Shown here: piece by piece, positions 1-64,000 of the stretch
Position numbering within the stretch: position 1 is the first letter of the stretch
Layout of the letters: each line of letters starts with the position of its first letter
Assembly: GCA_050250895.1 (NCBI GenBank)
Contig: JBFWNU010000001.1
Coordinates: forward strand, 1,806,884-1,870,883
Source of the DNA: Vulcanimicrobiota bacterium
GTDB lineage: Bacteria; Vulcanimicrobiota; Xenobia; Xenobiales; JADMJV01
Direction of reading: 5' to 3'
Length of the DNA: 64,000 bases
Notes under the pieces: generated by a model
Seen by the model: only the letters and a program-made list of their open reading frames with translations
What the model was told of the DNA's origin: nothing
The model's database searches: none
Made by a program: the position numbers and the translations under genes

Positions 1-51
1 TGCCGCCCGTTCGCGTTCAAATCGCCGGTTGAGGCGTTCGACATCGCTCAT
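1..51 (-). CDS. 5' end of a probable H-NOX-associated signalling protein (histidine kinase-like), truncated by the window edge
   Basis: The ATG at 51-49 overlaps the H-NOX stop (ATGA). It reads MSDVERLNRRFERERAA, the coiled-coil N-terminus typical of H-NOX partner kinases. Confidence 0.6.
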   Translation of the reverse strand, partial: MSDVERLNRRFERERAA

Positions 52-587
52 GCCCGAGTCAGCTCGAATCTCGAGGAAGTGTTGTCTTCATCAAGGTTGT
101 GGCGCGCAATCTGTATGTTTTCGCTAAAGTGATCCACACAGCCCTTGATCAGACCCTCAGCCAGATCGGCGAAAGGGCGACTGGATTTGTAGGTCATGAT
201 CAACTTATCGGGGGCCGGGCGTTCGATAGCAAACGAAGGCAGTTCGGCGTCGGGATAGAGCTTTCGAACTTCGACGTGAATGTAGTCTTCTACCCGATTG
301 AGAACGTCGAACGAACTGGTAGCTCCCTCAAAAAAAGTCGGGTAGGCCACTGCAAATCTACCCATCAGGTGGTGACCGAACACCTTGAGCAGGTCGGGCA
401 CCGGGGTGCTCGAGATTTCGCTGAGCTTGACCACCATGCGCACCATCTCCTGGTGGTCGTAGGTGCCGAGCGAAGTGTAGACGCCACCCGACTCGAGCTC
501 ACACTCGTCGAGGATCTGGTCGGCCGTGTCGGCCCCCATCTTCTCCTCAACCATTTCTAAGAATTCTGTGAATACGATGCCTTTCAT
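48..587 (-). CDS. Heme NO-binding (H-NOX/HNOB) domain protein
   Basis: MKGIVFTEF N-terminus, YTSLGTYDHQEM, proximal His (YIHVEVRKLYP) and a YxSxR motif (YKSSR); GGAGG RBS upstream. Confidence 0.9.
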   Translation of the reverse strand: MKGIVFTEFLEMVEEKMGADTADQILDECELESGGVYTSLGTYDHQEMVRMVVKLSEISSTPVPDLLKVFGHHLMGRFAVAYPTFFEGATSSFDVLNRVEDYIHVEVRKLYPDAELPSFAIERPAPDKLIMTYKSSRPFADLAEGLIKGCVDHFSENIQIARHNLDEDNTSSRFELTRA

Positions 588-706
588 GTCCCCTCCAAAT
601 TCCGGGATGCCCCCAGCGCTTTGGAATTTAGACGTTGATTCACTGACTCCCCCTCAGAAACGAGCGCGAGAGGGAGTGAGGGCTGCTCCCACGAAAAGAT
701 CCGGGC

Positions 707-1261
707 ATGGCGAGTCATGGGTGGGGTTACTCGACAGCCCTCGCAGTTGTGGGCCTTTGTTGTCTTCTCCTTGGCGTTCTGGTGGCAGCGGGCCCAGATT
801 ATCTCTTCGTTCTCTTTCGACAACCCGTCCCTCAAGCCCGTCCCGTCACGGTCGGGTGTAAGTCGAACTTGAAAAATGTGGGCACGGCCCTGGAAATGTA
901 CGAGAGCGATTTCAAGGTATACCCCGACCGGCTCACATTGCTGACACCAAACTATCTAAAGACGATTCCCACTTGCCCTGCCGCCAGCAGGGATACCTAT
1001 TCGGCTAGCGCCGAAATGGCGCCGGAGCATTACACGGTGATGTGTGCCGGCCGTAACCATCCCGGCTATCGGGTCTTAGGCCTGGAGGAGAATTATCCCC
1101 GCTGCACCGATGTCGGGGGGCTGACGGTAGCCACGGAGGCGCATGAACAAGCCCTTCGCTTGGCTGAGCGACGGGCAAAGCTCAAGGCCATGGGCCTCGG
1201 CTTGGGCGCCGTATTACTCGGGTTGGCTTTGCTAGGCCAGCCCGGGGTTAGACGTTCCTAA
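707..1261 (+). CDS. Membrane-anchored pseudopilin/GspG-like domain protein
   Basis: N- and C-terminal TM segments flank CKSNLKNVGTALEMY..YP..L..LTPNYLKTIPTCP, a pilin-like globular segment. Confidence 0.55.
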   Translation: MASHGWGYSTALAVVGLCCLLLGVLVAAGPDYLFVLFRQPVPQARPVTVGCKSNLKNVGTALEMYESDFKVYPDRLTLLTPNYLKTIPTCPAASRDTYSASAEMAPEHYTVMCAGRNHPGYRVLGLEENYPRCTDVGGLTVATEAHEQALRLAERRAKLKAMGLGLGAVLLGLALLGQPGVRRS

Positions 1262-1373
1262 CGCTGGCGGAGGCTCGTGGCTGCGAGCGCGCAACGGGCT
1301 TTTCCCGTTCAGCCTCGGGACCGAACTTTCCCGACCGGGCACCCCCTCGGGGCTAGGTGGTGACGACCCAGCG

Positions 1374-1964
1374 TTGAATCATAGCTGGGTGACGCACTTG
1401 AAGAACCGGGGCTTGGCGCCCTTATTCATAGGGCTGGCGATCGTCGCCCTTTTGCTGGTTGCCCTCTTGGGCGTGACGGTCATTAGCTGGATCAGCTATT
1501 CCAATGGCGAGATTGCGCTGCGCAAACAGGTCGAGGCCCAGCAGAAGCAGTGCGAAATCGTCTTCGACCAGACCTGGAAGACCATCAGCCAGCAGGCCCA
1601 GATCGCAGACCGCCACAAAGAGGCCTTTCGAGAGATTTTCGTCGGCATGACCGAAGCCCGGTATGAACAGTCCAGGGGTCAATTGATGTCGATGATTCAA
1701 GAGTCCAACCCGAAATTTGACGCCTCGCTGTTCGAGAAGTTGATGAACACCGTCGAAGCCCAGAGAGCCAACTTCGCTCGCGAGCAGAAGAAACTGATCT
1801 CGCTAGCCCAAGAGCACGAAGCCATGCTAGAGAAGTTTCCGGGCAGCTTGATTCTGGCCAATCGCAAGCCTGTCGACATTAGATTGGTGACCTCTTCGCA
1901 CACCCAGGAAGCATTCGACACAGGCAAGGACGACGACGTCGAACTCTTTCCTGAAAAGAAATAA
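1374..1964 (+). CDS. LemA-like membrane-anchored helical protein (start uncertain)
   Basis: One N-terminal TM followed by a long amphipathic helical domain ending in KFPGS; 2 nt from the next gene. Confidence 0.5.
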   Translation: MNHSWVTHLKNRGLAPLFIGLAIVALLLVALLGVTVISWISYSNGEIALRKQVEAQQKQCEIVFDQTWKTISQQAQIADRHKEAFREIFVGMTEARYEQSRGQLMSMIQESNPKFDASLFEKLMNTVEAQRANFAREQKKLISLAQEHEAMLEKFPGSLILANRKPVDIRLVTSSHTQEAFDTGKDDDVELFPEKK

Positions 1965-1966
1965 GC

Positions 1967-3097
1967 GTGTTTTTCGTCTGGCTTGCGCTGCTTTGGCCCG
2001 TGTTGTTCGCGGCGCTGGGCCTGCTCTTTAGCAAGCGGCTGACCATTGCCGAGTGGGCGGGTCTGGTGGGCTTACCGATCCTCCTGCTGGTGCTCAGCCA
2101 GCGACTGCTCCACAGCCACCTGGTGCGGGACCTCGAGTATTGGGGAGGCTTCGTGAGGGTGGCCGAGTACTACGAGCCCTGGAATGAAAGGGTGAGTTGT
2201 AGCCACACCATCGAGTGCCGACACCTCGACGAGGATGGCGAACCGATTCACACCGACGACGGCAAAGAGCACGCCTATGATGTCGACGACCACCCGGCTT
2301 ATTGGGAGATCATCGACTCAAACAACCTCACGGTCACGATCGATCGTTACACCTACGAGCGTTTGGCACGTAAGTTCGGCCCGGGAAAATTCGTCGACCT
2401 GCATCGAGACTACCACAACCTCGACGGGGATAAGTACGTCATCACCGGTAGCGCCGAGCCCGACCAGCTGGAAGCAGTCACAACCGAGCACAGCTACGAG
2501 AATCGTATTCTCGCCTCTCGCAGTGTCTATCGTTACGAAGAGGTGGAGCCAGCCGACTACGGGCTGTTCGACTATCCCAAGATCACGGGGTTCTATCAGT
2601 GCCCCGCCCTGCTCGGGGTCGAGGACCGTCAGGCCAGCCGTGCCCTCGATAGCTGGAATGCCCGGCTGGGCCCTCCCAAACAGCTGCGTTTGATGGTGCT
2701 GGTGTTCGTGGATAAGCCGCGGGAAGCGGCCCTGGAGCAAGAGGCCTACTGGCAGGGGGGGAACAAGAACGAGTTCGTCGTCTGTGTCGGGGTCGACGCT
2801 CAGCGGCGCCCGCAGTGGTCCCACGTCTTCAGCTGGACCGAAGTCGAAGAGCTCAAGCTCGAGGCCCGCGACCGGGTGATGCAACAGCCTGATGAGCCGC
2901 TCGACCTGGTGGCCCTGATCGATTGGCTGGGCCAGAACGTGGGCGAGAGGTTCGTGCGCAAATCGTTCTCGGATTTCGCGCATTTGGCCGTCGAGCCGCC
3001 CCTGTGGGCCATTCTCTTGATTCATGCGCTGCTCTTCGGTTTCTCTCTGGCCTGGTTGGCGTGGTCGGTCCTCAATCAATACAGCCCGCCCGAGTAG
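1967..3097 (+). CDS. Membrane protein with a large extracytoplasmic (TPM-like) domain
   Basis: Two N-terminal TMs and one C-terminal TM; EQEAYWQGGNKNEFVVCVG motif. Confidence 0.6.
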   Translation: MFFVWLALLWPVLFAALGLLFSKRLTIAEWAGLVGLPILLLVLSQRLLHSHLVRDLEYWGGFVRVAEYYEPWNERVSCSHTIECRHLDEDGEPIHTDDGKEHAYDVDDHPAYWEIIDSNNLTVTIDRYTYERLARKFGPGKFVDLHRDYHNLDGDKYVITGSAEPDQLEAVTTEHSYENRILASRSVYRYEEVEPADYGLFDYPKITGFYQCPALLGVEDRQASRALDSWNARLGPPKQLRLMVLVFVDKPREAALEQEAYWQGGNKNEFVVCVGVDAQRRPQWSHVFSWTEVEELKLEARDRVMQQPDEPLDLVALIDWLGQNVGERFVRKSFSDFAHLAVEPPLWAILLIHALLFGFSLAWLAWSVLNQYSPPE

Positions 3098-3172
3098 GAT
3101 GCCCCTCGCTGGGATGCCCCGCACCTATCCCGAAGTCGGGAGGGCCACCCGAGGGCTCGTCAAACCCGAGAA

Positions 3173-4022
3173 GATGACCCTTCTGTCCCGTCCCCCCGAC
3201 CCCAGCGACCCCAGTTTGGGACCCGTTCACGCCGTCGTGTCCCTGGTGGTGGAAGGGGCCTGCCCGGTGCTGCGCCAGACCGTCGAGACATTCCAGCAGC
3301 AGCACCCCGGGAGAGTCCGGGTCGTTTTCACCAGACCTCACCTTCGGTCTGCCCTCTATCTCAACAACCATCAGCTCGAAGCCGATCAGCTCGAAGAGCG
3401 AGCCAGGCTCTGGCTAGCCCCGGTCAGCCCCGATTGGACGGCCCTGTTTTCGGTCTCGCGGCGCGGCTTTCTGGGCGCCTCGGTGGGGGCAGGCCTGGCC
3501 TTGATGCTGCTCGGGGGCTTGAGTTCCCGTCCGGCCACTGCGGCCGAATCCCCGCTTGACGAAGCTCACCAATCCAAGATTCGCGTCAGGGTCAACGCCA
3601 AAGACCATGAATTGACCGTGGACAACCGCACCACCGTGTTGTCGATGCTGCGCAACCAGTTAGGTTTGCACGGCACCAAGCTCGGCTGCAACCACGGTCA
3701 ATGCGGTGCCTGCACGGTGTTGCTCGAGGGTCAGCGGGTCAACTCGTGTCTGTTGCTGGCCGTCCAGGCCAACGGTCGCACCCTGACCACCATCGAAGGG
3801 CTCTCGCAAGCGGGACTTCACCCCCTGCAAGAGGCCTTCATTCGCCATGATGGCTTTCAGTGTGGCTACTGCACTCCTGGGCAGATCTGTTCGGCGGTGG
3901 GACTGATGAATGAAGGCAGGGCACATACTCGCGCTCAGATTCGCGAAGCCATGAGTGGCAACATTTGCCGTTGCGGGGCCCATCAGGGGATTATCGATGC
4001 TATCAGCGAGGTCGTATCATGA
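3173..4022 (+). CDS. paoA: Aldehyde oxidoreductase/xanthine dehydrogenase 2Fe-2S subunit (PaoA/YagT-like) with twin-arginine motif; start uncertain
   Basis: GTKLGCNHGQCGACTV, FQCGYCTPGQ and GNICRCG; SRRGFLG followed by a hydrophobic stretch and ATA. Confidence 0.85.
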
Positions 4023-5008
4023 ACCCCTTCGAGTATCAACGAGCTGAGGATGCAGCCTCGGCCGTGACGGCTGTGCGCGAACGCCAGGGGGCAACCTTTC
4101 TGGGCGGGGGAACGGCCCTGGTCGACTTGATGAAGGAGGGCGCCGAGTTGCCCACGAGGCTGGTCGACGTCAGTGCCCTTGGCTCACTCGAGGTCACCCG
4201 GGATGGAGAGCAATTGGTGCTGGGGGCGGCCGCGTCGAATACGGCGGTGGCCTATTCCGGGCTGGTCGAGCAACATTTTCCGGCCCTTTCTCAAGCCATT
4301 CTCTCGGGAGCTTCTCCGCAACTGCGCAATCGGGCCACGGTGGCCGGCAACCTGATGCAACGCACTCGCTGCCCCTACTTTCGCGGTAACGGTTTTGCCT
4401 GCAACAAGCGCAAGCCGGGCTCGGGGTGTGCCGCCCTGGAAGGCTACAATCGTTACCACGCCGTGCTGGGGGTCAGTCCCAGCTGCATCGCCGCCCATCC
4501 TTCTGATCTGTGTGTGGCCCTGATGTTAAGTCAAGCCAGACTCGCCGTCGAAGGGGTAGGCGGCTCCCGCCAGCTCGGCCTGGAAGAACTCTATCGGCTG
4601 CCGGGCAAGACTCCCTGGCTCGAGCACAACCTGGCCGACCACGACCTGATTCGCGAGGTGCGCTTTCGGGCCGAACCCCTGCTGCGCCATTCGATCTACC
4701 TCAAAGTGCGTGACCGAGCTTCTTACGCTTTCGCCCTCGTGTCGGTGGCCGCCGCCGCCAGCTTCGAGGGCGATACGCCCAGCCAGCTGCGAGTCGCTCT
4801 GGGTGGGGTCGGAGCCGTGCCATGGCGGGCCCGCCGCATCGAAGAGGGCCTGCTCGGCAAACCCCTCAGCCAGGCGGCGGTGGACGCGGCCGTGGCCGAA
4901 GAGTTCGCCTCGGCCAGCCTGCGAGAACACAACGCCTTCAAGTTCGCCCTGACCAAGCGGGCTGTCTGGCGGGCGCTCAGCCAGTTGCTCAAAGGAGCCC
5001 CGTCGTGA
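4019..5008 (+). CDS. paoB: FAD-binding subunit (PaoB/YagS-like)
   Basis: MNPFEYQRA, GGGTALVDLMK, GASPQLRNRATVAGNLMQRTRC and a 4Fe-4S Cys cluster (RCPYFR..CNKR..GC..SC); ATGA overlap with paoA. Confidence 0.9.
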   Translation: MNPFEYQRAEDAASAVTAVRERQGATFLGGGTALVDLMKEGAELPTRLVDVSALGSLEVTRDGEQLVLGAAASNTAVAYSGLVEQHFPALSQAILSGASPQLRNRATVAGNLMQRTRCPYFRGNGFACNKRKPGSGCAALEGYNRYHAVLGVSPSCIAAHPSDLCVALMLSQARLAVEGVGGSRQLGLEELYRLPGKTPWLEHNLADHDLIREVRFRAEPLLRHSIYLKVRDRASYAFALVSVAAAASFEGDTPSQLRVALGGVGAVPWRARRIEEGLLGKPLSQAAVDAAVAEEFASASLREHNAFKFALTKRAVWRALSQLLKGAPS

Positions 5009-7140
5009 CGATGATCGGTAGCGACCCCGTCCGGGTTACCGGCCAGGCCAAGGTCACCGGACAGGCCCGTTATGTGGCCGAGTGTGCCCCTCCAGGTTGT
5101 CTGCACGGTCGCCTGGTGGAGGCGACCGTGGCCAGCGGAACCATCGCTAGCCTCGAGACCGGCGCCGCCCAGGCGGTGCCCGGGGTGAAGCTGGTGCTCA
5201 GCCACCACAACTTCCCCCGCCTCAGCCCTCCCAAGCAGAGCCTGGGCATGTGGGAAGAGATCTTGCCCCTGCAGGGCACCGAGATTCACTACGACGGGCA
5301 AGCGGTGGCCATGGTGGTGGCCACCAGCCCGGAAGCCGCCGACCTCGGGGCTCGCGAAGTGCGGGTTAAGTATCAGGCCAGCCCACCCGTCACCGACCTG
5401 ACCAAAGCCGACCTGCAAAAGGCCGAGAAGATGTTCAACCGGCCCATCAATCACAGCTCGGGCCAGGTGGACCCGGCCCTGGTTGGGGCCGCCTTCAAGG
5501 TCGACCAGGTCTACGAGACCCCGGTGACCTCGCACGCCCAGATGGAACTGATCGCCAGCCTGGCCGACTGGACCGACCAGGGACTCACCTTGCATCAGAC
5601 TACCCAGGCCGTCCAACGCACCCAGATGATGATGGCCGAGGTGCTGGGGTTATCGCCCGACAAGGTGCGGGTCCTGTGTCCGTTCGTGGGTGGGGCCTTC
5701 GGCATCAAAGGGTTTCTCGGCCCGGGGGCCTTTCTGGCGGCGGTGGCCTCCAAGCGCACCGGCCGGCCGGTGTTGCTCGAGATGTCGCGTCAGGCCCACT
5801 TCAGCAACGCTGGCCACCGGGGACGCACAGTCCAACGGGTGGTCGTGGGTGCCGACCAGCAGGGAAAACTGGTGGCCCTGCGCCATCAGACCGATACCGA
5901 GACCAGCTTTCGCGCTATGTTTATCGAGACGGCCGGGGCTCCCTCGCTCAAGCTTTATGGAGTGCCCAATCTCGAGGTGAGCCACCGGGTGGCCAGAGTG
6001 AACCGCACCACTCCCTGTCCGACCCGGGGGCCGGGCGAGACGCCAGGTACCTTCGCCCTCGAGTCGGCTATCGATGAGTTGGCTCACCAGGCCGGCATCG
6101 ACCCGGTCGAATTTCGCCTGCGCAACGACACGGCCACCGAGCCGGCTTCGGGCAAGCCTTATTCGACCCGAAACCTGGCCGAGTGCCTACGCACCGGTTC
6201 ACAGCGATTCGGTTGGGGCACCAAGCCCGACGTCGAGGGTTGGCTGGTGGGTCACGGAGTAGCCGCCGGGGTCTTTCCGGCTCATCGTCGACCCGCCAGT
6301 TGCCGGGTCGTGATGGCGGGACAGGGCGCGATCAAAGTGCAGGCGGCCACCCACGATCTGGGCACGGGGGCCTATACGGTGATGACCCAGGTGGCTAGCG
6401 AGTCGCTCGAGTTGCCTTTAGAATCGCTGGATTTTGAGCTGGGAGACTCGGCTTTGCCTGAGGCCCCGATTACGGGTGGTTCGTCGACCACCGCCTCGGT
6501 GGCGCCAGCCGTGCAAGCGGCCTGTCTGGCTGCCCGCCAGGAGCTGCTCGAGCGGGCTGCCAAGAAGTGGGGGGTTCAACCCGGCGAGCTGACCTATGCT
6601 CAGGGAACCATCCGCGGGGGGCCGGGTCAGCTCGGTTGGCGAGAGCTAGTCAAAGAGACTCCGCTGAGCGTCGAACGAGCCACCAACTCGGATCAGGACG
6701 ACAGATTCGCTTATTCCTCGTTCGGAGCCCACTTTCTCGAAGTGCTGGTTGACCCCGACCTGGGCATCGTGCGGGCTCACCGCCTGGTCAGCGTGTTCGA
6801 CATCGGCCAGGTGGTCAACCCGCGCACGGCCGCCAGCCAGATCTATGGCGGGGCCATCTATGGCCTGGGCATGGCGCTGATGGAAGAGATCAACTATGGT
6901 CCCGACGGACGCATCGCCACCCGCAACCTGGCCGACTATCACGTGCCGGTGCATCCTGACATTCCGGCCATGGAGGTGGTTTTCGTAGGCCAGCCCGATC
7001 TGGCTTTCAACCCCATTGGCTGTCGGGGGGCCGGCGAAATCGCCACTACCGGCATCGCCGCGGCCGTGGCCAATGCCGTCTTTAACGCCACCGGCAAGCG
7101 GATCCGCAGCCTGCCCGTCACCCTCGACAAGCTACTCTAG
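5005..7140 (+). CDS. paoC: Molybdopterin-binding subunit (PaoC/YagR-like)
   Basis: KVTGQARY, VGGAFG, RGPG, DLGTG and GAGEI..AAAVANAVFNATGKRIRSLP; GTG start with AAGGAG RBS. Confidence 0.9.
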   Translation: MTMIGSDPVRVTGQAKVTGQARYVAECAPPGCLHGRLVEATVASGTIASLETGAAQAVPGVKLVLSHHNFPRLSPPKQSLGMWEEILPLQGTEIHYDGQAVAMVVATSPEAADLGAREVRVKYQASPPVTDLTKADLQKAEKMFNRPINHSSGQVDPALVGAAFKVDQVYETPVTSHAQMELIASLADWTDQGLTLHQTTQAVQRTQMMMAEVLGLSPDKVRVLCPFVGGAFGIKGFLGPGAFLAAVASKRTGRPVLLEMSRQAHFSNAGHRGRTVQRVVVGADQQGKLVALRHQTDTETSFRAMFIETAGAPSLKLYGVPNLEVSHRVARVNRTTPCPTRGPGETPGTFALESAIDELAHQAGIDPVEFRLRNDTATEPASGKPYSTRNLAECLRTGSQRFGWGTKPDVEGWLVGHGVAAGVFPAHRRPASCRVVMAGQGAIKVQAATHDLGTGAYTVMTQVASESLELPLESLDFELGDSALPEAPITGGSSTTASVAPAVQAACLAARQELLERAAKKWGVQPGELTYAQGTIRGGPGQLGWRELVKETPLSVERATNSDQDDRFAYSSFGAHFLEVLVDPDLGIVRAHRLVSVFDIGQVVNPRTAASQIYGGAIYGLGMALMEEINYGPDGRIATRNLADYHVPVHPDIPAMEVVFVGQPDLAFNPIGCRGAGEIATTGIAAAVANAVFNATGKRIRSLPVTLDKLL

Positions 7141-8519
7141 CTCAAAACCATGCTCTGAGCCCGGTGCTGGCCCACCGAAAGCACCCTGACGGGAGCACCG
7201 GCCAGCTCTTCCACCCGGCGAACATAAGCCAGGGCCGCCGGGGGCAGGTCTTCGAGAGTGTCCACACCTTCCAACGAGCCGAAGCCTTCCATCTCTTCAT
7301 AGACGGGCTCGCAATCGTCGAGATGGTGGGCGCGGGCGGGAAAGCTCTGCAAGAACTTGCCCTGATAGCGATAGCCGGTGCAGATCTTCAGGCTGGGCAT
7401 GTGGCTGAGCACGTCGAGCTTGGTCAAAGCCAGGCCGTTGAGCCCCGACAGGCGCACGGCGTGGCGCACCGCCACCATGTCGAGCCAGCCGCAGCGGCGC
7501 GGACGGCCGGTAGTGGTGCCGTACTCGTGACCGGCCCGACGAATCCAGCTGCCCATCAAATAGTCGTCGCCACCGGCCGCCCGTTGTTTTTCGGCCTGGC
7601 TGAGTTCGGGCAGCGAGGTGCCCGGCTCGACGCTGTCTTTGGCCTTGATCTCCTCGTAGGTGCCCAGTTCGCCGGGAAACGGCCCTTCGCCGACCCGGGT
7701 GCCGTAGGCTTTGACCACACCCAGCCGCAGCTCGGGCAGCACGAAATTGCCGCTGCCCAGATGGCAACCGGCCATGCTCACCGACGACGAGGTCACGAAG
7801 GGATAGGTGCCCCAGTCGAGATCGAGCAGCGATCCCTGGGCGCCCTCATACATGAAGCCTTTGCCCTCACTGTTGAGGCGGGCGATCAGGTCGGCGGTGT
7901 CGGTGACCTTGTGGCGAAAGACCTCGGCGGCAGCGAAGGTTGCCTCGAGCACGGCTTCGAGGTCGATGGGCTCGAGTTCGTAGAGCCGGGTCAAGAGGCG
8001 ATTTTTCTCGGCGCCGACCTCGCGCAGGCGGGCGGCGAAGTGGTCGCGGTCGATCTGCCCGTGCTCATCGACCAGATCGCCCACCCGCAAGCCGCGCCGG
8101 CTGGCCCGGTCTTCGTAGCAGGGACCGATGCCGCGAGCGGTGGTGCCGATCTTACCGCCCAGATGGGCGTCCAGGCGCTTGTGCCACGGCATGACCAGGT
8201 GGGCCCGGTCGCTGATAAACAGGTTGTCGCAGCTGACTCCGCGCGAGCGCAGGCTGTTGATCTCTTCGACCAGAGACATCGGTTCGATCACCACCCCGGC
8301 GGCCACCACGTTGGTGACTTGAGGATGCAAGATGCCCGACGGGATCAAGTGCAAGGGATACTTGCCGTCGTCGAGCACGATGGTGTGGCCGGCGTTGGCT
8401 CCGCCGTTATAGCGCACCACCACGTCGATGTTGGCCCGCTCGACCAACAGGTCGACCACCTTGCCTTTGCCCTCGTCGCCAAACTGGGCACCTACTACTA
8501 AAAAGCTCTTGGCGTCCAT
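7137..8519 (-). CDS. purA: Adenylosuccinate synthetase
   Basis: GAQFGDEGKGK, GGANAGHT, EGAQG, GTTTGRPRRCGWLD and TKLD. Confidence 0.97.
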   Translation of the reverse strand: MDAKSFLVVGAQFGDEGKGKVVDLLVERANIDVVVRYNGGANAGHTIVLDDGKYPLHLIPSGILHPQVTNVVAAGVVIEPMSLVEEINSLRSRGVSCDNLFISDRAHLVMPWHKRLDAHLGGKIGTTARGIGPCYEDRASRRGLRVGDLVDEHGQIDRDHFAARLREVGAEKNRLLTRLYELEPIDLEAVLEATFAAAEVFRHKVTDTADLIARLNSEGKGFMYEGAQGSLLDLDWGTYPFVTSSSVSMAGCHLGSGNFVLPELRLGVVKAYGTRVGEGPFPGELGTYEEIKAKDSVEPGTSLPELSQAEKQRAAGGDDYLMGSWIRRAGHEYGTTTGRPRRCGWLDMVAVRHAVRLSGLNGLALTKLDVLSHMPSLKICTGYRYQGKFLQSFPARAHHLDDCEPVYEEMEGFGSLEGVDTLEDLPPAALAYVRRVEELAGAPVRVLSVGQHRAQSMVLS

Positions 8520-8530
8520 CGTGTCTCCTC

Positions 8531-9217
8531 TCAGCGAGCCAGCTGCCGCAGCAGGGTCTCCATCCGCGCATGGGGGTCGCGGAAGTGTTCGACATAGTCT
8601 TCCATCGACAGGCCGATGACTTTGAGGGCCTCGGCCCGGCCATAGACTGCGTCGATGTCGACCTTGCGCACCTTGGTGGGGCTGGGCAGATCTTTGTAGC
8701 TCAAGAAATAGTGGACCAGACGATCGAGCAGCCCTTCGGGCAGCCCGGTCACGTCGGTAACCTCGCCAAATACGGCGTCGCCGTGCATGACGGCGATGAT
8801 CTTGTCGTCGGACTCGTTGGAATCGATCATGCGGATACCGCCGATGGGAGTGGCCGTCACCAGCAGGTCGCCGTGGGAGATGCTGCGCTCAGAGAGCACA
8901 CAGATGTCGATGGGGTCACCGTCGCCCTTGATGCCCTCGCGACCGCTCTGTTGCGAGCAATACTCACCGATGCGCGCGCCACAGTAGGTTCGAGGAATGA
9001 AGCCGTAGAGCGACGGGCACAGGCTCGAGAACTTCTGAGGTCGGTCGAGCTTGAGATAGCCAGACGGCTTGTCGATTTCGTATTTGACGGTGTCGGTGGG
9101 CACCTGCTCGATGAAAGCCGTGACCGTGGCCGGGGCCTCAGGACCCGGATTGACTCCGTGCCAGGGGTGGGGCTTGAAGAAGAGCCCCATCAGTTCGCGA
9201 AGTTCAGACTGCTCCAT
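8531..9217 (-). CDS. ppa: Inorganic pyrophosphatase (family I)
   Basis: HPWHG, KYEIDK, YGFIPRT, GDGDPIDI and DDKIIAV; the ATG at 9217 follows the guaB stop. Confidence 0.93.
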   Translation of the reverse strand: MEQSELRELMGLFFKPHPWHGVNPGPEAPATVTAFIEQVPTDTVKYEIDKPSGYLKLDRPQKFSSLCPSLYGFIPRTYCGARIGEYCSQQSGREGIKGDGDPIDICVLSERSISHGDLLVTATPIGGIRMIDSNESDDKIIAVMHGDAVFGEVTDVTGLPEGLLDRLVHYFLSYKDLPSPTKVRKVDIDAVYGRAEALKVIGLSMEDYVEHFRDPHARMETLLRQLAR

Positions 9218-9219
9218 GC

Positions 9220-10740
9220 TTACATCCTGAAGATATTGGTTCCGCCTTCGCGTTGCGACTCGACCGACTGGCGCTCGACCTGGACGGTCTCGTAGAACTC
9301 GCGAAGCGACGCGCTGCCACACGACGAGATGGTGCCTTGCAGGGCTTTCATGTCGCGGGGAAGGTTCTTGTGCAGGCTGCCCTTATAGAGCACATAGCCT
9401 TCTTCGCCTTCGATGACGAAGGTGCGGGGATCGTCTTGCTGATAGCGGCGCACGTTCTTGGCCCGGGGAGAGGCCTCGCCCCAATAGGGTTTGACCGTGA
9501 CGGCCACCTCGGTGACCTGGCCCGAGAACAGCACCGGCAAACGTTTTTGGAACGAGGCGGTAGGGCTCTCTTCGAAGGCTGCGAAGAACTTGCCCATCAT
9601 GATGACGTCGGCTCCCATGGCCAGGGCCACGGCCATGTCGCCGGTCGACTCGATGCCGCCGTCGGAGACGATGGGCACATAGCGGCCCGTCTCGTGGAAA
9701 TACTCGTCGCGGGCCTGGGCCAGGCTATAGACGGCGGTGGCCTGGCCGCGGCCGATGGCTTTCACCCGGCGGGTGGTGCAGATCGAGCCCGAACCGATGC
9801 CCAACTTGACCGCGTCGGCGCCGGCCTCGACCAGAAAGCGAAAGCCCTCACGGTCGACCACGTTGCCGGCCACCACCGGCACGCCCAGCTTTTTCAGGTC
9901 TTCGACCGTCTCTTTCATATAGACCGAGTAGCCATCCGAGGCGTCGATCACCAGCACGTCGGCTCCGGCCTCGACCAGGTCCCGAGCGCGTGAGCGGTCC
10001 TCGGGATGGGTCGAGACGGCGGCCGCTACCCGCAGGCGTTTCTGCTCGTCGACCAGCGCTCCGGGAAATTTGTGAGCATGCTTGATGTCGCGGAAGAAGA
10101 CCACCGAGCGCAGCAGCCCGTCGTCATCGATGACCGGCAGCACGCCGATGCCGGACTCGAAGATGAGGTCGTTGGCTTCGCTCAGTGTCAGACCGTGGCG
10201 GCCGACCACCAGTTTGTCCATTCCGATCATGCGCTCGCGCACTTTGCAGTCGAGGTCTTTGGAGGGATGGTATTTCTTCTCGGTGATCAGGCCCTCGAGT
10301 TTGCCGGCCGCGTCGACCACCGGAAAGGTCGAGTAGCCGTGGCGTCGTTCGAGTTCGATCAGGTCGCTAATGGAAGAGTCGGCGCCCACCGTGATGACCC
10401 TGTCGACGAAGCCCGATTTGAAGCGCTTGACCGACTTGACGTGCTCGAGTTGGACCTCGCGCGACACGTTGCCGGCCGGAATGACGGCCAAGCCACCGTG
10501 CTGGGCCAGGGCGATGGCCAGGGTATCGCCCGAGACCGACTCCATGGCCGCGCTCATCAGCGGAATGCCCAGCTTCATATCGTGGGAGATGCGCGTCTCG
10601 AGCGTGACTTCGCGGATGTCGGTCTCGCGGCGGGTGCAGCGGGGAAGTAGAATGTATTCGCGGAACGTGGTGGAGAGCTCACCGGTGAACTTCTCGACGG
10701 GGGAATGCAAAGCTTCGACAGGTTTTTTCACGGTATCCAA
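9220..10740 (-). CDS. guaB: IMP dehydrogenase with CBS pair
   Basis: PLMSAAM, CBS subdomain, VAGNVV, catalytic [10 protein letters not shown] and SDGGI; TTG start with GAGGTG RBS. Confidence 0.95.
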
Positions 10741-10797
10741 GGCGTCACCTCGGCCAGCCCTTTCGTTACGGGGTTTGACTCCCCTTCCGCTAACCCG

Positions 10798-10826
10798 TTG
10801 ACATCCCCGGGCTGCAATGGTAGCAT
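10798..10826 (+). promoter_or_regulatory. Sigma70-type promoter for tRNA-Ile
   Basis: TTGACA-17 nt-TAGCAT with TG at the extended -10 position, 14 nt before the tRNA. Confidence 0.75.
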
Positions 10827-10840
10827 AGGCCCTACCTCAC

Positions 10841-10917
10841 GGGGTTATAGCTCAGCCGGTTAGAGCGCATCCCTGATAAGGATGAGGTCCGTGGTTCGAG
10901 TCCACGTAACCCCACCA
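10841..10917 (+). tRNA. tRNA-Ile (GAT)
   Basis: Acceptor stem GGGGTTA/TAACCCC, anticodon arm CATCC-CTGATAA-GGATG, GTTCGAG T-loop and encoded CCA. Confidence 0.97.
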
Positions 10918-10918
10918 C

Positions 10919-10950
10919 AAGCTCCCCATCCTGGGCGGGCTTTTTTGTTT
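10919..10950 (+). terminator. Intrinsic terminator after tRNA-Ile
   Basis: Imperfect GC-rich hairpin (AAGCTCCCCA..TGGGCGGGCTT) followed by a T tract. Confidence 0.65.
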
Positions 10951-10953
10951 GGC

Positions 10954-10982
10954 TTGACCGTGAGGGCTTCTGGTGCTAGAAT
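10954..10982 (+). promoter_or_regulatory. Sigma70-type promoter for tRNA-Ala
   Basis: TTGACC-17 nt-TAGAAT with an extended -10 TG. Confidence 0.75.
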
Positions 10983-10993
10983 CCTATCTGCCC

Positions 10994-11069
10994 GGGGCCA
11001 TAGCTCAGCTGGGAGAGCGCCTGCCTTGCACGTAGAAGGTCGTCGGTTCGAATCCGACTGGCTCCACCA
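10994..11069 (+). tRNA. tRNA-Ala (TGC)
   Basis: GGGGCCA/TGGCTCC acceptor stem with G3:U70, anticodon TGC, GTTCGAA and CCA end. Confidence 0.95.
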
Positions 11070-11075
11070 CCCCCG

Positions 11076-11102
11076 AAAACCGCTTCAACAGGCGGTTTTT
11101 TT
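11076..11102. terminator. Bidirectional intrinsic terminator
   Basis: AAAACCGCT-TCAAC-AGGCGGTTTTTTT lies between tRNA-Ala and a convergent gene. Confidence 0.8.
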
Positions 11103-11111
11103 GTTGACGCT

Positions 11112-11777
11112 CTAGGTGCAGTTGCTGCAGCAGAAGTACTCATCCTGGGTCGGAGTGTAGGTAAAGCCTCCGCACAGAGTCACATCGAGCTGACTGGCAT
11201 TGGGTCGAGCGATGGCGCAATTGACGTTGACCGAGGCCGGCTGAGCTGCGCTGAAGTCGACGCAGATCTGAAAATCAGCGCTGTCGGTGGCACATGACGC
11301 CGATTCGGGCAAGCGACCGGCGCTGCAAAAGCAACTGCCATCGCAGGCGCCAGGGTTGCAGCAGCACCTGCAGGTGGTGGCGGCGTTCGGGCAGGGGAGG
11401 CAGGGGGTGGGATCGTCTCCGCAGTCGAAGGTGCAGCCACTCGAGGCCGCCGCCGGTTGGGGCAGGGCCACGGTGGCAATGACAGGCAGAGCAGCCACTT
11501 TTCCCCACCGCGCGAGGAATTCGCGTCGACCTAACGGGGGTGAGTCGCTCTCTTCGAGCAGGCCAAGTTTCTGAAACTCGGTCACAGCCAGGGCCACCGT
11601 ATCAAGCTCTAGAGCCTCGGCCATCCCCAGGCACGATCCGTCACAAGCTCTGAACACCTCGGCCGCGCTAGCGTTCAGACTGTGAACCTGGTGATTGTGC
11701 GGGTCAAAAACCAGTAGTTCGTCACCCACCTGCGAGAAAACCAAAGCCGCTTTGCGTTGGGGCATCCGTCGGTCCAT
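11112..11777 (-). CDS. PqqD/RRE-domain protein with twin-arginine-like leader and Cys-rich C-terminus (putative RiPP-like precursor 1)
   Basis: VGDELLVFD..VHSLNASAAEVFRACDG (PqqD fold), then GRREFL..LPVIATVALPQPAAASS, then 18 Cys. Confidence 0.8.
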   Translation of the reverse strand: MDRRMPQRKAALVFSQVGDELLVFDPHNHQVHSLNASAAEVFRACDGSCLGMAEALELDTVALAVTEFQKLGLLEESDSPPLGRREFLARWGKVAALPVIATVALPQPAAASSGCTFDCGDDPTPCLPCPNAATTCRCCCNPGACDGSCFCSAGRLPESASCATDSADFQICVDFSAAQPASVNVNCAIARPNASQLDVTLCGGFTYTPTQDEYFCCSNCT

Positions 11778-11932
11778 GGGTCTAGGGTAGGGTCAACGTG
11801 TGTCGAGAGGCAGTGCAAGCGTGTAAAAAGTGTGTCCGTCCCGCCACCTCGGAGCGGACGTTGACTTCCGTCACTGTTCCTGATTGTGCCAGGGGCTAGA
11901 CTAGCTCCATCACCGAAAGGAGTCCAACCAGA

Positions 11933-12613
11933 ATGCTCATCGACAACTGCTACGGGCGCCAGCCCTTTCGCCCCGTCTACTGCCGCCATTTCGCGGCGCC
12001 GACGCCGCCCATGCTCGACACCTTCACTCCGAGCGACCCCTTGGCCGTGGCCCCCACCCTGGTGCTGCTGCCCCAACTGGTGGCCACCGCCCCTCCGCGC
12101 CGACGTCCCCAGTTCACGGGCTTTGCCCCTCGACCCCAACAGCTCTACCTCGACGACGCCGTCCATCTCAATAATACCCGTCGCCAGCTCGAGGGTTGCG
12201 AGTCCGTCCAGTTGGCGACCAGTCTCAAAGGGGTCTATTCCCGGCAGCTGATCGGCCGGTTGCCCGGCTTTCAAGACCTGCGCCACCTGCGCGAGACCAA
12301 TAACGGCCAGAACAATCTGTGCGCGAACTTCGTCTCGGCCATCCTCGAGAAAACCCAGGGTTTGAAGGGCCACTATATCAGTGTGCCACGGCTCGAGCGG
12401 GCCCTCAACGAGCAGGGTTGGCACCCGGTGGCCCGCGGCCAGGCGCGACCGGGAGATGTCTGGCTCAGCGACGGCCATGTCGAGCTGGTCAGTCGTGAAG
12501 GCGGCACCCACACCATCGGCAGCAACAATCTGCCCGGCCAGGCGGTCCAGCGGGTGTCCGAGCGGGCCAAGCCGCCGGGGCGCGGGCGCTACTACACTCG
12601 CAGGACCCTTTAG
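11933..12613 (+). CDS. NlpC/P60- or CHAP-like cysteine hydrolase domain protein
   Basis: NLCANFVSAIL, RPGDVW, GHVELV and IGSNN (Cys-His dyad pattern); AAGGAG RBS. Confidence 0.55.
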   Translation: MLIDNCYGRQPFRPVYCRHFAAPTPPMLDTFTPSDPLAVAPTLVLLPQLVATAPPRRRPQFTGFAPRPQQLYLDDAVHLNNTRRQLEGCESVQLATSLKGVYSRQLIGRLPGFQDLRHLRETNNGQNNLCANFVSAILEKTQGLKGHYISVPRLERALNEQGWHPVARGQARPGDVWLSDGHVELVSREGGTHTIGSNNLPGQAVQRVSERAKPPGRGRYYTRRTL

Positions 12614-12635
12614 CACTCATGCCAAAAATGGCAGA

Positions 12636-13883
12636 GTGAGCGAGCTGGAGCGCTATCTCTCGGCCCAGAAGGCGCTGGGTAACCGAGATTCCCAGGGTTT
12701 CTTCACCCTCGACCAGGGTCGGGCCCTGGCCAAGATTCGCGAGTATCAGCTGGCTTCGCCCCACGAGTTCATTCTCAAGTTGGTAGCTTCGGCGGTCGCC
12801 GCCGGGGCTACCTATTTTCATATCGAGCAGTCGCGAACTCGCCTGTTGATCGAGCGCGACGGCCGGGCTTTGACCTTTGACGAGCTGTCGAACATCTTTT
12901 CGGCGGTGCTGGTGAGCCAGGCCAACCCCGAGGTGGCGGCGGTCCGCGAACTGGCTGTCGGGCTCAACGGGGCGCTCCATTTTCGACCGCGCTGGGTGCA
13001 GGTGATCTCTTCGTGCGAGCACGGCTCGGTCCGGCTGCGCCTTGATGGAAATCAGCTGACCGTCGAGCGCTTCCAGGGGGCAACCCACCAGCGCGAGTTT
13101 CAGGGCTTCGGTTTGGAAGAAGACTCGGTGGACCGGACCTATTTCGAGCTGGAGGGCATGCAGCGTTCTCCCCTCGAGTTGCTCAAAGGAGTCGTCCAGG
13201 GGGCCGGAGAGATCGTGGCTCTGCGTCAGCGAGCTGCCCTTTGTGGACTGAAGGTCAAGCTCAACGGCGCCCCCCTGGATCTGACCCCCGATCTGGGCTC
13301 CCCCCTGATCGTTACTCGCAGCGGCAAGCCCGGGGTGCGCTTGCCGAAGGTGCGGGTCAAGGCGCCGGTGTTGAGTTCCACCTTCGAATTTCCTGAGGCC
13401 GATTATTGCTGGCTGGCCCTGCAACCCAGGCCCGACAGTCAGGTCGAGGTGGTGCTGCACGGCGTGGTTTATCCGGCTCGCTTGAAGTATGCCTGTTTTG
13501 GCCTGCAGGCCATCGTCAGCGTGCCCGGCCTCTTGACCGACCTGAGCGGCTCAGCCGTGGTAGAGAACCCGGCCTTCGAGGCCGTGCTCGAGACGCTTTC
13601 ACACCAGATCGACGGGCTGGTGACCCGACTGACGGCGGGTCTGGAGCGATTGGCTATCGAGTCGCGACTCGAGGCCACCGACCTGCTCGACCACTACGCG
13701 ATCAATTGTGTCGAGAACGGCCAGCCCGAGCGAGCCGAGGCTATCTTCAAACGGCTGCGGGCGGTGCGCACCGGCGCGCTGACGGGACGCTACGACATGG
13801 CCGAGCGCTTTGCCCGCTGGTCGCGCCACTATCGCGACCGCGGCGTGGCCAGCGAAGCCTCTTACTACTACCGCGGGCTCTAG
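12636..13883 (+). CDS. Hypothetical protein with a degenerate GHKL/HSP90-like N-terminal region
   Basis: DSQGFFTLD..ALAKIREYQL..FILKLVASAVAAGA resembles the GHKL ELVQNAxDAGA helix without the Asn/Asp. GTG start inferred. Confidence 0.5.
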   Translation: MSELERYLSAQKALGNRDSQGFFTLDQGRALAKIREYQLASPHEFILKLVASAVAAGATYFHIEQSRTRLLIERDGRALTFDELSNIFSAVLVSQANPEVAAVRELAVGLNGALHFRPRWVQVISSCEHGSVRLRLDGNQLTVERFQGATHQREFQGFGLEEDSVDRTYFELEGMQRSPLELLKGVVQGAGEIVALRQRAALCGLKVKLNGAPLDLTPDLGSPLIVTRSGKPGVRLPKVRVKAPVLSSTFEFPEADYCWLALQPRPDSQVEVVLHGVVYPARLKYACFGLQAIVSVPGLLTDLSGSAVVENPAFEAVLETLSHQIDGLVTRLTAGLERLAIESRLEATDLLDHYAINCVENGQPERAEAIFKRLRAVRTGALTGRYDMAERFARWSRHYRDRGVASEASYYYRGL

Positions 13884-16072
13884 TCGTAGGCCGAACGGTA
13901 GCGCACCTGGCCCCACACGGGATAGCCGCGATCGCCTTTTTGAAGAAAATCGGCGGCGAAGGTCAAGACGCGCTTTTTGTCCTGGCTGAAGCTGACTTCG
14001 TGGATCACAAACTCGCCCGACTCGTTAGAGCTGGCTCGACCGTCGCCCGAGAAGCTCAGGCGAGGCCCGCGCCAGTCGTAGCGGTCTCGGCCGACCCTAA
14101 AACGACCCGGACGAATGGCCTTCTCGCCAGCGGAAAAGGTGATGTTATACCACGAGTTCTCGGCCGTTTGAATGCTGATGTTGACCCCCCGCGGGCTCTT
14201 GCCGTCGTAGCTGTAGCTGGGGTTGACCTTGATGGTATCGTGGCGTGGGCTCCAGTTGATCTCGCGACCCTGTCCCACCCACTCTTGCTCGTGCGAGCTG
14301 AGAATGTAGATGCCGGTGTGCGACCCGCCCGAGCGCCGAGCCGGTGGAAATTGGAAGTCGGCCGACATCAACTCGGCCCGGTCGACATGCTCGAGATCGG
14401 CCTGTTTGTAGGTGGCCAGTCGGGTCGCATAATCTTTGTTGCCGGGGGCCAGTTCTGAGGCCCGGGCGGCCTCTTGAAAAGCCTGGCGGTAGTCCTTCTG
14501 AAGATAGGCGGCCTTGGCTCGCACGGTGGCTAGCGCCGCTAGCTCTGGCTTGTTCTTGCCCACCAGACGACCCGCGTCGTTGGCGATCGCGACGGCCCCG
14601 GCGTAGTCAGCCGACACCAGGGCTTGCTGGGCCTGACTCAGCAGCTCGCGAGTGGACTCGAGCTTGAGAGCGGTGATCTGAGCCTCGAACCCTTTAGGGT
14701 CGGGTAGGCCCCTTGCCAGTTCTTTGGCTTCTTTGAGTTCTTCGAGCCCCGCGTCGATCTGGCGCTGGCTGAACGCTTTGGTGGCCGCCTTGAGGTGGGC
14801 CTCGGCGGCCAACTGGGTCAGTTCGGCTACCCGGGCCTCGACCTCGGGCGCGTCCGGGCGCTCCTTCTGAAGTTGCCGGTAGAGGTCCAGAGCCTCGTCG
14901 GGCCGCCCGGCCGATTCGAGCACGGCCGCCTTGTAGACGCGCGTCTCGAAGCTAGACTCAGGCAAGCTGTCCTGCAGCTTCTCGACTTGTCCCAGCCGGG
15001 TCAGGGCCACTTCGTGATCACCCGCCTGGTGGGCGGTGCGGGCCCGGCTAAAGAAGTCCTCGATGTAGGCAGGCCGCCGCGGTTTATCGAGCTTGAGGAT
15101 CCAGGTGATCGTCTGGTCGTAGTGAGCTTGCTGGTCGTGGACCTCGATAAGTTTGGTCACCGCACTGATGCGACCCGGCTCGTTCTCATCGCGCTGGGCC
15201 AGGGTTACGGCCACCTCGAGCTGGGCTTCGGCCTCGCTAAAGCGGCGCCCGGCCAGGGCCTTCTCGGCCGCCTGCATCTGCAGGTCGAATGGCCGGGTGG
15301 TGGCCAGTTCGGTGGGGCCACCACGGTTGACCAGCGAGGCCATCAGCGGCGGTAGAATCGCTAGCGCCGCCACGGTCACCAAAACGACGCTGAGGGCCAG
15401 GGCTATCCGGCGCCGGCTGGTCCGCCGGGCCTGAGCGCGAACGTCGTCTCTTTCTTTGAGCCGGCTGAGGTTGTGCTGGGCCCGTCGGATAGCCTCTTGA
15501 ATCTCGGGGTCGGTCCGCCCGGGCAGTTGCTCGAGCTTGGCCAGCAGGGGCTGGGCTTGTTCGGCCGTGTCGACCTGGCCGGTCGCGTTGCAGAGGGTCC
15601 GGGCACAGGCTCTCTGCATCGGCAGTGAGTCGCGAAAGCTGGGCAGTGCTTCGATTTCGGTAGCGGCCTGGGTCAACTCGGCCGCGTCGGCTTCGCGGGC
15701 AGTGCAGCGAAAGAGAGCGCTGGCTCGCGACTCTTGCATCTTCAGAGAGGCTCCATAACCTGATAGCTGGCTAATCGAGGCTGCAACCCCCAGGCCCTCA
15801 CGAGTGCTTTCGACGTGACCGGCGGCGACCGCGAGGGCGGCTGCCAACGCTTCTCGGTGCTCAAGTTGGCAGCCAGCGAGCTGATTGAGGCGGGTCATCA
15901 GGTTGGCGGCGTTGAGAGCGGTTTCGACGCGCTCGGCCAACTGCAGCAGGGTGTCGCGATAAAGCGCCTCGTCGGGCTCGGATTGGTTGGCGATGGTGTC
16001 GGCAATCTGCAGGCCGCTGGCAAAGTCGGTTGCCTCGACCGCCTGCCTGGCCAGTTCCCCGGGACTGCTCAT
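13880..16072 (-). CDS. Single-pass membrane protein with TPR repeats and a C-terminal beta-rich domain
   Basis: Helical N-terminal domain, TM (IALALSVVLVTVAALAILPPLM) and TPR-like repeats (AGRPDEALDLYRQL..P). Confidence 0.7.
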   Translation of the reverse strand: MSSPGELARQAVEATDFASGLQIADTIANQSEPDEALYRDTLLQLAERVETALNAANLMTRLNQLAGCQLEHREALAAALAVAAGHVESTREGLGVAASISQLSGYGASLKMQESRASALFRCTAREADAAELTQAATEIEALPSFRDSLPMQRACARTLCNATGQVDTAEQAQPLLAKLEQLPGRTDPEIQEAIRRAQHNLSRLKERDDVRAQARRTSRRRIALALSVVLVTVAALAILPPLMASLVNRGGPTELATTRPFDLQMQAAEKALAGRRFSEAEAQLEVAVTLAQRDENEPGRISAVTKLIEVHDQQAHYDQTITWILKLDKPRRPAYIEDFFSRARTAHQAGDHEVALTRLGQVEKLQDSLPESSFETRVYKAAVLESAGRPDEALDLYRQLQKERPDAPEVEARVAELTQLAAEAHLKAATKAFSQRQIDAGLEELKEAKELARGLPDPKGFEAQITALKLESTRELLSQAQQALVSADYAGAVAIANDAGRLVGKNKPELAALATVRAKAAYLQKDYRQAFQEAARASELAPGNKDYATRLATYKQADLEHVDRAELMSADFQFPPARRSGGSHTGIYILSSHEQEWVGQGREINWSPRHDTIKVNPSYSYDGKSPRGVNISIQTAENSWYNITFSAGEKAIRPGRFRVGRDRYDWRGPRLSFSGDGRASSNESGEFVIHEVSFSQDKKRVLTFAADFLQKGDRGYPVWGQVRYRSAYD

Positions 16073-16108
16073 AGGCACTTTTTCGACGAGCGCCGGTCGG
16101 GTGCCTCG

Positions 16109-16570
16109 TCAGGCTTGACTTTGAGCCGGCTCGTTGCGACCCTCGAATACCATCAGGATGACCAGAATGACGATGCCAACCGTAATGCCAGAATCGGCCA
16201 GATTGAAGACGGGCCAGATCTTGAAGTCGAGAAAGTCGACCACGAAGCTGTGGCGGATCCGATCCAACAGATTGCCCGCCGCCCCTCCCAGAATGAGGCC
16301 GAAGGCATAAGCGTGAGGCAGCGTGAGGTCCTCGGTCGAGCGGATGGCATAAAGCAGGCCGATGGTGATGACAATGCCGAAAATGATGAACAGGTGGTTG
16401 TGCCCGGTCATGAAGCTGAAGGCTCCACCGGTGTTCTCTGAATAGGTGAGGGCCCAGCCGCCGGGCATCTCGATGCTGCCGAGGGGGCGAAGCCAATGCA
16501 AGGCCGCGAGTTTGGAAAGCTGGTCGACCAGAAAGACGACCAGCGCCAGAACCATCAGGCGCACGCGCAC
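16109..16570 (-). CDS. lspA: Lipoprotein signal peptidase II
   Basis: DQLSK, NTGGAFS, GNLLDR, VVDF and FNLAD. Confidence 0.95.
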   Translation of the reverse strand: MRVRLMVLALVVFLVDQLSKLAALHWLRPLGSIEMPGGWALTYSENTGGAFSFMTGHNHLFIIFGIVITIGLLYAIRSTEDLTLPHAYAFGLILGGAAGNLLDRIRHSFVVDFLDFKIWPVFNLADSGITVGIVILVILMVFEGRNEPAQSQA

Positions 16571-16571
16571 G

Positions 16572-16808
16572 CTAGTCGTCCTCGGCCTCTCCCAGTCTGG
16601 CCAGTTGTTTCTTGACCAGTGAAACCACGCCATCTTTGACCTGGCGGCGCTTGTCGCTTTCGAGCTGGTGAAAGAGATAATACACCAGCAACGAGCCAAC
16701 CGCCCCGACCAGGGCCACCCCCACCAGCTTCTCGGGAGCATAGGGGTCGCCCATGTCGTCGTCGAGTTCGATGACTTCTACTTCGCTTCTATCGAGGGGG
16801 TCGTCCAT
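16572..16808 (-). CDS. Small membrane protein, hypothetical
   Basis: AAGGAG RBS before the ATG at 16808; acidic N-terminus, one TM and an amphipathic tail; tightly packed in the operon. Confidence 0.65.
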   Translation of the reverse strand: MDDPLDRSEVEVIELDDDMGDPYAPEKLVGVALVGAVGSLLVYYLFHQLESDKRRQVKDGVVSLVKKQLARLGEAEDD

Positions 16809-16846
16809 TTGATCTCCTTGTTGGCCCTGTCCTTCCGGCCCTGGCC

Positions 16847-17173
16847 TCACTTTACCTCCAGCTCGAGGTAGCCCTGATAATGCTCGGCAAGTTGGCTGAC
16901 GGCGGCCGCAAAGCTCTCGAGCAGCAACTGGCTGGCGGCCGCCTGCTGCGGGTTCATCGGCTCGTGGAGAATCAGGTGAAATACACCGTCGTCAGCACTT
17001 AGCTCGGCCGGCAGCCGGGCAATCTCCGAAAACGCGATGCCCAAATAGCCGACCAGGGCCGAAACCCCGGCGCAGACAAGGTCGAGGCCCTCGTCGTCAA
17101 AGCCGGCGTGGCCATGGCAACGAACCTCTTGGATAGCGCCTTGTGGACTTCTTCTCAGCTGGATCTTGACCAT
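16847..17173 (-). CDS. prp: Ribosomal-processing cysteine protease Prp (YsxB family)
   Basis: GHAG..DLVCAGVSAL catalytic His/Cys motif, directly downstream of rplU. Confidence 0.9.
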   Translation of the reverse strand: MVKIQLRRSPQGAIQEVRCHGHAGFDDEGLDLVCAGVSALVGYLGIAFSEIARLPAELSADDGVFHLILHEPMNPQQAAASQLLLESFAAAVSQLAEHYQGYLELEVK

Positions 17174-17230
17174 AAACTGGATGAGGCACACCTGGGTGTG
17201 CCTCATTCTCGGCAGGTTCTCGAAAAGCGA

Positions 17231-17542
17231 TTACTTGGCCGAAATGTCCTTGATGCGCAGGGCAGTGTAGTGCTGCCGGTGGCCCTTCTTGACGCGATAG
17301 CCTTTGCGCTTCTTGTATTTGAAGACGATCACTTTGCGAGTGCGGTGCTGCTCGACAATCTCGGCCTCGACACTGGCGCCCTCGACGTAAGGGGTGCCCA
17401 CCTTGATGGCGTCACCCGAAACCATCAGAACCTTGCCCAGGGTGACGGTGCTACCGATCTGCCCCTCGAGGCGATCCACACGGACGGTTTGTCCGGGGTT
17501 GACTCTATACTGTTTGCCCCCGGTCTCGATCACGGCGTACAT
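17231..17542 (-). CDS. rplU: 50S ribosomal protein L21
   Basis: MYAVIETGGKQYRV and KKGHRQ; GGAGG RBS. Confidence 0.98.
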   Translation of the reverse strand: MYAVIETGGKQYRVNPGQTVRVDRLEGQIGSTVTLGKVLMVSGDAIKVGTPYVEGASVEAEIVEQHRTRKVIVFKYKKRKGYRVKKGHRQHYTALRIKDISAK

Positions 17543-17573
17543 CCTGAACCTCCGATGAAAAATTAGCCCCGCG

Positions 17574-17602
17574 AGCTTATCACAACCCCCCGAGGCTGTC
17601 AA
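17574..17602 (-). promoter_or_regulatory. Sigma70-type promoter of rplU
   Basis: Minus strand TTGACA-17 nt-TAAGCT with an extended -10 TG. Confidence 0.65.
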
Positions 17603-17749
17603 CGTTAGTTTCGGTCGGGCCCCCCGCCACCCCGAGCGAATGCGACGATGTGGCAAGTTGATGATTCGCACCTGCTGAACTCGGGGTATGCCACTCTAAC
17701 ACCTTGCGCTCGCCCAGGAGTTCGCGCGCCGCGGGCTGAAGTCGCGACC

Positions 17750-18511
17750 ATGAGAAAAGGATACCTTTCAATGGCTCTCCTGGTCGCGACTTTGTTGGCA
17801 CTCCCCGCCCAAGCCCAACATCTCGGCACCATCGGCAAGGAGGTCCCAGGCCAGATTGGTGTATACGAGGTGAGATTGGAAGCAGGCGCTGCCCTGAAGC
17901 GCGGAGACATCGTGAGCATCGACCACGGTGGGAAGCGTGCCGGCGAAGCGGCTGTGCTCAGTGTCGAGTCCACCTCGGCCCAGGTCACCCTGCGTGGGGT
18001 CTTCGACGTGTCCCCAGGGGATCCGGTGGCCTTTGCTCGCTCCCCTCAGGCCTTAACCTCAGGCGCGTCAGCACAGCTTGCGCCGGGGGCGATTCCGGCC
18101 GGATTCGCCCGCCAGGACGATGGGAGAGGATGTGCCTACGGCATTCCGCCAGGTTTGACGCAAAAGGCCGAGCACGAATGGGGCCGCGGCAGCACGAAAT
18201 CTGGCCTCTTTAACGTTAGCGTCGCTCAAACCCTTGAGGCCAACCGCGACTACAAGAGCAATCTTGTCCAGGCTAAGGCGGCGGCCGACCACTACGGCGG
18301 GACCGTGGAGGAGGGGAAACTCCACTTTGGCGGAGTGGAATACAAGATGATCCGGGTGGAGACCCCCGTGAAGCCACCGAAGATATGTGGTGATATCCAG
18401 ATGTATGTGTTCACTCCCGAGCACACGTTTGTCGTGGAGGCGATGTTCGCAAACCAGAGCGACAGGAACACCGCAGCCCAGTTCATCAACTCCTTTAGCA
18501 TCACCCCGTGA
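17750..18511 (+). CDS. Secreted hypothetical protein (C-terminal PsbP/DcrB-like fold possible)
   Basis: Signal peptide MRKGYLSMALLVATLLALPAQA; ends with FINSFSITP. Confidence 0.65.
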   Translation: MRKGYLSMALLVATLLALPAQAQHLGTIGKEVPGQIGVYEVRLEAGAALKRGDIVSIDHGGKRAGEAAVLSVESTSAQVTLRGVFDVSPGDPVAFARSPQALTSGASAQLAPGAIPAGFARQDDGRGCAYGIPPGLTQKAEHEWGRGSTKSGLFNVSVAQTLEANRDYKSNLVQAKAAADHYGGTVEEGKLHFGGVEYKMIRVETPVKPPKICGDIQMYVFTPEHTFVVEAMFANQSDRNTAAQFINSFSITP

Positions 18512-18650
18512 GCCCGGGCCCTGGTCTTGGACGAGCCTCCCGAGGAGCGATAAGAATCGACGACCTTCCCATTCGAGCCTCCATGCTTTGCGGGCACCCT
18601 TTGCCCGGCGTTGACGCAGAGCAATTCAAGAGGCTACAATATCTGCAGTT

Positions 18651-18878
18651 GTGAATCCGGACATCCGCGCAGAGTATCAGCAGCAGATCAACGAGCTTTT
18701 TCGTCTGGCCGACGAGGCCGAGTCCTGCGCTCGCATCATGCGCCAGCAAGCCGAGCGCTTCCAGGAGTCCCTCGATGACGGCTCCATCACCGAAGAGGCT
18801 CTCAAGTCGATGATGGAAGAACGCGAGAAGTGGACGTTGCGCTCGGATAGTCTGCGGGTCACCGACAGTCTGATGTGA
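18651..18878 (+). CDS. Small helical hypothetical protein
   Basis: 75-aa charged coiled-coil-like ORF in an otherwise unexplained gap; TACAAT upstream. Confidence 0.55.
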   Translation: MNPDIRAEYQQQINELFRLADEAESCARIMRQQAERFQESLDDGSITEEALKSMMEEREKWTLRSDSLRVTDSLM

Positions 18879-19018
18879 TCTTCTGACTGTAATCTCTGAA
18901 TCTATCCTCGATGAGTAGAGGAAGCCGTGGCTCAGGTCTCGAAAATGCGTGAGAATTTTTCAACATTTCGGTGACCGAAATTCAAATATTGTCGCCGTAA
19001 CCGTAAGGGGTTCTCGAG

Positions 19019-20275
19019 ATGGCCAGGATGGAAGTGCTCACCGCCGTCGATATTGGCACTAGCAAGGTGACCTGCATTATTGCCGAGGCGGATAGCCGTG
19101 GCGAAATCGAGGTCGCGGGTTGGGGGGTGTGCCCTTGTTCCGGGCTACGCAAGGGCGCCCTGGTCGATCCCGAACAGACTACGGCTGCCATCGAAGCGGC
19201 CGTCACCGAGGCCGAGCGTAAGGCCGGCTATAACGTGACCAACGTGCACTTGAGTTTGACCAGCGAGTATCTCAACTCGCTATCCAGTCACGGCGTGTGG
19301 GCTGTCTCCAATCAAGAGAACGAGATTGCTCCGGCCGACGTGCGCAAGGCTGTCGACGCCGCCAAGATGGTCGGTATCCCATCCGACCGCGAGATTATCC
19401 ACGTCGTTCCCCGTGGCTTCACTGTGGATGGGCACAACGGTATCCGCAATCCGGTCGGGTTGTCGGGTCTGCGGCTCGAAGTCGATACCCACGTGGTGGC
19501 GGCCAGTTCTGCCTATCTTCATAACATGTGCAAGTGCGTCCAGCGAGCTTCGCTAGAGATCGAGGAGGAGGGCCTGGTGGCCAGCCCCATCGCCTCGGGT
19601 CTGGCCGTGTTGACCGAAGAAGAGCGCAAGTTGGGCACGGCTATGATCGACATCGGTGCCGGCACGGTCGACCTTTCGGTCTATTGCGATGGCGAGATCG
19701 GGCACTCGGCCATTTTGCCGGTAGCTGGCGACCTCTTGACTCACGATCTGGCCAGGTTCTTTCGTATTCCTCCCAGCCAGGCCGAGAAGCTCAAGCTCGA
19801 GAAGGGTATCGTAGCTCCTTCTTATCTTAATTCCGATGAAGAAGAGCGCGACACGGAAACCATTGAAGCGGTTTCCCTTTCGGGTGAAGAATCCGTGGAG
19901 GTGTCGCGCTTCGAGATGGCTCAAGTGCTCGAGGCTCGGTTGCTCGATATCCTGGAGTGGGTCGGGCGCGAGCTCAAGCGGGCCGAGCAGCTCGGCCTGG
20001 TCGTCACCAGTCTGGTGATGACCGGCGGCACCTCTCAATTGCCCGGGTTGGCCAAGTTGACCCATCGCGAATTGGACATCCCTTGTCGCGTGGCCGCCCC
20101 ATGCTATCCCGCCGGGCTGCCCCAGGAGCTGGCTTCTCCGATTTACTCCACCGGCGTCGGGCTGTTGCTTTATTCGGCCTCGCGGACTCTGCTGCCAGGC
20201 GAACATGAGGTGGGCCCTTCCACCATGAAGGTATTCCTCGGGCGGGTCGGTCGGTGGTTGGCTGAAGTGTTCTAG
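19019..20275 (+). CDS. ftsA: Cell division protein FtsA
   Basis: DIGTSKV, IDIGAGT, TGGTSQLPG and C-terminal amphipathic helix (GRWLAEVF). Confidence 0.95.
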   Translation: MARMEVLTAVDIGTSKVTCIIAEADSRGEIEVAGWGVCPCSGLRKGALVDPEQTTAAIEAAVTEAERKAGYNVTNVHLSLTSEYLNSLSSHGVWAVSNQENEIAPADVRKAVDAAKMVGIPSDREIIHVVPRGFTVDGHNGIRNPVGLSGLRLEVDTHVVAASSAYLHNMCKCVQRASLEIEEEGLVASPIASGLAVLTEEERKLGTAMIDIGAGTVDLSVYCDGEIGHSAILPVAGDLLTHDLARFFRIPPSQAEKLKLEKGIVAPSYLNSDEEERDTETIEAVSLSGEESVEVSRFEMAQVLEARLLDILEWVGRELKRAEQLGLVVTSLVMTGGTSQLPGLAKLTHRELDIPCRVAAPCYPAGLPQELASPIYSTGVGLLLYSASRTLLPGEHEVGPSTMKVFLGRVGRWLAEVF

Positions 20276-20277
20276 GC

Positions 20278-20778
20278 GTGCGCTGTCCCTATTGCGACTC
20301 GCAAGAGAACCGGGTGCTCGACTCCCGTCTCACTGATGAGGGCTATTCCATCCGGCGCCGGCGCGAGTGTCCGCAGTGCAGTCGTCGTTTCACGACCTAC
20401 GAGCGGTTCGAAGAGTCTTTGCTTATGGTACTCAAAAAGGATCGCCGCCGCGAGAAATTTGACCGCGCCAAGATCTTGAGGGGGCTGGTGCGAGCCTGTG
20501 AGAAGCGGCCCGTGTCCGGCGTCGAGATCGAAGAGTTGGTGGGGGCTGTCGAGCTGCAATTTCGCAATCAGGGTTTGGGCGAGGTCTCGGGCGAGCAGAT
20601 CGGCGAGCAGGTGATGGAGCGGCTACGCAGGCTGGATGAGGTAGCCTATGTCCGCTACGCTTCGGTCTATAAAGAGTTCAAGGATGTCAGCCAGTTCGTC
20701 GAAGAACTCAAAGTGCTCGACGCCATGAGAGGAACGAAGGCTGGGGGGGATGGCCCGGGGCGCGATGATTCAGAGTAG
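20278..20778 (+). CDS. nrdR: Transcriptional repressor NrdR
   Basis: MRCPYC..VLDSR..IRRRRECPQC..RFTTYE, ATP-cone and AYVRYASVY. Confidence 0.97.
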   Translation: MRCPYCDSQENRVLDSRLTDEGYSIRRRRECPQCSRRFTTYERFEESLLMVLKKDRRREKFDRAKILRGLVRACEKRPVSGVEIEELVGAVELQFRNQGLGEVSGEQIGEQVMERLRRLDEVAYVRYASVYKEFKDVSQFVEELKVLDAMRGTKAGGDGPGRDDSE

Positions 20779-20912
20779 CCTCAAGAAATTATAAATGCAC
20801 CCCGGGCCAGACCCCTAGTTTACACTTGGGTCACCGAGCCGGTCAAGCCACAAAAGGAATGCAACCGGGAGGGGTGGAACGTGGCCGCTTACCCTGCTCA
20901 CTGGAGGGGCCA

Positions 20913-21731
20913 TTGCTGGCAAAAAAAATTGAAGAAGCGGTGGCGGCGGTTCGGCAACGTAGTGACGTGGTTGCCCATGCCGGCGTGATTCTAGGCTCAG
21001 GTTTGGGTCGCTTCGCCGACGAGGTGGAAGAAAGCGTTTCTATCCGCTTCGAGGATATCCCGCATTTCCCCGCCAGCACCGTATCGGGTCACGCTGGCGA
21101 ACTGGTGCTCGGCAAGTTTCACGGCCGGGGCGTGGCCGTCATGCGGGGGCGCGTTCACTATTATGAGGGCTACTCCATGCAGGAGATCACCTTTCCCGTT
21201 CGGGTGATGCGCGCCCTGGGGGCGGGTCTGCTGTTCGTCACCAACTCTTGTGGCGGCTTGCATCCCAAGTTTTTGCCAGGCGATCTGATGCTGATCGCCG
21301 ACCATATCAACATGATGGGCGACAATCCGTTGATTGGTCTCAATGATGAGCGTCTCGGGCCGCGCTTCCCACCCATGTCGCGGGCCTATGACGCCGACCT
21401 CCGCAAGTTGGCTCACGACGTGGCCTGCCATAACGGCATCAAGCTGCAAGAGGGGGTCTATTGCGCGCTCTCGGGGCCGAGCTACGAGACGCCAGCGGAG
21501 ATTCGCTTCTTTGAACGGATCGGAGCAGACGCGGTCGGAATGTCGACCGTTCCAGAGGTGATCGTGGCCAAGCACGCCGGCATGCGGGTGGTTGGTATCG
21601 CTTGTGTCACCAATGTGCTCCATCAGGGGCCCTCCAACGATACCCACGAAGATGTGCTCGAGGCTGCCGCCGGGGCCAGCACTCCGCTGCTGACTCTGGC
21701 TAAAGGCATTTTGGAACAGATGCCTCAATGA
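20913..21731 (+). CDS. punA: Purine-nucleoside phosphorylase (trimeric type)
   Basis: ILGSGLG, GRVHYYEG, GPSYETPAE and GMSTVPE; TTG start with GGAGG RBS. Confidence 0.93.
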   Translation: MLAKKIEEAVAAVRQRSDVVAHAGVILGSGLGRFADEVEESVSIRFEDIPHFPASTVSGHAGELVLGKFHGRGVAVMRGRVHYYEGYSMQEITFPVRVMRALGAGLLFVTNSCGGLHPKFLPGDLMLIADHINMMGDNPLIGLNDERLGPRFPPMSRAYDADLRKLAHDVACHNGIKLQEGVYCALSGPSYETPAEIRFFERIGADAVGMSTVPEVIVAKHAGMRVVGIACVTNVLHQGPSNDTHEDVLEAAAGASTPLLTLAKGILEQMPQ

Positions 21732-23032
21732 ATCCGGTTGCCCTGATTCGCCACAAGCGGGACGGGAAGGCCCATACCCGCGAAGAGATTCAGGCGATCG
21801 TGGATGGGATTGTCGACGGTTCGATGGATAGTTATCAGACGGCTGCCTGGCTGATGGCTGTCTGGTTTCAGGGGATGACCGACGAGGAGACGGGCTGGTT
21901 GACCCAGGCCATGATCGATTCGGGCGACACGGTCGACCTGAGTTCCATTCCCGGTATCAAGGTCGACAAGCATTCGACCGGAGGAGTCGGGGATACTACC
22001 ACGCTGGTGTTAGCGCCTCTGGTTGCGGCGGCCGGTGCCAAGGTGGCCAAGATGTCGGGTCGGGGGCTGGGGCATACAGGGGGCACCCTCGACAAGATGG
22101 AGGCGGTCGGTCTGTCGGTCGACCTGGATAGTCAGCGTTTTCTGCAGCAAGTGCGCGACCTTGGGGTGGCGGTCATCAGCCAGACCAAGAAATTGGTGCC
22201 GGCTGATGGAATTCTCTATGGCTTGCGCGACGTGACGGCAACGATTGACTCGGTGCCCCTCATCGCCTCGTCGGTCATGAGCAAAAAGTTGGCTTGTGGG
22301 GCCGATGCGATTTTGCTGGATGTCAAGTTTGGCGACGGAGCCTTTATGCCCGACCTCGAGTCGGGCCGACGCCTGGCCCACTGCATGGTCGCTATCGGTA
22401 ATCGCCTGGGGCGGCGTGTTCGCGCGGCCCTTTCAGACATGGATTGTCCGCTCGGGACCCATATCGGCAACGCTCTGGAGTTTCGCGAAGCGATCGAGAT
22501 TTTGCGGGGTGAGCACGGCGACTCGGCCCTGGCCAGGGTCGCTCTTGAGCTGGCTGCACAGCTGGTGTTCATGGCGGACCTGACCGACGATCTCGAGGCG
22601 GCCCAGGCCCGCGTGCGCCAGTTGGTAGAGGATGGCTCGGCCCTCAAGCGCATGCGCGAATGGATCGCCGCCCAGGACGGCGACCCCAACATGGTGGACG
22701 ATCTCGGGCTGTTGCCGAAAGCTGCCGAGTGCGAGATTCTGACAGCCGAAGCGGCCGGCTTTGTGACCCGGATGCAGGCTCGCCAGATTGGGGAGGCGGC
22801 CATGGCTCTGGGAGCTGGGCGAGTGCGCAAAACAGACCCCGTCGATCCCGCGGTGGGAGTGGTCTTGTTGGTCGAGCCGGGGCAGACGGTAGAAAAGGGG
22901 CAGCCTCTGGCTGAGCTCCACTCCAACGATTCCAAACGGACGAGCCAGGCCCGGCAGGCCTTGCGAGAAGCTGTCGCTATCGGCAAAGAGGCCCCGCCGC
23001 CCAGGCAGTTGATCCGCGAGTTTATCGGCTGA
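21728..23032 (+). CDS. pdp: Pyrimidine-nucleoside/thymidine phosphorylase
   Basis: DKHSTGGVGD, KMSGRGLGHTGGTLDK and SVMSKK. Confidence 0.95.
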   Translation: MNPVALIRHKRDGKAHTREEIQAIVDGIVDGSMDSYQTAAWLMAVWFQGMTDEETGWLTQAMIDSGDTVDLSSIPGIKVDKHSTGGVGDTTTLVLAPLVAAAGAKVAKMSGRGLGHTGGTLDKMEAVGLSVDLDSQRFLQQVRDLGVAVISQTKKLVPADGILYGLRDVTATIDSVPLIASSVMSKKLACGADAILLDVKFGDGAFMPDLESGRRLAHCMVAIGNRLGRRVRAALSDMDCPLGTHIGNALEFREAIEILRGEHGDSALARVALELAAQLVFMADLTDDLEAAQARVRQLVEDGSALKRMREWIAAQDGDPNMVDDLGLLPKAAECEILTAEAAGFVTRMQARQIGEAAMALGAGRVRKTDPVDPAVGVVLLVEPGQTVEKGQPLAELHSNDSKRTSQARQALREAVAIGKEAPPPRQLIREFIG

Positions 23033-23253
23033 GCGAGGCGGCGTTCCCTCCCTAAAAAGGATTCCCTCTGGCGATCGCCGAATTTTTCCGACAAGAACTG
23101 CTGATGCGTCGAGACAGACGTGACTGATTGTCCTGCGGCCGCCGGGGTGAGGCTTTCGGCCCCCCGATTTGTATAACTACCTTCTTACGCGGCAGGCGGA
23201 GACGTAACTGGGTTCGGCCCACGGCACTTCGAAATTTTTTACCGAGGTAGAAT

Positions 23254-25176
23254 ATGTCTCGTTACCGAGCCGTTCGCGGCACCTTTGACCTACTGCCAGA
23301 GCAGTTAGGGGCCTGGCATCATCTTGAGCAGGCAGCTCGACGCCTTTCCCACAACTACGGCTATGCCGAAATCAGGACCCCACTCTTCGAAGAAGCTGAG
23401 CTTTTTACCCGGGGTATGGGAGTATTGGCCGGCATCGTCGAGCGAGAGTTGTGGACCTTTCATGACAAGTTCGGCAAAAAACTCGCCCTGAGGGCCGATA
23501 TGACCACGGGAGTGGTGCGGGCCTTCCAGGAGCACAAGGGTGAGGCCGAAGGCCAACCTTTCAAAGTCTTCTATCTGGCACCCGTCTTTCTTCTGGGCAA
23601 GGATTCTGAGGAAGGCAGTCGCCAATCTCACCAGTTCGGAGTCGAGGCTATCGGTTCTGACAACCCGGCTCTCGACGCCGAGATGGTGGCTCTCGCTTCA
23701 GCCTTCTGCAACGAGATCGGGCTGGAAGGCCACAAGGTCGAGTTGAACTCGCTGGGTGGAGATAAGTGCCGTCCCCTCTATCACAAAAAGCTCAAAGACT
23801 ATTTCACTACTCATCAGAACGAGTTGTGCGCCACGTGCAAACGCAAGTTCAAAGCCCATCCGGCCTGGGTGCTTTCTTGTGAAGATCCCGCTTGTGTGGC
23901 CCTTTCTCAGGTCGCTCCCACCATCTATGGAATGCTCTCGAGCGACTGTAAGGCACACTTCAATACCCTCAAAGAGTATCTCAAAGAACTCGATATCAAC
24001 TTCGAACTCAATCCCCGAGTGGTGCGAGACCTCGAATACTACAACCGAACCGTGTTTCAGATTCGTTGCGGCGGCAAAGTGGTGGCCTTCGGCGGTCGTT
24101 ACGACGGCCTGGTCGAGGCTCTGGGGGGTAAGGCTACCCCTGGAGTGGGTTTTGCCGTCAATATCGAGACTGCTATCGACGTCTTGGGCAGCAACGCTAG
24201 AGAAGAAGATGTCGAGGGTCTTCAGGTCCTGCTCGACCCCGAGGGTCCAGAATCGACCAAGGTGATGGTGCCTGTCCTGGCCAGGCTGCGCCGAGCCGGA
24301 GTTCGCGCGGAGATGCGCTACGGACGCAGCGGCGCCGCTCTGCGTAAAAGCGCCCGCATCGTGGTCAAGCTCAATGAAGCCAACGCTTTTCGCGGTCACG
24401 CTATGCTCGAGGACTCGGAAGGCAGCGGCGACAAATTGCCGGCCGGTCGCCTGGGCGAGAAACTGTTGGCCTATCTCGGCGTAGACGAAGACTCTGGTAG
24501 CGGGGGCGGTTCTGATCGAGGTGGACGGCGCAAACTGTCGCGTCGTCCCCGCAAAGGGCGCGGAGAAGAGCGCGAGAGGGACCGCGACCGTGACAGGGAC
24601 CGTGACAGAGACCGAGACCGTGACAGAGATCGTGACCGTGACAGAGATCGTGACCGTGACAGAGACCGAGACCGTGACCGGGATCGCGACAAAGACCGTG
24701 ATCGAGACCGGGATCGAGACAAAGACCGTGACCGCGACAAAGACCGCGACCGCTCGCGTTCACGGGGCGGTCGGTCGAACGAGGCTGCCAACGAGCAGCG
24801 GGAACGGCCCGACGAGGATGAGGGACGTCGGCGCAAGCGCGGCCGTCGCCGCAAACAGGCCGAGGAGGAAGGTCGTCGCCCCGACGAACCAGCCGCTCCC
24901 CCGCGTCGCCAGGCCGAAACCGAGAAGGCATTCATCCCCTCACTGATGTTGGCCAATGTCGACGCCGAGCCGCTGCCGCGAGCCCCGCGTCCCAAGCCGA
25001 GCCGTCGTGATGAGCCGGCTTCAGAGCATGTTCCCGAGATGACCTCGGGTTTGAGTTGGTCGATCATGCCGGCCGCGCCGGCTCGCGGTGAAGGGAAGGA
25101 AGACTCGCCGTCGGGCGATAATTCCCGCCGGCGCAGCCGCTCCCGAAGCGCTGCTTCGAAGGAATCCGAAGAATGA
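23254..25176 (+). CDS. Histidyl-tRNA synthetase-like protein with degenerate active site and long low-complexity RD/RS-rich tail
   Basis: RGTFDLLP, YGYAEIRTPLFE and GGRYDGL are retained, but the motif 2 and motif 3 arginines appear substituted; about 230-aa charged tail. Confidence 0.85.
   Translation: MSRYRAVRGTFDLLPEQLGAWHHLEQAARRLSHNYGYAEIRTPLFEEAELFTRGMGVLAGIVERELWTFHDKFGKKLALRADMTTGVVRAFQEHKGEAEGQPFKVFYLAPVFLLGKDSEEGSRQSHQFGVEAIGSDNPALDAEMVALASAFCNEIGLEGHKVELNSLGGDKCRPLYHKKLKDYFTTHQNELCATCKRKFKAHPAWVLSCEDPACVALSQVAPTIYGMLSSDCKAHFNTLKEYLKELDINFELNPRVVRDLEYYNRTVFQIRCGGKVVAFGGRYDGLVEALGGKATPGVGFAVNIETAIDVLGSNAREEDVEGLQVLLDPEGPESTKVMVPVLARLRRAGVRAEMRYGRSGAALRKSARIVVKLNEANAFRGHAMLEDSEGSGDKLPAGRLGEKLLAYLGVDEDSGSGGGSDRGGRRKLSRRPRKGRGEERERDRDRDRDRDRDRDRDRDRDRDRDRDRDRDRDRDRDRDKDRDRDRDRDKDRDRDKDRDRSRSRGGRSNEAANEQRERPDEDEGRRRKRGRRRKQAEEEGRRPDEPAAPPRRQAETEKAFIPSLMLANVDAEPLPRAPRPKPSRRDEPASEHVPEMTSGLSWSIMPAAPARGEGKEDSPSGDNSRRRSRSRSAASKESEE
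24568..24753 (+). repeat. Coding tandem repeat encoding about 30 Arg/Lys-Asp dipeptides
   Basis: GACCGTGACAGAGAT/GACCGAGAC-type units with varied synonymous codons. Confidence 0.9.
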
Positions 25177-25637
25177 ACAAGACCGTCGAGTTAACCCGTC
25201 AATTGGCCGAGATCGCGAAAGCCAACGACCTGGCTGAGTTGGAATTTCAAGAGGGCGACGTGCGCATTCACATCGTGCTCGAGACCGAGGCTGCTGTCGC
25301 GGCAGCCGTGCCGCAGGTGGTCCTGGCTCACGGTCATCCGATGGCGGGGCCGGCCCCGGTGGCTCAGGCGCCTGCCGCCGAGCCGGCGGCACCGGCGATC
25401 GAGGGTGATACCATCGACTCGCCCCTACCCGGGGTCTTCTACCGCGCTTCCCGACCCGGAGCCCCGGCTTTCGTCGAGGAAGGGCAACAGGTTGCGCCGG
25501 GTCAGACGCTGTGTATTGTCGAGGCGATGAAGCTGATGAACGAGATTTCAGCCGAACGCCCCGGCAAGATCATGAAGATCCTGGTCGCCAACGGCGATGC
25601 CGTCGAAGAAGGCCAACCCCTCTTCGTTATCGCGTGA
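25173..25637 (+). CDS. accB: Acetyl-CoA carboxylase biotin carboxyl carrier protein
   Basis: SPLPGVFYR, IVEAMKLMNEI biotinylation site and an Ala/Pro linker. Confidence 0.95.
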   Translation: MNKTVELTRQLAEIAKANDLAELEFQEGDVRIHIVLETEAAVAAAVPQVVLAHGHPMAGPAPVAQAPAAEPAAPAIEGDTIDSPLPGVFYRASRPGAPAFVEEGQQVAPGQTLCIVEAMKLMNEISAERPGKIMKILVANGDAVEEGQPLFVIA

Positions 25638-25778
25638 GCAGGGAGCGCCGACGCTGTCGGCGAGCAGAGGAGCCGTGCGCTTCGCGCGGAGCTTTCGGCC
25701 TGCGGCCGACAGGGAGCGCGGCTGACGCCGCTAGAAGTTCTTTCCGGAGGGAGCGGCAGCGACCGACGCTCCTTTCCC
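25638..25778 (-). repeat. Modular palindromic intergenic element, copy A
   Basis: Its reverse complement closely matches 29054-29128 (..CCGCTCCCTCCG..CGGCGTCAGCCGCGCTCCCTGTCGGCCGCA..GGCCGA). Confidence 0.85.
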
Positions 25779-25899
25779 GCCAGCCAAAAACGAGCCGTTT
25801 CCTTGAAATATTTTCAGAAGTGGCCCTTGTTCGGCAGGATGGAACGATCCCCAGGGTTAAGGCTTTCATACACACTTCGCGTAGTGGAAAGCAGGGTAG

Positions 25900-28062
25900 A
25901 TGTTGGTATTCGGCCGCCTTGGCAAAAGGGTCAAGAACATCCTCGGTAGAGATTTCGATCTGGAGGGGCTCACCCAGGCTCGACGTCAAGAACGACAGGG
26001 TTTGACGATCGAAGACGAAGAGCTGTATTGCCTTCTCCGGCCGGCCACGGCCGCCCTCGAAAAGGCCCGCACCGAGGCCGGGCGCGGCGAGATGGGTGCG
26101 GCTGCTCAGGCTTTGTCCGAGCATTTTTGCGAGCGGGTGCGGCCGGTCGTGTTCGCGCACCAGGCTCACGGCGCGGCGCTGGTTCCTCAGTTTCGCGAGA
26201 ATCGCCACCTTTGGAAGGCTTTGCTGGTTGCAGCCGAGCGGGCCATGAGCCACGAGTTCACCCCACTCGAGGGCGAGCCATTCAGCTTCGGGACTTCCAT
26301 CGATTGGTTCAGCGACTTTCAGGGGCGCTCCTGGATTTTCGGGCACGTGGCCGACCTGCAAGACCGACTCAAGCGTGAGAGTCTCGACGGCATGGGCCCG
26401 GTCGAGCGCACCTGGGACTTCAATCGGCACGGCCACTTTGTCGACCTGGCCCGGGCCTACTGGCTTAGCCGTCAGGAGTCGCTGGTGGGAGAATTCCTGG
26501 TCCAGGCTGCCGATTGGGCCGAACGAAATCCTTGCATGGGCGGCATCAACTGGCTCTGCCCGACCACCAACGCGGCGCGCGCCGTCAACTGGCTGGTAAG
26601 CTTTCATTTCATGCTGGGCTCGCCCCAGTTGCGCGGCGAACCCACCGTGCGCTTGTTGCGCCAGTTGATCCTCCACGGTGCGATTCTCAACGATTGCCTG
26701 CTGATCCGGCGCAAGAAGGGTCGACTGGCCATGGCCAGCGCCCTGACCATGCTGGCTTTGAGTTTCCCCGAGTTGACCTGTGCGCGTCGCTGGCTCGAGG
26801 TGGGCACCGCCTTTTTGCTCGATACTATCGACCGCGATTTCGAGGATGGGGGCTTTCATCGTTCGGGCTCGTCGGCCCGCCACCGTGAGGCGGTCGAGTG
26901 GTTGCTTCTGCCGCTGGCCCTCTATCGGCTCAACCGCTGCAGCCCTCCGCCCGGATTGGCCGAAGCGGCCCATCAGGCTGTATCGGTGATGGCTCTGTGC
27001 ACTCCCGCCCACGGGCAGCCCCCTGAGCTGGGAGCCACCTGGGCCAATCAGTTCTTGGGCCGGGGCGTTACCTCGGTGGGCCACACCCGCCGTTTGATGG
27101 CCCTCGGGGCGCTGGTGTGCGAGCGCGCCGACCTGCCCTTGCCGACGGAGTTCCCGGTCGAATTGTTGTGGTGGCTGGGTCCCGAGGCTCAACAACGCTG
27201 GACCCAGCTGCAGGCCACTCCCGGACAGACCCTTTCGGGGGCCTATTCTCAGGCCGGGATAGCCGTGGTGCGCAACCATTGGGAGGGGAATGCCAGCTGG
27301 GCCCTTCTGCGGGGACGGCCGCGGGCGCTCGAGCCCGATCTGATGGCACCCGCTCCGGCCAGTCTGCCGACCCATGACGATTTTCTCAGTCTCAACCTTA
27401 GTCTCGAGGGCGAGCCCGTCCTGCTGGAGCCGGGCGCTCCCGTTGCGCCTGGCTCGGTGCGGATGGCATTTTCTCGGGTCGCCGCTCACTCTTCGCCGCG
27501 AGTGGCTCGCGAGCGAGAGCCTTTGACCCTGGGTCGGTCCGGTGAAGAAGGAGCGACCCTGCGCAAGGTTCCTGAGGGCACCTATCTGGGTGCCTCGCGG
27601 CCCGTCTGGCTCATGCCCGACCGACCCTGGGAATTGACTCGCGAGGTTCTGTTCATGCCGGGCAGGAAGCACATCGCCATTCGGGATCAACTCGACGGCG
27701 AAGGCGAGTTGCACTTTGAGTCCTCGCTTTTGCTTTCATCCCATCTCGATGTTTTGATGCGAGGTGACATGGGCTGCCTGTTGCGAGGTAAGCAGCTGCA
27801 AGCCCGCATTGTTCCCATCTTTCCGACCCGGTTTCGTTACGATCTGGTGCGAGGCTGCGCCAATCCCTTCGGAGGCTGGGTTTGGTCTGGAAAACCGCAG
27901 GGGGTCCATCGACTGCGCTATTTCACGCGGATCGAGGCCCCCTTCACGGTTTATCTCTGGCTGGCCTGGAACCCCAACGACACCAAAGTGCCCCGGGTAG
28001 AAGAGCTTGACCGGTTGTTTGCTCAGGCCCGGCGCGCCCCGGTGCCGGTCGGGGCTCGCTAA
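25900..28062 (+). CDS. Heparinase II/III-family (alginate-lyase-like) protein
   Basis: WDFNRHGHFVDLARAYW, W..NP..GINW, DGGFH and THDDFLSLNL. Confidence 0.8.
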   Translation: MLVFGRLGKRVKNILGRDFDLEGLTQARRQERQGLTIEDEELYCLLRPATAALEKARTEAGRGEMGAAAQALSEHFCERVRPVVFAHQAHGAALVPQFRENRHLWKALLVAAERAMSHEFTPLEGEPFSFGTSIDWFSDFQGRSWIFGHVADLQDRLKRESLDGMGPVERTWDFNRHGHFVDLARAYWLSRQESLVGEFLVQAADWAERNPCMGGINWLCPTTNAARAVNWLVSFHFMLGSPQLRGEPTVRLLRQLILHGAILNDCLLIRRKKGRLAMASALTMLALSFPELTCARRWLEVGTAFLLDTIDRDFEDGGFHRSGSSARHREAVEWLLLPLALYRLNRCSPPPGLAEAAHQAVSVMALCTPAHGQPPELGATWANQFLGRGVTSVGHTRRLMALGALVCERADLPLPTEFPVELLWWLGPEAQQRWTQLQATPGQTLSGAYSQAGIAVVRNHWEGNASWALLRGRPRALEPDLMAPAPASLPTHDDFLSLNLSLEGEPVLLEPGAPVAPGSVRMAFSRVAAHSSPRVAREREPLTLGRSGEEGATLRKVPEGTYLGASRPVWLMPDRPWELTREVLFMPGRKHIAIRDQLDGEGELHFESSLLLSSHLDVLMRGDMGCLLRGKQLQARIVPIFPTRFRYDLVRGCANPFGGWVWSGKPQGVHRLRYFTRIEAPFTVYLWLAWNPNDTKVPRVEELDRLFAQARRAPVPVGAR

Positions 28063-28066
28063 AGGC

Positions 28067-28264
28067 CTAGCCGAAGACCTTGCCGGCCTGACGGCGTAGC
28101 TGCAGGCGCTGATAGGTTCCCAGGCGTTCCCAGGCCACCGGGGTGGTTCCCTTCAGGTGAATCTGGCGAACGCCTGGCAGGGGCGGGGTCGGAGAGGGCG
28201 TGGCCGCCGGGGCAGGGGCCAACACCAGCAACACTAGAAGCAGTAGCCAGGGACGCAGGCTCAT
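28067..28264 (-). CDS. Short secreted hypothetical protein
   Basis: ATGA overlap with the upstream stop; signal peptide and Pro-rich linker. Confidence 0.5.
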   Translation of the reverse strand: MSLRPWLLLLVLLVLAPAPAATPSPTPPLPGVRQIHLKGTTPVAWERLGTYQRLQLRRQAGKVFG

Positions 28265-28872
28265 GGCCATAGCTCACCTCCGTCGGTGTCGCGCAGTTCG
28301 ATGGCCTGACGCTCGAGTCCACTGCCTTTTTCGACCAGGGCTAGCACCAGGTCGACGCGAGTCTGGTCGAGCGGCTGGGTCAGCTGGATCAGGACGGAGA
28401 CTTTTTGCTCATCGAGCAAGACCCAGGCGTCTTCGACGCCCTCTACCCCGCGCACGGCCTGGACCAGTTCGCCCTCACTCACCAGTCGATCCCAAAGGGG
28501 TTTTTGGCTCTCGCTGAGCGGAGCCCAGCCTTGCTGTTGAGGTCGCGAGTCTTTGTCGAGGAGCCGGTGAACCGGAAGGTGCACCAGAGCGAGCTGAGCT
28601 CGGATCTGGGCTTGCTGGTCGGGAGCTACTCGCAGATTGCGAGTGGTCTCGTCGAAGACATAACGATAGCCGAGTTCGTCGAGTCTGGCCATTACCTGGT
28701 GGAGATCGGACTCGTTGAGTTGATAGGGGAACAGGTCGATGAAGTGTCGAGTGGAGTTGAGATGGATCGCTGCCGCGATCGCCAACGGGCATAGCAGAGC
28801 TATGGCCCATTTGGGCACGTAAAAGCGCAAAGCACTACTCCCTTTCTTGCCCCTTGAACCAATAGCCGCCAC
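28261..28872 (-). CDS. FliF/YscJ (ring-building motif) family protein, short form
   Basis: TM, then LDELGYRY..LRVAPDQQAQIRAQLA, EGELVQAVRGVEGVEDAWV, SVLIQL and GLERQAIELRDTDG. Confidence 0.7.
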   Translation of the reverse strand: MAAIGSRGKKGSSALRFYVPKWAIALLCPLAIAAAIHLNSTRHFIDLFPYQLNESDLHQVMARLDELGYRYVFDETTRNLRVAPDQQAQIRAQLALVHLPVHRLLDKDSRPQQQGWAPLSESQKPLWDRLVSEGELVQAVRGVEGVEDAWVLLDEQKVSVLIQLTQPLDQTRVDLVLALVEKGSGLERQAIELRDTDGGELWP

Positions 28873-29003
28873 AGCTGTCCAAAAGGCACGGTGAACCCTC
28901 GGGCCGGTCCCGTTGTCATGTTTCAGACCGGCACATGTTCAGGGTAGTTTCCGCGTATTACGTTTTTATTGTCGAGATGCTACAGAAATGTTACAAGCTT
29001 GGA

Positions 29004-29171
29004 CAGGGAGGGCTCGCTTTGCTCGCGAGAGGAGTTCTCGCTGCGCTCGAGGGATGTCGGTTGCTACCGCTCCCTCCGAGAAAAGACGTCTACGGCGTCA
29101 GCCGCGCTCCCTGTCGGCCGCAAGGCCGAGGTCTCAGCCAAGGCTGCTCCCTGTCGACGCGCAGCGTCGAC
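29004..29171. repeat. Modular palindromic intergenic element, copy B (units in both orientations)
   Basis: Shares long blocks with 25638-25778, 55707-55800 and 56591-56806; abuts the dacB stop. Confidence 0.85.
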
Positions 29172-30596
29172 CTACAAGGGGTCGGGCCAGGTGGCCAGGA
29201 TTTTGACCACATGGTCTTCGAGTTCGATGGCGTTCCAGGTGCCCTCGATGTGGTTGACCAGCACCGAGAAGGCGATGGTCTGGCCGTAGGAGCTGACCAC
29301 GTAGCCTGACAATCCCGAGTGCCCTTTGAGGGTGCCGGTCTTGGCCCGAACCACCATGCCGTTGAGGCGGTAGCGCAGGGTGCCTTCGCCGCCGGCTGGC
29401 AGGCTGTCGATGTACTCTTGCCCCAGGGGGTGTTCCCACATGGCGCAGAGCACGTCGACCAACTGGCGGGGGCTGATCCGGTCGAGTTCGGACAGGCCGC
29501 TGCCGTCGTACATCTTCAGTCCGCGGGAGTCCATGCCGCGCTGCTCCAAGAACTGCTTGACGGCGGCTTCGCCCGATTCGGCGGTGCCATAGCCGGTCAG
29601 TTGGCGTCCGGCTGCCTTGAAGATGTGTTGGGCGAAGAGGTTGTCGCTTTCGCGATTGGTCTGGCGCACCAGCTTGATCAGCGGAGGAGAGCGAAACTGA
29701 GCGAAAACCGTGAGGCCGCTGAGGGGGGGGCGTTCGCCCTCGGGAAGCAGCTTCAACTTGCCGCGCACATCGATGCCGCCTTTCTCCAACATCTTGAGGA
29801 AGGCTCCTCCGGTGAAGCGGGTGGGGTTATAGATGGTCAGGCTGCGCTGCACTCCGCCGCTGGCGTCGCCTTCGACGGTGATGCGGTCTTCGCCGCGCTT
29901 GCGGTCGACCCAGACCGAACCGCCCCCCGGCCGGAGTTTGCTGCTAAAGGAGAGCGACGTGGTGGAAGGGTCGGTGCTGATGCCTTTGTTGCTGATGTTG
30001 AGCTGGACCAGATTGGCATTGAGCGAGAGGGCTCCTACCGGGGCCGCGTAGCTATCGAGTAGATAACGATCGAACCAGCCGCGCCCGAGAAACTCGCGGT
30101 CAAAAGCCGAATCGTCGGCGATGACGTCGCCATTCACCGCCTTCACTCCCAGCTTCTTGAGTTCGCGCACGAAGAACGAGAACGGTTCGGTGCAGGGCTG
30201 ATTGTAGGGGTAGCAAAAGGTGGGGTCGCCCGAGCCTCGCAAGATCAGGTCGCCAGGGATGACTCCCTGACCGTCGGGTTTAGGGCCGATCACGCGGGTC
30301 TCGAACCGATAGTCTTCGCCCAGCAAATCAAGGGCGACGGCGGTGGTCACCAGTTTGAGGTTCGAGGCCGGAATCATCGGCTCGTTGCCGTTCTGGTTAT
30401 AGAGCACGCGCCCGGTCTTGACCACCTTGATGTAGATGCCGACGTCAGCCTCTTCCAGGCCAGGGCGTGAACGCACCGCCTGATAGAGCTTCTGTTTGAG
30501 CTCGGCGGCCGAAGTGGGCGGCTGTGCGCCGGCCGGAAAAACGAGCATGATGGCGAACAGAAGCATCAGAGGAAGACGTATGGGGAACCTGGTCAT
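29172..30596 (-). CDS. dacB: D-alanyl-D-alanine carboxypeptidase/endopeptidase (PBP4, peptidase S13)
   Basis: PASNLK (SxxK), SDN, KTGTL and DGSGLS; signal peptide. Confidence 0.95.
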   Translation of the reverse strand: MTRFPIRLPLMLLFAIMLVFPAGAQPPTSAAELKQKLYQAVRSRPGLEEADVGIYIKVVKTGRVLYNQNGNEPMIPASNLKLVTTAVALDLLGEDYRFETRVIGPKPDGQGVIPGDLILRGSGDPTFCYPYNQPCTEPFSFFVRELKKLGVKAVNGDVIADDSAFDREFLGRGWFDRYLLDSYAAPVGALSLNANLVQLNISNKGISTDPSTTSLSFSSKLRPGGGSVWVDRKRGEDRITVEGDASGGVQRSLTIYNPTRFTGGAFLKMLEKGGIDVRGKLKLLPEGERPPLSGLTVFAQFRSPPLIKLVRQTNRESDNLFAQHIFKAAGRQLTGYGTAESGEAAVKQFLEQRGMDSRGLKMYDGSGLSELDRISPRQLVDVLCAMWEHPLGQEYIDSLPAGGEGTLRYRLNGMVVRAKTGTLKGHSGLSGYVVSSYGQTIAFSVLVNHIEGTWNAIELEDHVVKILATWPDPL

Positions 30597-30640
30597 AATG
30601 AATATTATTCAACTCCGCGACCGTTGGACCCCTCCCTGGC

Positions 30641-31525
30641 GTGGAACGATTTAAGCGATACGCCTCATATTTTCCCCGGATGCTCCAGGAATACATCGAA
30701 GACGATGGTCCCTTTCTGGCCGCGGGTATCGCTTTCTATGCCTTTTTCTCGCTGTTCCCGCTGGTCATGGTGTCGGTGGCCGTGTTGGGCCACTTCTGGA
30801 AGGGCGAGCAGGCGCTGGACTACACCCTGGCCCTGTCGGCGAACTTCTTGCCGGCTGATATGGTCTCGTTTTTGGGCAGCAGCCTGGCCGATGTGCTCGA
30901 GGACCGGCATACGCTGGGAGTCACCGGTGTTTTGATGTTGTTGTGGTCGGGTCGTCAGCTCTTTCGCGCCATGGAGTTGAGCTTGCACCGGGCCTGGGAC
31001 ATTCCCAACGAGCGCTCCTTCCTGACGGGAAATCTGCTGGCCATGACCCTCGTGCTGCTGTGCGGTGCGGTGGTTTTCACGGTGGGTTGGGCTTCGGCCG
31101 TGCTCAACTGGATCCATGTCATGCTGTTGCGGCTGCCGATTCAGAATATCGCAGGCATTTCGCTCGATCAGGCTAGCTTTTGGGTGTGGGTCCACTCCTG
31201 GATCGTGGTGCCGCTGGCCACCACCTTGATCTTCCTGCTGCTTTATGTGATTTTACCCAGCCGCCAGGTGCCGGTGATGCACGCCGTGCCAGGCGCTTTC
31301 TTCTCGGCGGTGGCCTGGAAGATCTCTTGCTGGATCTATCTCGAATTCATCGTCACCCTGGGCTCGCGCAACGCTCTTTATGGTTCGGTCTGGACCATCG
31401 TCGGCCTGATGGTCTGGCTCTATATCGAGGCCAGCGTATTCTTGTTGGGCGCCGAGCTGGTCTTCGTCATTTTGCGCACTAAGGGTGGTCGCAAGTCTTC
31501 TGGAACTCGCCCATCAAAGTCGTAG
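30641..31525 (+). CDS. YihY/virulence factor BrkB family membrane protein
   Basis: AAGIAFYAFFSLFP and YGSV..LMVWLY..LLGAE. Confidence 0.9.
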   Translation: MERFKRYASYFPRMLQEYIEDDGPFLAAGIAFYAFFSLFPLVMVSVAVLGHFWKGEQALDYTLALSANFLPADMVSFLGSSLADVLEDRHTLGVTGVLMLLWSGRQLFRAMELSLHRAWDIPNERSFLTGNLLAMTLVLLCGAVVFTVGWASAVLNWIHVMLLRLPIQNIAGISLDQASFWVWVHSWIVVPLATTLIFLLLYVILPSRQVPVMHAVPGAFFSAVAWKISCWIYLEFIVTLGSRNALYGSVWTIVGLMVWLYIEASVFLLGAELVFVILRTKGGRKSSGTRPSKS

Positions 31526-32489
31526 CGTAGCTGCCGGCCGGCAAGCTGAATTCCAGAGTCAGGTCGCGGCCTTCGCACTGGTAGTGAAATTCGTCGAGCG
31601 GCAGGCGTTGGCGACGTCGGCTGCCGGGCGCCGAGACGCGGCGAAAGTCCTCCAGCTTGACCCCCTCCTGAGCCAGCAGTTCTTGCTCGAGGCGGTGGCT
31701 TTCGGCTGCGGCCGCGAACATCTTGTAGCCAAAGATCGGGCCGGCCGGAGAGACCTCGAAGCGGTCCAGCCGAGGTTGGTCGGCGGCCGGATCCGTTGAC
31801 ACGAACAACCCGCCCTGGGGCAGGTGGCCCAGCACGTCGCCCTCCAGCACCGTGGCGAATTGTCCGCGTTCGATCCTCTCGGCCAGAAGACGGTTGAAGA
31901 GGGCGGATTGATACGCGTTGACGAGCAATTCACGCTGGTTGCGTCGGGCCTTGCCGCGACCCAACACCAGCGACTTGCCTCGCTCGGCGTTATCGCCCTC
32001 CCGTCCGAAGCGTTGTTGTCCGTAGTAGTTGGCCCAGCCGGTTTGGGCCAGGCGGCTGGCGATGGCCTGAGTGCGACTGAGGGTGTCGGGATGGCAATCT
32101 CGAATCACCAGCCGAAAGCGATTGCCGCGCAGGTGGCCCCGGCGCAACTTGTTGGCGTGCAGGCCGAGAAAGTTGACCTCGAGCACTCCCTCGAGCTGGC
32201 CGAAACCGCTCTCGATGTCGGGCCAATCGGCCGGGCAGCTGATGCGCTGGGTGGTGACGGCATGGCGGTCTTTGCGACCCGCGTACCCGAACTCGCGCGC
32301 GTCAAGCCCTCGCTTGGCGGCCACCTGGCGTAAGAGCGCCTCGGTGGACCAATCTCGCTTGGTCACCTCGTAGTAGGCGTGATGACCCTCTCCGGCCGGC
32401 TCATAAGCAGGCAGTTCCCAGACTCGAAAATCCTCGGGCTGTGCCTTGAGATGACCCCCCACCCCGGGCAGGTCGGCTGTGATCCACAT
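31479..32489 (-). CDS. truD: tRNA pseudouridine(13) synthase
   Basis: PEDFRV, YAGRKDRHAVTTQ, GNRF, NYYGQQRFG and LPAGSYAT. Confidence 0.95.
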   Translation of the reverse strand: MWITADLPGVGGHLKAQPEDFRVWELPAYEPAGEGHHAYYEVTKRDWSTEALLRQVAAKRGLDAREFGYAGRKDRHAVTTQRISCPADWPDIESGFGQLEGVLEVNFLGLHANKLRRGHLRGNRFRLVIRDCHPDTLSRTQAIASRLAQTGWANYYGQQRFGREGDNAERGKSLVLGRGKARRNQRELLVNAYQSALFNRLLAERIERGQFATVLEGDVLGHLPQGGLFVSTDPAADQPRLDRFEVSPAGPIFGYKMFAAAAESHRLEQELLAQEGVKLEDFRRVSAPGSRRRQRLPLDEFHYQCEGRDLTLEFSLPAGSYATTLMGEFQKTCDHP

Positions 32490-32564
32490 GGGGGCAGTTT
32501 TATCACGGTTGCTTGACCCCCCTCTCTTGAGTTATAGTAAAGCACTTTTTCCCTGGAGGTTATC

Positions 32565-34181
32565 GTGGAGATTCGCCCCATCGACAGTGCTCAACTCAAG
32601 ACCCCGCGCCCGGCCCCGGCCGCCGCCCCCAGTCACGAGATAAGAGACACTTTCACTCAGGCGGTGCGAGTCAAGATCTTTCCCCAGGATCCCCTGGTGG
32701 GCAGTACCGAGAACTTCGAACTGCCCGCAGAAGTGATCGGCACCCGCCTCGAGTCGGAGCGAATCAAGACCGAAGATCGCTCTCCCATCGCCATCGCCGA
32801 TCCCGACGGCAACTACGACTATGAGGTGGGCACTCCCCAGTTCGACCAGGTCAATGCCCACTCCGTGGTGGCCAGCACCGTGTCGATGTATGACCGCTAT
32901 CTCGGCCGCCCGGCTCGCTGGGCCTTCAGCGGACCGCTTACGGTCAACCCTCACGCCGGCACCGGCAAGACCGCTTACTATAGCCGCTGGGACCGCTCGA
33001 TCAACTTCTTCGAGTGGCTCTCTGCCTCGCTCGGCAAACGGGTGACCACGGCTCAGTCGGCCGATGTGATCGCTCACGAGATAGGGCACGCGGTCTGGGA
33101 CGGTATCCGCCCGCGAGCCGGCTATTCCAACGAAGCCGGCGCCTTTCACGAGGCCTTCGGTGACTGTTCGGCTTTGTTGCAGGCTCTGCAGCATCCTACC
33201 AATCTGGTCAAAGCTCTCGAGCAAAACGGCGGCGACTTCAGCCGGCCCAGCCTGCTCAGTCGCATGGCAGAAGAGTTCGGCACGGCCTTCAACAAAGAAG
33301 ACCGCGACCCTAACAACGACAACAACATGTATTATCGCACGGCTCTCAACGAGTTTCGCTATATCGATCCTCGCGAACTGCCCGATGATGACTACCCGCC
33401 GACCGTGCCCGAAAACGTGCTCACCCGCGAATTCCACTCCTTCTCGCGGGTGTGGACCGGTACCTTCTATAACATGCTGGGCGCCCTTTATGAGGCCCGC
33501 GTCAAGAAGGGCGACCAGCCTCTTGAGGCGCTCACCGCTGCCCGCGACCAGCTGGGCAATCTGTGGGGCAAAAGCCTCGACGAACTGCCGCCCACCGGCA
33601 TCCGTTATCGCCTGGTTGGCGAGTCGATGCTAACCCAGGCCATGCGTGGGGGGGACCTGGACGTGTTTTCGGCGGTGGCCTCAGTGCTGGTCGACCGGCG
33701 CATCCTCACCCAGGCAGAGGTCGACGCCATCCGCTCGCGGACCCAACCCGAGCTCAAGTTGGCCGAGCCCGAGCAGGTGCTCGAGGCGGCCAGGGCTCAC
33801 TTTCCGCTGCCCCAGGGCATGCAGCTCGAGTCCGAGCCTTTGAAGACCGACGATGGTCGCACCATCATGCTGTTCACGGCTCCCGAACGGCACACCATCC
33901 CCTCGATGAATCTGGAAGGCGACCAGGTTGAAGTCGAGCTGCGCTCAGGCTTGATGCTGGCCTTCGATGCCGAAGGCAATTTGATGAACAGCAGCTTCAC
34001 GCCGGTCGACGCCCAAGCCGTCGCCGACGCTCGCACCTTCATCACCGATCTGGATCGGCGCGGCCGCCTGGCCGACAATATCTTCAAGAGCGAGGATCCG
34101 CTAGGTCGTCCCTATCTGGCGCGGGCTTTGCCCGACCGGCCGGGGGTGCGCCTCATCGAGCGAGTGCCAGTCTTCGATTAG
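32565..34181 (+). CDS. Zinc metallopeptidase (M4/M36-like)
   Basis: DVIAHEIGHAVWD plus third ligand in HEAFGD, and EFHSFS; GGAGG RBS. Confidence 0.8.
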   Translation: MEIRPIDSAQLKTPRPAPAAAPSHEIRDTFTQAVRVKIFPQDPLVGSTENFELPAEVIGTRLESERIKTEDRSPIAIADPDGNYDYEVGTPQFDQVNAHSVVASTVSMYDRYLGRPARWAFSGPLTVNPHAGTGKTAYYSRWDRSINFFEWLSASLGKRVTTAQSADVIAHEIGHAVWDGIRPRAGYSNEAGAFHEAFGDCSALLQALQHPTNLVKALEQNGGDFSRPSLLSRMAEEFGTAFNKEDRDPNNDNNMYYRTALNEFRYIDPRELPDDDYPPTVPENVLTREFHSFSRVWTGTFYNMLGALYEARVKKGDQPLEALTAARDQLGNLWGKSLDELPPTGIRYRLVGESMLTQAMRGGDLDVFSAVASVLVDRRILTQAEVDAIRSRTQPELKLAEPEQVLEAARAHFPLPQGMQLESEPLKTDDGRTIMLFTAPERHTIPSMNLEGDQVEVELRSGLMLAFDAEGNLMNSSFTPVDAQAVADARTFITDLDRRGRLADNIFKSEDPLGRPYLARALPDRPGVRLIERVPVFD

Positions 34182-34223
34182 GCTCCAGAGGATTTCGCCC
34201 ACAGCCTAAGAAAACCAGGCCTG

Positions 34224-37200
34224 ATGGCGCTCTACAAGGCAGAACTCCTGAGCCAACTGATCAGGGTTCCTCGTGCCAGGCCGCGGCCAAATCGCAGCTA
34301 CACCCCGCCCCACCGGGTGGCCGACGAGTTGCTCGAGAGCGTGCTGGCCCATCAGAGCGTATTGCTCTGCGGGGTTCCGGGCTCAGGTAAGTCGACGACC
34401 GTCGACCTTTTGAGCGATCGTCTCAAAACGCTGACGCCCCTCTGGCTGGTGGTCCGTTGGCGGCCCGGCCAGAGTGCCGATCAGGTCCTCGAGCAGGTCG
34501 TCGAGGCGGGCGGTTTCACGGCTTTGTCGGGCTGGGGCGAACTGGTCACTAGATTGCGTTGCAGCCCGGTCCTGGCCGGTCTGCTGCTGGTGGTCGAAGA
34601 GTTCTCGCAGACGGGGCTCGAGCCGGTCAGCCAGTTGGCCGCTCAGCTCGAAGAGGTGGGCGCCCCCATCTCGCTGCTGGCCACCATGGCCTGCGCCCTG
34701 GGCAGTCTCGAGGCGGGCCAGGAAGCCGAGCTGCGCCAGACGTTCCGCCGACTCAAGCCGATCTCCCTGCCGGGACCGCCCGGGGCCTTCGAGAGCCTGC
34801 TGACCGACGGTTACTTCGAGCGGCGCGAGTGGGACCATTGGTCTACTCTCGAAGCGGATGCCGATCTGGCTTATCAGTTGGCCTGCCTGACGCGTCTCAA
34901 GGTATATGATTCCGACGAGCTCGCTCGCATCGTGGTGGAGAACGGCTATCCGCTGCATCCCACCGTAACCTTCTTGCTGCCCCGGTTGGCCGAACGACTC
35001 AACGCCGATCCATTCGAGCCGTTCACCAATGAACGACGTGGAGGCTTCGGCTATTTTCTCAACAACTTTCGGGTGGGGCAGCCCTCGGGGCGTTTGTCTC
35101 TCTATCTTCTGGATCAGCTCTACGGTCATTTTGAAGCGCGTCTGCCGACCCGGGTGCTGGCTTGCGTCGAGGCGGTCGAGAGGAGCGCCCGGGACCTGCC
35201 CCTGGCCTCGCGGTTGGCTCGCACCCTGGCCCTGCTTCAACTGGTGAACCACGATCGTCTAATGGCCAGTAGCGGCATCGTCTTGTGGGCTTTGCACCTC
35301 AATCGCAAAGAGACGGCCTCGGCCCAGGCCACTCTTGACGCCCTGGTGGAGCGGGGTCTGATCGGCCAGGTCGAACAGCGACTGGAACTGGATTTCGAGC
35401 CTCCTGGTCAGAGTCTGAGTGCCTGTGTGAGAGAGCTGCGCCGGCGGCTGCCCGAGCGGGTCGATTCGTTTGCGCTGCTGCAAGAGGCGGCGCCTCCCCG
35501 ACGCATCTTCTTGAGCGCCCACAACCAGCGCCACCATACCGACCGCTACGTCGATGTCGTTTACGCGCGTCCTGAAGAACTCGAACGACATGACGGGATC
35601 GAGGCCCGGCTGTCGCGCTATCAGCTCGGACGCCGGCCCTACGCCGGCGATTTCCTGCTGGTCTATCTCATTGCCCAGCGGCGAGAAGAACTCGAGCGGA
35701 TCGACCAGCTCTACGACCAGGGACGCTTTCGGCAGGATCGCCTCATTCTGGCCCTGCCCATGCGAAGCTATAACTTCGCCGCCGAGTCCAATCGGCTGGC
35801 CGCTTTGGAGAGGTTGCTCGAGGGGCACCCGCCCTACAGTGACCCGACCACCCGGGCCCATCAGCAGGCGCTCGAGGCCCACGGGGCTGCCCGGGCCAAG
35901 CTCGACGAGAGCCTGAGGCTCTATCTCTCGCCCGAGTATCTTGAGTTTCGTCATCAGAACGAGGTCAAGCGTCTGCTCGACGGAGGCACCTTCCTCGACT
36001 ATCTCCACGAGCTGCTCGAGCAGCAGATCGGCCAGCCCCCGGTGGTTCCCCACCCTCAGTTCGCTAGCCTGATCGACTCGATCCGCAACCAGACCCGGCG
36101 GCGCAAAGCTCTCGATTATCTGTTGGCGACGCGCGGGCCGCTCCTGCTCTATAAGAACGGGAGGCCCTTTCATCTGGCTCTGCACCGGGGCTTGATCGAG
36201 ACCGGCCTGGTCGAGGCCTGTGCTCAAGGCGCCACCCGCTCGAGCTATCTTCCGGCTGGCATGCCCACCAGCCGCCTGGGTCGCCTGTTTCGCGACCTGC
36301 GCTCGCGATTTCTCGAGCAACCGCGCCTGGAGCTATCCTTCGCCAGCCTGGTCGACGAGTTGTTGCGCCCGCCCCACAGTCTGGCCCCGGCCACTATCGA
36401 ACTGGTGGTGGCGGCGTTGCTGTGGAGCTTCGAGGGGCGCCTGCAGCTGTGGGGCAACCGGCCCAATCTCTTCACCGATAGCGCGATGCTGGCGGCGGCG
36501 GTGGCCGCCCCCACCGGGCACCGGTTGGTCTATGAGCGTTGGAGCCCGTCGCTCGAAACCTTCCTCACCGGGCTCACCGAGCAACTCGGCCTGCCGGTCG
36601 AGGCCTCGGAACAGCGCCTGGTTCGTGAGTTGCTCAGCTGGTATCGCGGTCTCTCCGAGGCGGCCGTAGCCATCGGCCGCGACAAGACCAATGAAGCCGA
36701 GTGGCTGGTGGACCTGTTGGAGCATCCCGTCGAGGACCCGGCCGAGTTCCTCTCCCAGGCCCTCCCCCGGGCCCTGGGTTTGCCGCTCGAAGACCCCGAG
36801 ACCCTGCTGGTCTATCTGGCCGAGACGCAACGCACCCTGGAAGACGCGGTCGAGCGCACCCGCCGTGAACTCAACAGCAAGCTGCGCGAGCTTTTCGCCT
36901 CGACCGGCGCCGACCTGGAGCACCCCTGGCCGGCCCTGGTGGCCCGCTGGTGCGCTCGCCTGCCGCGCGAGTCGGCCGACTCACCGATGGCCGATCTGGG
37001 TCACCTGTTGGCCACCTATTCGGCTACCACCACCGACGAGGACGAGACCCTCGAGGATCTTCTCTATGAGCTCGACTACGGTCCGGTGGACCGCTGGCGA
37101 CAAAACTACACCGACGAGGTGTTGGCCCGTGTTCGCGAGGTCAAATCGGTGCTAGAGCACGCACCGTTTCACGGCCTCTATCCGATCGAAGACGGCCAGC

Positions 37201-37292
37201 AGCGTCAGGCCGCTCGACGGCTGATCGCCTGGCTGGCCCGGCAGTCTGGCCTGGGTCCTGAAGCGTTCAAAGAACGTTCGCTTTCGCTTTAG
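34224..37292 (+). CDS. Large P-loop ATPase-like protein (BrxC-like/YPLHP family, divergent)
   Basis: Walker A GVPGSGKST, Walker B-like LLVVEEF, GYPLHP and a long helical C-terminus. Confidence 0.65.
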   Translation: MALYKAELLSQLIRVPRARPRPNRSYTPPHRVADELLESVLAHQSVLLCGVPGSGKSTTVDLLSDRLKTLTPLWLVVRWRPGQSADQVLEQVVEAGGFTALSGWGELVTRLRCSPVLAGLLLVVEEFSQTGLEPVSQLAAQLEEVGAPISLLATMACALGSLEAGQEAELRQTFRRLKPISLPGPPGAFESLLTDGYFERREWDHWSTLEADADLAYQLACLTRLKVYDSDELARIVVENGYPLHPTVTFLLPRLAERLNADPFEPFTNERRGGFGYFLNNFRVGQPSGRLSLYLLDQLYGHFEARLPTRVLACVEAVERSARDLPLASRLARTLALLQLVNHDRLMASSGIVLWALHLNRKETASAQATLDALVERGLIGQVEQRLELDFEPPGQSLSACVRELRRRLPERVDSFALLQEAAPPRRIFLSAHNQRHHTDRYVDVVYARPEELERHDGIEARLSRYQLGRRPYAGDFLLVYLIAQRREELERIDQLYDQGRFRQDRLILALPMRSYNFAAESNRLAALERLLEGHPPYSDPTTRAHQQALEAHGAARAKLDESLRLYLSPEYLEFRHQNEVKRLLDGGTFLDYLHELLEQQIGQPPVVPHPQFASLIDSIRNQTRRRKALDYLLATRGPLLLYKNGRPFHLALHRGLIETGLVEACAQGATRSSYLPAGMPTSRLGRLFRDLRSRFLEQPRLELSFASLVDELLRPPHSLAPATIELVVAALLWSFEGRLQLWGNRPNLFTDSAMLAAAVAAPTGHRLVYERWSPSLETFLTGLTEQLGLPVEASEQRLVRELLSWYRGLSEAAVAIGRDKTNEAEWLVDLLEHPVEDPAEFLSQALPRALGLPLEDPETLLVYLAETQRTLEDAVERTRRELNSKLRELFASTGADLEHPWPALVARWCARLPRESADSPMADLGHLLATYSATTTDEDETLEDLLYELDYGPVDRWRQNYTDEVLARVREVKSVLEHAPFHGLYPIEDGQQRQAARRLIAWLARQSGLGPEAFKERSLSL

Positions 37293-37320
37293 CCGGGCTC
37301 GATCTGGGTAGAGTGGAGGG

Positions 37321-38529
37321 ATGGAAAGCTACATCCAGGAACCGATGGCGGTATTGGCCGTGCTGCTGGCAGTGCTGGCCGCCCTGTTTGGTCTTGACCG
37401 CCACCCCGAAGCGAGCAAAGTCTTCAAAGTCGTCCCGCTGCTGGTGTTTGCCTATTTCGTACCCACCATCTTGTCGAATACCGGCTTGATTCCCCTGGAC
37501 GGGGATTTCGTGCTTTATGAGTTCATCAAAGACTGGTTGCTGCCGGCCAGTCTGGTTCTCTTGATCCTGGCTGTGGATGTGCCGGCCATCGTCGGCCTGG
37601 GACGCAACGCCGGGCTTCTTTTTCTGGTTGGCACCGGGACCATTGTGGTGGGCGGTCCGCTGGCCATGCTTTTGTTCGGCTGGATGCTGCCCGCCGATAT
37701 GGGCGAACAGGCCTGGAAGGGTCTGGCCGCCCTGTCTGGTTCGTGGATCGGGGGTGGAGCGAACTTCACGGCCATCGGCGAGAGCGTGGGGGCCACTGAT
37801 TCTACCCTCTCCTTGATGGTGGTGGTGGATGTGGCGGTGGCCAATGTCTGGATGGCCATCCTGTTAAGCTTCGCGGCGCGCGAGAAGGAGATGGACGCCC
37901 GCATCGAGGCCGACCGCACCACGGTCGACGAGTGCCTGCGGCGAGTGGAAGAGTTTCAAGGCCAGGTGGCTCGCCCTACTAATCTGCCGGATGTGCTGTT
38001 GATGCTGGCGGTCGCCTTCGGCGGCACTGCCCTGGCGCATTTCGTCGGACCCCGGCTTCCTCAGACCGACCTGATCGGCGGCTTCACCTGGGTAGTCATT
38101 CTGGTGACCGCACTGGGTCTGTCTCTTTCCTTCACCTCGCTACGTTCGCTGGAGGGCGCCGGCGCCAGCGCGCTGGGCTCGGTCTTTCTCTACCTGTTGG
38201 TGGCAACCATCGGAGCCAAAGCCGAGTTCAGCCGCGTCTTCGAGCCCCAGAATGCCGTCTTCGTGTTGGTGGGAGCGGTCTGGATGATGTTCCATGGCGT
38301 GCTACTGCTGTTGGTGCGGCGCTGGTTGAAGGCTCCGATCTTCTTTGCGGCGGTCGGTTCTCAGGCCAATGTCGGCGGGGCCGCCTCGGCTCCGATCGTG
38401 GCCTCGGTCTTCCATCCGTCGCTGGCTCCGGTCGGCGTGCTATTGGCCATCGCCGGCTACGTGATGGGGGTGTATGGTGGCCTGGTCTGCGCCGCCTTGC
38501 TCAGGGCGGCCTACTTCGTTTGGCACTGA
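37321..38529 (+). CDS. DUF819 family membrane protein
   Basis: About 11 TMs; GSWIGGGANF and GSQANVGGAASAP. Confidence 0.88.
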   Translation: MESYIQEPMAVLAVLLAVLAALFGLDRHPEASKVFKVVPLLVFAYFVPTILSNTGLIPLDGDFVLYEFIKDWLLPASLVLLILAVDVPAIVGLGRNAGLLFLVGTGTIVVGGPLAMLLFGWMLPADMGEQAWKGLAALSGSWIGGGANFTAIGESVGATDSTLSLMVVVDVAVANVWMAILLSFAAREKEMDARIEADRTTVDECLRRVEEFQGQVARPTNLPDVLLMLAVAFGGTALAHFVGPRLPQTDLIGGFTWVVILVTALGLSLSFTSLRSLEGAGASALGSVFLYLLVATIGAKAEFSRVFEPQNAVFVLVGAVWMMFHGVLLLLVRRWLKAPIFFAAVGSQANVGGAASAPIVASVFHPSLAPVGVLLAIAGYVMGVYGGLVCAALLRAAYFVWH

Positions 38530-39350
38530 GGTAGAGGCCGCCGCCGCTCGCCACGTCGGGCCGGCGTCAAAACGTGGGCCACGGTATAGGCCTCGTCATA
38601 CCGCTCCTGCTCGAGCATGGCGTCTAGATGGGCCAGCAACTGGCTGCAGCGGCGCCGCGCAAACCTCAGCCGCACCTCTTGTTGGCACGTCAACGAGCCC
38701 ACTCGCCGCAGCCGCTCGAGTTCGCTGATCAGAAAGTAGCGACGCATCTGCTCACTGAGCCGATCGGGATACTCCCTGAAGCCGAATTTCCTGTGCCAGG
38801 CCGCGCTCGGCAGGTTGGCCAGTTGGTAGGCGCTGGTCAGGTGGGTCTCGCCGCTCTCCAAGAGCTGCCGACAGCAGGCTCCCACGGCCACCGCGGCCAG
38901 CCCTCGCCGATGGTGGTCGGGAGCCACGAACAGCAAGTCGAGGTGAGGCCCGGTCACGGTCTCGACCAGCAAGGCGGCGGCCAGCGGCCGACCGTGCTCC
39001 TCTAGCACCACCGACTCGGGTCGAGGCTGACCCCGTTCCCCCTCGAAGTAGGTGGCGATGGATTCGCGGGCCGCGTTCTCGGCCTGCTCGGGGCTATAGC
39101 CGGCGTACTCCACGGAAGGGCCGAAGGCGGCCAGGCAGAGTGGCCATAGGGTCTCGCTCTGGCTGGGTCGGGGAGCCTGGCCGGCGGATGGATGGCCGAC
39201 CCGCAATTCTAATGATGCTACCACACAGCAGGCTCCGGGCTCGATTCGAGCCACACCGTCGAGATACTCGTAGCGCCAGCCGAGGTGGCGAGGGAGGCGC
39301 CAGAACTCCTCCCTGGTTAACCGCTGGGTGCCGACGAGGAACGAAGTCAC
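38511..39350 (-). CDS. GNAT family N-acetyltransferase (start uncertain)
   Basis: LFVAPDHHRRGLA acetyl-CoA motif and N..SAAWHRKFGF. Confidence 0.75.
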   Translation of the reverse strand: MTSFLVGTQRLTREEFWRLPRHLGWRYEYLDGVARIEPGACCVVASLELRVGHPSAGQAPRPSQSETLWPLCLAAFGPSVEYAGYSPEQAENAARESIATYFEGERGQPRPESVVLEEHGRPLAAALLVETVTGPHLDLLFVAPDHHRRGLAAVAVGACCRQLLESGETHLTSAYQLANLPSAAWHRKFGFREYPDRLSEQMRRYFLISELERLRRVGSLTCQQEVRLRFARRRCSQLLAHLDAMLEQERYDEAYTVAHVLTPARRGERRRPLPQCQTK

Positions 39351-39422
39351 CTCGATGGCTTCGCGTCCGGTGCGGTCGGGCCCTGGAAGGTGAATCAGTC
39401 GGTCGTGAGAATCCTGGGCGCT

Positions 39423-40080
39423 ATGAATCCCGAGTTGTTCGAGTTTTTCCGCGAGCTCAAGGCCAACAATCAGCGCGAGTGGTTCGAGGCTAACAAGAAG
39501 CGCTATCACCAGCAGGTGCGCGACCCTCTGCTGGCCTTCATCGAGGCGTTCGCTCCCCATCTCGAGGCTATCAGCCCCCACTTTCTGGCCGAACCCAGAG
39601 CCAACGGCGGATCGATGTTTCGCATCTATCGGGACGTTCGTTTCTCGAAAAAACAAGAGCCCTTACAAGACCCACGCCGCCCTGCAGTTTCGACACGAGG
39701 CCGGGCGCGATGTCCACGCTCCCGGCTTCTATCTGCACCTAGAGCCCGGCAACGTCTTTTGCGGGGCCGGGCTGTGGCGCCCCGACAACCAGGCGCTGGC
39801 CGCCATTCGTCAGGCCATCGACGAGCGGCCCGGCGACTGGGAAGAGGCCAGCCAGGGCAACTTTCGGATCGAGGGAGACAGCCTCAAGCGTCCTCCTCGG
39901 GGCTACCCTCTGGACCATCCGTTGCTCGAGGCGCTCAAGCGCAAGGACCATGTGGCCGTGGTCGACCTTGACGAAAAGTTGGCCACCAGTTCGAATTTTC
40001 TCGAAATCTTCGCTGGACACTGCCGTGAATTCTCAGGTTTGATGCGATTTCTGACCCGTTCGGTAGGATTGCCGTTTTGA
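39423..40080 (+). pseudogene. DUF2461 family gene interrupted by a +1 frameshift in an A6 run
   Basis: ELKANNQREWF..FRIYRDVRFSK in one frame; KSPYKTH..PGFYLHLEPG..LKRPPRGY..LKRK..LPF-stop continues in another frame from 39655. Confidence 0.85.
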
Positions 40081-40150
40081 TCCGGATCAGCCAGGAACCC
40101 CGGGAGCGAACAAAGAACACAGTCGGCCAGCGATTAACGCGGAGCGCTTG

Positions 40151-41236
40151 ATGGAAACGAAGACTGACAACCCCACCGAGGAGTTACCACCGATTAAAGC
40201 TGAAAACACGGGCGATTCGGAGGAAATCGGCAGCGAGACCGATCAGGTCACCCGAACCCTCGTGGCCATCGGCGATTTGCACGGCGACTATTTCCGCATG
40301 CTGCGACTGCTGCGCGAGAACGACCTGATTCTGCCGGGCACGACCGTGTGGAACCCCGACAAAAAGCGCGTCGATCTGGTCTTGATCGGCGATTATGTCG
40401 ATTGGCGCAACGAGCCTCTCGAGGGGCCTCAAGAGCAGTGGGTCGAGGGCGCTCGGCGCATCATCGAACTGCTCTTTAGTCTGCACCACCAGCTCGAAAA
40501 GCTTCGCTCCAACGACGATTCGTTCAAGAGTCACATCTACGCCCTGCTCGGCAACCACGACGAAATGATGATCGAAGCGCACACTCTGTTCGATTTCATG
40601 GGTCTCGATAAGCTCGAAGAGTTTCTGCAGTCGGTCGAGGGCAATATCCAGGTTCGCACAGCCATTCAGGGTCTGGGCCTGGGTCCGGGCGAAGTCGAGA
40701 AAGTGCTGAAGTTCCTGAACTGGTATGTTCAGGGTGGCCGCGCCACCATCGAAGGCTATAAAGGCATTCGCGAATGGAAAGAGGCCATGGATACGGACAT
40801 GGGCGATTTCCTGCGCACCTACCTGCGGCTGGGCGTGGTGGTCAACAATCGGCTGTTCGCCCACACCGCCCCCGATCCGCGCCAGTTCTGGCTGCCGATC
40901 AACGACATCATGGAGCTGCCCGAGTCCACCTACCGTCAGGCCAAAGAGGCCTTCCTGTGGAGCCGCAAGGTGTGGGGGTACGACTACTGCACCGGCTCGC
41001 GCACCGTCCCGTTCACGGCGGAAGAGATGGACGAGATGCTCGAGAATATGGGCGTCGAAGGCGTAGTGGTCGGCCACACTCCCCTGCCCCACGACGGCAA
41101 ACCGGTAGTGGCCTACGACGGTCGCGTCATCAATATCGACCTGCACGCCTTTCCGGGGAGCGAAGCCTACATCGAGACCTACGTCCCCAACGGCGACAAT
41201 CGCGACCCTCTGAGAGACCCTTCCCTCGGTCGTTAA
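40151..41236 (+). CDS. Calcineurin-like metallophosphoesterase
   Basis: GDLHGD, GDYVD, GNHD, VVGHT and INID. Confidence 0.88.
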   Translation: METKTDNPTEELPPIKAENTGDSEEIGSETDQVTRTLVAIGDLHGDYFRMLRLLRENDLILPGTTVWNPDKKRVDLVLIGDYVDWRNEPLEGPQEQWVEGARRIIELLFSLHHQLEKLRSNDDSFKSHIYALLGNHDEMMIEAHTLFDFMGLDKLEEFLQSVEGNIQVRTAIQGLGLGPGEVEKVLKFLNWYVQGGRATIEGYKGIREWKEAMDTDMGDFLRTYLRLGVVVNNRLFAHTAPDPRQFWLPINDIMELPESTYRQAKEAFLWSRKVWGYDYCTGSRTVPFTAEEMDEMLENMGVEGVVVGHTPLPHDGKPVVAYDGRVINIDLHAFPGSEAYIETYVPNGDNRDPLRDPSLGR

Positions 41237-42159
41237 TGCTGGTTGACGAGGTTCGGGCCCTTATCGACAATGTCGAAAGGGTCATTCTGGGCAAACGCGA
41301 TACGATCGAGATCGTCGTCGTCGCTTTGCTCTGTGAGGGGCACGTTCTGCTCGAGGATGTGCCCGGCGTAGGCAAGACCATGCTCAGTCGCGCGGTGGCG
41401 CGCTCGCTCGGCTGCAGCCATGCTCGCGTGCAGTGCACCCCGGACCTCCTACCCACCGACTTGACCGGGGTCAACGTTTTCAACCAGAAGACCTCTGACT
41501 TCGACTTTAGGCCCGGGCCTCTCCACCATCAGGTCATTCTGGCCGACGAGATCAATCGAGCCACGCCCAAGACGCAATCGGCGCTGCTCGAGTGTATGGA
41601 AGAGCGCCAGATCACCATTGATGGCGTGACTCATCCCCTGCCTCGTCCGTTTCTGGTGCTGGCCACCCAAAACCCGGTCGAGCACGAGGGCACTTTTCCT
41701 TTGCCCGAGGCGCAACTCGACCGCTTCATGGTGCGGGCTCGCCTGGGCTATCCCAGCGCCGAAGCCGAGAAGCAGATGCTCAAAGGCCAACAGATGGCCC
41801 ACCCGGTCGAGAGCGTGAGCCAGGTGCTCGAGGGGGCGCGGCTGCTCGAGCTGCAGGCCGAGGTGCGCAAAATTCACGTCAGCGAGAGCCTGCTCGACTA
41901 TCTGGTGCACCTGGTTCGTCAGACCCGCGAGAACGCCGACCTGCGCCTGGGGGCCAGTCCCCGGGGCAGCCTGGCTCTCTTTCGGGCGGCCCAGGCCTGC
42001 GCCGCCCTCGACGCGCGCGACTTCGTGCTGCCCGACGACATCCAGAAGATGGCCCTGCCCACCCTCGGCCACCGTCTCTTGCATCGAGGCGACCTGACCG
42101 GGCAGGCCAGCGAACAGCTGATTGCCGAGCTGGTCTCTCGGGTGCCCGTGCCGGTTTGA
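41236..42159 (+). CDS. MoxR family AAA+ ATPase
   Basis: LLEDVPGVGKT, TPDLLPTD, LADEINR, ATQNP and LPEAQLDRF. Confidence 0.93.
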   Translation: MLVDEVRALIDNVERVILGKRDTIEIVVVALLCEGHVLLEDVPGVGKTMLSRAVARSLGCSHARVQCTPDLLPTDLTGVNVFNQKTSDFDFRPGPLHHQVILADEINRATPKTQSALLECMEERQITIDGVTHPLPRPFLVLATQNPVEHEGTFPLPEAQLDRFMVRARLGYPSAEAEKQMLKGQQMAHPVESVSQVLEGARLLELQAEVRKIHVSESLLDYLVHLVRQTRENADLRLGASPRGSLALFRAAQACAALDARDFVLPDDIQKMALPTLGHRLLHRGDLTGQASEQLIAELVSRVPVPV

Positions 42160-42231
42160 AACTGGCGGTGGTCGGTAGAGGAGGCAGGACCTGGGGCGAG
42201 AACACCGGCCCAATCTTGCTTGGAGGCTTCC

Positions 42232-43677
42232 ATGGTCAGAGTTCGATTTGCTCCCAGTCCCACCGGCTATCTTCACGTCGGTGGATTGCGGACCGCACTG
42301 TATAATTTTCTGCTGGCTCGTCAGCAAGGCGGCAAGTTCTTGTTGCGGGTCGAGGATACCGACCGTAATCGCTATGTCGAGGGCGCAGTCGAGAGCATGA
42401 TCGAGTCGCTGGCCTGGGCCGGAGTGACCATCGACGAGGGGGTGGGCGCCGGAGGCGAGCTGGGACCGTATACCCAGAGTGAACGGCTCGATATCTATCG
42501 CCAGCACGTCGACATCTTGCTGGACAACGGCCACGCCTACTATTGCTTCGCTACTCCCGAAGAGCTGCAACAGATGCGCGATGAGCAGACCAAAGCCGGC
42601 CAGATGGTAATGTACGATCGTCGCTACCGCGGGCTTGACCCGGCCGAGGCCAAAAGCCGCGTCGAGGCGGGCGAGAAGCACGTGGTGCGAATGAAGATCC
42701 CCGACCACGAGACGGTGGTCATCGACGACCAGGTGCGGGGAGAAGTCAAGTTCGATACGAGTCTGGTGGACGACCAGGTGCTGCTCAAAGCCGACGGGTT
42801 TCCGACTTATCACCTGGCGGCCGTGGTCGACGACCATCTCATGGAGATCACCCACGTGATCCGGGGCGAAGAGTGGCTCACCTCGACACCCAAGCACCTG
42901 CTGCTCTATCGGTTCTTCGGCTGGGAGCCGCCGCGGTTTGCCCACCTGCCTCTGATCGTCAATCAACAGAAGAAGAAGCTGTCCAAGCGTGACGGCGATG
43001 TGTCGGTCGAGGCCTATCGCGAAAAGGGGTACCTGCCGCTCGGTCTGGTCAACTTTCTGGCCTTGTTGGGCTGGAACGCTGGGGACGACAAGGAGTTCTA
43101 CGCCAGTCTTGACGAGTTGAGCCAGGCTTTCAGCGTCGAGCGGGTCCACAAGTCCTCGGCCGTCTTTGATTTTGACAAGCTTAAACACATCAATTTCCTG
43201 CATATGCGGGCCACTCCCAGCCAGGAGCTAAGGAAAGAGCTGGTCCCGTTCTTCGCCAGGGCCGGCATCGAGATGCCTTCGGCCGATTATCTCGACGGGG
43301 TGATCGAACTGATGCGCGAGCGGGCTAGCCTGCTCACCGACCTGGTCGAGGGAGCGCGCTATTTTTACGAAGACCCCACCGAGTTTGACACCAAGACCCT
43401 CAAGAAGCGCTGGAAGGACGATTCTCCCGAGCTGCTCAGGGCTTATGCCGATGCCCTCGAGAGCTGTGAGTGGAAAGCCGATCAGCTGGAAGCGGTTCTG
43501 CGCTCGGTATGCGAGGCTCGCGAGGCCGGGGCCGGTAGGCTGATCCATCCCGCCCGGCTGGCGGTCAGCGGGGTGGGCGGTGGCCCGGGCCTCTTCGAGA
43601 TGCTCGAGCTGATCGGACGGCAAGCATGCGTGCGGCGGATGCGCCGGGCGGCCGAGACGTTGGCGGTGACGCCGTGA
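42232..43677 (+). CDS. gltX: Glutamyl-tRNA synthetase
   Basis: RFAPSPTGYLHVGG, THVIRGEEW and KLSKR. Confidence 0.97.
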   Translation: MVRVRFAPSPTGYLHVGGLRTALYNFLLARQQGGKFLLRVEDTDRNRYVEGAVESMIESLAWAGVTIDEGVGAGGELGPYTQSERLDIYRQHVDILLDNGHAYYCFATPEELQQMRDEQTKAGQMVMYDRRYRGLDPAEAKSRVEAGEKHVVRMKIPDHETVVIDDQVRGEVKFDTSLVDDQVLLKADGFPTYHLAAVVDDHLMEITHVIRGEEWLTSTPKHLLLYRFFGWEPPRFAHLPLIVNQQKKKLSKRDGDVSVEAYREKGYLPLGLVNFLALLGWNAGDDKEFYASLDELSQAFSVERVHKSSAVFDFDKLKHINFLHMRATPSQELRKELVPFFARAGIEMPSADYLDGVIELMRERASLLTDLVEGARYFYEDPTEFDTKTLKKRWKDDSPELLRAYADALESCEWKADQLEAVLRSVCEAREAGAGRLIHPARLAVSGVGGGPGLFEMLELIGRQACVRRMRRAAETLAVTP

Positions 43678-44432
43678 GCTGGTTGTTAGCTCTGGATTTC
43701 GACGGAGTCATCTGGGATAGCGTCGGCGAATGCTATCAAGTTGGCCGGCGCACCTATGAGAAGCTGTTTGGCCCTCTGCCAGAACTCGAGCACGGTTTTC
43801 GCCGGGGTCGGTGGCTGGTGCGCACAGGCGACGACTTCTATGTGGTCTTTCGGCTTTTGCTCGAGAACCCGGACATCGATTTCGAGGCCATGGACAAGAC
43901 CGCGTTTCTGGCCCAGAAGCTCGAATGGCAGGCGAACTGCGAACGCTTTCACCGCGAGTTCTACGCGGCCCGAGAAGCCCAGCGCGAGAACGACTTCGCG
44001 ACCTGGGCCAGCTTCCAGCGACCCTATCCCGAGTTCGTGGCTCAGTTGCCGCGCCTGCGCGAGATGTTCTCGACGGTGGCCATCTGCACCACCAAGGACG
44101 AGGCTTCGGTGGCCCGTTTGCTGGCCACGATCGGATTGGACCTGCCCGTCTACGGCAAGGAATTCTCCACCGACAAAGCGGTTCAGATGAGTCGTGTCTG
44201 CCAGGAGTGGAACGTCGCTCCGGCCAAGGTCTTCTTCATCGACGATCTGATGGATAATTTGTTGGCGGTAGCCCCCACCGGCGCCCGTCCGATGCTGGCA
44301 GCCTGGGGCTACAACACGCCGGCCGAACAATCCGAAGCCCAGCAGCGAGAGATTCCGGTGCTGGGTCTCGAGGGACTGGCTGAGCAACTGGCTGAGCTGA
44401 AGGAACGCTATAACCTCGGTCCGTGCGCCTGA
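43674..44432 (+). CDS. HAD family hydrolase
   Basis: LDFDGVIWDS, CTTK, FIDD and WGYN. Confidence 0.85.
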   Translation: MSWLLALDFDGVIWDSVGECYQVGRRTYEKLFGPLPELEHGFRRGRWLVRTGDDFYVVFRLLLENPDIDFEAMDKTAFLAQKLEWQANCERFHREFYAAREAQRENDFATWASFQRPYPEFVAQLPRLREMFSTVAICTTKDEASVARLLATIGLDLPVYGKEFSTDKAVQMSRVCQEWNVAPAKVFFIDDLMDNLLAVAPTGARPMLAAWGYNTPAEQSEAQQREIPVLGLEGLAEQLAELKERYNLGPCA

Positions 44433-45106
44433 TCCTGTTTGACATCGACGGAACGCTGATCGCCACGGGAGGGGCCGGCATGCGGGCCCTCGGTCGGGCC
44501 TTTCTAGAAACTTGTGGTCTGGCCATACCGCCCGAGGTGCAGGCGGCCGGCATGACCGACCCCTTGATCGTGCGCGAAGCTTTTCGGTTGGCGGGGGTGG
44601 CCGGTCAGGCCTGGGCTGCTCACGAAGAGGTCATCTGGAGTTTGTATCCGGCCTATCTCGAGCAAGAGATGACCTCGGTGTGCACCCGCTCGGGTCTGTT
44701 GCCGGGCGTCCTCGAACTGCTCAAAGGCCTGGTCGACAAAGACGTGCGCCTGGGTCTCTTGACCGGCAATCTCGAGACCACCGCCCGCATCAAGCTTCAC
44801 CCGTTCGGTCTCAACGAGTTCTTCCCCATCGGAGCTTATGGGTCCGATTGCGCCGACCGGTGCCGATTGGGGGCGGTGGCGCTCGAGCGGGCACGCCGTC
44901 ATTATGGATTGGATTTTCGGCCCGAAGCCACCTGGTTCGTGGGCGACACTCCTCGCGACATCGCGGCTGCTCGGGCCACCGGAGCGCGGGTGCTGGCGGT
45001 GGGGACCGGGCCCATGACTCGGACGGTTCTCGAAGAGTTCTTGCCGGACGCGGCCCTGGACCATCTCGGCGAGCTGGAGGCGACTCTCGAGGTGTTGCTG
45101 GGCTGA
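44423..45106 (+). CDS. HAD family phosphatase
   Basis: FDIDGTL, LLTGN and VGDTPRDI. Confidence 0.9.
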   Translation: MRLILFDIDGTLIATGGAGMRALGRAFLETCGLAIPPEVQAAGMTDPLIVREAFRLAGVAGQAWAAHEEVIWSLYPAYLEQEMTSVCTRSGLLPGVLELLKGLVDKDVRLGLLTGNLETTARIKLHPFGLNEFFPIGAYGSDCADRCRLGAVALERARRHYGLDFRPEATWFVGDTPRDIAAARATGARVLAVGTGPMTRTVLEEFLPDAALDHLGELEATLEVLLG

Positions 45107-45396
45107 TGTTTGTCGGGATAGCTCATTTTGACCTGTTTTTGCTCGAGCAGCCGAATTCGTTGAAGGGCAAGCGTTCGGTGGTGCGGCGACTGGTCGATCG
45201 TATCCGCTCTCGATTGAGTGTGTCAGTGGCCGAAGTGTCTCACCAGGAACTCTGGCAACGGGCCGGTCTGGGGATAGCCGTGGTCAGCTCGGACCAGAAG
45301 TTGGCCGAGAAACTTCTCGACGACGTGGCTCGCTTGATCGTGGGGGAGGGAACGGTGGAAATCGTGGACCAGCAGGTGGAAGTTTCAAGCTGGTAA
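45106..45396 (+). CDS. DUF503 (YlxP-like) protein
   Basis: SLKGKRSVV..SVAEV..QELWQRAGLG; TGATG overlap. Confidence 0.9.
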   Translation: MFVGIAHFDLFLLEQPNSLKGKRSVVRRLVDRIRSRLSVSVAEVSHQELWQRAGLGIAVVSSDQKLAEKLLDDVARLIVGEGTVEIVDQQVEVSSW

Positions 45397-45447
45397 ATGG
45401 GGGTCTTTTTTTGCCGATGTCGAATAGGTAGGGTGGAAAAGAGGCAA

Positions 45448-47004
45448 ATGATGCAAGAAAATGCGTTCGCAAATCTACTGGGCGCCCGGGAGCGACGATC
45501 GTCGCTACGAGGCTTCGAGAAGAAGGCCGTTATCGGGTTTTTGGTCACCCTGAGCACGATGCTTGTGGTTGGGGTGGGTGTAGGCGCCCTGATGGATAGC
45601 TCGGTCTCGGTCGAGCAGCTCGGATTTGGCTTGATCCAGTTGTTGTTCTGGCCGCTAATCTTCATCCTGGCGCTGGCTCTGCCGCTGCTACAGGTGGGGC
45701 GCGATTCTTCGGTCCACGCTTCTTTTCTGCAAGGGGGCTGCTACTCCGAGGTACTGGCCACCCGGCTCACCAGCCGCGAGGTGGTCGACGGTGTCGCCCT
45801 GCATTCGGCGCGCGCCGCTGTGGGTTCTTCCTGGCGAGGAGTGTTGTTTGGCGCGTTGGTGGGCAGTGTCGCCTACCCTCAGCACCTCGACCTGATCTGG
45901 GCCATGACTTTGCTGTGGTTTCCCATCACCTGGGTGACCTGCTTGTGCGGCTCTTACCTCAACCAGCAGATGGGCATCTGGCGTGGCCAGTTGCGCAAGG
46001 ACCTGGGCGCCTTCTTTACCGACCTGTTACTGGTGGCCATTCTCTGTCTGCCCTTGCTGTTGGCGGCCACAACCGTCGAGTTGATGACGGTTTCAGGTAT
46101 CGAAGAGGGACCGCTGCTGGTATTGCCTCTGCTCATTCTGGCCGGCACGGCTCTGACGCGTTACCTGGCCATCCTTGGCCTCGAGCGCCTGCCCCGGATG
46201 CAGGGTCAGGCTCGCCAGACCGGCAGGCGGCTACTGGGGACCACCCGCAATCCCTGGATCAAACCCTGGAGCGACAACGCGGTGGTGGTGCGGGAAGCCT
46301 ATAAAGAGTCAGCCCGCACTCCCGGTGGTCTGGTGGGTTGGCTTTTCCTCAAACATTGGTTCTTACTGGGAGCGCTGGCCATGTGCACTCCCCTGCTGTT
46401 GATCGACGACAGCGAAGCAGCCATGGCTTGCTACGCTATCTTCCTGTTCCTGTTTGGGACGACTCAATGGGTGCTGGCAGGCCTGCGCACTCGCTCGGCC
46501 GTCATCGGCGAGATCGAGAATCGCACCTTCGCCATGCTGGAGAATACCTGTCTGACGACGGGCGAGTTCGTGCAGGGTTGGTTGACCGTGGGTTCGGTTC
46601 GAGGAGTGTTGCAAAGCCTCATCTTGCTGGTGCCACTGACCCTTTTTGCCCTCAAAGGCGGGGTGCCGCTCTCGGTGGCGTTCTTCCTCGGACTGGGCTT
46701 CGTCGGTCTACCCCTTTTCGGGGCGGCAGCCGGGCTCTATGCCTCGGTGGCTCCGACCCGGCGCGATGTCAATACCCGCTTCGGTATGACCCTGATGCTG
46801 TGGCCCTGGCTTTATGGCTTTTGCGCCATGATGCTGCTGCAGGCAGTGCTGTTACTGAGCATCCTCGCCGGCTCGGGCCTCAATGTCGAAGACTATGTGC
46901 TGACCGGGCCCAACGTGGCTGCCTTCACCTGCCTGTTCGTGGCTGGTTGCATCCTGTTGCTGTGCCGTTCGGTCAGCGAGAGCATCGGCTTGATGAAGCG
47001 CTAA
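45448..47004 (+). CDS. Polytopic membrane protein with two ABC-2 permease-like halves
   Basis: About 12 TMs; repeated motif (EVLATRLTSREVVDG / MLENTCLTTGEFVQG). Confidence 0.6.
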   Translation: MMQENAFANLLGARERRSSLRGFEKKAVIGFLVTLSTMLVVGVGVGALMDSSVSVEQLGFGLIQLLFWPLIFILALALPLLQVGRDSSVHASFLQGGCYSEVLATRLTSREVVDGVALHSARAAVGSSWRGVLFGALVGSVAYPQHLDLIWAMTLLWFPITWVTCLCGSYLNQQMGIWRGQLRKDLGAFFTDLLLVAILCLPLLLAATTVELMTVSGIEEGPLLVLPLLILAGTALTRYLAILGLERLPRMQGQARQTGRRLLGTTRNPWIKPWSDNAVVVREAYKESARTPGGLVGWLFLKHWFLLGALAMCTPLLLIDDSEAAMACYAIFLFLFGTTQWVLAGLRTRSAVIGEIENRTFAMLENTCLTTGEFVQGWLTVGSVRGVLQSLILLVPLTLFALKGGVPLSVAFFLGLGFVGLPLFGAAAGLYASVAPTRRDVNTRFGMTLMLWPWLYGFCAMMLLQAVLLLSILAGSGLNVEDYVLTGPNVAAFTCLFVAGCILLLCRSVSESIGLMKR

Positions 47005-47040
47005 GGGCCGGTCAGGAATAAACTAGGAAACGGTGCGGGC

Positions 47041-47925
47041 GTGACCGTCTTTTATCTCGTCGAAGAGCAGCCGATCAGTCTTTATTGGGCTCGCGACGCT
47101 GCGCTGAACTGGCTCTATGCCCACCATCTGCAGGTTCCGTTTCAATTGGGTGGCCCGGAGTGGGCTCTTGAGCAGCTAGGCTGGTTGGGGCTCGATTGGC
47201 TTCCCATCGAGTCCCAGGCCGGCCAGGCGCTGGTGGACGAAGCCCGCCTGGACACGCTGGCCGAGCTTTTTCGCGCCCGAGGGATTCAAGTCGAACTCAA
47301 GCCGTTGCCCCGGTTCCATAGCGAATCAAGCCAGTTGAGTTGCTATCAAGCCCAGGGACTGGTAGCCGAGGCCTTGCTGACCTGTCTGGTCGAATCGAGC
47401 TGGAGTTCACCGCGCGGGGGACAGGATCTGACCCGGACGGAACTGCTGCTCTATTTTTCGCTTGACGGCCTGAAGTCGGCGGCGGCCGGGATCGAGGCTG
47501 AGCGTCTCGAGGCGGCCCATCGGTTCTTTCTAGAGGAACTGACTCCCAAAGAGCTTCTCGCGCGCACCCTCGGGTCCCGACTGCCCTGGCTCAGCGAGCG
47601 CGAGCAAATGGAACTGGAAGGGCTGGCCCTCCTTTACGGCGAGGAGGTAGAAGACCTCAACGAGTTTCGCCAACGTCTGGACTTTTTTTTCGAGCCGCCT
47701 GCTGCGCCAGCGGTCCCGGTGGCAGGCGCCGGGTTTGCCGGGCTGGAGAAATGGAACACGGCTACCCTGCGGGACCAGCTAGACGGTCTCGACCCCGCCG
47801 CGCGCGAGGCCGTGGCTTTAGCCACCGTAGGCCGTGACGAGCCTTTTCTGGCCGAGGCGCTGGCTCTGCTAGGCCGTGACAAAACGCTGGCCAGACTTGA
47901 GAAGGGTTCTTCGCTCGCAGGTTGA
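47041..47925 (+). CDS. Degenerate glutamyl-tRNA synthetase-like protein
   Basis: ARDAALNWLYAHH, LGWLGLDW, DFFFEPP and LALLGRDKTLARL are colinear with GluRS; no HIGH or KMSKS. Confidence 0.65.
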   Translation: MTVFYLVEEQPISLYWARDAALNWLYAHHLQVPFQLGGPEWALEQLGWLGLDWLPIESQAGQALVDEARLDTLAELFRARGIQVELKPLPRFHSESSQLSCYQAQGLVAEALLTCLVESSWSSPRGGQDLTRTELLLYFSLDGLKSAAAGIEAERLEAAHRFFLEELTPKELLARTLGSRLPWLSEREQMELEGLALLYGEEVEDLNEFRQRLDFFFEPPAAPAVPVAGAGFAGLEKWNTATLRDQLDGLDPAAREAVALATVGRDEPFLAEALALLGRDKTLARLEKGSSLAG

Positions 47926-47976
47926 AAATTCAACCATGCCAGGGAAAAATATTCAAACTACTCGGCGGGCCGTCTG

Positions 47977-50385
47977 ATGCTGGCCCCCGAACGAGTGCTG
48001 GTCGAAGATGTCGATCGTGTCCGAGCGCAAGAACTAGCTGAAACTCTGGGCGTTTCGCCCGTCCTCGGACAGTTGCTGTGGCAGCGCGGCCTGCAAGAGG
48101 CGGGTCAAGCTCGAGCTTTTCTGAGCGACGGCGTCGAGGCCTTTCACGACCCGTTGCAGATGCGCGACATGGCCGCCGCGGTGTCCCTGGTGCGGGTGGC
48201 CATTCAAGACCAACTGACCATCTTCGTTCATGGTGACTACGATGTCGATGGCATCAGCTCCACCGTCTTGCTGGTCGAAGCCCTGACCGAATTGGGGGCA
48301 AGCGTCGAGCACCACGTTCCGGATCGCTTCACCGAGGGTTATGGGGTCTCGATCCAGGCGGTCCAGGCCGCCGCCGAGCGGGGTTGCCGGGTCTTGCTGA
48401 CGGTCGACTGTGGCTCGAGCAGTGTCGAGGCTGTCGACCTGGCCCATCGGCTGGGCATGCAGGTCATCATCGCCGACCATCACCACATCCCCGCCGAGGC
48501 GCCTCGGCCCGAAGCTTTCCTCAATCCTCACCTCGAGGATTGCGAGTATCCTTTCAAGCCGCTGTGCGGCACCGGGGTGGCTTACAAACTCTGCGAAGCC
48601 CTCTTTGCCAGCTTCGGTAGACCCTCTCCCCACCATTTGCTGGATCTGGTGGCCATGGCTACCATCGCCGATGTGGTTCCACTCACTGGCGAGAATCGGG
48701 CTCTGGTGCGGGTGGGTCTCGAGCGTTTAGCCGAGTTTCGTCGCCCCGGTCTCAAAGCGCTGGGTGAGATCGCCGGGACCGAATCAGGGCGTCTTGGCGC
48801 CTGGGCAGTGGCTTTCGGCCTGGGCCCTCGCCTCAATGCCGCCGGCCGCCTCGAGCACGCGAAGCTTGGGGTCGAACTGCTGCTCTGTCGCGAACTAGAC
48901 CAGGCCCGCAAGTTGGCCGAGCGGCTCGACAATCTCAACCAGAAGCGACGGGACATCGAGCGACGAATGCGCGACGACATCGTCGAACGTCTGACGGAAA
49001 GGCCCGAACTGCTCGACCGAGGGGTGGTGGTCGAGGCCGGCGAGAGTTGGCACCAGGGGGTCATCGGCATCACGGCCGCCCGCATCGTCGACCTGTATGC
49101 CGTGCCCGCCTTCGTGATCAGCATCGAGGGCGACCTGGCCAAAGGCTCGGCTCGAGCCCCCGAGAACGTTGACCTCTATCAAGCCATGTGCCGTTGCTCG
49201 GATGTTTTCGTCAAGTTTGGTGGTCACCCCCGGGCCGGCGGTTTCACGGTCGAGACGGCCCGTATCGACGAGCTGCGCGAACGGCTCACTCCCATCGTGC
49301 AAGAACTCAGGACGGGGCCGGCCCCGGTGCGGGTCGACATGACTTTGCCGCTAGAAGAGGCCACCCTCGAGTTGAGCCACGAACTTGATCGGCTCGAGCC
49401 CATCGGCGAAGCCAACCCTCGGCCGCTGTTTCTAGCCAAAGGCGTTTTGTGCGAAGGGGCGCGGGCGGTAGGCAAGCACCGTGACCACCTGCAGCTCTAT
49501 CTAGGCCAGGGGGCTACTCGCCGCAAAGCGATAGCCTTTCGTCAGGCCTGCGATCTTGAGCAGCTTTCGCCCCATCGCCTCTATTACGACGTGCTCTATC
49601 ACTTGCAAGAAGAGACCTGGGAGGGCCAGCGGCGGGTGTCATTGGTGGTCGAGGCCATCCTCGCTCCGGAGCCGAAGCTGGTGCGACTGCTGGAGGGCCA
49701 TGGTCTCGACGGTCAGCGGGTCGGTTTTGATGGTCCCGAGCTGTGGGACCTGCGCAATCTGCGCGACCGCTCTAAAGCCCTGCGGTGTCTGCTCGAGCAG
49801 TGTGAGTCCAGTCTGGTGCTGGTGTCGGGCCAGAATCAGGCCGAGAAGCTTCGCCGCCAACTGGGCTGCCAGGTAGCTCTGCTCGACGAGGTGCCCCGAC
49901 CGGCCAAAGATATGATTTTGCTGGCACCACCCACCTCCTTGAGTTGGTTTCGCCACGCCGCCGTGCTGGAGGCAGGTCGTCTGCATCTTCTCTTTGGCCA
50001 TCGTGAACTGGCCCAGGAATACGCTCGTCAGCGCAGCCTCTGGCTTGATCGCCAACAGATGGAGCAGATCTGGCGCGGATTGATGCGCTCGGCTCGAGCC
50101 GGTGTGCTCAGCGAGTCTGAGCTGGCCCGAGTGGCCAAGACCGTGCCCGCTGCTTTCGAGACGGTCGAGGCGGCGGTGGGCGTGCTGGAAGAACTCGGAG
50201 TCGCCACCTGGGAGTTGGCCGAACGGGAGCGTCTTTTGCGCCTCGGCAAGGGCAGCGGGCAAAGTCTCGAAGACTCGAGCCGGTTTCGCGAGTTGAGGGC
50301 CCGGCGCTCCCAGTTCCTTTCGCTACGCTACGCCTTTGGCCAGCGACACCTGCGCCTGAGCGAGGAACTCCGCGGCGTTTCTTGA
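47977..50385 (+). CDS. recJ: Single-stranded-DNA exonuclease RecJ with C-terminal extension
   Basis: GDYDVDG, TVDCG, DHH, PRLNAAGR, GSAR and FGGH. Confidence 0.95.
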   Translation: MLAPERVLVEDVDRVRAQELAETLGVSPVLGQLLWQRGLQEAGQARAFLSDGVEAFHDPLQMRDMAAAVSLVRVAIQDQLTIFVHGDYDVDGISSTVLLVEALTELGASVEHHVPDRFTEGYGVSIQAVQAAAERGCRVLLTVDCGSSSVEAVDLAHRLGMQVIIADHHHIPAEAPRPEAFLNPHLEDCEYPFKPLCGTGVAYKLCEALFASFGRPSPHHLLDLVAMATIADVVPLTGENRALVRVGLERLAEFRRPGLKALGEIAGTESGRLGAWAVAFGLGPRLNAAGRLEHAKLGVELLLCRELDQARKLAERLDNLNQKRRDIERRMRDDIVERLTERPELLDRGVVVEAGESWHQGVIGITAARIVDLYAVPAFVISIEGDLAKGSARAPENVDLYQAMCRCSDVFVKFGGHPRAGGFTVETARIDELRERLTPIVQELRTGPAPVRVDMTLPLEEATLELSHELDRLEPIGEANPRPLFLAKGVLCEGARAVGKHRDHLQLYLGQGATRRKAIAFRQACDLEQLSPHRLYYDVLYHLQEETWEGQRRVSLVVEAILAPEPKLVRLLEGHGLDGQRVGFDGPELWDLRNLRDRSKALRCLLEQCESSLVLVSGQNQAEKLRRQLGCQVALLDEVPRPAKDMILLAPPTSLSWFRHAAVLEAGRLHLLFGHRELAQEYARQRSLWLDRQQMEQIWRGLMRSARAGVLSESELARVAKTVPAAFETVEAAVGVLEELGVATWELAERERLLRLGKGSGQSLEDSSRFRELRARRSQFLSLRYAFGQRHLRLSEELRGVS

Positions 50386-50418
50386 AGTCGTGCCTATTCA
50401 GGCTAACTGACCGAGGTG

Positions 50419-50952
50419 ATGTCCATGAGCAGAATTGTCGATTTGAGGTCGCATATTCGCGACATTCCTGACTTTCCCAAGCCAGGGATCCTCTTCAAAG
50501 ACATCACCACGCTGCTCCAGGACCAGAACGCTTTTCGCGCTTCGGTCGACCAGTTGGCCGAGGCTTTTGCTGGCGTCGAGGCCACTCACGTGGTGGCCCT
50601 CGAGGCTCGCGGCTACATCTTTGGGGCTCCTCTCGCCTATAAGCTGGGGCTGGGATTTGTGCCGGTGCGTAAACCGGGTAAGCTACCGGCCGAGACCGTC
50701 TCGGTCGACTATGAGCTAGAGTACGGGACGAACACGCTGCACATCCACCACGACGCCCTCAACCAGGGGGATCGGGCCCTGGTCATCGATGATCTGATCG
50801 CGACCGGCGGCTCGGCTGCGGCCACCGTGGCTCTGGTCGAGCGACTGGGGGCGCAGGTCGTAGGGTTCGGGTGCGTCATCGAGTTGACGTTTCTTCAGGG
50901 CCGCGACAAGCTCAACGGCTTACCTGTTCAAGCTTTGCTTAGCTACGACTAG
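50419..50952 (+). CDS. apt: Adenine phosphoribosyltransferase
   Basis: DFPKPGILFKDIT, EARG, RKPGKLP and VIDDLIATGGS. Confidence 0.97.
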   Translation: MSMSRIVDLRSHIRDIPDFPKPGILFKDITTLLQDQNAFRASVDQLAEAFAGVEATHVVALEARGYIFGAPLAYKLGLGFVPVRKPGKLPAETVSVDYELEYGTNTLHIHHDALNQGDRALVIDDLIATGGSAAATVALVERLGAQVVGFGCVIELTFLQGRDKLNGLPVQALLSYD

Positions 50953-50954
50953 CG

Positions 50955-52595
50955 GTGCTCAACCCATATCGCGACAACCCCTACCGGATTCTCGGCCTGA
51001 CCGTCGGCCAGGGAGGGCCGGGGCAGTCGCGCGAGGGCGAACTTCCCGAGCCTCTCGACCTGCCCGGGCTGCCTCTGCCGGTGCGCAATCATGACAATCT
51101 GATGGCCGCCTGGGACAAGGTGGCCGATCCGCGCACCCATCGGCGCTATGACGCTACCTGGTTTATCGTCGTCAACACCATAGATAAGACGGGGCTTGAC
51201 TACCTGCGCGGGGGCCAGGTCGAGCAAGCCCTCGAATTGTGGGGCCGTCCCCAGGCCGACCAGGAGCCATCGACACTGCAAAATCTAGCTGTCTTGAGCC
51301 ATCTCCTGGCGTTGGCAGAATCGCCTGGGCAAGAGCGTTTTTGGCTGCTGTGGGAGCAGGCCTTGCGGTCCTGGCTGCGTCTGACCGGGTTCAAAGTCCA
51401 GGATGTCTATCTCAACGAAACCATCGAGGCTATTATCGAGGACCTGGTCGAATTGGCTCAGACAGAGTTGCGCGATGGCCGGCCCGAGGCCGTAGCCAAC
51501 GTTCTTCGCCTCTTTCAGCGGGCCGGTTTGCCCCAAAGCCGGCTGGCCACCCTCGACAAGCTCTTCCTGGGGGACGAAGTGGACCGGCTGCGCTATCGTT
51601 GCGCTCGAATTCGCGAGCGTCTGATCACCATTATGCGCGAGCGCCCACCGGAAGTCTCCAAGGTCATCTCGGAGGTCGAGCGCGAGATGTCGGGAGAGAT
51701 TCTGCCAGCCATCGATTGGATCGGACGGGCCGGCCTGGATGGCAGCCAGCGTGTGGCCAAGGCCCACGAAGAAGTCAGCTTGCTTTATCGCACCCTGGCC
51801 AGGACCTGGGGCACTCTGGCCGATGACGACCACCGGCAGGCTCGGGCCCTCGAGGCCGCCCTTCGTTTCGCTCCCCCCACCCTTGAAGACGAGATGGAGC
51901 TCGAGCTGGAATCGCTGCGAAAGCAAACTCGAGCCCCCGAACTCATGCCTCCTTTGCCGCAGCCCGAGAAGAGGAAGGAAGCCGAGGAGGAAGAGCCCGA
52001 GCATCCCCCCCGCGACTACGCCTTCCTCAACACGGGCCTGGAGATGGTCCAGACTTCAATCTTTCACCACCAGCAGGTGGGGGAGGGAGTCTATTACGTG
52101 CGGCTCCTGGGGCTAAACGTGCTGCCTCTGGCCCGCTATCGCCTTTTTTTGACGGCCACGCATGATGTGGGCGGGGTGCATCGGTTACCCTTGACGGGGG
52201 GACTGGCGGCCCGAGCGGTGGTGTCCTTGCTGGCGCTCTTTTTTCTGGTCGCTTTTGGCTTGCAGCACCTGGCCGGACCGCCGGCCGGGGTCGAGCTTGA
52301 ACTCGAGCAGGCGGGACTGCGGGCCAAGGTCGACTATCTAGTCTCGGAAGCCTCACGGCTGGCCACCCGCGCGGCCGAAGCGGCCGAGACGGTCGAGAAA
52401 CTCGAGGTCGAGATGGCCGACCTGGAATCGAGACTGGCCTTGCACCCCGACGATAAGACCCTGCGAGAGAAGGCAGAAGAGACCAAAGTGCGTCTGAAGA
52501 AGGCCAGGATCACCTTCGAGAAGCTCGAGAGCGACCGGGCGGCGCTGCTTCGACGCGCAAATCGACTCAACGAGGCTCTCGAAACCTACAAGTGA
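50955..52595 (+). CDS. Hypothetical membrane protein (helical/TPR-like N-terminus, TM, C-terminal coiled coil)
   Basis: NPYRILGL start, helical repeats, one TM and a heptad-rich tail. Confidence 0.65.
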   Translation: MLNPYRDNPYRILGLTVGQGGPGQSREGELPEPLDLPGLPLPVRNHDNLMAAWDKVADPRTHRRYDATWFIVVNTIDKTGLDYLRGGQVEQALELWGRPQADQEPSTLQNLAVLSHLLALAESPGQERFWLLWEQALRSWLRLTGFKVQDVYLNETIEAIIEDLVELAQTELRDGRPEAVANVLRLFQRAGLPQSRLATLDKLFLGDEVDRLRYRCARIRERLITIMRERPPEVSKVISEVEREMSGEILPAIDWIGRAGLDGSQRVAKAHEEVSLLYRTLARTWGTLADDDHRQARALEAALRFAPPTLEDEMELELESLRKQTRAPELMPPLPQPEKRKEAEEEEPEHPPRDYAFLNTGLEMVQTSIFHHQQVGEGVYYVRLLGLNVLPLARYRLFLTATHDVGGVHRLPLTGGLAARAVVSLLALFFLVAFGLQHLAGPPAGVELELEQAGLRAKVDYLVSEASRLATRAAEAAETVEKLEVEMADLESRLALHPDDKTLREKAEETKVRLKKARITFEKLESDRAALLRRANRLNEALETYK

Positions 52596-52598
52596 TTG

Positions 52599-52607
52599 TG
52601 GTATAAT
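52599..52607 (+). promoter_or_regulatory. Extended -10 promoter upstream of rel
   Basis: TGgTATAAT, 33 nt before the ORF start. Confidence 0.65.
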
Positions 52608-52640
52608 CCTCGGTGATGCGCTGGGGGGCGCAGATAGGTT

Positions 52641-54905
52641 GTGGTGTCCGTCAATCCGAGAGCAATGGATAGAGCAACTCTCGAGAAAGAGCAGCAGGCA
52701 GAGGAGAGACCAGAATCTCTCGACTCGCTGCTAGAAACGATCTCGGGCTACTTCGATCCGAAGGATCGCGAAGTGGTCGAGAACGCGTTCGCTTTCGCCG
52801 AGAAATGTCACCGAGGCCAGACCCGGGCCTCTGGCGAGCCTTATATTCTCCATCCGGTTGAAGTGGCCCAGATTCTGGCCGAATACCGGATGGATTGTCC
52901 GACCATCGTGGCCGCGCTGCTCCACGACACCGTCGAAGACACCGAGGTCAGCCTGGTTGACATCGAGGAGAACTTCGGCGCCGAGGTCCGGATGCTGGTC
53001 GACGGCGTCACCAAGTTGACCGCCATCTACTCTCGCCAGGGCCGCGAGGCTCCCACTCCACGCTCCAAGCAGATGGCTCGAGCCGAGAATCTCCGCAAGA
53101 TCTTTCTGGCCATGGCTCGCGATCTGAGGGTTATTCTGATCAAGCTGGCCGACCGCTTGCATAACTTGAGGACACTGGACATTCTTCGGCCAGACAAACG
53201 GGAGCGTATCGCTTCGGAAACCCTCGAAATCTTTGCCCCCATTGCCTCGCGCCTGGGGGTCTTTCAAATGAAGCGCGAGTTGCAGGACCTTTGCTTCAAG
53301 TATCTCCATCCGGAGGAATACGAAGAGGTGGTGGCCGCCAGCGAGCGCCTGCGCGAGGGTCGCGAAGCGGCCATCGAAGAAGCCGTCGCCCAGATCCAGG
53401 AAAAGCTCAAGCGTCTCAACATCGAGGCCCAACTCGAATGGCGCGAGAAGCACCTTTACAGCACGTTCCAAAAGATGGAGCGAACCAACCGCAGCCTGGA
53501 GGAGATTTATGACCTGGTAGCCCTGCGCGTGATCGTGCCCAGAGTCGAGGACTGCTACAGCGTGTTGGGCGCCATCCACTCGGTGTGGATCCCGATGAAA
53601 GACCGCATCAAAGATTATATCGCGGTTCCCAAATCTAATAACTATCGCTCTTTGCACACCACCGTCTACGGCCCCAATCAGCAGCCGTTGGAGATCCAGA
53701 TTCGAACCTGGGAGATGCACCGGGTCAACGAGTTTGGTATCGCCGCTCACTGGGCCTACAAGGAAGGCAACAAGCCCTCTAAAGACGCCGGCCTGTTCAA
53801 GGAGATCTACCCCTGGATCCGGGCCATTCTCGACTGGCAGGCCGACTCGCGCGACGCGCGCGAGTACATCGAGAACCTCAAGCTTGACCTGCTCTCGAAC
53901 GAGGTCTTCGTGTTCACGCCTCGGGGTGATGTCATCGACCTGCCTAACGGGTCCTGCCCTATCGACTTCGCCTATCGCATCCATACCGAAGTCGGCCACA
54001 GTTGTGTGGGCGCGCGGGCCAACGGCAAGATGGTCCCTCTGACCTACAAGCTTCAGAACGCCGATATTCTCGAGATCATGACCTCGAAGACCGGTACCCC
54101 GTCGCTCGACTGGCTGCGCATCTGCAAGAGCAACCAGGCGCGCAACAAGATCAAGGCCTGGTTCAAGCGCGAACGGCGCGACGAGAACGTGGTTCGCGGC
54201 CGCGAGATGCTGCGGCGCGAGCTGGGCCGCCAGCGAATGGACAACATCCTGTCCGACAACGACATGCTCACTCGAGTGGCTACCCGCCTCAATTTCGTCA
54301 CCGTCGACGACCTCCTGGCCTCACTGGGATATGGCGAGACCACCCTGCCGCAGGTGCTGAGCCGGCTGCGCGACGAGCTGCCCAAGGAGGTCTCTCAGAC
54401 CCTGTTGCCGGCTCCCCGACGCACCGCGGCCAAGAAGGGCCTGGCTCAGGCCATTCGGGTCAAAGGGATGGACAATATCCTGGTCAAGTTCGCTCGCTGT
54501 TGCGCCCCCGTGCCCGGTGACCCCATCGTGGGCTACATCACGTTGGGCAAAGGCGTCTCGGTGCATGTGACCGACTGCTCGAACTTCAAAGCCCTGGTCG
54601 AAAGCTCGCCTGAGCGTTTCATCGAGGTTGCCTGGGATTCGCCCCTGGAAGACCCCATCTATCAGGTCGACATCGAGATCGAGGCGTGGGACCGCTCGGG
54701 CCTGCTATCCGACGTCATGAACGTGATCAACGAGTCCAAGGTGCCGACCCGTTCCTGTCGAGCCTGGGCTCGTAAAGATCGGGCCTGCATCAAGATCGCC
54801 GTCGAGATCGCCCACAAGAAGCAGCTCGAAGAGCTGATGAAGAAAATTCGTCATCTGCGCGATGTCATCCAGGTGGCGCGCATGAGCCAGCTGCGCTCAA
54901 AGTAG
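52641..54905 (+). CDS. rel: Bifunctional (p)ppGpp synthetase/hydrolase Rel
   Basis: ALLHDTVED hydrolase motif, [30 protein letters not shown] and ACT domains. Confidence 0.97.
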
Positions 54906-54907
54906 TC

Positions 54908-55348
54908 GTGCGGGCAGTGGTGCAGCGGGTCTCGCAGGCCCATGTCGAAGTTTCCGGAGAGGTCGTCGGCCAGATCGAAGCCGGCCTTTTGATCCTGTTG
55001 GGAGTAGCTCCCGAGGACGGAGACACCCAGGCCGCCTGGCTGGCCGAGAAAGTCGCCAATCTGCGCATCTTCGAGGACGCCGAAGGCAAAATGAACGTCT
55101 CGCTCGTCGAGTCGGGCGGTTCGGCCCTGGTGGTCTCGCAGTTTACTCTCTACGGCGATTGCCGCAAAGGACGGCGTCCGAGCTTTATTGGGGCCGCCCG
55201 CCCCGAGCTGGCCGACCGTCTTTACCAGGTCTTCTGCGAGCGCCTGCGGACGCTGGTGCCGAAGGTGGAAGAGGGCGTTTTTCAAGCCACCATGGCGGTG
55301 AACCTGGTCAACGACGGCCCCGTCACCCTGATCCTCGACACACCCTAG
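54908..55348 (+). CDS. dtd: D-aminoacyl-tRNA deacylase
   Basis: [12 protein letters not shown] and NDGPVT. Confidence 0.97.
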
Positions 55349-55353
55349 TAAGC

Positions 55354-55382
55354 AAAAAGGCCGCCCTGGTTGGCGGCCTTTC
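55354..55382. terminator. Bidirectional intrinsic terminator between dtd and rpsR
   Basis: AAAAAGGCCGCC-CTGGTT-GGCGGCCTTT. Confidence 0.8.
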
Positions 55383-55401
55383 TAGCTGGTCGGTAGTTCG
55401 C

Positions 55402-55659
55402 TTAGTCGCAGTAGGGGAGCAGAGCCAAAAAGCGGGCCCGCTTGACGGCGGTGGTCAGCATGCGCTGATACTTGGCCGAAGTCCCGGTGATGCGGCGAGG
55501 CAGAATCTTTCCGCGCTCGCTGACGAACTTGCGCAGCAGCCCCACATCTTTGTAATCGATCGTCTTGATCTTATTGGCCGAGAAGTAGCACACTTTCCGG
55601 CGGGGGCGCCGACCGCGACGTTTATAATCCATTGCTGCCATAGGTTTAACTCTCGCCAA
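55402..55659 (-). CDS. rpsR: 30S ribosomal protein S18 (start uncertain)
   Basis: [38 protein letters not shown]. Confidence 0.97.
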
Positions 55660-55706
55660 TCTTTTAAATGCCCCCTATTTATGCACATGACCAAGTAGCT
55701 TGTCAA

Positions 55707-55800
55707 GGCTCGCTTCGCTCGCCAGGGAGCGCTCGCTTTGCTCGCGGGAGAAGGAGCGCCGACTGCGTCGGCGGGAGTAGGAGCGGCCCTTCGGGCCGGG
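55707..55800 (-). repeat. Modular palindromic intergenic element, copy C
   Basis: Four hairpin units (GCTCGCTTCGCTCGC, GCTCGCTTTGCTCGC, GCCGACTGCGTCGGC, GGCCCTTCGGGCC) joined by GGAGC linkers. Confidence 0.8.
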
Positions 55801-55861
55801 ACCAGGGCCTGTCGATGGCGGGGTGAGGGCTGGTCGGCATAGGGGCTTCTCTGACGGCCGT

Positions 55862-55893
55862 AAAAGAAAAAGCCCCGGCTTTCACCGGGGCTG
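55862..55893 (-). terminator. Intrinsic terminator downstream of precursor gene 2
   Basis: Minus strand AGCCCCGG-TGAAAG-CCGGGGCT followed by a T tract. Confidence 0.85.
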
Positions 55894-55982
55894 AAGGTCC
55901 AACCAAATGCTCATCTCACTGAAATCAGTTTAGGCCGGCAGCGTCACAAGGGCGTCAAAGGACGCCGGAAGGCCTGAAGCCT

Positions 55983-56579
55983 CTAGGGGCAGATGAAACC
56001 GCTGGCGGTTGGAAAAGGGGCGACACAAGGCGTCCCCACCGACACGCAAATGTAGTAGAACCCATTTGTTCCTCCCCCGCAGGCGGTGTTACAGAAGCCA
56101 CCGTCGCCCCCGGGTGGGCAGGCCGCGACGCAGGAGGAAGTTCGACACTGGGTCTCCCCAGAGGAGCAGGCGCCACCGCCTGACTGGCACTGATTCGCCC
56201 CAACACAGGTCCCAACCAGGGGCCCGCTGTCGGCCGCGGCCGGTTTTGGCAAAGCCACAGTTGCCACGAGGGCTGCCGAGGCCACGGTTTTGAGAAACTG
56301 GCGTCTCGGAGCGTCGTCGAAAGCGATGAGCTCAGCTCGGCTCAATTCCAGCAAAGCGTGTTCGAGTTCGAGCGAAGAAAGGGTGGTGAGGGCCCTTTTG
56401 AGGGCTTCCAAATCAGGATGGGCTTGGGCTGCCTCATAGACGCTGGCCGCTGGCTCACGAAGTGCGTGGACACAGAGCGCAGACGCGTCGTAGATAAGAA
56501 GCTCGTCCCCCACCCATTGGCCAATCAGGCCACGACGGAGCTTTATTTTCATGATGTCAGAATTATTTGATGACATCAT
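55983..56579 (-). CDS. PqqD/RRE-domain protein with twin-arginine-like leader and Cys/Gly-rich C-terminus (putative RiPP-like precursor 2)
   Basis: VGDELLIYD..VHALREPAASVY, then PRRQFLK..LVATVALPKPAAADS, then 11 Cys. Start may be 56552. Confidence 0.78.
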   Translation of the reverse strand: MMSSNNSDIMKIKLRRGLIGQWVGDELLIYDASALCVHALREPAASVYEAAQAHPDLEALKRALTTLSSLELEHALLELSRAELIAFDDAPRRQFLKTVASAALVATVALPKPAAADSGPLVGTCVGANQCQSGGGACSSGETQCRTSSCVAACPPGGDGGFCNTACGGGTNGFYYICVSVGTPCVAPFPTASGFICP

Positions 56580-56590
56580 GACACTTCCTG

Positions 56591-56806
56591 CCGGCTCGCG
56601 AAGCTCGGTTTGGAGACGGAGCGGCCCTGCGGCCGAGGTCTTCGCGCGAAGCGCCCGGCTGTTTCCTAGCGGCGTCAGCCGCTCTCCTTGTCGTGTGCCA
56701 GGCCGAGGTCTCCGCGCGAAGCCCACGGCTCCCTTTCCCTGCGGCGCAGCCGCAGCTCCCCGTCGACGCGCAGCGTCGAAATCTCAGCCGCAGGCTGCTC
56801 CCTGTT
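56591..56806 (+). repeat. Modular palindromic intergenic element, copy D
   Basis: CTAGCGGCGTCAGCCGC, GGCCGAGGTCT, GCGCGAAGCGC, GTCGACGCGCAGCGTCGA and TCTCAGCC..GGCTGCTCCCTGT are shared with copies A and B. Confidence 0.85.
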
Positions 56807-56858
56807 CAGCATAGTTTCAGAGAGTGGGGGTAGGGTGGCCATGGCAGGAGATATACAC

Positions 56859-57905
56859 ATGAACGTTGCCAACCACGCCAAATCACTGGGATTTCCCATT
56901 CCCAAGGACTATACTGGCCCGCCCGACGGGCTGTCTCACCCTCATCACCGCGAGCTACTGCGGCCGGTGGCCCGAGGGCTGCTAAGCCTGGGCTTTCGCA
57001 TCCAGGTCGAAGGGCGCGAGAATCTGCCAGAGGACGGGCCCGTCATCTTTGCCGGCAACCACCCGTCCACGGTCGAACCGGCCCTGATGGACCTGGTCAC
57101 CCTGGGCGACACCCGCTATATGGCCGACTATCCAAACTTTAGCGGCTTCGGGGGCAAAGTGGTGACGGCCATGGGAGCCTATCCCGTGGACCGCCTCAAT
57201 CCTTCGCTCACGGCCGTCAAGCACAGTCTCGATCTGCTCAAAGACGGCGTCAATCTAGGCCTGTTTCCTGAAGGGCAAATGAGTGAAAACCCGCAGCAAG
57301 TGGGTCCTTTCAAGCCCGGAGTGGGCACGCTGGCCGTGCGTGGCAAGGCCGAGGCGGTGGTGCCCATGGCCTTTCACTACAAGCCCGACGACCAGCCTCG
57401 CTGGGGCGAGAAGCTGGCTGGCTGGGGCGCTGCCCTGGCCGTGGGTGCCGGGGCTGTCCTGGCTTCGAGTGCCGGGCCCGCTGCAGCCAGCCTGGCCGGG
57501 GTGGTGACGGGAGCCCTGACCGGCGCTTTCACAGCCGGGGCGGTAGCTCACCACTTTACCAGACCGGCGGATGCCCGGGTGCCTTACAACCAGTTGATGG
57601 CCACCGCCCTGGCGGGAACGGCCGGGGCCGTGGTGGGAGGCGTGTTGGGGGGGCTGGTGCCCAACCCCGTTTTCACCGCGACCGGGTCTCTATCCGTGCT
57701 GGGGATGACCCACGCCTGGCAGCAGCGGCCGGTGGCCGCGGTCAAGATCGGTCAGCCCCTCAAAGTCGAACCTTACACTCAGCAATACGGCCGAAAAGAC
57801 GCCCCGCTCGTGCTCACCGAGGACGTGCACCGGGCCGTCGGCCATCTCAAAGCCGAACTGGGCGGAGCCGCCTACGACGAGTCCGCCCCCAAGGTCCGTG
57901 ATTAG
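56859..57905 (+). CDS. Lysophospholipid acyltransferase (PlsC-like) with hydrophobic Gly/Ala-rich insertion
   Basis: NHPSTVEP, YPVDR, FPEG and FKPG; AGGAGA RBS. Confidence 0.85.
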   Translation: MNVANHAKSLGFPIPKDYTGPPDGLSHPHHRELLRPVARGLLSLGFRIQVEGRENLPEDGPVIFAGNHPSTVEPALMDLVTLGDTRYMADYPNFSGFGGKVVTAMGAYPVDRLNPSLTAVKHSLDLLKDGVNLGLFPEGQMSENPQQVGPFKPGVGTLAVRGKAEAVVPMAFHYKPDDQPRWGEKLAGWGAALAVGAGAVLASSAGPAAASLAGVVTGALTGAFTAGAVAHHFTRPADARVPYNQLMATALAGTAGAVVGGVLGGLVPNPVFTATGSLSVLGMTHAWQQRPVAAVKIGQPLKVEPYTQQYGRKDAPLVLTEDVHRAVGHLKAELGGAAYDESAPKVRD

Positions 57906-57914
57906 GAGTCACCA

Positions 57915-59210
57915 ATGCGAATAACCCATTCCGCCGCCAGAAAACCCCAGATCCCCTCGGTCTTCAAGCCCTACCTGGTCGACCCGCCGGCCCCGGTGCC
58001 TCAGCTGCAGCGTCCCGTGTTGATTGTCCCCGGGGGACGCAGCCAGCGAGTGGGGCTGCCGGCCCTGGTGAATTTTCTCACCGAGGGCAGCCCCAATCAG
58101 TATGCGGGGCACTACAACGTCGAGCAGAAAGACAAGTTCGAAGAGACCTATCGCGAGCACGGCGGCAACGTTTTCACCCTGCAATATACCCACAAGTTCG
58201 GGTCGGTCGAGCGTAACGCGGGCGAGATCAAGCAGGCTATCGAGGACATCCGCCGGGTAACCGGGGCCGATGAAATCGACGTGGTGGCCGAGTGTAAGGG
58301 CTCGGTGGAAGAGCGGCAGTACCTGCACGATGTCGAGGAGGGCCAGGACGGCATTCGCAATCTGGTGCAGTTGGTTCCGCCCAACCACGGTATCCCGGCG
58401 GTGGGCGACGTGACGAACCTTTGGGTTCGCTTGATCGAGGGACTGAAACTACCGGTCAAGAGTTTTCACGGGGTAGCGCTCGATTCGGAAGCGTCCGAAG
58501 CCTATAAGAGCTTTGGGGGTGACTGGAAGGTCGGGCCCCTCGAGGGCAATCCGCGCATTCGCCAGTTCAACTCGCCTGAGAGTGTGGCCAAAGAGAAGCG
58601 GGCGTACCATTCCTTGACGGTGGTCGGCGGCGACGGCCACAACCAGCTCAAGATGATGGGTATGCCGGGGCTGCCGCTACCCTGGCTCCAGGGCGACAAC
58701 GAGTTGCCCCGTTCGGCGGCCTATCTCGAACACGCTGACAACAACTTTTTCTACAACGGAGAGAACGGCGAGCACGCCAAGGTCCAGTTTCATCCCAAGG
58801 CCCTGGCCAAGATCGCCGAGACGCTGGTGACCGACGGCAATCCCAGCCGCGACGAGCACTACGTAGGCGAGCAGCCCAGCATGACCGACATTCGCATTCG
58901 AACCGGCCTCTACGGCGTCTCGCTGGCAGGACGGCTCGGGGCGGCTGGGTTCGCAGTGGCCGGGGCGCCCATGGGTTTGGCCGGCAACGCCCTGGCCATG
59001 GTTGGCCTGGGGTTGACGGCGGTCGATGCCGGTTGGCAAGTCAACCGCATCCTCAAGGGCGAAGAAGAGGTCGTCAAAGGCAGTATCGGCGTGTTGGCCA
59101 AGGCTGCCCAGGTGGCCGGAGTCGGGCTGGCTTTGACCGGCACGGGCTGGCCGGCGGCTGTCTTGATCGGCGGCGGCCTAGCCGCCAGCGCCTGGGCCTG
59201 GCATAACTAG
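57915..59210 (+). CDS. Lipase-like alpha/beta hydrolase with C-terminal hydrophobic helices
   Basis: PVLIVPG, IRRVTGADEIDVVAECKG and LVQLVPPNHG; AGGAG RBS. Confidence 0.75.
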   Translation: MRITHSAARKPQIPSVFKPYLVDPPAPVPQLQRPVLIVPGGRSQRVGLPALVNFLTEGSPNQYAGHYNVEQKDKFEETYREHGGNVFTLQYTHKFGSVERNAGEIKQAIEDIRRVTGADEIDVVAECKGSVEERQYLHDVEEGQDGIRNLVQLVPPNHGIPAVGDVTNLWVRLIEGLKLPVKSFHGVALDSEASEAYKSFGGDWKVGPLEGNPRIRQFNSPESVAKEKRAYHSLTVVGGDGHNQLKMMGMPGLPLPWLQGDNELPRSAAYLEHADNNFFYNGENGEHAKVQFHPKALAKIAETLVTDGNPSRDEHYVGEQPSMTDIRIRTGLYGVSLAGRLGAAGFAVAGAPMGLAGNALAMVGLGLTAVDAGWQVNRILKGEEEVVKGSIGVLAKAAQVAGVGLALTGTGWPAAVLIGGGLAASAWAWHN

Positions 59211-59846
59211 CAAGGCCAGCAGCAGCCCCTCCTGCAAGGCGATGGTGGCCTCGGTTTCGAGGATTCGATTAGACAGCGTGCGGCTGCTGGCTCGGGTCAA
59301 GGTTTCACCCTCCAGCGGAAAGGCAAAGCCCTTCAGGTCGACCCCGGTGCAGGTGTCAGAGAGGCAGAGCAAAGAAGCGATCCAGCCCTGGCGTTGGCTA
59401 ATCAGGTGGTTGGGCTCGACCAGAAAGGCCTCCTGGTCGTGGCTGGCCAGGATCGTTCGCATGCCGGCCTGGCGACAGTAGCAAAGACCGGCCACCAGGT
59501 TGAAGAGCAGGTGGTCGGTGCGCCCGCCCAGGGCTCCCAGCACCACCAGGTCGCGGGCCCCCCAGGCGTGAGCCAGCTGCATGGCCAGTTCCAGGTCGCT
59601 GGCGTCTTTGCCCACCGGCAGTCGCCGCACCGGGATACGGCTACGCTCGAGGGCTGCGACTTGCTCCAGGGTCAGGGAATCCAGGTCGCCCACCACCGCG
59701 TCGGGGGTCAATCCGAGGAACATGGCCACGGCGTAGCCGCCGTCGGCACAGATCAGACGGTCGGCGCGAGCGACCTGGTCCCGACAAAAATCGGGATCGG
59801 GGGGCTCGCCACCAGCCAGGATGGCCACGCGGAATCGAGTTTGCAA
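59178..59846 (-). CDS. thiN: Thiamine pyrophosphokinase
   Basis: ADGG, VGDLDS, KDASDLELA, GALGGRTDH and LSN. Confidence 0.92.
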   Translation of the reverse strand: MQTRFRVAILAGGEPPDPDFCRDQVARADRLICADGGYAVAMFLGLTPDAVVGDLDSLTLEQVAALERSRIPVRRLPVGKDASDLELAMQLAHAWGARDLVVLGALGGRTDHLLFNLVAGLCYCRQAGMRTILASHDQEAFLVEPNHLISQRQGWIASLLCLSDTCTGVDLKGFAFPLEGETLTRASSRTLSNRILETEATIALQEGLLLALLVMPGPGAGG

Positions 59847-59880
59847 AGGTTCGTCGGTTTCTGGCTCGAAGCTGCCCGCC

Positions 59881-60372
59881 GTGGATGACGAGCTGAAGCT
59901 TTTCGTCTATGGCTCTCTCAAGCCTGGAGAGTGCAATGACGAGGTGATTTCGGCCTGGGTGCTCGAGGCCCTGCCCGCCAGCATCGCGGGCCAGATGTAC
60001 CTGCGGCCCGACGGCTATCCGGCCCTCTGGCTTGAGGGCACGTTTGCGCTGGGGACGGCTGACTACGAGGCTGACCTGGCTCGTTGCCGTCAGCCGGTAG
60101 TGGGCGGCGGGGGCGGGGTCCAGGGCCAGTTGCTGCATCTGCGTGAAGGACGAACGATGCTGGAACGGCTCGACCAGTTCGAAGGTTACTATCCGGGCCA
60201 GCCGTCCGAATACGCGCGTTTGCTCGTGCCAGTGGCCACGCCCGCGGGCGTGTGCGCGGCCTGGACCTATGCCTGCCCCGAAGGAGGCCCCCGGCCCCGC
60301 TGGGTCGGCATCGATTGCTGGCCCCCGCCAGGCTCGGAAAAACCGGCTCCCTACCGCGTCCCTCCCAGGTGA
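59881..60372 (+). CDS. Gamma-glutamylcyclotransferase (AIG2-like) family protein
   Basis: LFVYGSLKPG, YPAL, LDQFEGY and AWTY. Confidence 0.88.
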   Translation: MDDELKLFVYGSLKPGECNDEVISAWVLEALPASIAGQMYLRPDGYPALWLEGTFALGTADYEADLARCRQPVVGGGGGVQGQLLHLREGRTMLERLDQFEGYYPGQPSEYARLLVPVATPAGVCAAWTYACPEGGPRPRWVGIDCWPPPGSEKPAPYRVPPR

Positions 60373-60400
60373 TGCCCGGCTCGGTTACGAAGGGGGCGCA

Positions 60401-60829
60401 ATGCGCGCACGATTCGTCCTCATTTTGGCTCTGTTGCTGACCTTGCCGGGCCTCGCCCAAGAACAGCTATCGGCTCGATTGACCGTTTATAACCCCGGAG
60501 ATGGTCCGGTGCGGCTCATCTTGAGGGTCGAGAACCTTACCGGTCAGACCGTCACGGTGCCCCAGTCCTCGGGTCAAACCCACGAGTTCGTGATCACTTG
60601 CAAGGGCGAAGTGGTGTGGACCTGGTCTCACCTGCGCTATTTTCTGCAAAGCACTGGCGCGGTGGTGTTTGCGCCGGGCGAGATCAAGGCCTTCGACGCC
60701 GAATGGGAAGGCTTGATGAACAACGGCAAGCCGGCCCCCAAGGGGCACTACCTGGTCGAAGGCTACCTGCTCAACAGCAGCGGTGAGCCGATCCGGGCCG
60801 AGGCGCGTCAGTTGGTGCTCACCCCCTAG
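60401..60829 (+). CDS. Secreted BsuPI-like (proteinase inhibitor domain) protein
   Basis: Signal peptide; SSGQTHEFVI..VVWTWS..FLQ..PGE..W..G.Y pattern. Confidence 0.75.
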   Translation: MRARFVLILALLLTLPGLAQEQLSARLTVYNPGDGPVRLILRVENLTGQTVTVPQSSGQTHEFVITCKGEVVWTWSHLRYFLQSTGAVVFAPGEIKAFDAEWEGLMNNGKPAPKGHYLVEGYLLNSSGEPIRAEARQLVLTP

Positions 60830-60909
60830 TCGGCCCAGCGGCGCGGCGCGAAGCGCCGAGGCCGGGCGGTTGATGCTGGCTTAACGCCGCGGCTTTAGAG
60901 TGGGGCGGT

Positions 60910-63018
60910 ATGCTGGTGAGACCACACCCTGGTTGTCAGACTCGATTGGCCATCGGACCCCGTTCGGCTCCGCCCAATGGCGAGCCGTGCGAGGTATTCG
61001 AGCCTGTCGATCTGACCGTTTCCAGTTTGCCCGAGCCAGCTCCCCAGCCCACGGGCTGGAAGCGCTCGGCTGCTTGCGTCGGCCTGGCTCTGCTCAGCGG
61101 AGTGTCGGCCCTGGCCGGCATCGGCTACTACGGCAACCGCGAGGCCCTGCGCGAGCCGATCTCGGTGTCTTTTACCCTCGATTCCGAGGTGGCCACCTTG
61201 GCCGCACCCGCGCCGGGCCCGGGGCAGCAGACTCGACCGCGCGGCAAGGTGGCCGTGTCGGTGCCGGCCCGGCAGACCACCGAATTCGCCCAGCAGTTGC
61301 GTCGCCAGCCCCACACCCGGGCTTTGTTGCGCCAGGCGCTCGAGCGGGTCAAAGCCTCGGTGGATGCCGAACTGCAGGGATTGTCGGTGCCACCCGATCG
61401 CACCTTGCTCGACCTGAAGGCGCCTCTGCCCACCTCGCCGCGAGCGTTCTTCCATCTGGGCGGCATCGACCTCCCCTCGCTTGGCTATGGGGCGCTCCAG
61501 GCCGAGTCGGTTCCGCTCACTCTCGATTATCAAGTGGCGCCCTTCACGCCGGCGCTGGAGGTCGACCTGCAGCTGCTGGATCAGGGGCCACCCCAGGCCG
61601 ATGTGGATGGGGTTTATCTGGGCTCGGTCAAAGTGGGGGTTCGCGTCAATCAGCCTTCGCACACCTTGACCGGACAGGCTCGCCTGGAACTTGACCTCGA
61701 GGGACGCGACTCGCAGGCGGCGGCCCAGGCACTGCGGGCTCAACCCGAGACTGAGCACAATCGGCGCCAGCTCGAAAAGCTGGGCCAGCGACTCGAGCGA
61801 GGCCGGCGGCTGGCGGATGGGCCGGCGGCAGGTTTGTTGCAGGATGCCTTTCACGACCAGCGGGTGGACTTTGCCGTCAGGCTCGACTCGGGTCAGGGCG
61901 AACTGGCTTCGTCGGTATATCACTTCTGGCTGGGTCCCGATACGTCCGGCGATGGCCGGGCGGATCTGGTCGTGCGCGAGCAGATGTCGGTCGAAGGGCT
62001 GGCTCGAATCCAACTGGAGCTAGACAAGCTCGAAGCGGTGGGTCAGGCTCCCGAGGGCTGGGTCGGCGGTCTTCTGCACGGTCAGGTCGAGGACGCCTTG
62101 CTGGCTGGCGTCCGCCAGTTGGTGCCGAGCGCCGCCGAACAGGTCAAGGGTCTGGCCGCCCAGGCGGTCGAGCGCGAGTTTCACCAGGCCAGTCAAGAGC
62201 TCGAAGACCGTCTCAATCCCGAGTTGGGCCAGCTCTACGGGCAGGGTCGCACTCTTCAGGTGCGAGTGGGCGATCAGACCATCAAGCTGCCGCTGGGAGC
62301 CATCCGCGCCGACCGTCAGGGGGTTGCGCTTGCCTTCGGCCGAGGAGCCAGTCAGGTTCGGGCCGGCCAGGGTGTCAGTCTGGCCGTGGGGGCCGAAGAG
62401 CTATCCCAGGCTTTGCGCGACAGTTCGCAGGGCGGCTCGGTCGACTGGCGTGGTCTGCTGGCCGAGGTGCGCGAGGCCAACGGGCTCAAGCGGCTGAACT
62501 TTGGCCAGCGCGACGGTCAGACGGTGTATCCTCGACTGGTCCATCGCCCGGGGGAGACCGTGCTCAAGTTCGATATCACCGCCGAATTCAAGCGGCTTTT
62601 GCCCATACCCGGTCTGCCGGTCCTCGACCCCGTGCTGGGCCTGGGCCGTTGGCTGCTGGGAGCCACCATCCACACCGGGGTCGAGATTCCCCTCGCTCTC
62701 GAGACCCAGGACGGGGTGTTGGGACTGCGCGCAGTCGACGACCAGGTGCGCTTTGTCCAGGCCGAGACGACGTTGCCTTTTAGTCCGATTCGCTTGTTGC
62801 CCACCCGCCTCGTGGGCGACGTCCTGGCCAACCTGCTGGTGCGAACCCAGGGTGGCACCGTCGGAGCCGGTCTGCGCGAAGCTCGACTACAGGTGGATTT
62901 GCGTGACTACGGCCTGCGTTTTGAAGAGGCTCGCTGGCATCCTTCGCAGGGGCTCGACCTCCAAGTGGGAGTCACTTCCGAGGCGGTTCGGCAGGTGGAC
63001 CGGCTGGTGGGTCAGTAA
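60910..63018 (+). CDS. Large hypothetical protein with N-terminal TM and beta-rich body
   Basis: 702-aa ORF with host-like codon usage; no family recognised. Confidence 0.65.
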   Translation: MLVRPHPGCQTRLAIGPRSAPPNGEPCEVFEPVDLTVSSLPEPAPQPTGWKRSAACVGLALLSGVSALAGIGYYGNREALREPISVSFTLDSEVATLAAPAPGPGQQTRPRGKVAVSVPARQTTEFAQQLRRQPHTRALLRQALERVKASVDAELQGLSVPPDRTLLDLKAPLPTSPRAFFHLGGIDLPSLGYGALQAESVPLTLDYQVAPFTPALEVDLQLLDQGPPQADVDGVYLGSVKVGVRVNQPSHTLTGQARLELDLEGRDSQAAAQALRAQPETEHNRRQLEKLGQRLERGRRLADGPAAGLLQDAFHDQRVDFAVRLDSGQGELASSVYHFWLGPDTSGDGRADLVVREQMSVEGLARIQLELDKLEAVGQAPEGWVGGLLHGQVEDALLAGVRQLVPSAAEQVKGLAAQAVEREFHQASQELEDRLNPELGQLYGQGRTLQVRVGDQTIKLPLGAIRADRQGVALAFGRGASQVRAGQGVSLAVGAEELSQALRDSSQGGSVDWRGLLAEVREANGLKRLNFGQRDGQTVYPRLVHRPGETVLKFDITAEFKRLLPIPGLPVLDPVLGLGRWLLGATIHTGVEIPLALETQDGVLGLRAVDDQVRFVQAETTLPFSPIRLLPTRLVGDVLANLLVRTQGGTVGAGLREARLQVDLRDYGLRFEEARWHPSQGLDLQVGVTSEAVRQVDRLVGQ

Positions 63019-63027
63019 CGCTCTTCC

Positions 63028-63753
63028 ATGGAAGTGGCCCAACCCTCGCGGCGCCTCGAGCCCGACCAGCTGTGGTCGCTGGTGGACCGTCACCATAACG
63101 CCTTTATCGCCGAGCGCCTGTCGGGGCCCCGAATCCTCGACCTGGGCTGCGGCTACGGCACTCTGGTCGAGTTTCTGAGTCGCCAGGGGCGCCAGGTGGT
63201 CGGCATCGACCTCGACGCTGAGAGTCTGGCCGTGGCCCGTCATCGGTATCCCGACCGTGAATTCGTCGAAGGCGACTTCGTAGGTCGCTATGACGAGCAG
63301 AGCTTTGACCATGTGGTGATGCGCGATGCCTGGCATCATCTCTATGAAGAATCCGAAAACCCGGCGGGCCTGCTGGAGGAAGTGGCCCGACTGCTGGCGC
63401 CCGGAGGCTCCCTGGTCATCTTCGACCCCAATCTCAACTGGATCTTGCGAACCGGTCGCAAACTCATTGGCCATCGTGACGCCGAATGCTCGCTCGAAGA
63501 CGCCGAGAGGTTTCTAGCCGACCACGGCTTTCGAGTGGTCGGGCGCAATTTCTACGAACTATTCGCCCTCGCCGTCAGCGGTGGCTATGTGGGCCCGCGG
63601 CTGGCCCCTCCCTGGCCGCTGCTCAATCGCCTGCTCGCCTGGCTCAACGATCGGCTTAGTCGCGGGCTTGACGGCACTCCGCTGGCGCCGGTTTTGCTGT
63701 GGCGTTACTGCCTGGTAGCCTTGCCAGGAGGTCCCTCCAGGGTCTCGAACTGA
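63028..63753 (+). CDS. Class I SAM-dependent methyltransferase
   Basis: ILDLGCGYG, VGID, FDHV and LLAPGG. Confidence 0.9.
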   Translation: MEVAQPSRRLEPDQLWSLVDRHHNAFIAERLSGPRILDLGCGYGTLVEFLSRQGRQVVGIDLDAESLAVARHRYPDREFVEGDFVGRYDEQSFDHVVMRDAWHHLYEESENPAGLLEEVARLLAPGGSLVIFDPNLNWILRTGRKLIGHRDAECSLEDAERFLADHGFRVVGRNFYELFALAVSGGYVGPRLAPPWPLLNRLLAWLNDRLSRGLDGTPLAPVLLWRYCLVALPGGPSRVSN

Positions 63754-63776
63754 CCGAAACCAGGAGGAGCAGCCCA

Positions 63777-64000
63777 ATCAAGATTCTCATCACCGGGGTG
63801 GCCGGTTTTATCGGTTCCAATCTAGCCGCCACCTTGCTCGCCAGGGGCCACGAGGTGGTGGGCATCGACAATCTCAGTCAGGGCTGTCTTCGCAACCTGG
63901 AGGCCTTTCGTGACTCGCCGGACTTCGAGTTTCTCCACGGCGACCTCAACAATCCGCTCATTCTTAATGGCCCCAGGGTCGACGTGGTGGTCCATCTCGC
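63777..64000 (+). CDS. NAD-dependent epimerase/dehydratase, 5' part (runs off the window)
   Basis: KILITGVAGFIGSNLA..GHEVVGIDNLSQG..DVVVHL; AGGAGG RBS precedes an ATC codon. Confidence 0.85.
   Translation, partial: MKILITGVAGFIGSNLAATLLARGHEVVGIDNLSQGCLRNLEAFRDSPDFEFLHGDLNNPLILNGPRVDVVVHL

Follow-up and report, generated by a model that had tools for sequence, protein, structure and literature searches.

Copy 1 and its domains

The minus strand of the window (the whole 64,000-nucleotide stretch of DNA analysed here) carries a real 221-residue ORF, hereafter copy 1, in which an RRE/PqqD-fold domain is followed by a twin-arginine leader and a 108-residue domain with 18 cysteines. Its features, and those of a paralog (copy 2), are as follows.

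11112..11777, minus strand: whole ORF of copy 1, ATG start, 221 aa plus stop in the ORF list
11538..11777, minus strand: RRE/PqqD-fold domain, residues 1-80, from AlphaFold2, VIA-align 2 and PqqD matches in paralogs
11439..11534, minus strand: internal twin-arginine leader, residues 82-113 (LGRREFLARWGKVAALPVIATVALPQPAAASS), matched by TIGR01409 and PF10518 in paralogs
11523..11528, minus strand: twin arginine R84-R85, almost totally conserved in family alignments
11484..11486, minus strand: Pro98, candidate RRE-docking motif, 15 residues N-terminal of an invariant Ser
11439..11441, minus strand: Ser113, candidate phospho-acceptor, after A-x-A and at +2 of a signal-peptidase-type cleavage site
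11115..11438, minus strand: Cys-rich C-terminal domain, residues 114-221, with 18 Cys, the presumed exported cargo
55983..56726, minus strand: copy 2, coordinates of the listed ORF, family-profile score 87 bits, TAT_signal E 0.0057

A first-pass annotation, silent on strand, had described copy 1 as a single ORF joining an RRE, an internal Tat-like segment and a Cys-rich core, and every string that it quoted is present in the translation (VGDELLVFD, VHSLNASAAEVFRACDG, GRREFL, LPVIATVALPQPAAASS, CRCCC and CCSNC). GC content by codon position is 0.61/0.55/0.70, highest at the third position as in neighbouring real genes, and an ortholog with 76% identity occurs in a public MAG named Candidatus Eremiobacteraeota bacterium. 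An NCBIfam search of the unassigned neighbours in the window gave no match.

Identification of the N-terminus as an RRE/PqqD domain is supported by its predicted fold and by sequence matches across the family. In the AlphaFold2 model, three strands are followed by helices, with pLDDT of 85-96 across most of residues 1-80. VIA-align 2, whose alignments of this model span residues 1-80 only, placed residues 4-76 on the lasso B1 protein 6jx3_B (Z 9.2, rmsd 1.9 Å over 73 residues) and then matched TbiB1 (5v1u_A, Z 8.8), followed by NisB, TigE, the heterocyclase 4v1t, PbtF and PqqD, which also contain RREs. Foldseek likewise ranked RRE proteins at the top, yet at E ≥ 0.06, with no match at E ≤ 0.001, and a sequence-profile search of the PDB returned no RRE, only weak winged-helix (wHTH) regulators at E ≥ 0.0096. 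The PqqD-like domain named by the first-pass annotation is therefore borne out by predicted fold and by the sequences of the family, but copy 1 itself falls below the Pfam cut-off for PqqD (PF05402; 18.1 bits against 23.4, E 0.0034, profile positions 1-30 of 67), whereas it detects 15 of the 20 paralogs at E ≤ 1, the best at 1.3e-11. TIGR04353, a 74-position model of the PqqD domain only, is the best NCBIfam match for the N-terminal domain and recovers 16/20 paralogs at E ≤ 0.1 (best 1.5e-5); its equivalog cut-off of 35 bits exceeds the scores of both the copy 1 ORF (19.8 bits) and the copy 1 cassette (21.9 bits).

The twin-arginine leader

Past this folded, conserved domain lies the arginine pair, at residues 84-85 rather than at the N-terminal position of a Tat signal; paralogs and the ortholog share the conserved domain that precedes it, which must therefore be translated. 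In other respects the family leader resembles a Tat signal, with an S/T-R-R-x-F-L-K-type motif, a moderately hydrophobic h-region and an A-x-A site. The motif of copy 1 reads G-R-R-E-F-L-A against a family consensus of S-R-R-x-F-L, and across four family alignments the first arginine is invariant and the second nearly so, the pair occurring in 147 of the 151 best family representatives. In the same 151, the h-region is about 16 residues long with a mean hydropathy of 1.52. The internal Tat-like segment reported at first pass is corroborated by Tat profiles that match paralogs (TIGR01409 in 11/20, PF10518 in 5/20).

The position of Ser113 is invariant in the family alignment. In a leader logo anchored on this Ser column, from which 13 further leaders lacking the A-x-A-x-S pattern were excluded, Ser occupies position 0 in 166/166 sequences, Ala position -2 in 162 and position -4 in 134, and 138 of the 166 carry Pro at -15. 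The model of copy 1 has a helix at residues 84-91 of the leader and a strand at 100-104, which begins directly after Pro98. A cargo-less family member, P0026 (124 aa, its C-terminus being the invariant Ser), gave a predicted fold with pTM 0.77, in which the leader forms a strand at residues 111-115 (block mean pLDDT 81). All of its remaining strands lie in the RRE domain, the likely pairing partner of the leader strand in this model. AlphaFold thus predicts that the leader docks in cis onto the fused RRE, the arrangement that the first-pass annotation had suggested examining by structure prediction, and Pro98 may have a role in this docking. AlphaFold, working without a membrane, may pack any hydrophobic segment against a domain.

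A single homolog of TatC (213.9 bits) is encoded in the source genome, along with three of TatA/B/E. TatC is present in 144 of the 151 genomes of the phylum sample (one flagged as unpublished is counted here), and its co-occurrence with the family is uninformative because it is nearly universal there. The copy 1 family is a candidate for export by Tat.

A large family with a constant cassette and diverse cargo

The 9.5-Mb source genome, which probably belongs to Eremiobacterota, holds 28 full members, copy 1 included, with cassette-profile scores of 72-138 bits, a number far beyond chance that upholds the earlier proposal of a dispersed family; relatives carry between 1 and 6 copies. Overall, the N-terminal cassette profile matched 4946 clusters (50% identity) at E ≤ 1e-10, with many acidobacterial clusters among them. 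No common promoter motif was apparent among the 28 members, as the most widespread 8-mers reached no more than 3 of their upstream regions and shuffled sequences gave 3-4.

Copy 2 probably starts at an ATG at position 56579, giving 198 aa with a Gly/Cys-rich tail of 80 aa that is unlike that of copy 1. Only the N-terminal 111 residues of the two proteins align (41/111 identical, E 6e-12), and a comparison of tail with tail found no significant match. The paralog was thus rightly described as sharing the cassette of copy 1 and having an unrelated core, but the lack of relationship does not extend through the genome, where 17 of the 28 cores, that of copy 1 among them, share a C-terminal C..AR...[YF].CC..C motif.

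The core of copy 1, put at about 110 aa with 18 Cys in the first-pass annotation, measures 108 aa and does contain 18 Cys beyond AAASS, of which 17 lie in the final 106 aa and one is the C of SSGC. It is predicted to be a compact, beta-rich domain (pLDDT 73-91 over residues 140-215). Against the ortholog, it is better conserved than the leader (90% identity, 97/108, compared with 62%), so that the picture of a constant cassette with a hypervariable core fits the great diversity of tails across the family, but not this orthologous pair. A profile of the copy 1 core matched 19 of 147 family tails. Among the 151 best representatives, 32 tails have at most one Cys and 12 are no longer than 12 residues; some members end exactly at the invariant Ser and have no cargo, some tails are Thr/Pro/Gly-rich and stalk-like, and others comprise YfbK-type vWA, SH3b or collagen repeats. 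With whole domains among the cargo, the term 'peptide core' is too narrow.

Cargo such as YfbK-type vWA, SH3b and collagen repeats is of an extracytoplasmic type. A Hint/intein identity for the tails of two relatives (L060 and L061), suggested by likeness to the eye, was rejected as neither had a Pfam match at E ≤ 0.05, and a BLAST single-linkage clustering of cores run without composition correction lumped 22 tails together in a grouping that we do not trust.

Gene neighbourhoods and candidate partner enzymes

Acidobacteriota carry the family gene within a compact operon on one strand, in the order HprK-like kinase, family gene, NTP_transf_5 nucleotidyltransferase. Among 78 loci, mostly acidobacterial, the nucleotidyltransferase was found in 34 and the kinase in 24. 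For 58 acidobacterial family ORFs flanked on each side by 2.5 kb of sequence or more, both enzymes were encoded on the same strand in 18, the nucleotidyltransferase only in 10, the kinase only in 3 and neither in 27. Median gaps between the family ORF and the enzyme genes were 43 and 33 nt which, on the same strand, suggests co-transcription. Within the phylum, scanned neighbours at 20 loci of relatives included NTP_transf_5 at 8, an HprK_rel_A-like kinase at 6 and either at 10. TIGR04352 is the best match of the kinases adjoining family genes, although all HprK-like matches score 64 bits or less, far under the NCBIfam equivalog cut-off of 200. At one locus (L080), three family copies share a single enzyme set.

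In the source genome, the best HprK_rel_A match (C1:899180) adjoins two tandem family members (C1:897351 and C1:897834), the sole locus there to retain an adjacent kinase. Near 26 loci of this genome (three called ORFs per side), no kinase or nucleotidyltransferase was found except at L026 and at L044, a non-Tat copy, and the window has no PF14907 or TIGR04352 match and hence none beside copy 1 or copy 2. Copy 1 is solitary, with no kinase, nucleotidyltransferase or radical SAM enzyme among its scanned neighbours, and it and the other solitary copies of this genome may have lost the modification.

Enzymes of the classical kind were absent from these neighbourhoods. No radical SAM (SPASM), YcaO, LanM/LanC or peptidase-C39 transporter was found in 161 neighbour ORFs of the source genome, nor in the 84 neighbour ORFs of relatives that were scanned out of 122, and the conserved acidobacterial operon genes included no radical SAM, YcaO or LanM-type maturase. 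The first-pass annotation had placed the maturing enzymes elsewhere in the genome, which is where a kinase and a nucleotidyltransferase are indeed encoded, but these are not of the thioether or radical-SAM type. A signal-peptidase-like leader peptidase was not seen among the Pfam matches of scanned neighbours or among the conserved operon genes, though a housekeeping signal peptidase could take over that role. The acidobacterial operon is followed by a Peptidase_C25 protein and surrounded by Wzy_C, polysaccharide-export and glycosyltransferase genes.

A proposed route and its alternatives

These observations make copy 1 a probable self-recognising substrate of a pathway built on a serine kinase and a nucleotidyltransferase, resembling that of the linear polyphosphorylated peptides (LPP) compared below. 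Its full form, a precursor that carries its own recognition element and whose twin-arginine leader doubles as the RRE-bound segment before the Ser is modified and the protein exported by Tat and cut, is a proposal that we rate about evenly between right and wrong. The segment past the conserved Pro (P98-V-I-A-T-V) would dock onto the fused RRE as a beta-strand. Docking would place S113, which lies 15 residues C-terminal of that Pro, within reach first of an HprK-like serine kinase and next of an NTP_transf_5 nucleotidyltransferase, both encoded elsewhere in the source genome. Targeting to TatABC in an N-in/C-out topology would be followed by cleavage at the signal-peptidase-type site A-x-A|x-S, and the Cys-rich domain would be freed outside the cytoplasm. 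The choice of Ser113 as candidate acceptor draws on analogy with Ser3 of the LPP precursor LppA, and its phosphorylation or glycosylation is conjectural; Tat export, cleavage and any function of the Cys-rich domain are likewise putative. The presence of several copies per enzyme set at L080, and of 28 copies in the source genome against 1-6 in relatives, argues that the family proteins are substrates rather than chaperones.

A simpler account would make these plain Tat-exported proteins, in which the fused PqqD-like domain is a built-in proofreading chaperone that masks the signal peptide until the cargo has folded, with no covalent modification, while the two enzymes encoded nearby in other phyla have another task such as exopolysaccharide synthesis. 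The predicted cis-docking of the h-region would suit such masking, and dedicated chaperones that bind Tat signal peptides before export do exist (TorD, DmsD and NapD), the signal being bound in the cytoplasm in both cases, although those chaperones are separate proteins of other folds. The mostly solitary copies of the source genome, the 27 of 58 well-flanked acidobacterial copies with neither enzyme alongside, and the setting of the operon amid Wzy_C, polysaccharide-export and glycosyltransferase genes are all consistent with it. However, a signal peptide needs neither an invariant Ser two residues past A-x-A nor a Pro fixed 15 residues before it, the short same-strand gaps to both enzyme genes point to co-transcription, and in members that end at the Ser a chaperone would have no cargo to act on. 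We consider this explanation unlikely, though worth keeping in view.

Less plausible still, and in our judgement improbable, are single-pass type II membrane proteins, with the hydrophobic stretch as an uncleaved signal anchor, the winged-helix domain as a cytoplasmic adaptor or regulator that, for example, holds the kinase and the nucleotidyltransferase at the membrane or takes part in signalling, and the tail as an extracytoplasmic sensor or decoration. An N-in/C-out topology does agree with the positive arginines on the cytoplasmic side, stalk-like sequences and tails of 12 residues or fewer (12/151) occur in the family, and the RRE fold is a winged helix weakly similar to DNA-binding regulators. 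Yet an h-region of some 16 residues, with a mean hydropathy of 1.5 and conserved prolines, is short for a stable anchor, the alanines at -4 and -2 (134 and 162 of 166) are the signature of a cleavage site, and several paralogs per enzyme set suit substrates more than adaptors.

The model implied by the first-pass annotation is that of a classical RiPP precursor, in which radical SAM or lanthipeptide-type maturases encoded elsewhere, recruited via the fused RRE, would introduce thioethers or similar cross-links into the Cys-rich core. It accords with the RRE fold, the core's 18 Cys and the diversity of cores among numerous paralogs, but is very improbable given that synteny points instead to an HprK-like kinase and an NTP_transf_5 nucleotidyltransferase as partners, that no radical SAM, YcaO, LanM/LanC or peptidase-C39 transporter lies among scanned neighbours or conserved operon genes, that cargo elsewhere is not Cys-rich (32/151 tails with at most one Cys, some being vWA, SH3b or collagen), and that the core is predicted to be compact and beta-rich and is conserved above the leader in the ortholog.

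If copy 1 is indeed a self-recognising precursor, it would represent a natural fusion of a peptide-modification recognition element with its own substrate, and a general export signal that also acts as a recognition leader. The catalogued but unexplained gene set of HprK-related kinase, PqqD protein and nucleotidyltransferase would thereby gain a named substrate, and the 4946 clusters would open to study a vast group of small, disulfide-rich exported proteins. A further and decidedly tentative possibility, which we think more apt to be wrong than right, is that the Tat signal peptide is a RiPP-type leader, gripped in cis by the fused RRE, in which phosphorylation, and perhaps glycosylation, of the Ser by the kinase/nucleotidyltransferase pair gates both Tat targeting and cleavage, forming a covalent export checkpoint. 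Were this so, cargo passing the checkpoint would span 20-residue knotted peptides to 470-residue domains, and the 28 members in the source genome would have arisen by expansion into an arsenal of Cys-rich proteins for export.

Comparison with known systems

The copy 1 family, with its RRE/PqqD domain, twin-arginine leader and variable, often Cys-rich exported part, is apparently undescribed. Our literature searches found nothing linking PqqD, twin-arginine and cysteine-rich proteins, nothing relevant in the listed titles or abstracts joining RiPP or RRE with a Tat signal, and no paper on the HPr-rel-A system or HprK-related kinase.

Precursors with Nif11/NHLP leaders, such as the prochlorosins, resemble the family in their many scattered genes, domain-sized conserved leader, diverse Cys-rich cores and enzymes encoded elsewhere. 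Their leaders, in contrast, are not RRE domains and carry a terminal GG for export through a C39 transporter, and their cores are short peptides. Actinobacterial Rieske proteins have an internal Tat signal, and the twin-arginine motif can thus work away from the N-terminus; there it is preceded by membrane helices, whereas the leader of the copy 1 family is preceded by a soluble domain. The same gene trio is catalogued in NCBIfam as the 'HPr-rel-A system' (TIGR04352, HprK-related kinase A; TIGR04353, PqqD family peptide chaperone), but all scores obtained here lie below the equivalog cut-offs.

Among characterised systems, the phosphorylated lasso peptides paeninodin and pseudomycoidin, with the kinases PadeK/PsmK and the NTP transferase PsmN, offer a precedent for the tailoring chemistry: in the available part of the source, a kinase of the HprK family acts on a Ser of a precursor recognised through an RRE, and the otherwise uncharacterised NTP transferase is then needed for addition of hexose to the phosphate so placed (PMC6993621). 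The acceptor Ser described there is C-terminal, which in the copy 1 family holds only for cargo-less members (PMC6993621). The nearest solved fold to the family RRE is a lasso B1 protein; unlike in lasso systems, no lasso cyclase or B2 protease lies beside the family genes. PsmN presumably belongs to PF14907. A literature search on PF14907 returned a match on phosphonates.

The closest characterised system to the copy 1 family is that of the LPP, linear polyphosphorylated peptides of Bacillota with the precursor LppA (Popov et al., Nat Commun 2026, PMC13381572). As described in the available text, LPP clusters encode a discrete RRE (LppB), an HprK kinase (LppK), an NTP transferase (LppN) and a signal-peptidase-I-like leader peptidase (LppS), and their precursors, 35-200 aa long, have a conserved N-terminus and variable C-termini; Ser3 of LppA, near the cleavage site, is polyphosphorylated, and precursor without phosphate is poorly cleaved (PMC13381572). 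On this account, the two systems have in common a lasso-B1-type RRE, an HprK-like kinase and an uncharacterised NTP transferase, a conserved leader with highly variable C-termini that can be as large as a protein, between one and three precursors for each enzyme set, a conserved Ser adjoining a signal-peptidase-type cleavage site, and a situation in polysaccharide loci (PMC13381572). They also share the spacing from Pro to Ser, which is 15 residues in the LPP leader motif and in 138/166 family leaders (PMC13381572).

The RRE is fused to the precursor N-terminus in the copy 1 family and is a separate protein in the LPP clusters described, and the leader is a twin-arginine signal with A/L-x-x-P in place of the YxxP motif (PMC13381572), lacking the Y/WxxP aromatic of lasso and LPP leaders. 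The SipW-like peptidase and MsbA-like pump that feature in the available LPP descriptions did not appear among the family's conserved operon genes, and a further contrast lies in the 28 mostly solitary copies of the source genome. The words 'twin-arginine', 'Tat' and 'Acidobacteri' are absent from the text available of the LPP paper (PMC13381572). The statement in the first-pass annotation that it knew of no functional characterisation of this architecture should be read with the unfused, non-Tat counterpart in mind, the LPP, characterised in 2026 (PMC13381572). The two also differ in phylum, LPP being from Bacillota and the copy 1 family from Eremiobacterota, Acidobacteriota and others; if copy 1 is a precursor of the kind proposed, LPP-type chemistry, so far confined to peptides of Bacillota, would reach cargo of protein size in soil phyla that include Acidobacteriota and Eremiobacterota.

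Architecture of copy 1

The protein examined here (copy 1) joins an N-terminal domain of RRE/PqqD fold (residues 1–80), a twin-arginine leader (82–113) and a Cys-rich tail (114–221), as the first-pass annotation had described, and every sequence string quoted there is present in the minus-strand ORF. The relevant features of the window are:

11112–11777, minus strand: copy 1 ORF, ATG start, 221 codons
10841–10917, plus strand: tRNA-Ile(GAT), directly downstream of the copy 1 stop
10994–11069, plus strand: tRNA-Ala(TGC), directly downstream of the copy 1 stop, paired with tRNA-Ile(GAT)
55983–56726, minus strand: copy 2, a second family ORF sharing the cassette (RRE domain plus leader)

GC content of copy 1 by codon position is 0.61/0.55/0.70; the genes for IMP dehydrogenase and adenylosuccinate synthetase nearby likewise peak at the third position. 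A full-length match (76% identity) is a protein from a public MAG that bears the label Candidatus Eremiobacteraeota bacterium. Copy 2, proposed earlier as a paralog sharing RRE and leader, indeed matches copy 1 only over the first ~111 residues (41/111 identical, E 6e-12). Copy 1 is flanked by the tRNA pair on one side and unannotatable ORFs on the other. This tRNA combination is the usual rRNA-spacer pair; here it is apparently alone. The adjoining 500-aa ORF (12381–13880, plus strand), without a Pfam or NCBIfam match, has a 763-aa paralog (L022:4046–6334, minus strand) next to family member C1:274765; the arrangements are not alike, and the association with family genes may be chance.

Pfam PqqD matches 15/20 paralogs (best E 1.3e-11), with copy 1 alone falling below threshold. 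In the AlphaFold2 model of copy 1 (68-row alignment), pLDDT is 85–96 across most of residues 1–80, and the top structural matches of this domain are the lasso-peptide B1 RREs 6jx3_B (Z 9.2, rmsd 1.9 Å, 73 residues) and 5v1u_A (Z 8.8), followed by other RRE-containing enzymes. Foldseek placed the same RRE proteins on top, none at E ≤ 0.001. A sequence-profile search of the PDB returned no RRE among its matches, and kinship to solved RREs is therefore confined to the level of the fold.

The internal Tat-like segment was recognised by TIGR01409 in 11/20 paralogs and by PF10518 in 5/20, and the twin-arginine pair is RR in 147 of the best 151 representatives (RK in 3, KR in 1); the source genome encodes TatC and TatA homologs. 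A logo of 166 leaders anchored on the Ser of A-x-A-x-S (13 more, lacking this motif, were left out) has Pro at −15 (138), Ser at −11 (111), Pro at −7 (149), Pro at −5 (105), Ala at −4 (134) and Ala at −2 (162), ahead of Ser 0. The fold prediction for the cargo-less member P0026 (124 aa; 149-row alignment; pLDDT 84.7, pTM 0.77) has a leader strand at 111–115, directly past the conserved Pro (block mean pLDDT 81), its other strands lying only in the RRE domain; the equivalent strand in the copy 1 model is at 100–104 (pLDDT near 68). Of the cis-docking suggested earlier, the strand is thus predicted in both proteins, and from these models we infer that it may pair with the RRE sheet of the same protein.

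In copy 1 the tail domain spans 108 residues, 18 of them Cys, and is predicted to be beta-rich (pLDDT 73–91). Tails of copy 1 and its ortholog are identical at 97/108 positions, compared with 68/109 for their cassettes, so this tail is a conserved domain and not the hypervariable core first proposed. Its C-terminal motif is common to 17/28 tails of its own genome. Among the best 151 representatives, four or more Cys are present in 117 tails and no more than one in 32, and 12 tails are of 12 residues or fewer; in some family proteins the invariant Ser is the last residue. Cargo of other kinds is also present, among it a YfbK-type vWA protein (YfbK_C E 7.5e-69), an SH3b domain and collagen repeats. 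Two relatives' tails (L060:7517–8437 in G039; L061:7632–8528 in G105) start with C-[VL]-L, finish with S-H-N and appear Hint/intein-like by eye; Pfam gave no Hint/intein match to them at E ≤ 0.05.

Family size and distribution

An iterated profile of residues 1–115, run against all six-frame ORFs of the source genome (9.5 Mb, 17 contigs; the window is C1:1806884–1870883), recovered 28 full members (≥60 bits) and three fragments. The fragments, probably decayed paralogs, are a leader and Cys core without PqqD or RR, an RR and leader without PqqD and with almost no tail, and a PqqD N-terminus only (one each among C1:3779151–3779762, plus; C2:177841–178338, plus; C8:193935–194249, minus). Some members (C1:261242–262342, C5:350208–351260, C2:258998–259975, C1:3821820–3822761) and representatives of about 300 aa (P0003–P0005 among them) match the profile twice through an additional N-terminal stretch, an arrangement suggestive of duplication of a winged-helix or PqqD-like half. 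Just upstream of C1:3821820, matches to MksE/DUF4194, an SbcC/Rad50-like ATPase and JetD_C (L029, C1:3814800–3829800) suggest a Wadjet-type system.

In the same phylum 36/151 sampled genomes had a match, with 1–6 per genome against 28 in the source genome; scoring covered no more than 30 candidates per genome, and the counts may therefore be low. When the cassette profile was searched against 1.84 billion representatives (50% identity clusters), it gave 9474 matches at E ≤ 0.001 (4946 at E ≤ 1e-10). A pattern scan covering one genome for each species yielded 481 candidate stretches, with 386 relatives among them; the 78 loci retained are almost all from Acidobacteriota (Blastocatellia, Pyrinomonadaceae), and Nitrospinota, Binatia and Bryobacterales contribute one record each.

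Gene neighbourhoods

For every own-genome member, the three nearest called ORFs to either side (161 ORFs; crude GC3-based calling) were compared with Pfam and are mostly housekeeping or unknown genes. None is a radical SAM, YcaO or lanthipeptide enzyme. One exception is a tandem pair with Thr-rich tails (C1:897351 and C1:897834), whose neighbours include a methyltransferase, two sulfotransferases and the top HprK-related-kinase match of the genome.

Among relatives in the phylum (20 loci; 84 of 122 selected neighbour ORFs put to Pfam), NTP_transf_5 (PF14907) occurs in 8 loci, an HprK_rel_A-like protein in 6 and at least one of the two in 10; in two loci MauE-like genes adjoin the family gene. 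Profiles built from these neighbours found the nucleotidyltransferase in 34 and the kinase in 24 of the 78 acidobacterial-type loci. Flanking sequence of 2.5 kb or more at either end was available for 58 family ORFs. In 18 of them the kinase lies upstream and the nucleotidyltransferase downstream, all on one strand (nucleotidyltransferase only, 10; kinase only, 3; neither, 27), with median gaps of 43 and 33 nt, and at several loci a single enzyme set accompanies two or three family genes. Further conserved operon genes encode a 1129-aa Peptidase_C25 protein, a TPR/CBM protein and a Wzy_C-type protein, then polysaccharide-export genes. The gingipain-family Peptidase_C25 protein, a candidate processing or attachment enzyme, follows the kinase–family gene–nucleotidyltransferase operon in 20 of the acidobacterial loci L078–L155 (e.g. 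L110:2406–5792). Wzy_C and polysaccharide-export genes flank this operon.

The remaining kinase and nucleotidyltransferase genes of the source genome lie in glycosyltransferase- and sulfotransferase-rich clusters, two of them lasso-peptide-like in appearance. One (C9:225000–242000; L159, L044) encodes a subtilase, a rhodanese, a MauE-like protein, a pair of HprK-like kinases, an ABC ATPase, an asparagine synthase of lasso-cyclase-like type (NF033535 E 1.8e-59, below cut-off), a methyltransferase, NTP_transf_5 and a family-related PqqD protein without RR pair or cargo (C9:236165–236665). It may be a phosphorylated-lasso-type cluster, and its PqqD protein may be the closest relative with a discrete RRE that the fused family has in this genome. 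The other (C1:3472000–3485000, L160) has asparagine synthase, a canonical PqqD (E 7e-21), a 2OG oxygenase, four sulfotransferase-family ORFs, GT8 and HprK-like matches. Annexin repeats are unusual for bacteria; a 1598-aa ORF with four (C2:584003–588796, L156:3–4796, minus strand; Pfam Annexin E 1.7e-52) adjoins a cluster that encodes glycosyltransferases, nucleotidyltransferases and an HprK-like kinase.

Interpretation and comparison with known systems

The features described in the first-pass annotation are confirmed, and its RiPP-like interpretation is partly supported. The best-supported explanation is a family of precursors carrying their own RRE. The leader would serve at once as Tat signal and as RRE-bound recognition segment; kinase and nucleotidyltransferase would modify the invariant Ser in the cytoplasm, and export of the cargo would follow, with its release at A-x-A|x-S. 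In the case of copy 1 the architecture alone is shown: it has no nearby kinase or nucleotidyltransferase gene, and may be served in trans, as first guessed, or since have become a plain exported protein. Less likely alternatives are a built-in Tat chaperone acting without modification, an uncleaved membrane anchor and a classical, Cys-cross-linked RiPP.

Related kinase and NTP transferase systems have been published. The HprK-family kinase PsmK phosphorylates a lasso peptide's C-terminal Ser, and hexose on the phosphorylated peptide needs PsmN, an uncharacterised NTP transferase (PMC6993621). Linear polyphosphorylated peptide (LPP) systems combine a discrete RRE, HprK kinase, NTP transferase, signal-peptidase-I-like leader peptidase and exporter in capsule loci; their precursors (35–200 aa) are conserved in an N-terminal motif, vary at the C-terminus and are cleaved three residues ahead of the polyphosphorylated Ser, poorly so without phosphate (PMC13381572). 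The printed LPP motif has a Pro–Ser distance of 15 residues, equal to that in the fused family's leader, which could be coincidence. The text of that paper makes no mention of twin-arginine signals, natural RRE–precursor fusions or Acidobacteria, and our literature searches on the fused RRE and Tat-leader architecture found no description. The kind of system as such is already known, if characterised only in 2026 (PMC13381572); new relative to LPP-like systems are the substrate-fused RRE, the Tat-type leader, the protein-sized cargo and the 28-fold expansion.

Follow-up and report, generated by a model that had tools for sequence, protein, structure and literature searches.

A putatively non-catalytic HisRS family with an arginine-rich disordered tail at the ancestral hisS locus of Xenobia

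The 64,000-nt stretch of DNA analysed here (the window) encodes a protein of histidyl-tRNA synthetase (HisRS) ancestry, termed pseudo-HisRS, which is the lineage's original bacterial-type hisS, still at its old locus and functionally displaced by a second HisRS of another type. Strong purifying selection preserves the protein throughout an entire order of Xenobia/Vulcanimicrobiota-labelled bacteria, and it is not decaying. Its sequence predicts that it is unable to form histidyl-adenylate, because both ATP-site arginines of class II synthetases are gone. On balance, the evidence leans modestly towards a dimeric RNA- or tRNA-binding scaffold that acts in the manner of GCN2 while lacking a kinase.

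To our knowledge, GCN2 is the only non-catalytic HisRS derivative known besides HisZ, and the pseudo-HisRS family would be a third, independent repurposing of the HisRS scaffold beside those two. No description of the family was found in the literature searched, which lay mostly outside subscription journals. The history of the family is unusually readable, with two HisRS types per genome, residue losses that proceed lineage by lineage, a partly retained tRNA surface and a eukaryote-like tail rich in RD, RS and Tyr. It offers a natural system for seeing what a synthetase scaffold is used for once catalysis is dispensable, and whether, Rho aside, bacterial tails of this Arg-rich mixed-charge kind act on RNA.

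Gene organization

The pseudo-HisRS gene lies in a conserved neighbourhood whose ancestral order is PNP-PyNP-hisS-accB (Table 1). As the original prediction had noted, its stop codon overlaps the accB start as ATGA, and hisG is not nearby; it sits on another contig. Several relatives show overlaps of 1–4 nt, and accB adjoins the pseudo-HisRS gene at 10/11 f1 loci, 2/2 f3 loci and 2/3 f2 g8/g9 loci. The accB of the window is the genome's sole BCCP above cut-off, with accC located elsewhere. This apparent coupling, the adjacency and the lone, accC-distant accB would all suit a partner or regulator of acetyl-CoA carboxylase that works through the downstream BCCP. Such a role is nevertheless very unlikely, as the accB linkage is also present in the sister family f4 (2/3 loci) and so looks inherited, is lost at six small-genome loci that retain pseudo-HisRS, and is not tracked by the tail motifs.

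Searches for regulatory signals were largely negative. Rfam at gathering thresholds returned only two tRNAs in the whole window and no leader RNA. Across 16 loci, the 260 nt upstream have nothing in common beyond an A/T-rich stretch and a GAGG ribosome-binding site. No sigma-70-like promoter was found, and terminator-like sites occurred at roughly chance level.

Table 1. Coordinates of the pseudo-HisRS gene, its parts and its neighbours in the window
Feature	Position	Strand	Basis
Purine and pyrimidine nucleoside phosphorylase genes, upstream	20826..23032	+	Conserved neighbours across the order
Pseudo-HisRS with tail, whole ORF, 640 aa	23254..25176	+	ORF list; PF13393 the only Pfam match; TIGR00442 298.4 bits (cut-off 286.75)
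Predicted class II HisRS-like catalytic-core fold, residues 1–320	23254..24213	+	Leu113 for motif 2 Arg and Thr306 for motif 3 Arg; HisA/HisB pocket residues mostly retained; pLDDT >90; best Foldseek matches all bacterial HisRS
Insertion domain, residues 169–250, with four conserved Cys and family-specific Arg205 to Trp	23758..24003	+	Cys conservation; residue counts
Predicted anticodon-binding-like alpha/beta domain, residues 321–410	24214..24483	+	Sequence diverged, predicted fold retained; no PF03129 match; pLDDT >90; beta-alpha-beta topology
Predicted disordered Arg-rich mixed-charge tail, residues 416–640	24499..25173	+	pLDDT <50 over most of its length; composition
Basic box GRRKLSR, immediately past the folded part	24523..24543	+	Regex match in 35/62 tails; 0.1 expected (shuffles)
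Run of 29 (R/K)D dipeptides, residues 442–499, a lineage-specific expansion	24577..24750	+	
Poly-basic box RRRKRGRRRK	24826..24855	+	Runs of at least 6 R/K in 25/62 tails, 3.1 expected; the query's own Gly-interrupted box lies outside that count
Island 1 (KAFIPSLML), a short conserved linear motif	24925..24951	+	50/62 tails; 0.01 expected
Island 2 (LSWSIMP; in most relatives LNWSI), a short conserved linear motif some 40 residues before the C-terminus	25051..25071	+	53/62 tails; 0.03 expected
accB (biotin carboxyl carrier protein), downstream, translationally coupled, conserved neighbour	25173..25637	+	TIGR00531 132 bits

Catalytic residues, fold and histidine pocket

Residue counts over 84 sequences of the pseudo-HisRS family and 58 ordinary HisS sequences separate the two groups completely at two positions. 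The motif 2 arginine, which we take to be the ATP-site arginine of class II synthetases, is replaced by Leu113 in the query; Arg stands there in 0/84 family members versus 58/58 ordinary HisS. The motif 3 arginine, replaced by Thr306 in the query, gives the same counts (0/84 versus 58/58), and only five of the 84 family sequences have any R or K within query residues 303–310. All the altered motifs that the original prediction had read from the DNA are present in the ORF (LRADMT at residue 79, FLLGKDS at 112, RDLEYY at 258 and NIET at 303), as are GGRYDGL at 280 and the Cys-containing insertion. Its claim that both ATP-binding arginines are lost extends to every family sequence. These counts, along with the purifying selection on the core described below, also favour its broader proposal of a non-catalytic HisRS derivative.

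An active HisRS with a non-canonical mode of ATP binding would account for the query's score against the hisS equivalog model TIGR00442 (298.4 bits, barely above the cut-off of 286.75), for the presence of the HisA catalytic Arg and histidine pocket, and for the public name, histidine--tRNA ligase. This explanation is highly improbable given the missing arginines, the replacement of E115 by Gly in 78/84 family sequences and the occurrence of an intact second HisRS in 38/39 genomes of the order. Relatives score 231–325 bits against the same model, and some fall under its cut-off (231 bits). Public names and the equivalog model alike call the protein histidine--tRNA ligase, and metabolic reconstructions of the phylum may count the wrong gene.

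According to structural models, pseudo-HisRS retains the HisRS core fold, a zinc-type insertion domain and a second domain of anticodon-binding type. Residues 1–410 are modelled at pLDDT >90, and the predicted structure of residues 1–415 superposes on full-length HisRS (TM score 0.90 against 4e51; 0.85 against 4rdx, a HisRS-tRNA complex). In the insertion domain, each of the four cysteines (C172, C192, C195 and C209) reaches a conservation of 90% or more when the family and ordinary HisS are pooled, and the motif 1 dimer-interface residues E39, R41, P43, E46, L50 and G56 are common to the family and real HisS. The second domain had been described as eroded, which is true of its sequence: it has no match to Pfam HGTP_anticodon (PF03129) and, searched alone against PDB sequences, matched no solved HisRS (best E 0.57). 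The description does not extend to the predicted fold, since residues 325–408 are modelled at pLDDT >90 despite their divergence and the superposition on 4e51 is close.

The histidine pocket is mostly preserved. In the query, R258, Y262, Y263 and GGRYD of HisA and HisB are retained, while G259 has become D, D261 has become E and E82 has become D. Across the 84 family sequences, T84 is kept in 78, Q127 and E131 in 79 each, the HisA residues R258, Y262 and Y263 in 75, 79 and 82, and the R, Y and D of GGRYD in 84, 75 and 84. The pocket-lining replacements are similarly uniform (E82 to D in 79/84, G259 to D in 83/84, D261 to E in 81/84).

Pocket residues conserved in most members (75–84 of 84), together with fixed, non-random changes around them, are what a ligand sensor might show, one in which the pocket, with no ATP involved, bound histidine or some small molecule like it, the tail reported amino-acid status and RNA was inessential. 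We regard this as improbable. A small-genome lineage of six sequences has lost most of the pocket (P258 in 5/6, C262 in 4/6, C283 in 5/6), yet its core dN/dS is 0.03, and therefore the constraint shared by the whole family does not lie in the pocket. Moreover, no output domain was found by Pfam or in longer relatives, where a weak search for a fused effector domain returned only two matches, a long-tailed member and a gene-call fusion of an ordinary HisS.

Ancestry, selection and the second HisRS

Two kinds of HisRS, labelled here type-1 (bacterial-type) and type-2 for the purposes of this analysis, occur side by side. An intact second hisS, suggested as a check in the original prediction, was found elsewhere in the genome, so pseudo-HisRS is not the sole hisS. 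This type-2 HisRS (L001) scores 353 bits against TIGR00442, includes an HGTP_anticodon domain and retains both motif 2 and motif 3 in intact form. Among 39 genomes of the order, 37 have pseudo-HisRS and 38 have the type-2 HisRS; several genomes elsewhere in the phylum gave the type-2 HisRS as their only HisRS-like match. The genome has a single, standard tRNA-His gene. From these sequences, the type-2 HisRS, which is very different from pseudo-HisRS, is plausibly the working enzyme.

In a maximum-likelihood tree, 23 tailed, presumably inactive sequences group as a single clade (SH-aLRT 100) whose branching follows genome taxonomy. The clade is sister (89) to the other type-1 copies of the class and nested inside type-1 HisS (98). 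Nesting within type-1 HisS and the ancestral locus, with its conserved synteny, rule out a stray paralog. A sister lineage in which both ATP-site arginines persist has a charged tail too. Separately, the catalytic residues lost from bacterial-type HisRS differ from lineage to lineage.

Selection on the protein is strong. Core dN/dS is 0.026–0.138 in 11/11 close pairs, and the six pairs with dS <1 span nearly the same range (0.03–0.138); tail dN/dS among relatives is 0.11–0.35. Per-region conservation of the family equals that of real HisS, and the family has its own invariant replacements (W67, W205, D259 and E261).

Relationship to HisZ

HisZ, the regulatory subunit of short-form ATP phosphoribosyltransferase, is the only HisRS paralog function listed in Table 1 of a 2022 review (PMC9437257), and it resembles pseudo-HisRS in being a bacterial, non-catalytic HisRS relative. 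The query scores 151.2 against the HisZ model TIGR00443 (cut-off 271.65) and far under the cut-offs of 17 other HisZ models, while the genome's single HisG is the long form, with its HisG_C regulatory domain at 81 bits. None of 19 sampled genomes of the class has a HisZ above cut-off. Identity to real HisZ is 25–28%, against 40–45% to ordinary HisS, and pseudo-HisRS keeps a second domain that the matches to solved HisZ structures do not cover and bears a tail as well. In the maximum-likelihood tree HisZ forms a separate clade (100), with the query inside type-1 HisS (98). The view that the protein is not HisZ thus stood on model score, HisG form and tree; the AU test was less decisive, as the forced HisZ grouping was 17.2 lnL units worse with p 0.20, which disfavours that grouping without rejecting it. 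A HisZ-type function has a next to negligible probability.

The tRNA-facing surface

The tRNA-contact residues of HisRS, taken from the portion of PMC4357726 that describes them, were mapped onto the family. On that mapping, contacts to G-1 and the 5'-phosphate are retained (R8 in 74/84, K/R116 in 82/84, R123 in 80/84). Those to the CCA end are lost, with E115 replaced by G in 78/84, Q118 lost, R205 replaced by W in 84/84 and K210 replaced by E or P; R205 is present in 58/58 ordinary HisS. Of the residues that read the anticodon by the same source, E377 has become N or D in 74/84 and Q392 is retained in only 17/84, which casts doubt on specificity for tRNA-His. The anticodon-type domain has also gained conserved basic residues (R380 in 77/84, K/R394 in 73/84, R399 in 58/84). 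As judged from sequence, this pattern, with 5'-end arginines kept and CCA-guiding and anticodon-reading residues replaced, resembles the GCN2 HisRS-like module.

This selectivity bears on whether the core could be an inert platform, serving only as a dimerisation module with all function in the tail and no contact between core and RNA. The motif 1 residues shared with real HisS and the conserved motifs and purifying selection of the tail are in keeping with that idea. A mere platform, however, needs neither the selective retention of 5'-end tRNA arginines nor the replacement of nearby contacts, and the whole core, including the insertion and second domains, is conserved as in active HisS. An inert platform is accordingly judged unlikely.

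The disordered tail

The tail comprises 225 residues (R 27%, D 16%, E 10%), with a charged fraction of 0.59 and a net charge of +12. All the tail elements that had been described were located: 27 RD and 3 KD dipeptides, 29 of the (R/K)D units being consecutive, RSRSR stretches at 500 and 627, and the two hydrophobic islands, with FIPSLML at 560 and LSWSIMP at 600. The varied codons noted in the repeat were also borne out, as the (R/K)D run uses six Arg codons and two Asp codons and is an imperfect repeat at the DNA level (70–78%). By its predicted disorder and alternating charge, the tail would class as an arginine-enriched mixed-charge or RS-type domain.

Conservation among relatives is uneven. 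Family tails are 140–600 residues long, disordered, Arg-rich and mixed-charge, and every lineage shows this Arg-rich mixed charge. The RD repeat is not conserved: at least eight RD-type alternations occur in only 2/62 tails, and the tail of the same-genus relative has none. Tail conservation in relatives, suggested as a check in the original prediction, therefore applies to composition and motifs but not to the repeat. Motif counts over the 62 tails were set against shuffled tails, and the two islands, which had been proposed as linear motifs, recur in most tails where almost none would be expected (Table 1). Within 12 aligned sequences, island 1 has invariant K, A, P and L, and island 2 invariant L, W, S and I. 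Families f2 and f3 have neither motif, and therefore the motif role is not the family-wide function.

The islands appear peculiar to this family. Among the genome's 58,562 stop-to-stop ORFs of at least 80 aa, this ORF alone has both islands at a spacing of 20–90 residues, which rules out a shared sorting tag. Mimicry of the FtsZ tail by island 1 was also rejected, since the C-terminal peptides of the genome's FtsZ proteins (LEPAIFRR and NLPAIWRR) are unlike KAFIPSLML. A profile built from 12 tails and searched against 1.84 billion representatives found the motifs in no other protein family. Its six matches at E <=0.001 were two family members, two short family fragments, a protein with cadherin-like repeats and a 2,737-aa protein rich in Ala, Gly and Lys; the two outside the family were judged unrelated on inspection. 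An Atlas search with the tail gave only matches under the reliability bars (feature scores <=0.83, TM <=0.35). NCBIfam matches of the tail to a splicing-factor family and to MSCRAMM SD-repeat adhesins were compositional and far under their cut-offs.

Proposed function

In the favoured scaffold reading, the core would act as a dimer, as motif 1 conservation suggests, and would dock the 5' acceptor end of tRNA. It could neither guide the CCA end into the presumed dead site nor recognise the anticodon GUG. Non-specific RNA affinity and multivalency, and possibly condensate formation, would come from the Arg-rich tail, and in the family represented in the window a partner would be recruited through the two conserved tail motifs. 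Pseudo-HisRS would then be a bacterial, kinase-less counterpart of the GCN2 HisRS-like module and not of HisZ. Several observations run against the scaffold. The anticodon-reading residues are replaced; the histidine pocket is mostly retained, unlike in GCN2, which hints at a ligand sensing that a scaffold does not require; and the small-genome lineage has lost even that pocket. Families f2 and f3 do without the tail motifs, tail and Rho insertion agree in composition only, the Atlas search with the tail yielded nothing over its reliability bars, and no relative has a fused output domain, although this is a weak negative.

A more specific version, in which the displaced HisRS has become, across the order, a stand-alone GCN2-like sensor, is doubtful. 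Such a sensor would capture tRNA, perhaps deacylated, or rRNA, and its RD/RS/Tyr-rich tail would nucleate a condensate or its motifs recruit a partner. If true, a downstream process would thereby be linked to the status of translation.

Comparison with known systems

Bacterial HisS (TIGR00442; 4e51, 1qe0, 1kmm, 4rdx) is the direct evolutionary parent, the pseudo-HisRS core being 40–45% identical to it. The two share motif 1, the insertion domain with its four Cys, HisB GGRYD and most of HisA, and their predicted folds agree along some 415 residues, a stretch that takes in the second domain. Pseudo-HisRS differs in its replaced motif 2 and 3 arginines and its replaced CCA-end and anticodon-reading residues, in the added 225-aa tail, and in the presence of a second HisRS in the genome.

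The GCN2 HisRS-like domain is, in the part of PMC11363354 that treats it, a pseudoenzyme that retains both folds and GGRYD and is devoid of the adenylate elements and anticodon-decoding side chains; pseudo-HisRS is alike in these respects. The same text reports that the GCN2 module binds deacylated tRNA and that a basic C-terminal region following it is implicated in ribosome binding. Pseudo-HisRS, in contrast, has no kinase, pseudokinase or other fused domain (PF13393 only), keeps the HisA Arg and two Tyr that GCN2 has lost, and is a bacterial protein with an independent origin inside type-1 HisS. It is thus an analogue of GCN2 and not a member of that group.

The tail invites comparison with three other systems. 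Like the arginine-enriched mixed-charge and RS domains of nuclear speckles, it has RD repeats, RS stretches and alternating high charge, and pure RD repeats condense in a length-dependent manner, as stated in the text available from bioRxiv 10.1101/771592. Those domains belong to eukaryotic nuclear proteins, and the long RD run of pseudo-HisRS is lineage-specific. The N-terminal domain of human LysRS, as presented in the accessible part of PMC6213541, is a basic, disordered, tRNA-contacting appendage on a synthetase scaffold and may likewise be compared with the tail. Eukaryotic extensions of this kind sit on active enzymes, are Lys-rich and much shorter, and that part of the source describes the bacterial synthetase counterparts as being without them.

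Atypical Rho insertions offer a bacterial parallel. In the sections of PMC11347177 that cover them, they are disordered, biased, Arg-rich segments on a conserved RNA-handling protein, which aid RNA binding in M. tuberculosis and B. fragilis and drive phase separation in B. thetaiotaomicron. The host protein is a different one, and that of the pseudo-HisRS tail appears to have lost its enzymatic function; tail and Rho insertion have composition in common but no sequence similarity (E 4.0). Within the genome itself, the only other RD/RS-type region lies in Rho, an RNA-binding protein.

Catalytic residues and selection

Comparison with its relatives establishes, at the level of sequence, that the pseudo-HisRS is a selected descendant of an ancestral hisS with a presumptively disabled catalytic site. 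Its open frame follows a GAGG ribosome-binding site, and its stop overlaps the start of accB as ATGA, an overlap that the original prediction had claimed; the motifs quoted there all lie at the residues it assigned. Pfam recognizes the HisRS core alone in the query protein (PF13393, residues 9-306, E 1.7e-42), with no match to the HGTP_anticodon domain, and the NCBIfam hisS equivalog model is passed narrowly (298.4 bits, cut-off 286.75). The family members from the protein search (P0001-P0062), where named publicly, are called histidine--tRNA ligase or histidyl-tRNA synthetase. Some of them clear the equivalog model by only a small margin, so the ligase name is likely an over-annotation.

Coordinates of the pseudo-HisRS gene and other features (G000, window genome; G090, the f5 genome)
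Feature	Location	Strand	Description
Pseudo-HisRS gene	window 23254-25176	+	640 codons
accB (BCCP)	window 25173-25637		only BCCP above model cut-off in the genome; coupled to pseudo-HisRS
Heparinase II/III-like gene	window 25900-28062		720 aa; conserved near hisS-accB in f1, f2 g8/g9 and f4
tRNA gene 1	window 10841-10914		with tRNA gene 2, sole Rfam match at gathering threshold within the 64 kb
tRNA gene 2	window 10994-11066		see tRNA gene 1
accC proper	G000 C2:775830-777466		other contig than accB; right behind a short biotinyl-domain ORF that scores under the BCCP cut-off
Rho terminator	G000 C6, L039:625-2316		563 aa; TIGR00767 614 bits
FtsZ-like ORF 1	G000 C1:883081-884472	-	tubulin signature
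FtsZ-like ORF 2	G000 C6:5839-7128	+	tubulin signature
f5 type-1 copy	G090, L034:4965-6287		440 aa; tailless; 278 bits, below cut-off

Class II synthetases hold ATP through the arginines of motifs 2 and 3. A first alignment set 58 ordinary HisS beside the query plus 62 family members that the protein search had retrieved; the family side was then extended to 84 sequences, comprising the query, 61 protein-search hits and 22 taken from genome loci. Some of the 84 duplicate one another, and P0054, a 382-aa fragment, was excluded. Arginine occupies the motif 2 position in 0/84 family sequences (Leu in 73) and the motif 3 position in 0/84, versus 58/58 ordinary HisS at each site, bearing out the predicted loss of both; just 5/84 carry a basic residue anywhere in the eight positions 303-310 (query numbering). 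PMC11363354 describes motifs 2 and 3 as the ATP-recognition elements of HisRS. An enzyme that is still active is a very improbable reading of such a site.

The histidine pocket is mostly retained, with the HisA arginine in 75/84, its two tyrosines in 79/84 and 82/84, Q127 and E131 each in 79/84, T84 in 78/84 and GGRYD essentially intact. Adjoining it are fixed family-specific changes: E82 to D (79/84), G259 to D (83/84) and D261 to E (81/84). Beside this pocket and its altered surroundings stands the view of the protein as a sensor of histidine or another ligand, which we consider unlikely.

The gene is not decaying, as its dN/dS, conservation and invariant replacements show. Nei-Gojobori dN/dS is 0.026-0.138 for the core in all 11 close pairs examined and 0.11-0.35 for the indel-rich tail in the 10 computable pairs; several pairs are near saturation (dS >1), and the six with dS <1 give 0.03-0.138 and 0.11-0.30. 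Region by region, the family is conserved as real HisS is, and its invariant replacements include W67 and W205 (each 84/84).

Distribution and origin

The window genome (9.5 Mb, 17 contigs) contains a second, intact hisS (353 bits), for which the original prediction had proposed a search. We call this very different gene type-2 and the bacterial kind type-1. Its product (449-483 aa) shares just 21-24% identity with the query, has an anticodon-domain Pfam match and, on direct reading, intact motifs 2 and 3, HisA and HisB. Type-2 is thus a plausible working HisRS beside the apparently disabled type-1 copy. The one standard tRNA-His gene encodes G at -1, C73 and CCA.

Both types were searched for in 151 genomes sampled from the phylum, as delimited by the search tool; one, G127, is flagged unpublished, and the conclusions are independent of it. 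In the window genome's order, tailed type-1 copies occur in 15/15 genomes of its own family f1, 18/19 of f2 and 4/5 of f3 (37/39 overall), and type-2 in 14/15, 19/19 and 5/5 (38/39). The genomes of the order without a tailed copy are 72% and 90% complete, and the one without type-2 is 75% complete. In the other families of the class, f4 and f5, type-1 copies are present and type-2 is found in 4/4. Type-2 also occurs in five genomes of f11, f12, f17 and f18, where a type-1 match is absent or faint. It is not found in the remaining phylum genomes sampled (0/71 in f15, for example), which have an ordinary type-1 HisS of 420-450 aa. Where records are titled, family hosts are MAGs named Candidatus Xenobia, Vulcanimicrobiota or Eremiobacterota.

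The gene order is purine nucleoside phosphorylase, pyrimidine nucleoside phosphorylase, pseudo-HisRS, accB. The last two adjoin in 10/11 f1 loci (the eleventh sequence stops before that point), 2/2 f3 loci, 2/3 f2 g8/g9 loci and 0/6 small-genome f2 loci, which have a second PNP-like gene downstream instead. In f4, accB follows type-1 hisS in 2/3 loci (the third contig ends), and the same heparinase-like gene comes next. A link to the coupled BCCP is an improbable explanation of the protein.

In a maximum-likelihood analysis with IQ-TREE (67 sequences, LG+G4, quick search; type-2 as root), the 23 tailed dead sequences make up a single clade (SH-aLRT 100) whose internal branching matches genome families. 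This clade is sister to f4+f5 (89) and nested within type-1 HisS (98), and five genuine HisZ form a clade of their own (100). The proposed phylogeny therefore places the query inside type-1 HisS, apart from HisZ, but a forced grouping of the dead clade with HisZ, 17.2 log-likelihood units worse, is not rejected by the AU test (p 0.20). The tree by itself thus leaves a HisZ relationship possible, whereas the remaining criteria exclude one: the query scores 151.2 bits with the HisZ model, under the cut-off of 271.65, and the sole HisG is of the long form, carrying a regulatory domain at its C-terminus, not the short form that had been raised. Together these make HisZ an exceedingly improbable identity.

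Sister lineages have lost catalytic elements too. In three f4 proteins (L031, L032, L033; genomes G108, G102, G040), which reach 388-402 bits with the hisS model, both arginines of the ATP site are intact, and their R/D/E-rich tails of 92-256 residues contain a Trp island like the LNWSI-like island 2 of the tailed family. These tails have conserved islands of their own, FDEWA-TY and the Trp island. The HisA arginine, to which PMC11363354 attributes histidine-activation catalysis, is His, His and Asn in the three, so they may be abnormal as enzymes too. Motifs 2 and 3 are degenerate in the sole f5 copy, which seems to have eroded independently; its genome holds type-2 HisRS as well. Each type-1 copy seen in the class lacks some catalytic element, and the lost element differs by lineage, a pattern consistent with catalysis having come under weaker selection after type-2 became available. 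Small-genome f2 versions (L024-L027, L035, L036; genomes of 1.9-3.5 Mb) reach 730-1,090 aa, have also lost the histidine pocket, and bear tails with Tyr/Ser/Asp-rich (prion-like) stretches and RS-rich ends.

Predicted fold and tRNA contacts

An AlphaFold2 model built from a 119-sequence alignment has the pseudo-HisRS retaining the HisRS fold. Its pLDDT exceeds 90 across nearly all of residues 1-410, including a beta-alpha-beta domain at 325-408, and is below 50 over most of residues 420-640. Every top Foldseek match is a full-length bacterial HisRS, with TM 0.90 for 4e51 (417 columns) and 0.85 for 4rdx, a complex of HisRS with tRNA. By sequence, the closest solved relatives are HisRS (E 5.7e-67), while a solved HisZ reaches just E 1.9e-13, over the N-terminal third alone. 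The second domain on its own matches no solved HisRS by sequence; the predicted erosion of the anticodon domain thus holds for its sequence, not for its confidently modelled fold.

Measured against the T. thermophilus residues named as touching tRNA-His in PMC4357726 (core numbers are the query's minus one), the family appears to retain a subset of tRNA contacts. Those to G-1 and the 5' phosphate persist: R8 in 74/84, K or R at 116 in 82/84 and R123 in 80/84. At the 3' CCA end, E115 is Gly in 78/84, Q118 Gly in 57/84, R205 Trp in 84/84 and K210 Glu or Pro in 63/84, and R121 remains Arg in just 30/84. In the anticodon domain, the G-E-D/E-E segment becomes D-E-S-N (final Glu to Asn or Asp in 74/84), the Gln reading U35 is retained in 17/84, and R380 (77/84), K/R394 (73/84) and R399 (58/84) are new conserved basic residues. 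The GCN2 HisRS-like domain, as described in PMC11363354, likewise keeps both folds but neither the elements for adenylate formation nor the side chains that decode the anticodon, and its tRNA binding still requires motif 2; unlike the pseudo-HisRS family, it also lacks the HisA Arg and Tyr pair.

A pseudo-HisRS that is a putative dimer, from conservation of motif 1 residues, would bind RNA. Its target may be tRNA, contacted at the 5' end of the acceptor and left uncharged. The tail would supply added RNA affinity and multivalency and, in f1, could recruit a partner. Taken as a whole, this mechanism is somewhat probable. The same putative dimer might instead be an inert platform that carries the tail, which we think rather unlikely. 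The literature searched yielded no description of the family, and HisZ is the sole entry for HisRS in Table 1 of a 2022 review of synthetase duplications (PMC9437257). The family belongs among the synthetase-derived pseudoenzymes, a known class.

The charged tail

The tail is charged, is predicted to be disordered and bears private linear motifs, giving a bacterial protein a eukaryote-like mixed-charge/RS tail. In the query (residues 416-640), Arg accounts for 27% of it, Asp for 16% and Glu for 10%; its net charge is +12, and it contains a single run of 29 (R/K)D dipeptides. The varied codons first remarked there are confirmed: six Arg codons are used, and the DNA repeat is imperfect, at only 70-78%. 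Composition differs among the 62 tails with 60 or more residues, but every one is Arg-rich and highly charged.

Island 1 (K-A-hydrophobic-hydrophobic-P-x-L/F) occurs in 50/62 tails, island 2 (L-N/S-W-S-I) in 53/62 and a basic box after the fold in 35/62, against 0.01, 0.03 and 0.1 expected from composition-preserving shuffles; the patterns were derived from these same tails, so the comparison shows merely that the motifs are not compositional. The islands lie about 40-50 residues apart; in many members island 1 is about 80 residues, and island 2 about 40, before the C-terminus. Both are absent from f2 and f3 tails, which are longer, at up to about 680 residues, and include segments rich in Tyr/Ser/Asp and in RS. 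Alternating (R/K)(D/E) runs reach at least 4 in 19/62 tails and at least 8 in 2/62; the query stands at the extreme with a run of 30, whereas its same-genus relative has none. What relatives conserve is therefore the Arg-rich charge and the islands, not the long run. No other ORF of the window genome carries both islands, and an island-module profile run against 1.84 billion representatives finds only the pseudo-HisRS family and two unrelated low-complexity or repeat proteins.

Just 8 ORFs of the genome (at least 200 aa) include a segment of 80 residues in which basic and acidic residues each make up at least 30%. The sole RD/RS-type among them besides the pseudo-HisRS is an N-terminal insertion in Rho, with RSRS, RDRD and acidic blocks; its composition is very similar to that of the pseudo-HisRS tail, without sequence similarity (E 4.0). 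According to PMC11347177, Rho insertions of this kind have roles in RNA binding and phase separation, and a preprint abstract reports that condensation of pure RD repeats depends on length (10.1101/771592). Separately, the two FtsZ-like ORFs each have a long Pro/Ala-rich stretch, with C-terminal peptides of the NLPAIWRR and LEPAIFRR type.

Follow-up and report, generated by a model that had tools for sequence, protein, structure and literature searches.

The q1 gene is located on the minus strand of a 64-kb stretch of a Vulcanimicrobiota genome, referred to here as the window, and encodes a 198-aa preprotein. A six-frame BLASTP search and a family leader HMM detected only two copies of the family in the 64-kb window, q1 and its paralogue q2. 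The features of both loci are as follows:

55983..56579, minus strand: q1 gene, encoding the 198-aa preprotein (open reading frame, stop codon counted in)
56584..56589, minus strand: Shine-Dalgarno-like AGGAAG, 4 nt 5' of the ATG at 56579 and 7 nt 5' of the ATG at 56576
56316..56549, minus strand: PqqD/RRE-fold leader domain predicted for residues 11-88 (AF2 and Foldseek)
56232..56306, minus strand: internal twin-arginine-type signal, residues ~91-116 (TIGR01409 match; the coordinates cover residues 92-116)
55986..56231, minus strand: predicted released core, residues 117-198 (DSGPLVG...GFICP), with 11 Cys and Gly-rich
55871..55892, minus strand: intrinsic-terminator-like hairpin with a T-run, 91 nt 3' of the q1 stop codon
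56591..56806, no strand assigned: upstream mosaic repeat block of repeated units, between q1 and the divergent acyltransferase gene
55707..55800, no strand assigned: downstream repeat block of repeated modules, between the terminator and rpsR
11112..11777, minus strand: q2, the paralogue; its leader is homologous to that of q1, its 108-aa core with 18 Cys is unrelated (BLASTP/MAFFT)

The q1 frame, as read from the sequence, ends at position 55983 and offers ATG codons at 56579 and 56576, with AGGAAG at 56584-56589 as the putative Shine-Dalgarno-like site of the gene. The terminator-like hairpin has a 9-bp GC-rich stem (7/9 pairs being GC) followed by the tail TTTTCTTTTA. The terminator scan found 1 site versus 1.8 expected in shuffles, so the position of the hairpin is a stronger support than the count. 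The initial annotation had described q1 as monocistronic with its own terminator. The terminator-like hairpin is present, and a single cistron is plausible because the acyltransferase gene is divergent and rpsR lies past the terminator.

The proposed relationship of the q1 leader to the gene at 11112-11777 was confirmed over the first 118 residues. BLASTP aligned q1 residues 8-119 with q2 residues 2-114 (43/121 identities, 36%, E 9e-15), the MAFFT alignment of the two leaders showed 41% identity, and the Smith-Waterman score of the leaders was 131 versus 27.7 +/- 4.9 for shuffles, with 0/1000 shuffles as high. VGDELL, RRxFL and ATVALPxPAAAxS were invariant between the two proteins. The cores, in contrast, were unrelated, as had been claimed: their Smith-Waterman score was 47 versus 43.4 +/- 7.5, a value reached by 287/1000 shuffles, and there was no detectable similarity above shuffles. 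The q2 core is one of a subfamily found repeatedly, with the C-terminal ending ...C.(D/A)AR...Y.CC.C. Any concealed relationship between the q1 core and this q2-type subfamily was ruled out by these Smith-Waterman scores and by a profile of 15 q2-like cores, against which the q1 core scored -3.9 bits (176/500 shuffles as high). The pattern of a conserved leader with a variable core was thus borne out for q1 and q2, and it was also the rule across the wider family described below.

The AF2 model of q1 had a pLDDT of 95-97 for residues 11-80 and of 87 for residues 81-90. It comprised strands at 11-14, 18-23, 26-31 and 36-40 and helices at 42-53, 57-63 and 69-81, with a short added strand at 85-87 after helix 3. 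The best Foldseek match in the PDB was the lasso-peptide RRE TbiB1 (5v1v_A; E 6.5e-4, TMt 0.71), which superposed on the q1 model with an rmsd of 2.8 over 88 columns, and the matches ranked after it were other RRE domains. The model supports a PqqD/RRE fold for residues 11-88, a winged helix with a small beta-sheet and three helices like those of TbiB1 (5v1v) and PqqD (PF05402). Look-alikes of the whole q1 protein were unnamed PqqD clusters. Curated models did not reach their cutoffs: PF05402 (23.4 bits) gave no match at E<=1 for q1 and 18.1 bits for q2, and TIGR04353 (PqqD_rel_X) gave 19.8 bits for each of them against a cutoff of 35. A family leader HMM built without the window sequences matched q1 across the whole model with E 2e-20 and q2 with E 4e-35. 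No YxxP or WxxP was found in q1 by eye, as Tyr 30, 48, 174 and 175 and Trp 22 have no Pro at +3.

The predicted fold is followed by an internal signal of the twin-arginine type, composed of P-R-R-Q-F-L-K, the h-region TVASAALVATVAL and the c-region PKPAAA. TIGR01409 matched residues 92-116 with 17.9 bits (cutoff 16.7), whereas Pfam TAT_signal (PF10518) gave 17 bits, under its cutoff of 22.7. The motif, the h-region and the A-x-A site are those of a Tat signal, but the location is not N-terminal, the motif starting at residue 92 behind a folded domain of ~80 aa. Cleavage of q1 is predicted after A114-A115-A116. A lipoprotein reading was ruled out by eye, no Cys being present after the AAA site. 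The architecture that had been named 'RRE-Tat-Cys-rich precursor' is in agreement with the fold, the motif and the family.

Counted after ...AAADS, the q1 core has 80 aa, with 11 Cys, 17 Gly and no CC doublet. It was modelled with a low confidence (AF2 pLDDT 42-62) and lacks the knottin C-C-CC-C-C framework. No relatives of the core were detected among 198 family sequences or in a word-based search of proteins of 30-107 aa, and no look-alikes were found in the ESM Atlas. A word-based search of proteins of 108-347 aa returned no homologues of the whole protein. Looked up at three ATG starts, q1 was absent from ~15 billion predicted proteins in which the neighboring dtd and q2 were present, and it was not among the matches of a profile search of protein clusters with a two-leader profile. 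The gene thus appears to be missing from the searched protein collections. A search for related loci gave neither an orthologous locus nor a closely related genome (154 pattern matches to one family alignment, 0 relatives).

The two-leader profile matched 4472 cluster representatives at E<=1e-3, 398 of them at E<=1e-10. Among the matches listed, 150/150 reached profile position 123 or beyond and therefore include the export signal, while their C-termini after the leader, ~1-460 aa long, were unrelated. Members come from Acidobacteriota, Chloroflexota, Actinomycetes, Armatimonadota and other groups. In public records the proteins go by the names 'twin-arginine translocation signal domain-containing protein' or 'hypothetical' only, and the literature covered, subscription-only papers lying outside it, yielded no account of a family in which PqqD, Tat signal and core are fused. 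The family of q1 is large and, as it appears, undescribed. In q1 numbering, R92 was invariant and R93, P111 and A116 were at least 90% conserved among 128 family sequences, and S or T preceded RR in 138/180 members. At E<=0.01, PqqD (PF05402) matched 109/128 members, TIGR04353 80/128 and TIGR01409 only 18/128; lasso or PQQ PqqD models also matched members of the family.

At least 4 Cys were present in 134/175 family cores, and in 126 of these 134 the number was even, most often 6 (41 cores) or 8 (36 cores). The C-C-CC-C-C pattern fitted 50/175 cores, and Pfam toxin-knot models matched one family member each, weakly (E 0.004-0.009). As the Cys counts are mostly even, the family cores are likely to be disulfide-bonded. 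The odd Cys count of q1 had been taken as a hint of a non-disulfide linkage; the family points to disulfides instead, and the 11 Cys of q1 are an outlier. The suggestion of diversifying selection received no support either: in one set of eight orthologues dS was saturated and the median dN/dS came to 0.15 in the leader and 0.20 in the core, which gives no support for positive selection. In one pair of orthologues the leaders were 96% identical and the cores 54%, which looks more like core replacement than diversifying selection.

The genomic neighborhood of family genes was analyzed in 48 loci. A gene for an HprK-like P-loop protein was found near the family gene in 27/48 loci, in most cases immediately upstream in the same orientation and in 24 loci within ~150 bp; as the 48 loci were chosen by a motif lying in the predicted docking surface, kinase-linked members may be over-represented in this count, and ~8 of the 27 are orthologous copies of one locus. 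A giant Peptidase_C25 protein was encoded beside the family gene in 10/48 loci. Five HprK-like partners examined were matched by TIGR04352 with E 7e-6 to 3e-17, their 25-62 bits lying below the curated cutoff of 200. The Walker-A residues G128, G133 and K134 were invariant in 25 HprK-like partners.

A complex model of the HprK-like protein of one such locus (L031) with residues 1-100 of its neighbor's leader gave ipSAE values of 0.76, 0.76 and 0.75, the best control reaching 0.42. The runs shared at least 91% of contacts, with a partner pLDDT of at least 83. In rough counts with self-made alignments, the same ipSAE mark was attained by 116/157 solved complexes and 2/215 mismatched pairs. The modelled interface lay between kinase residues 218-248 and leader residues 14-34, the most conserved strands of the family. 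Docking of the HprK-like protein on the conserved strands of the leader is a prediction made for another family member, and q1 retains E26, L28, Y30 and H38 at the modelled interface positions. No HprK-like open reading frame was detected in the 64-kb window with BLASTP or with an HMM of 27 neighbors, nor was a C25 or other peptide-modifying gene found there.

The reading that we favor, by a small measure on the side of probable, is that q1 encodes a preprotein with an RRE-type leader, an internal Tat-type signal, an Ala-x-Ala site of the signal-peptidase type and a core that is hypervariable and in most cases rich in disulfides, with the leader docking an HprK-like partner. The RRE domain (residues 11-88) would fold and remain cytoplasmic, and the conserved strand surface VGDELLIYD...VHAL would be the docking site for the partner enzyme, which in family loci elsewhere may be the HprK-like P-loop protein of the adjoining gene. 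If such a protein docks on the RRE of the precursor, the recognition element is on the substrate and not on the enzyme. The RRQFLK signal would then insert as a hairpin and take the C-terminal part across the membrane, where signal peptidase I would cut after A114-A115-A116 and release a free 82-aa Cys/Gly-rich mini-protein stabilised by disulfides. The fold, the motifs, the family membership and the partner statistics are shown by the analyses above, whereas we infer such export, cleavage and disulfide formation, as well as any phosphorylation. The copies q1 and q2 are orphans: no partner gene is present in the 64-kb window, so any partner would have to act in trans, encoded at another place of the genome. 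Several observations speak against the favored reading: the absence of HprK-like, C25 and other peptide-modifying genes from the window, the possible bias of the 48 loci, the low bit scores of the HprK-like partners, the position of the Tat-type signal behind a folded domain, its match to few Tat models, the near-coreless members, and the atypical features of q1 itself (odd Cys count, no CDG motif, low GC3, absence from the protein collections and a core modelled with low confidence).

Extended to the whole family, this suggests, tentatively and as the less expected outcome, a widespread and unrecognised class of exported bacterial mini-proteins that reverses the customary logic of RiPPs, in which the RRE leader on the substrate recruits an HprK-like kinase, the Tat-type signal behind the leader exports an often knottin-like core, the RRE stays inside the cell, and several orphan precursors with swapped cores, such as q1 and q2, are served in each genome by one enzyme in trans.

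The same RR motif and hydrophobic stretch could instead form a signal-anchor of an uncleaved single-pass protein, in which the RRE would serve the HprK-like protein as a membrane tether or adaptor on the cytoplasmic side and the Cys-rich part would be an ectodomain. Several family members are near-coreless (P0027, P0008, P0044, P0051 and P0139 end only a few residues past the hydrophobic segment), which fits a conserved function that resides in the RRE and the membrane segment and may be independent of any core. The modelled HprK-like contact uses the RRE domain alone, and the q1 core has no confident fold. We nevertheless consider such an anchor rather unlikely. The hydrophobic end carries the conserved Pro ... 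small-x-small arrangement (P111 and A116), with RR...P..AxA fitting 175/198 family sequences, and the uncharged run is short, 13 residues in q1 and a median of 12 with a maximum of 20 in the family. The knottin-sized cores with even Cys numbers resemble secreted mini-proteins.

Classical RiPP processing, in which an enzyme reading the leader would cross-link the core Cys by thioether or other non-disulfide links, is suggested by the RRE fold, a hallmark of RiPP pathways (RRE-Finder paper, PMC7470986), by the 11 Cys of the q1 core and by a weak match of the leaders to models of PqqD-type chaperones from rSAM cassettes (ScmD, TIGR04248, 36/128 family members at E<=0.01). Such processing is nonetheless distinctly improbable. 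The recurrent neighbors in the 48 loci were HprK-like and C25 proteins; radical-SAM, lanthionine-synthetase, cyclodehydratase or similar genes did not recur beside family genes in these loci and were not found in the window. The predominance of even Cys counts in the family also argues against it.

A similarly low probability is given to the RRE being a built-in Tat proofreading chaperone, like TorD/DmsD but fused, that would bind the signal or core of its own chain and hold back a core not yet folded or modified from export. RRE domains take short peptides as an added strand (according to PDB titles of TbiB1-leader complexes), the domain is immediately N-terminal to the signal, and the q1 model gains the short strand at 85-87 within the block of residues 81-90 with a mean pLDDT of 87. 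The RRQFLK segment itself, however, was modelled at a pLDDT of only ~61, and the complex model assigns the conserved strand surface to the HprK-like protein. Action of the RRE in cis is compatible with the favored preprotein reading and not exclusive of it.

A decaying or silent paralogue of the q2 family, devoid of a present function, could account for the absence of q1 from the searched collections, its GC3 of 0.65 (0.72-0.83 in genes nearby), the odd Cys count, the loss of the CDG motif of the family and the lack of core relatives, but is very improbable in view of the intact frame of 198 codons with its SD-like site and terminator, the end-to-end match of the leader to the family HMM (E 2e-20), the RRE domain modelled at a pLDDT of ~96 and the perfect RRQFLK and AAA site.

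As a preprotein with a docking leader, q1 is read as a new variant within known RRE/HprK-like peptide systems. Genome mining based on RREs presumes an RRE that is part of an enzyme or a free-standing chaperone, with a short precursor peptide encoded close by. Thousands of clusters with an RRE as the substrate leader would therefore be missed or misread by current RRE mining. Unlike the lasso B1 RRE or PqqD, the RRE of the q1 family is neither a free chaperone nor fused to an enzyme; it is itself the leader of the presumed substrate, and an export signal comes after it. Among curated models, HPr-rel-A (TIGR04352 and TIGR04353) and SynChlorMet ScmC/ScmD (TIGR04249/TIGR04248) match the leader and its neighbor best and share with the q1 family the pairing of an HprK-like with a PqqD-like protein; these models describe free-standing PqqD proteins with no signal or core, whereas in the q1 family the domain is fused. 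Assignment to HPr-rel-A did not hold for q1, which scored 19.8 bits against 35 and has no adjoining HprK-related kinase A in the window.

Precursors of the nitrile-hydratase-like, Nif11-like and prochlorosin types also combine a long conserved protein-derived leader with hypervariable cores and occur as sets of several paralogues per genome, scattered away from the enzyme. Nitrile-hydratase-like and Nif11-like leaders have another fold, a Gly-Gly cleavage motif and export by an ABC transporter/protease, whereas the q1 family has an RRE, a Tat-type signal and AxA. Internal Tat signals are, to our knowledge, found only after transmembrane helices. The dual Sec-Tat membrane proteins described in the available text of PMC5449189 have a non-N-terminal twin-arginine signal following Sec-inserted transmembrane helices and exporting a cofactor domain; unlike in these, the q1 signal is located between a soluble folded domain and a small Cys-rich part.

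In paeninodin-type lasso clusters and in clusters for linear polyphosphorylated peptides (LPPs) the RRE is paired with an HprK-like kinase, and LPP precursors carry highly variable C-termini (35-200 aa) behind a conserved N-terminus, with the leader removed by an enzyme of the signal-peptidase-I type (available text of PMC13381572). In contrast to the systems described there, the q1 family has an RRE fused to the precursor and a Tat-type signal, and q1 has no YxxP. The gene set of LPP/paeninodin clusters (discrete RRE, HprK-like kinase, SpI-like or B2 peptidase, NTP transferase and MsbA-like exporter) was not found in the window, and the HprK-like gene alone of this set recurs at family loci (27/48). 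Bufferins/DUF2282 proteins are Cys-containing precursors with a general-secretion signal within the leader (PMC12710340 and PMC11626156, available text); as described there, the Sec signal is N-terminal and the RRE is on the separate DUF2063 partner of the MNIO enzyme, whereas in q1 the signal is internal and of the Tat type and the RRE is on the precursor. If the favored reading is true, the family would amount to an extensive natural library of mini-proteins rich in disulfides, drawn from rarely cultured soil phyla, a test case for Tat export by an internal signal behind a folded domain and a new role of HprK-like kinases beyond the lasso and LPP pathways.

The initial annotation had further placed one hairpin repeat element on both sides of q1 and suggested that it may have helped the gene to move. 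The latter idea received no support, given the absence of such repeats near q2, the location of the other copies in the window, which are intergenic and away from both family genes, and the different modules carried by the upstream and downstream flanks. Folding of neither flank was better than that of composition-matched shuffles (z -1.13 and -0.03), and the short motif GGGAGCGC was not enriched (8 found versus 8.1 expected). As repeated sequence, the flanking blocks are real on both sides of q1. Downstream, 55723-55753 matched 29004-29034 at 28/31 positions and 55757-55773 matched 25646-25662. The upstream block was similar to 25669-25734 and 29093-29170; its 24-nt unit at 56670-56693 recurred at 25707-25730 and 29093-29116, giving 3 copies in the window versus 0 expected, and the block also contained an internal 30-nt duplication (56631-56660 and 56701-56730).

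The initial annotation had read q1, the gene at 55983–56579, as a precursor composed of a RiPP recognition element (RRE), a Tat-type signal and a Cys-rich core, and this architecture was borne out. The AF2 model of q1, which rests on an alignment of 128 family sequences (proteins sharing this type of leader and an internal RR signal), showed four strands and three helices, with a block-mean pLDDT of 95–97 at residues 11–80 and 87 at residues 81–90. The best PDB matches of the leader model were RREs, with 5v1v_A, the lasso-peptide protein TbiB1 with its leader bound, at the top (E 6.5e-4, TMt 0.71, rmsd 2.8, 88 columns); next came the RRE portions of TigE, LynD, CteB, SuiB, TruD, PbtF, MibB, TbtB and MccB. 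The TIGR04353 model (PqqD_rel_X) gave 19.8 bits on q1, under its curated cutoff of 35, and PF05402 did not match it. Residues 92–116 comprise RRQFLK, TVASAALVATVAL and PKPAAA; they scored 17.9 bits with the NCBIfam Tat-signal model TIGR01409 (cutoff 16.7) and fell under the cutoff of the Pfam Tat-signal model. The signal is internal, located after the RRE domain; Tat signals are normally not placed internally. The core, which spans 80 residues past ...AAADS and contains 11 Cys and 17 Gly, was modelled with a pLDDT of 42–62, and no relatives of this core were found.

The claim that q1 and its paralogue in the window (q2, 11112–11777) combine a conserved leader with different cores also held. 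The two proteins aligned solely across the first ~118 residues (36% identity, E 9e-15 in BLASTP; 41% leader identity by MAFFT), with a Smith–Waterman score of 131 against 27.7 ± 4.9 for shuffles, none of 1000 of which reached it. The VGDELL, RRxFL and ATVALPxPAAAxS motifs were the same in both. Beyond the AAA site no alignment was obtained, and the score of the two cores (47 against 43.4 ± 7.5) was equalled or exceeded by 287 of 1000 shuffles. The q2 core, 108 aa long with 18 Cys, is a member of a recurrent subfamily with the C-terminal ...C..AR...Y.CC.C. Assignment of the q1 core to this subfamily was rejected, as its score against a profile of 15 q2-type cores (−3.9 bits) was equalled or exceeded by 176 of 500 shuffles. 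There was no third paralogue in the window, the leader HMM hitting no other ORF.

A search of 1.84 billion cluster representatives with the two-leader profile returned 4472 matches at E ≤ 1e-3 and 398 at E ≤ 1e-10, and the sole match at E ≤ 1e-30 was q2 itself. All of the best 150 of the 4472 matches covered the signal end of the profile (at least position 123), and their layout was a PqqD-like domain, (S/T)RR..L, a hydrophobic stretch, P.P.A.A and an unrelated C-terminus. The C-termini of the family varied, including short Cys-rich cores, Gly/Pro/Thr-rich tails and larger domains. A leader HMM made without the window sequences recognized q2 (E 4e-35) and q1 (E 2e-20). The RR...P..AxA pattern fitted 175 of 198 family sequences, S or T preceded RR in 138 of 180, and among 128 members 109 matched PF05402, 80 TIGR04353 and 18 TIGR01409. 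The public names seen were 'twin-arginine translocation signal domain-containing protein' or 'hypothetical protein', and two q2-like relatives came from Vulcanimicrobiota MAGs. A tandem pair of PqqD-like domains before the signal was noticed in the family proteins P0014, P0094, P0103 and P0126 (two profile stretches each) and, judged by eye, tandem domains also occurred in P0062 and P0078.

At least four Cys were present in 134 of 175 family cores, and their number was even in 126 of these 134, so disulfide pairing is favoured for the family. The commonest counts were six (41 cores, median 38 aa) and eight (36 cores); 31 of the 175 cores had no Cys and 50 showed the cystine-knot spacing C-C-CC-C-C. 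The odd count of q1, previously taken as a hint of a non-disulfide link, appears on this sequence comparison to be an exception in the family and no clue to special chemistry. The proposal of diversifying selection gained no support from eight orthologues, in which dS was saturated. Their leaders gave a median dN/dS of 0.15 over 28 pairs and their cores one of 0.20 over the 18 pairs for which the value was defined. Two of these orthologues from other genomes, L026:9947–10414 and L027:6291–6758, had leaders 96% identical (dN 0.02) and cores 54% identical (dN 0.38), which suggests that the core is now and then exchanged behind a constant leader and is not taken as proof of positive selection.

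Searching species-representative genomes with a degenerate DNA version of the motif G[DE]ExL[VIM]YDx6HxLN identified 49 loci, from Acidobacteriota, Chloroflexota, Actinomycetes, Armatimonadota, Eremiobacterota-type MAGs, Methylomirabilota and one cyanobacterium, of which 48 were counted, L039 being left out due to its overlap with L025. The fused architecture was recognized by regex in 40 of the 48; L029 and L047 encoded free-standing PqqD proteins, and in a few loci the family gene was truncated or missed by the regex. Clustering of all ORFs within 7 kb of the family gene revealed two recurrent neighbours, an HprK-like protein and a giant Peptidase_C25 protein. The former (~280 aa) was present in 27 of the 48 loci, about eight of these being orthologous copies of one locus, and in 24 of the 27 it lay no further than ~150 bp from the family gene. 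It was mostly encoded directly upstream on the same strand, with abutting coding regions in seven cases. TIGR04352 (HprK-related kinase A) matched all five of these neighbours that were tested, with E 7e-6 to 3e-17 and 25–62 bits against a cutoff of 200, and the Walker-A Gly and Lys were unvarying across 25 aligned copies. In L044:10145–11878, the HprK-like gene was fused to a ~300-aa extra N-terminal region with its own P-loop-like GGTGGSG. Giant proteins of 1200–3100 aa with a terminal Peptidase_C25 (gingipain-type) domain neighboured the family gene in 10 of the 48 loci (E 3e-41 to 4e-87 for the domain in six tested); examples are L009, L011, L021, L032, L037 and L045, some with beta-propeller or beta-helix domains. 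These proteins may process the precursors, or the Cys-rich products may inhibit them. Both neighbours occurred in two loci and neither in 13; in four of the 13, the sequence extends for 5 kb or more to each side. Eight loci (L005, L023, L026, L027, L031, L033, L035 and L043) were near-identical two-gene units of HprK-like gene and precursor with leaders 62–96% identical, under MAG labels as different as Baltobacteraceae, Limnocylindrales, Methylomirabilota and Acidobacteriota genera, which could reflect mis-binning or transfer.

The HprK-like protein of locus L031 was modelled in complex with residues 1–100 of its neighbour's leader, using a 25-row alignment for each. The ipSAE values were 0.76, 0.76 and 0.75 against 0.42 for the best control. 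The runs shared at least 91% of contacts, with a partner pLDDT of at least 83. Among solved complexes 116 of 157 attained this mark, and among mismatched pairs 2 of 215, though this calibration is rough here, own alignments having been used. The predicted interface joined kinase residues 218–248 with leader residues 14–34, strands on which the motif best conserved in the family lies and in which q1 keeps E26, L28, Y30 and H38; the motif used to pick the loci itself falls in this leader surface. The model supports, rather than shows, binding of the HprK-like protein to the leader strands in a family relative. The fold, the motifs, family membership and the neighbour statistics are direct results; in the proposed mechanism, the RRE would stay cytoplasmic while the internal Tat-type signal would export the C-terminal part, signal peptidase would cleave after AAA116 and disulfides would form in the core. 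No HprK-like ORF was present in the window and a Pfam scan of 38 further window ORFs found no peptide-modifying enzyme; q1 and q2 would be served in trans. The main rival to an exported, cleaved core is an uncleaved membrane-anchored adaptor, which is favoured by family members having nearly no C-terminal part and disfavoured by the conservation of a cleavage-type motif and by the shortness of the hydrophobic run.

The closest described systems, paeninodin-type lasso clusters and linear polyphosphorylated peptides, combine an HprK-like kinase with an RRE (PMC13381572). Precursors of the latter are 35–200 aa long with conserved N-termini and variable C-termini, and their leader is removed by a signal-peptidase-I-type enzyme (PMC13381572). 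In contrast to these clusters, the q1 family has the RRE fused to the presumed substrate, would use a Tat-type signal for export and is without the other cluster genes. A term search in two RRE surveys (PMC7470986, PMC12710340) gave no mention of Tat signals or kinases, and a full-text literature search found no description of the fused RRE-Tat-core architecture. Since the nearest systems differ and no description was found, the family is regarded as a variation on known RRE/HprK-like systems in an apparently undescribed fused form.

In the window, q1 lies among housekeeping genes and blocks of a dispersed mosaic of short GC-rich modules, which occupy four intergenic regions and resemble REP/BIME-like elements.

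25646–25767, repeat block
29004–29170, repeat block
52641–54905, plus strand, relA/spoT
54908–55348, plus strand, dtd
55402–55659, minus strand, rpsR, on the far side of the q1 terminator
55707–55800, repeat block downstream of q1
55892–55871, minus strand, terminator-like hairpin with T-run, downstream of q1
55983–56579, minus strand, q1 ORF, 198 codons, beginning ATGATG
upstream of this ATGATG, minus strand, Shine-Dalgarno-like AGGAAG
56591–56806, repeat block upstream of q1
likely start near 56856 judged from sequence, divergent from q1, acyltransferase

Exact look-ups of q1 with three ATG starts failed and a word search of the protein collections was empty, whereas q2 and the adjacent dtd were found there; public annotation may lack this gene, q1. 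Of the hairpin repeat said to bracket q1, the repeats on both sides proved real, but the module differed between the flanks and the blocks folded no better than shuffles. The 24-nt unit of the upstream block had three copies (none expected), the other two also at intergenic sites, and modules were shuffled and duplicated among copies. The downstream block contained a different module, common to one of the 24-nt-unit sites (29004–29170), where both modules lie ~60 nt apart, versus ~920 nt at q1 with the gene between. This spacing fits an insertion into a repeat block as well as it fits mere repeat build-up in intergenic DNA. On the point whether other paralogues are also repeat-flanked, no such repeats were found near q2. 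Just downstream of q2, tRNA-Ile(GAT) and tRNA-Ala(TGC) adjoin each other (10841–11069). The usual place of this pair is the 16S–23S spacer, yet Rfam detected no rRNA anywhere in the window. ARAGORN called a tRNA-Pro(TGG) at 57412–57484, within an Ala/Gly-rich part of the acyltransferase ORF; Rfam did not report it at gathering score, and it is probably a false call. The next ORF (57915–59210) had no Pfam match, and both it and the acyltransferase end in long Gly/Ala-rich hydrophobic tails (58900–59210 and 57400–57905, respectively).
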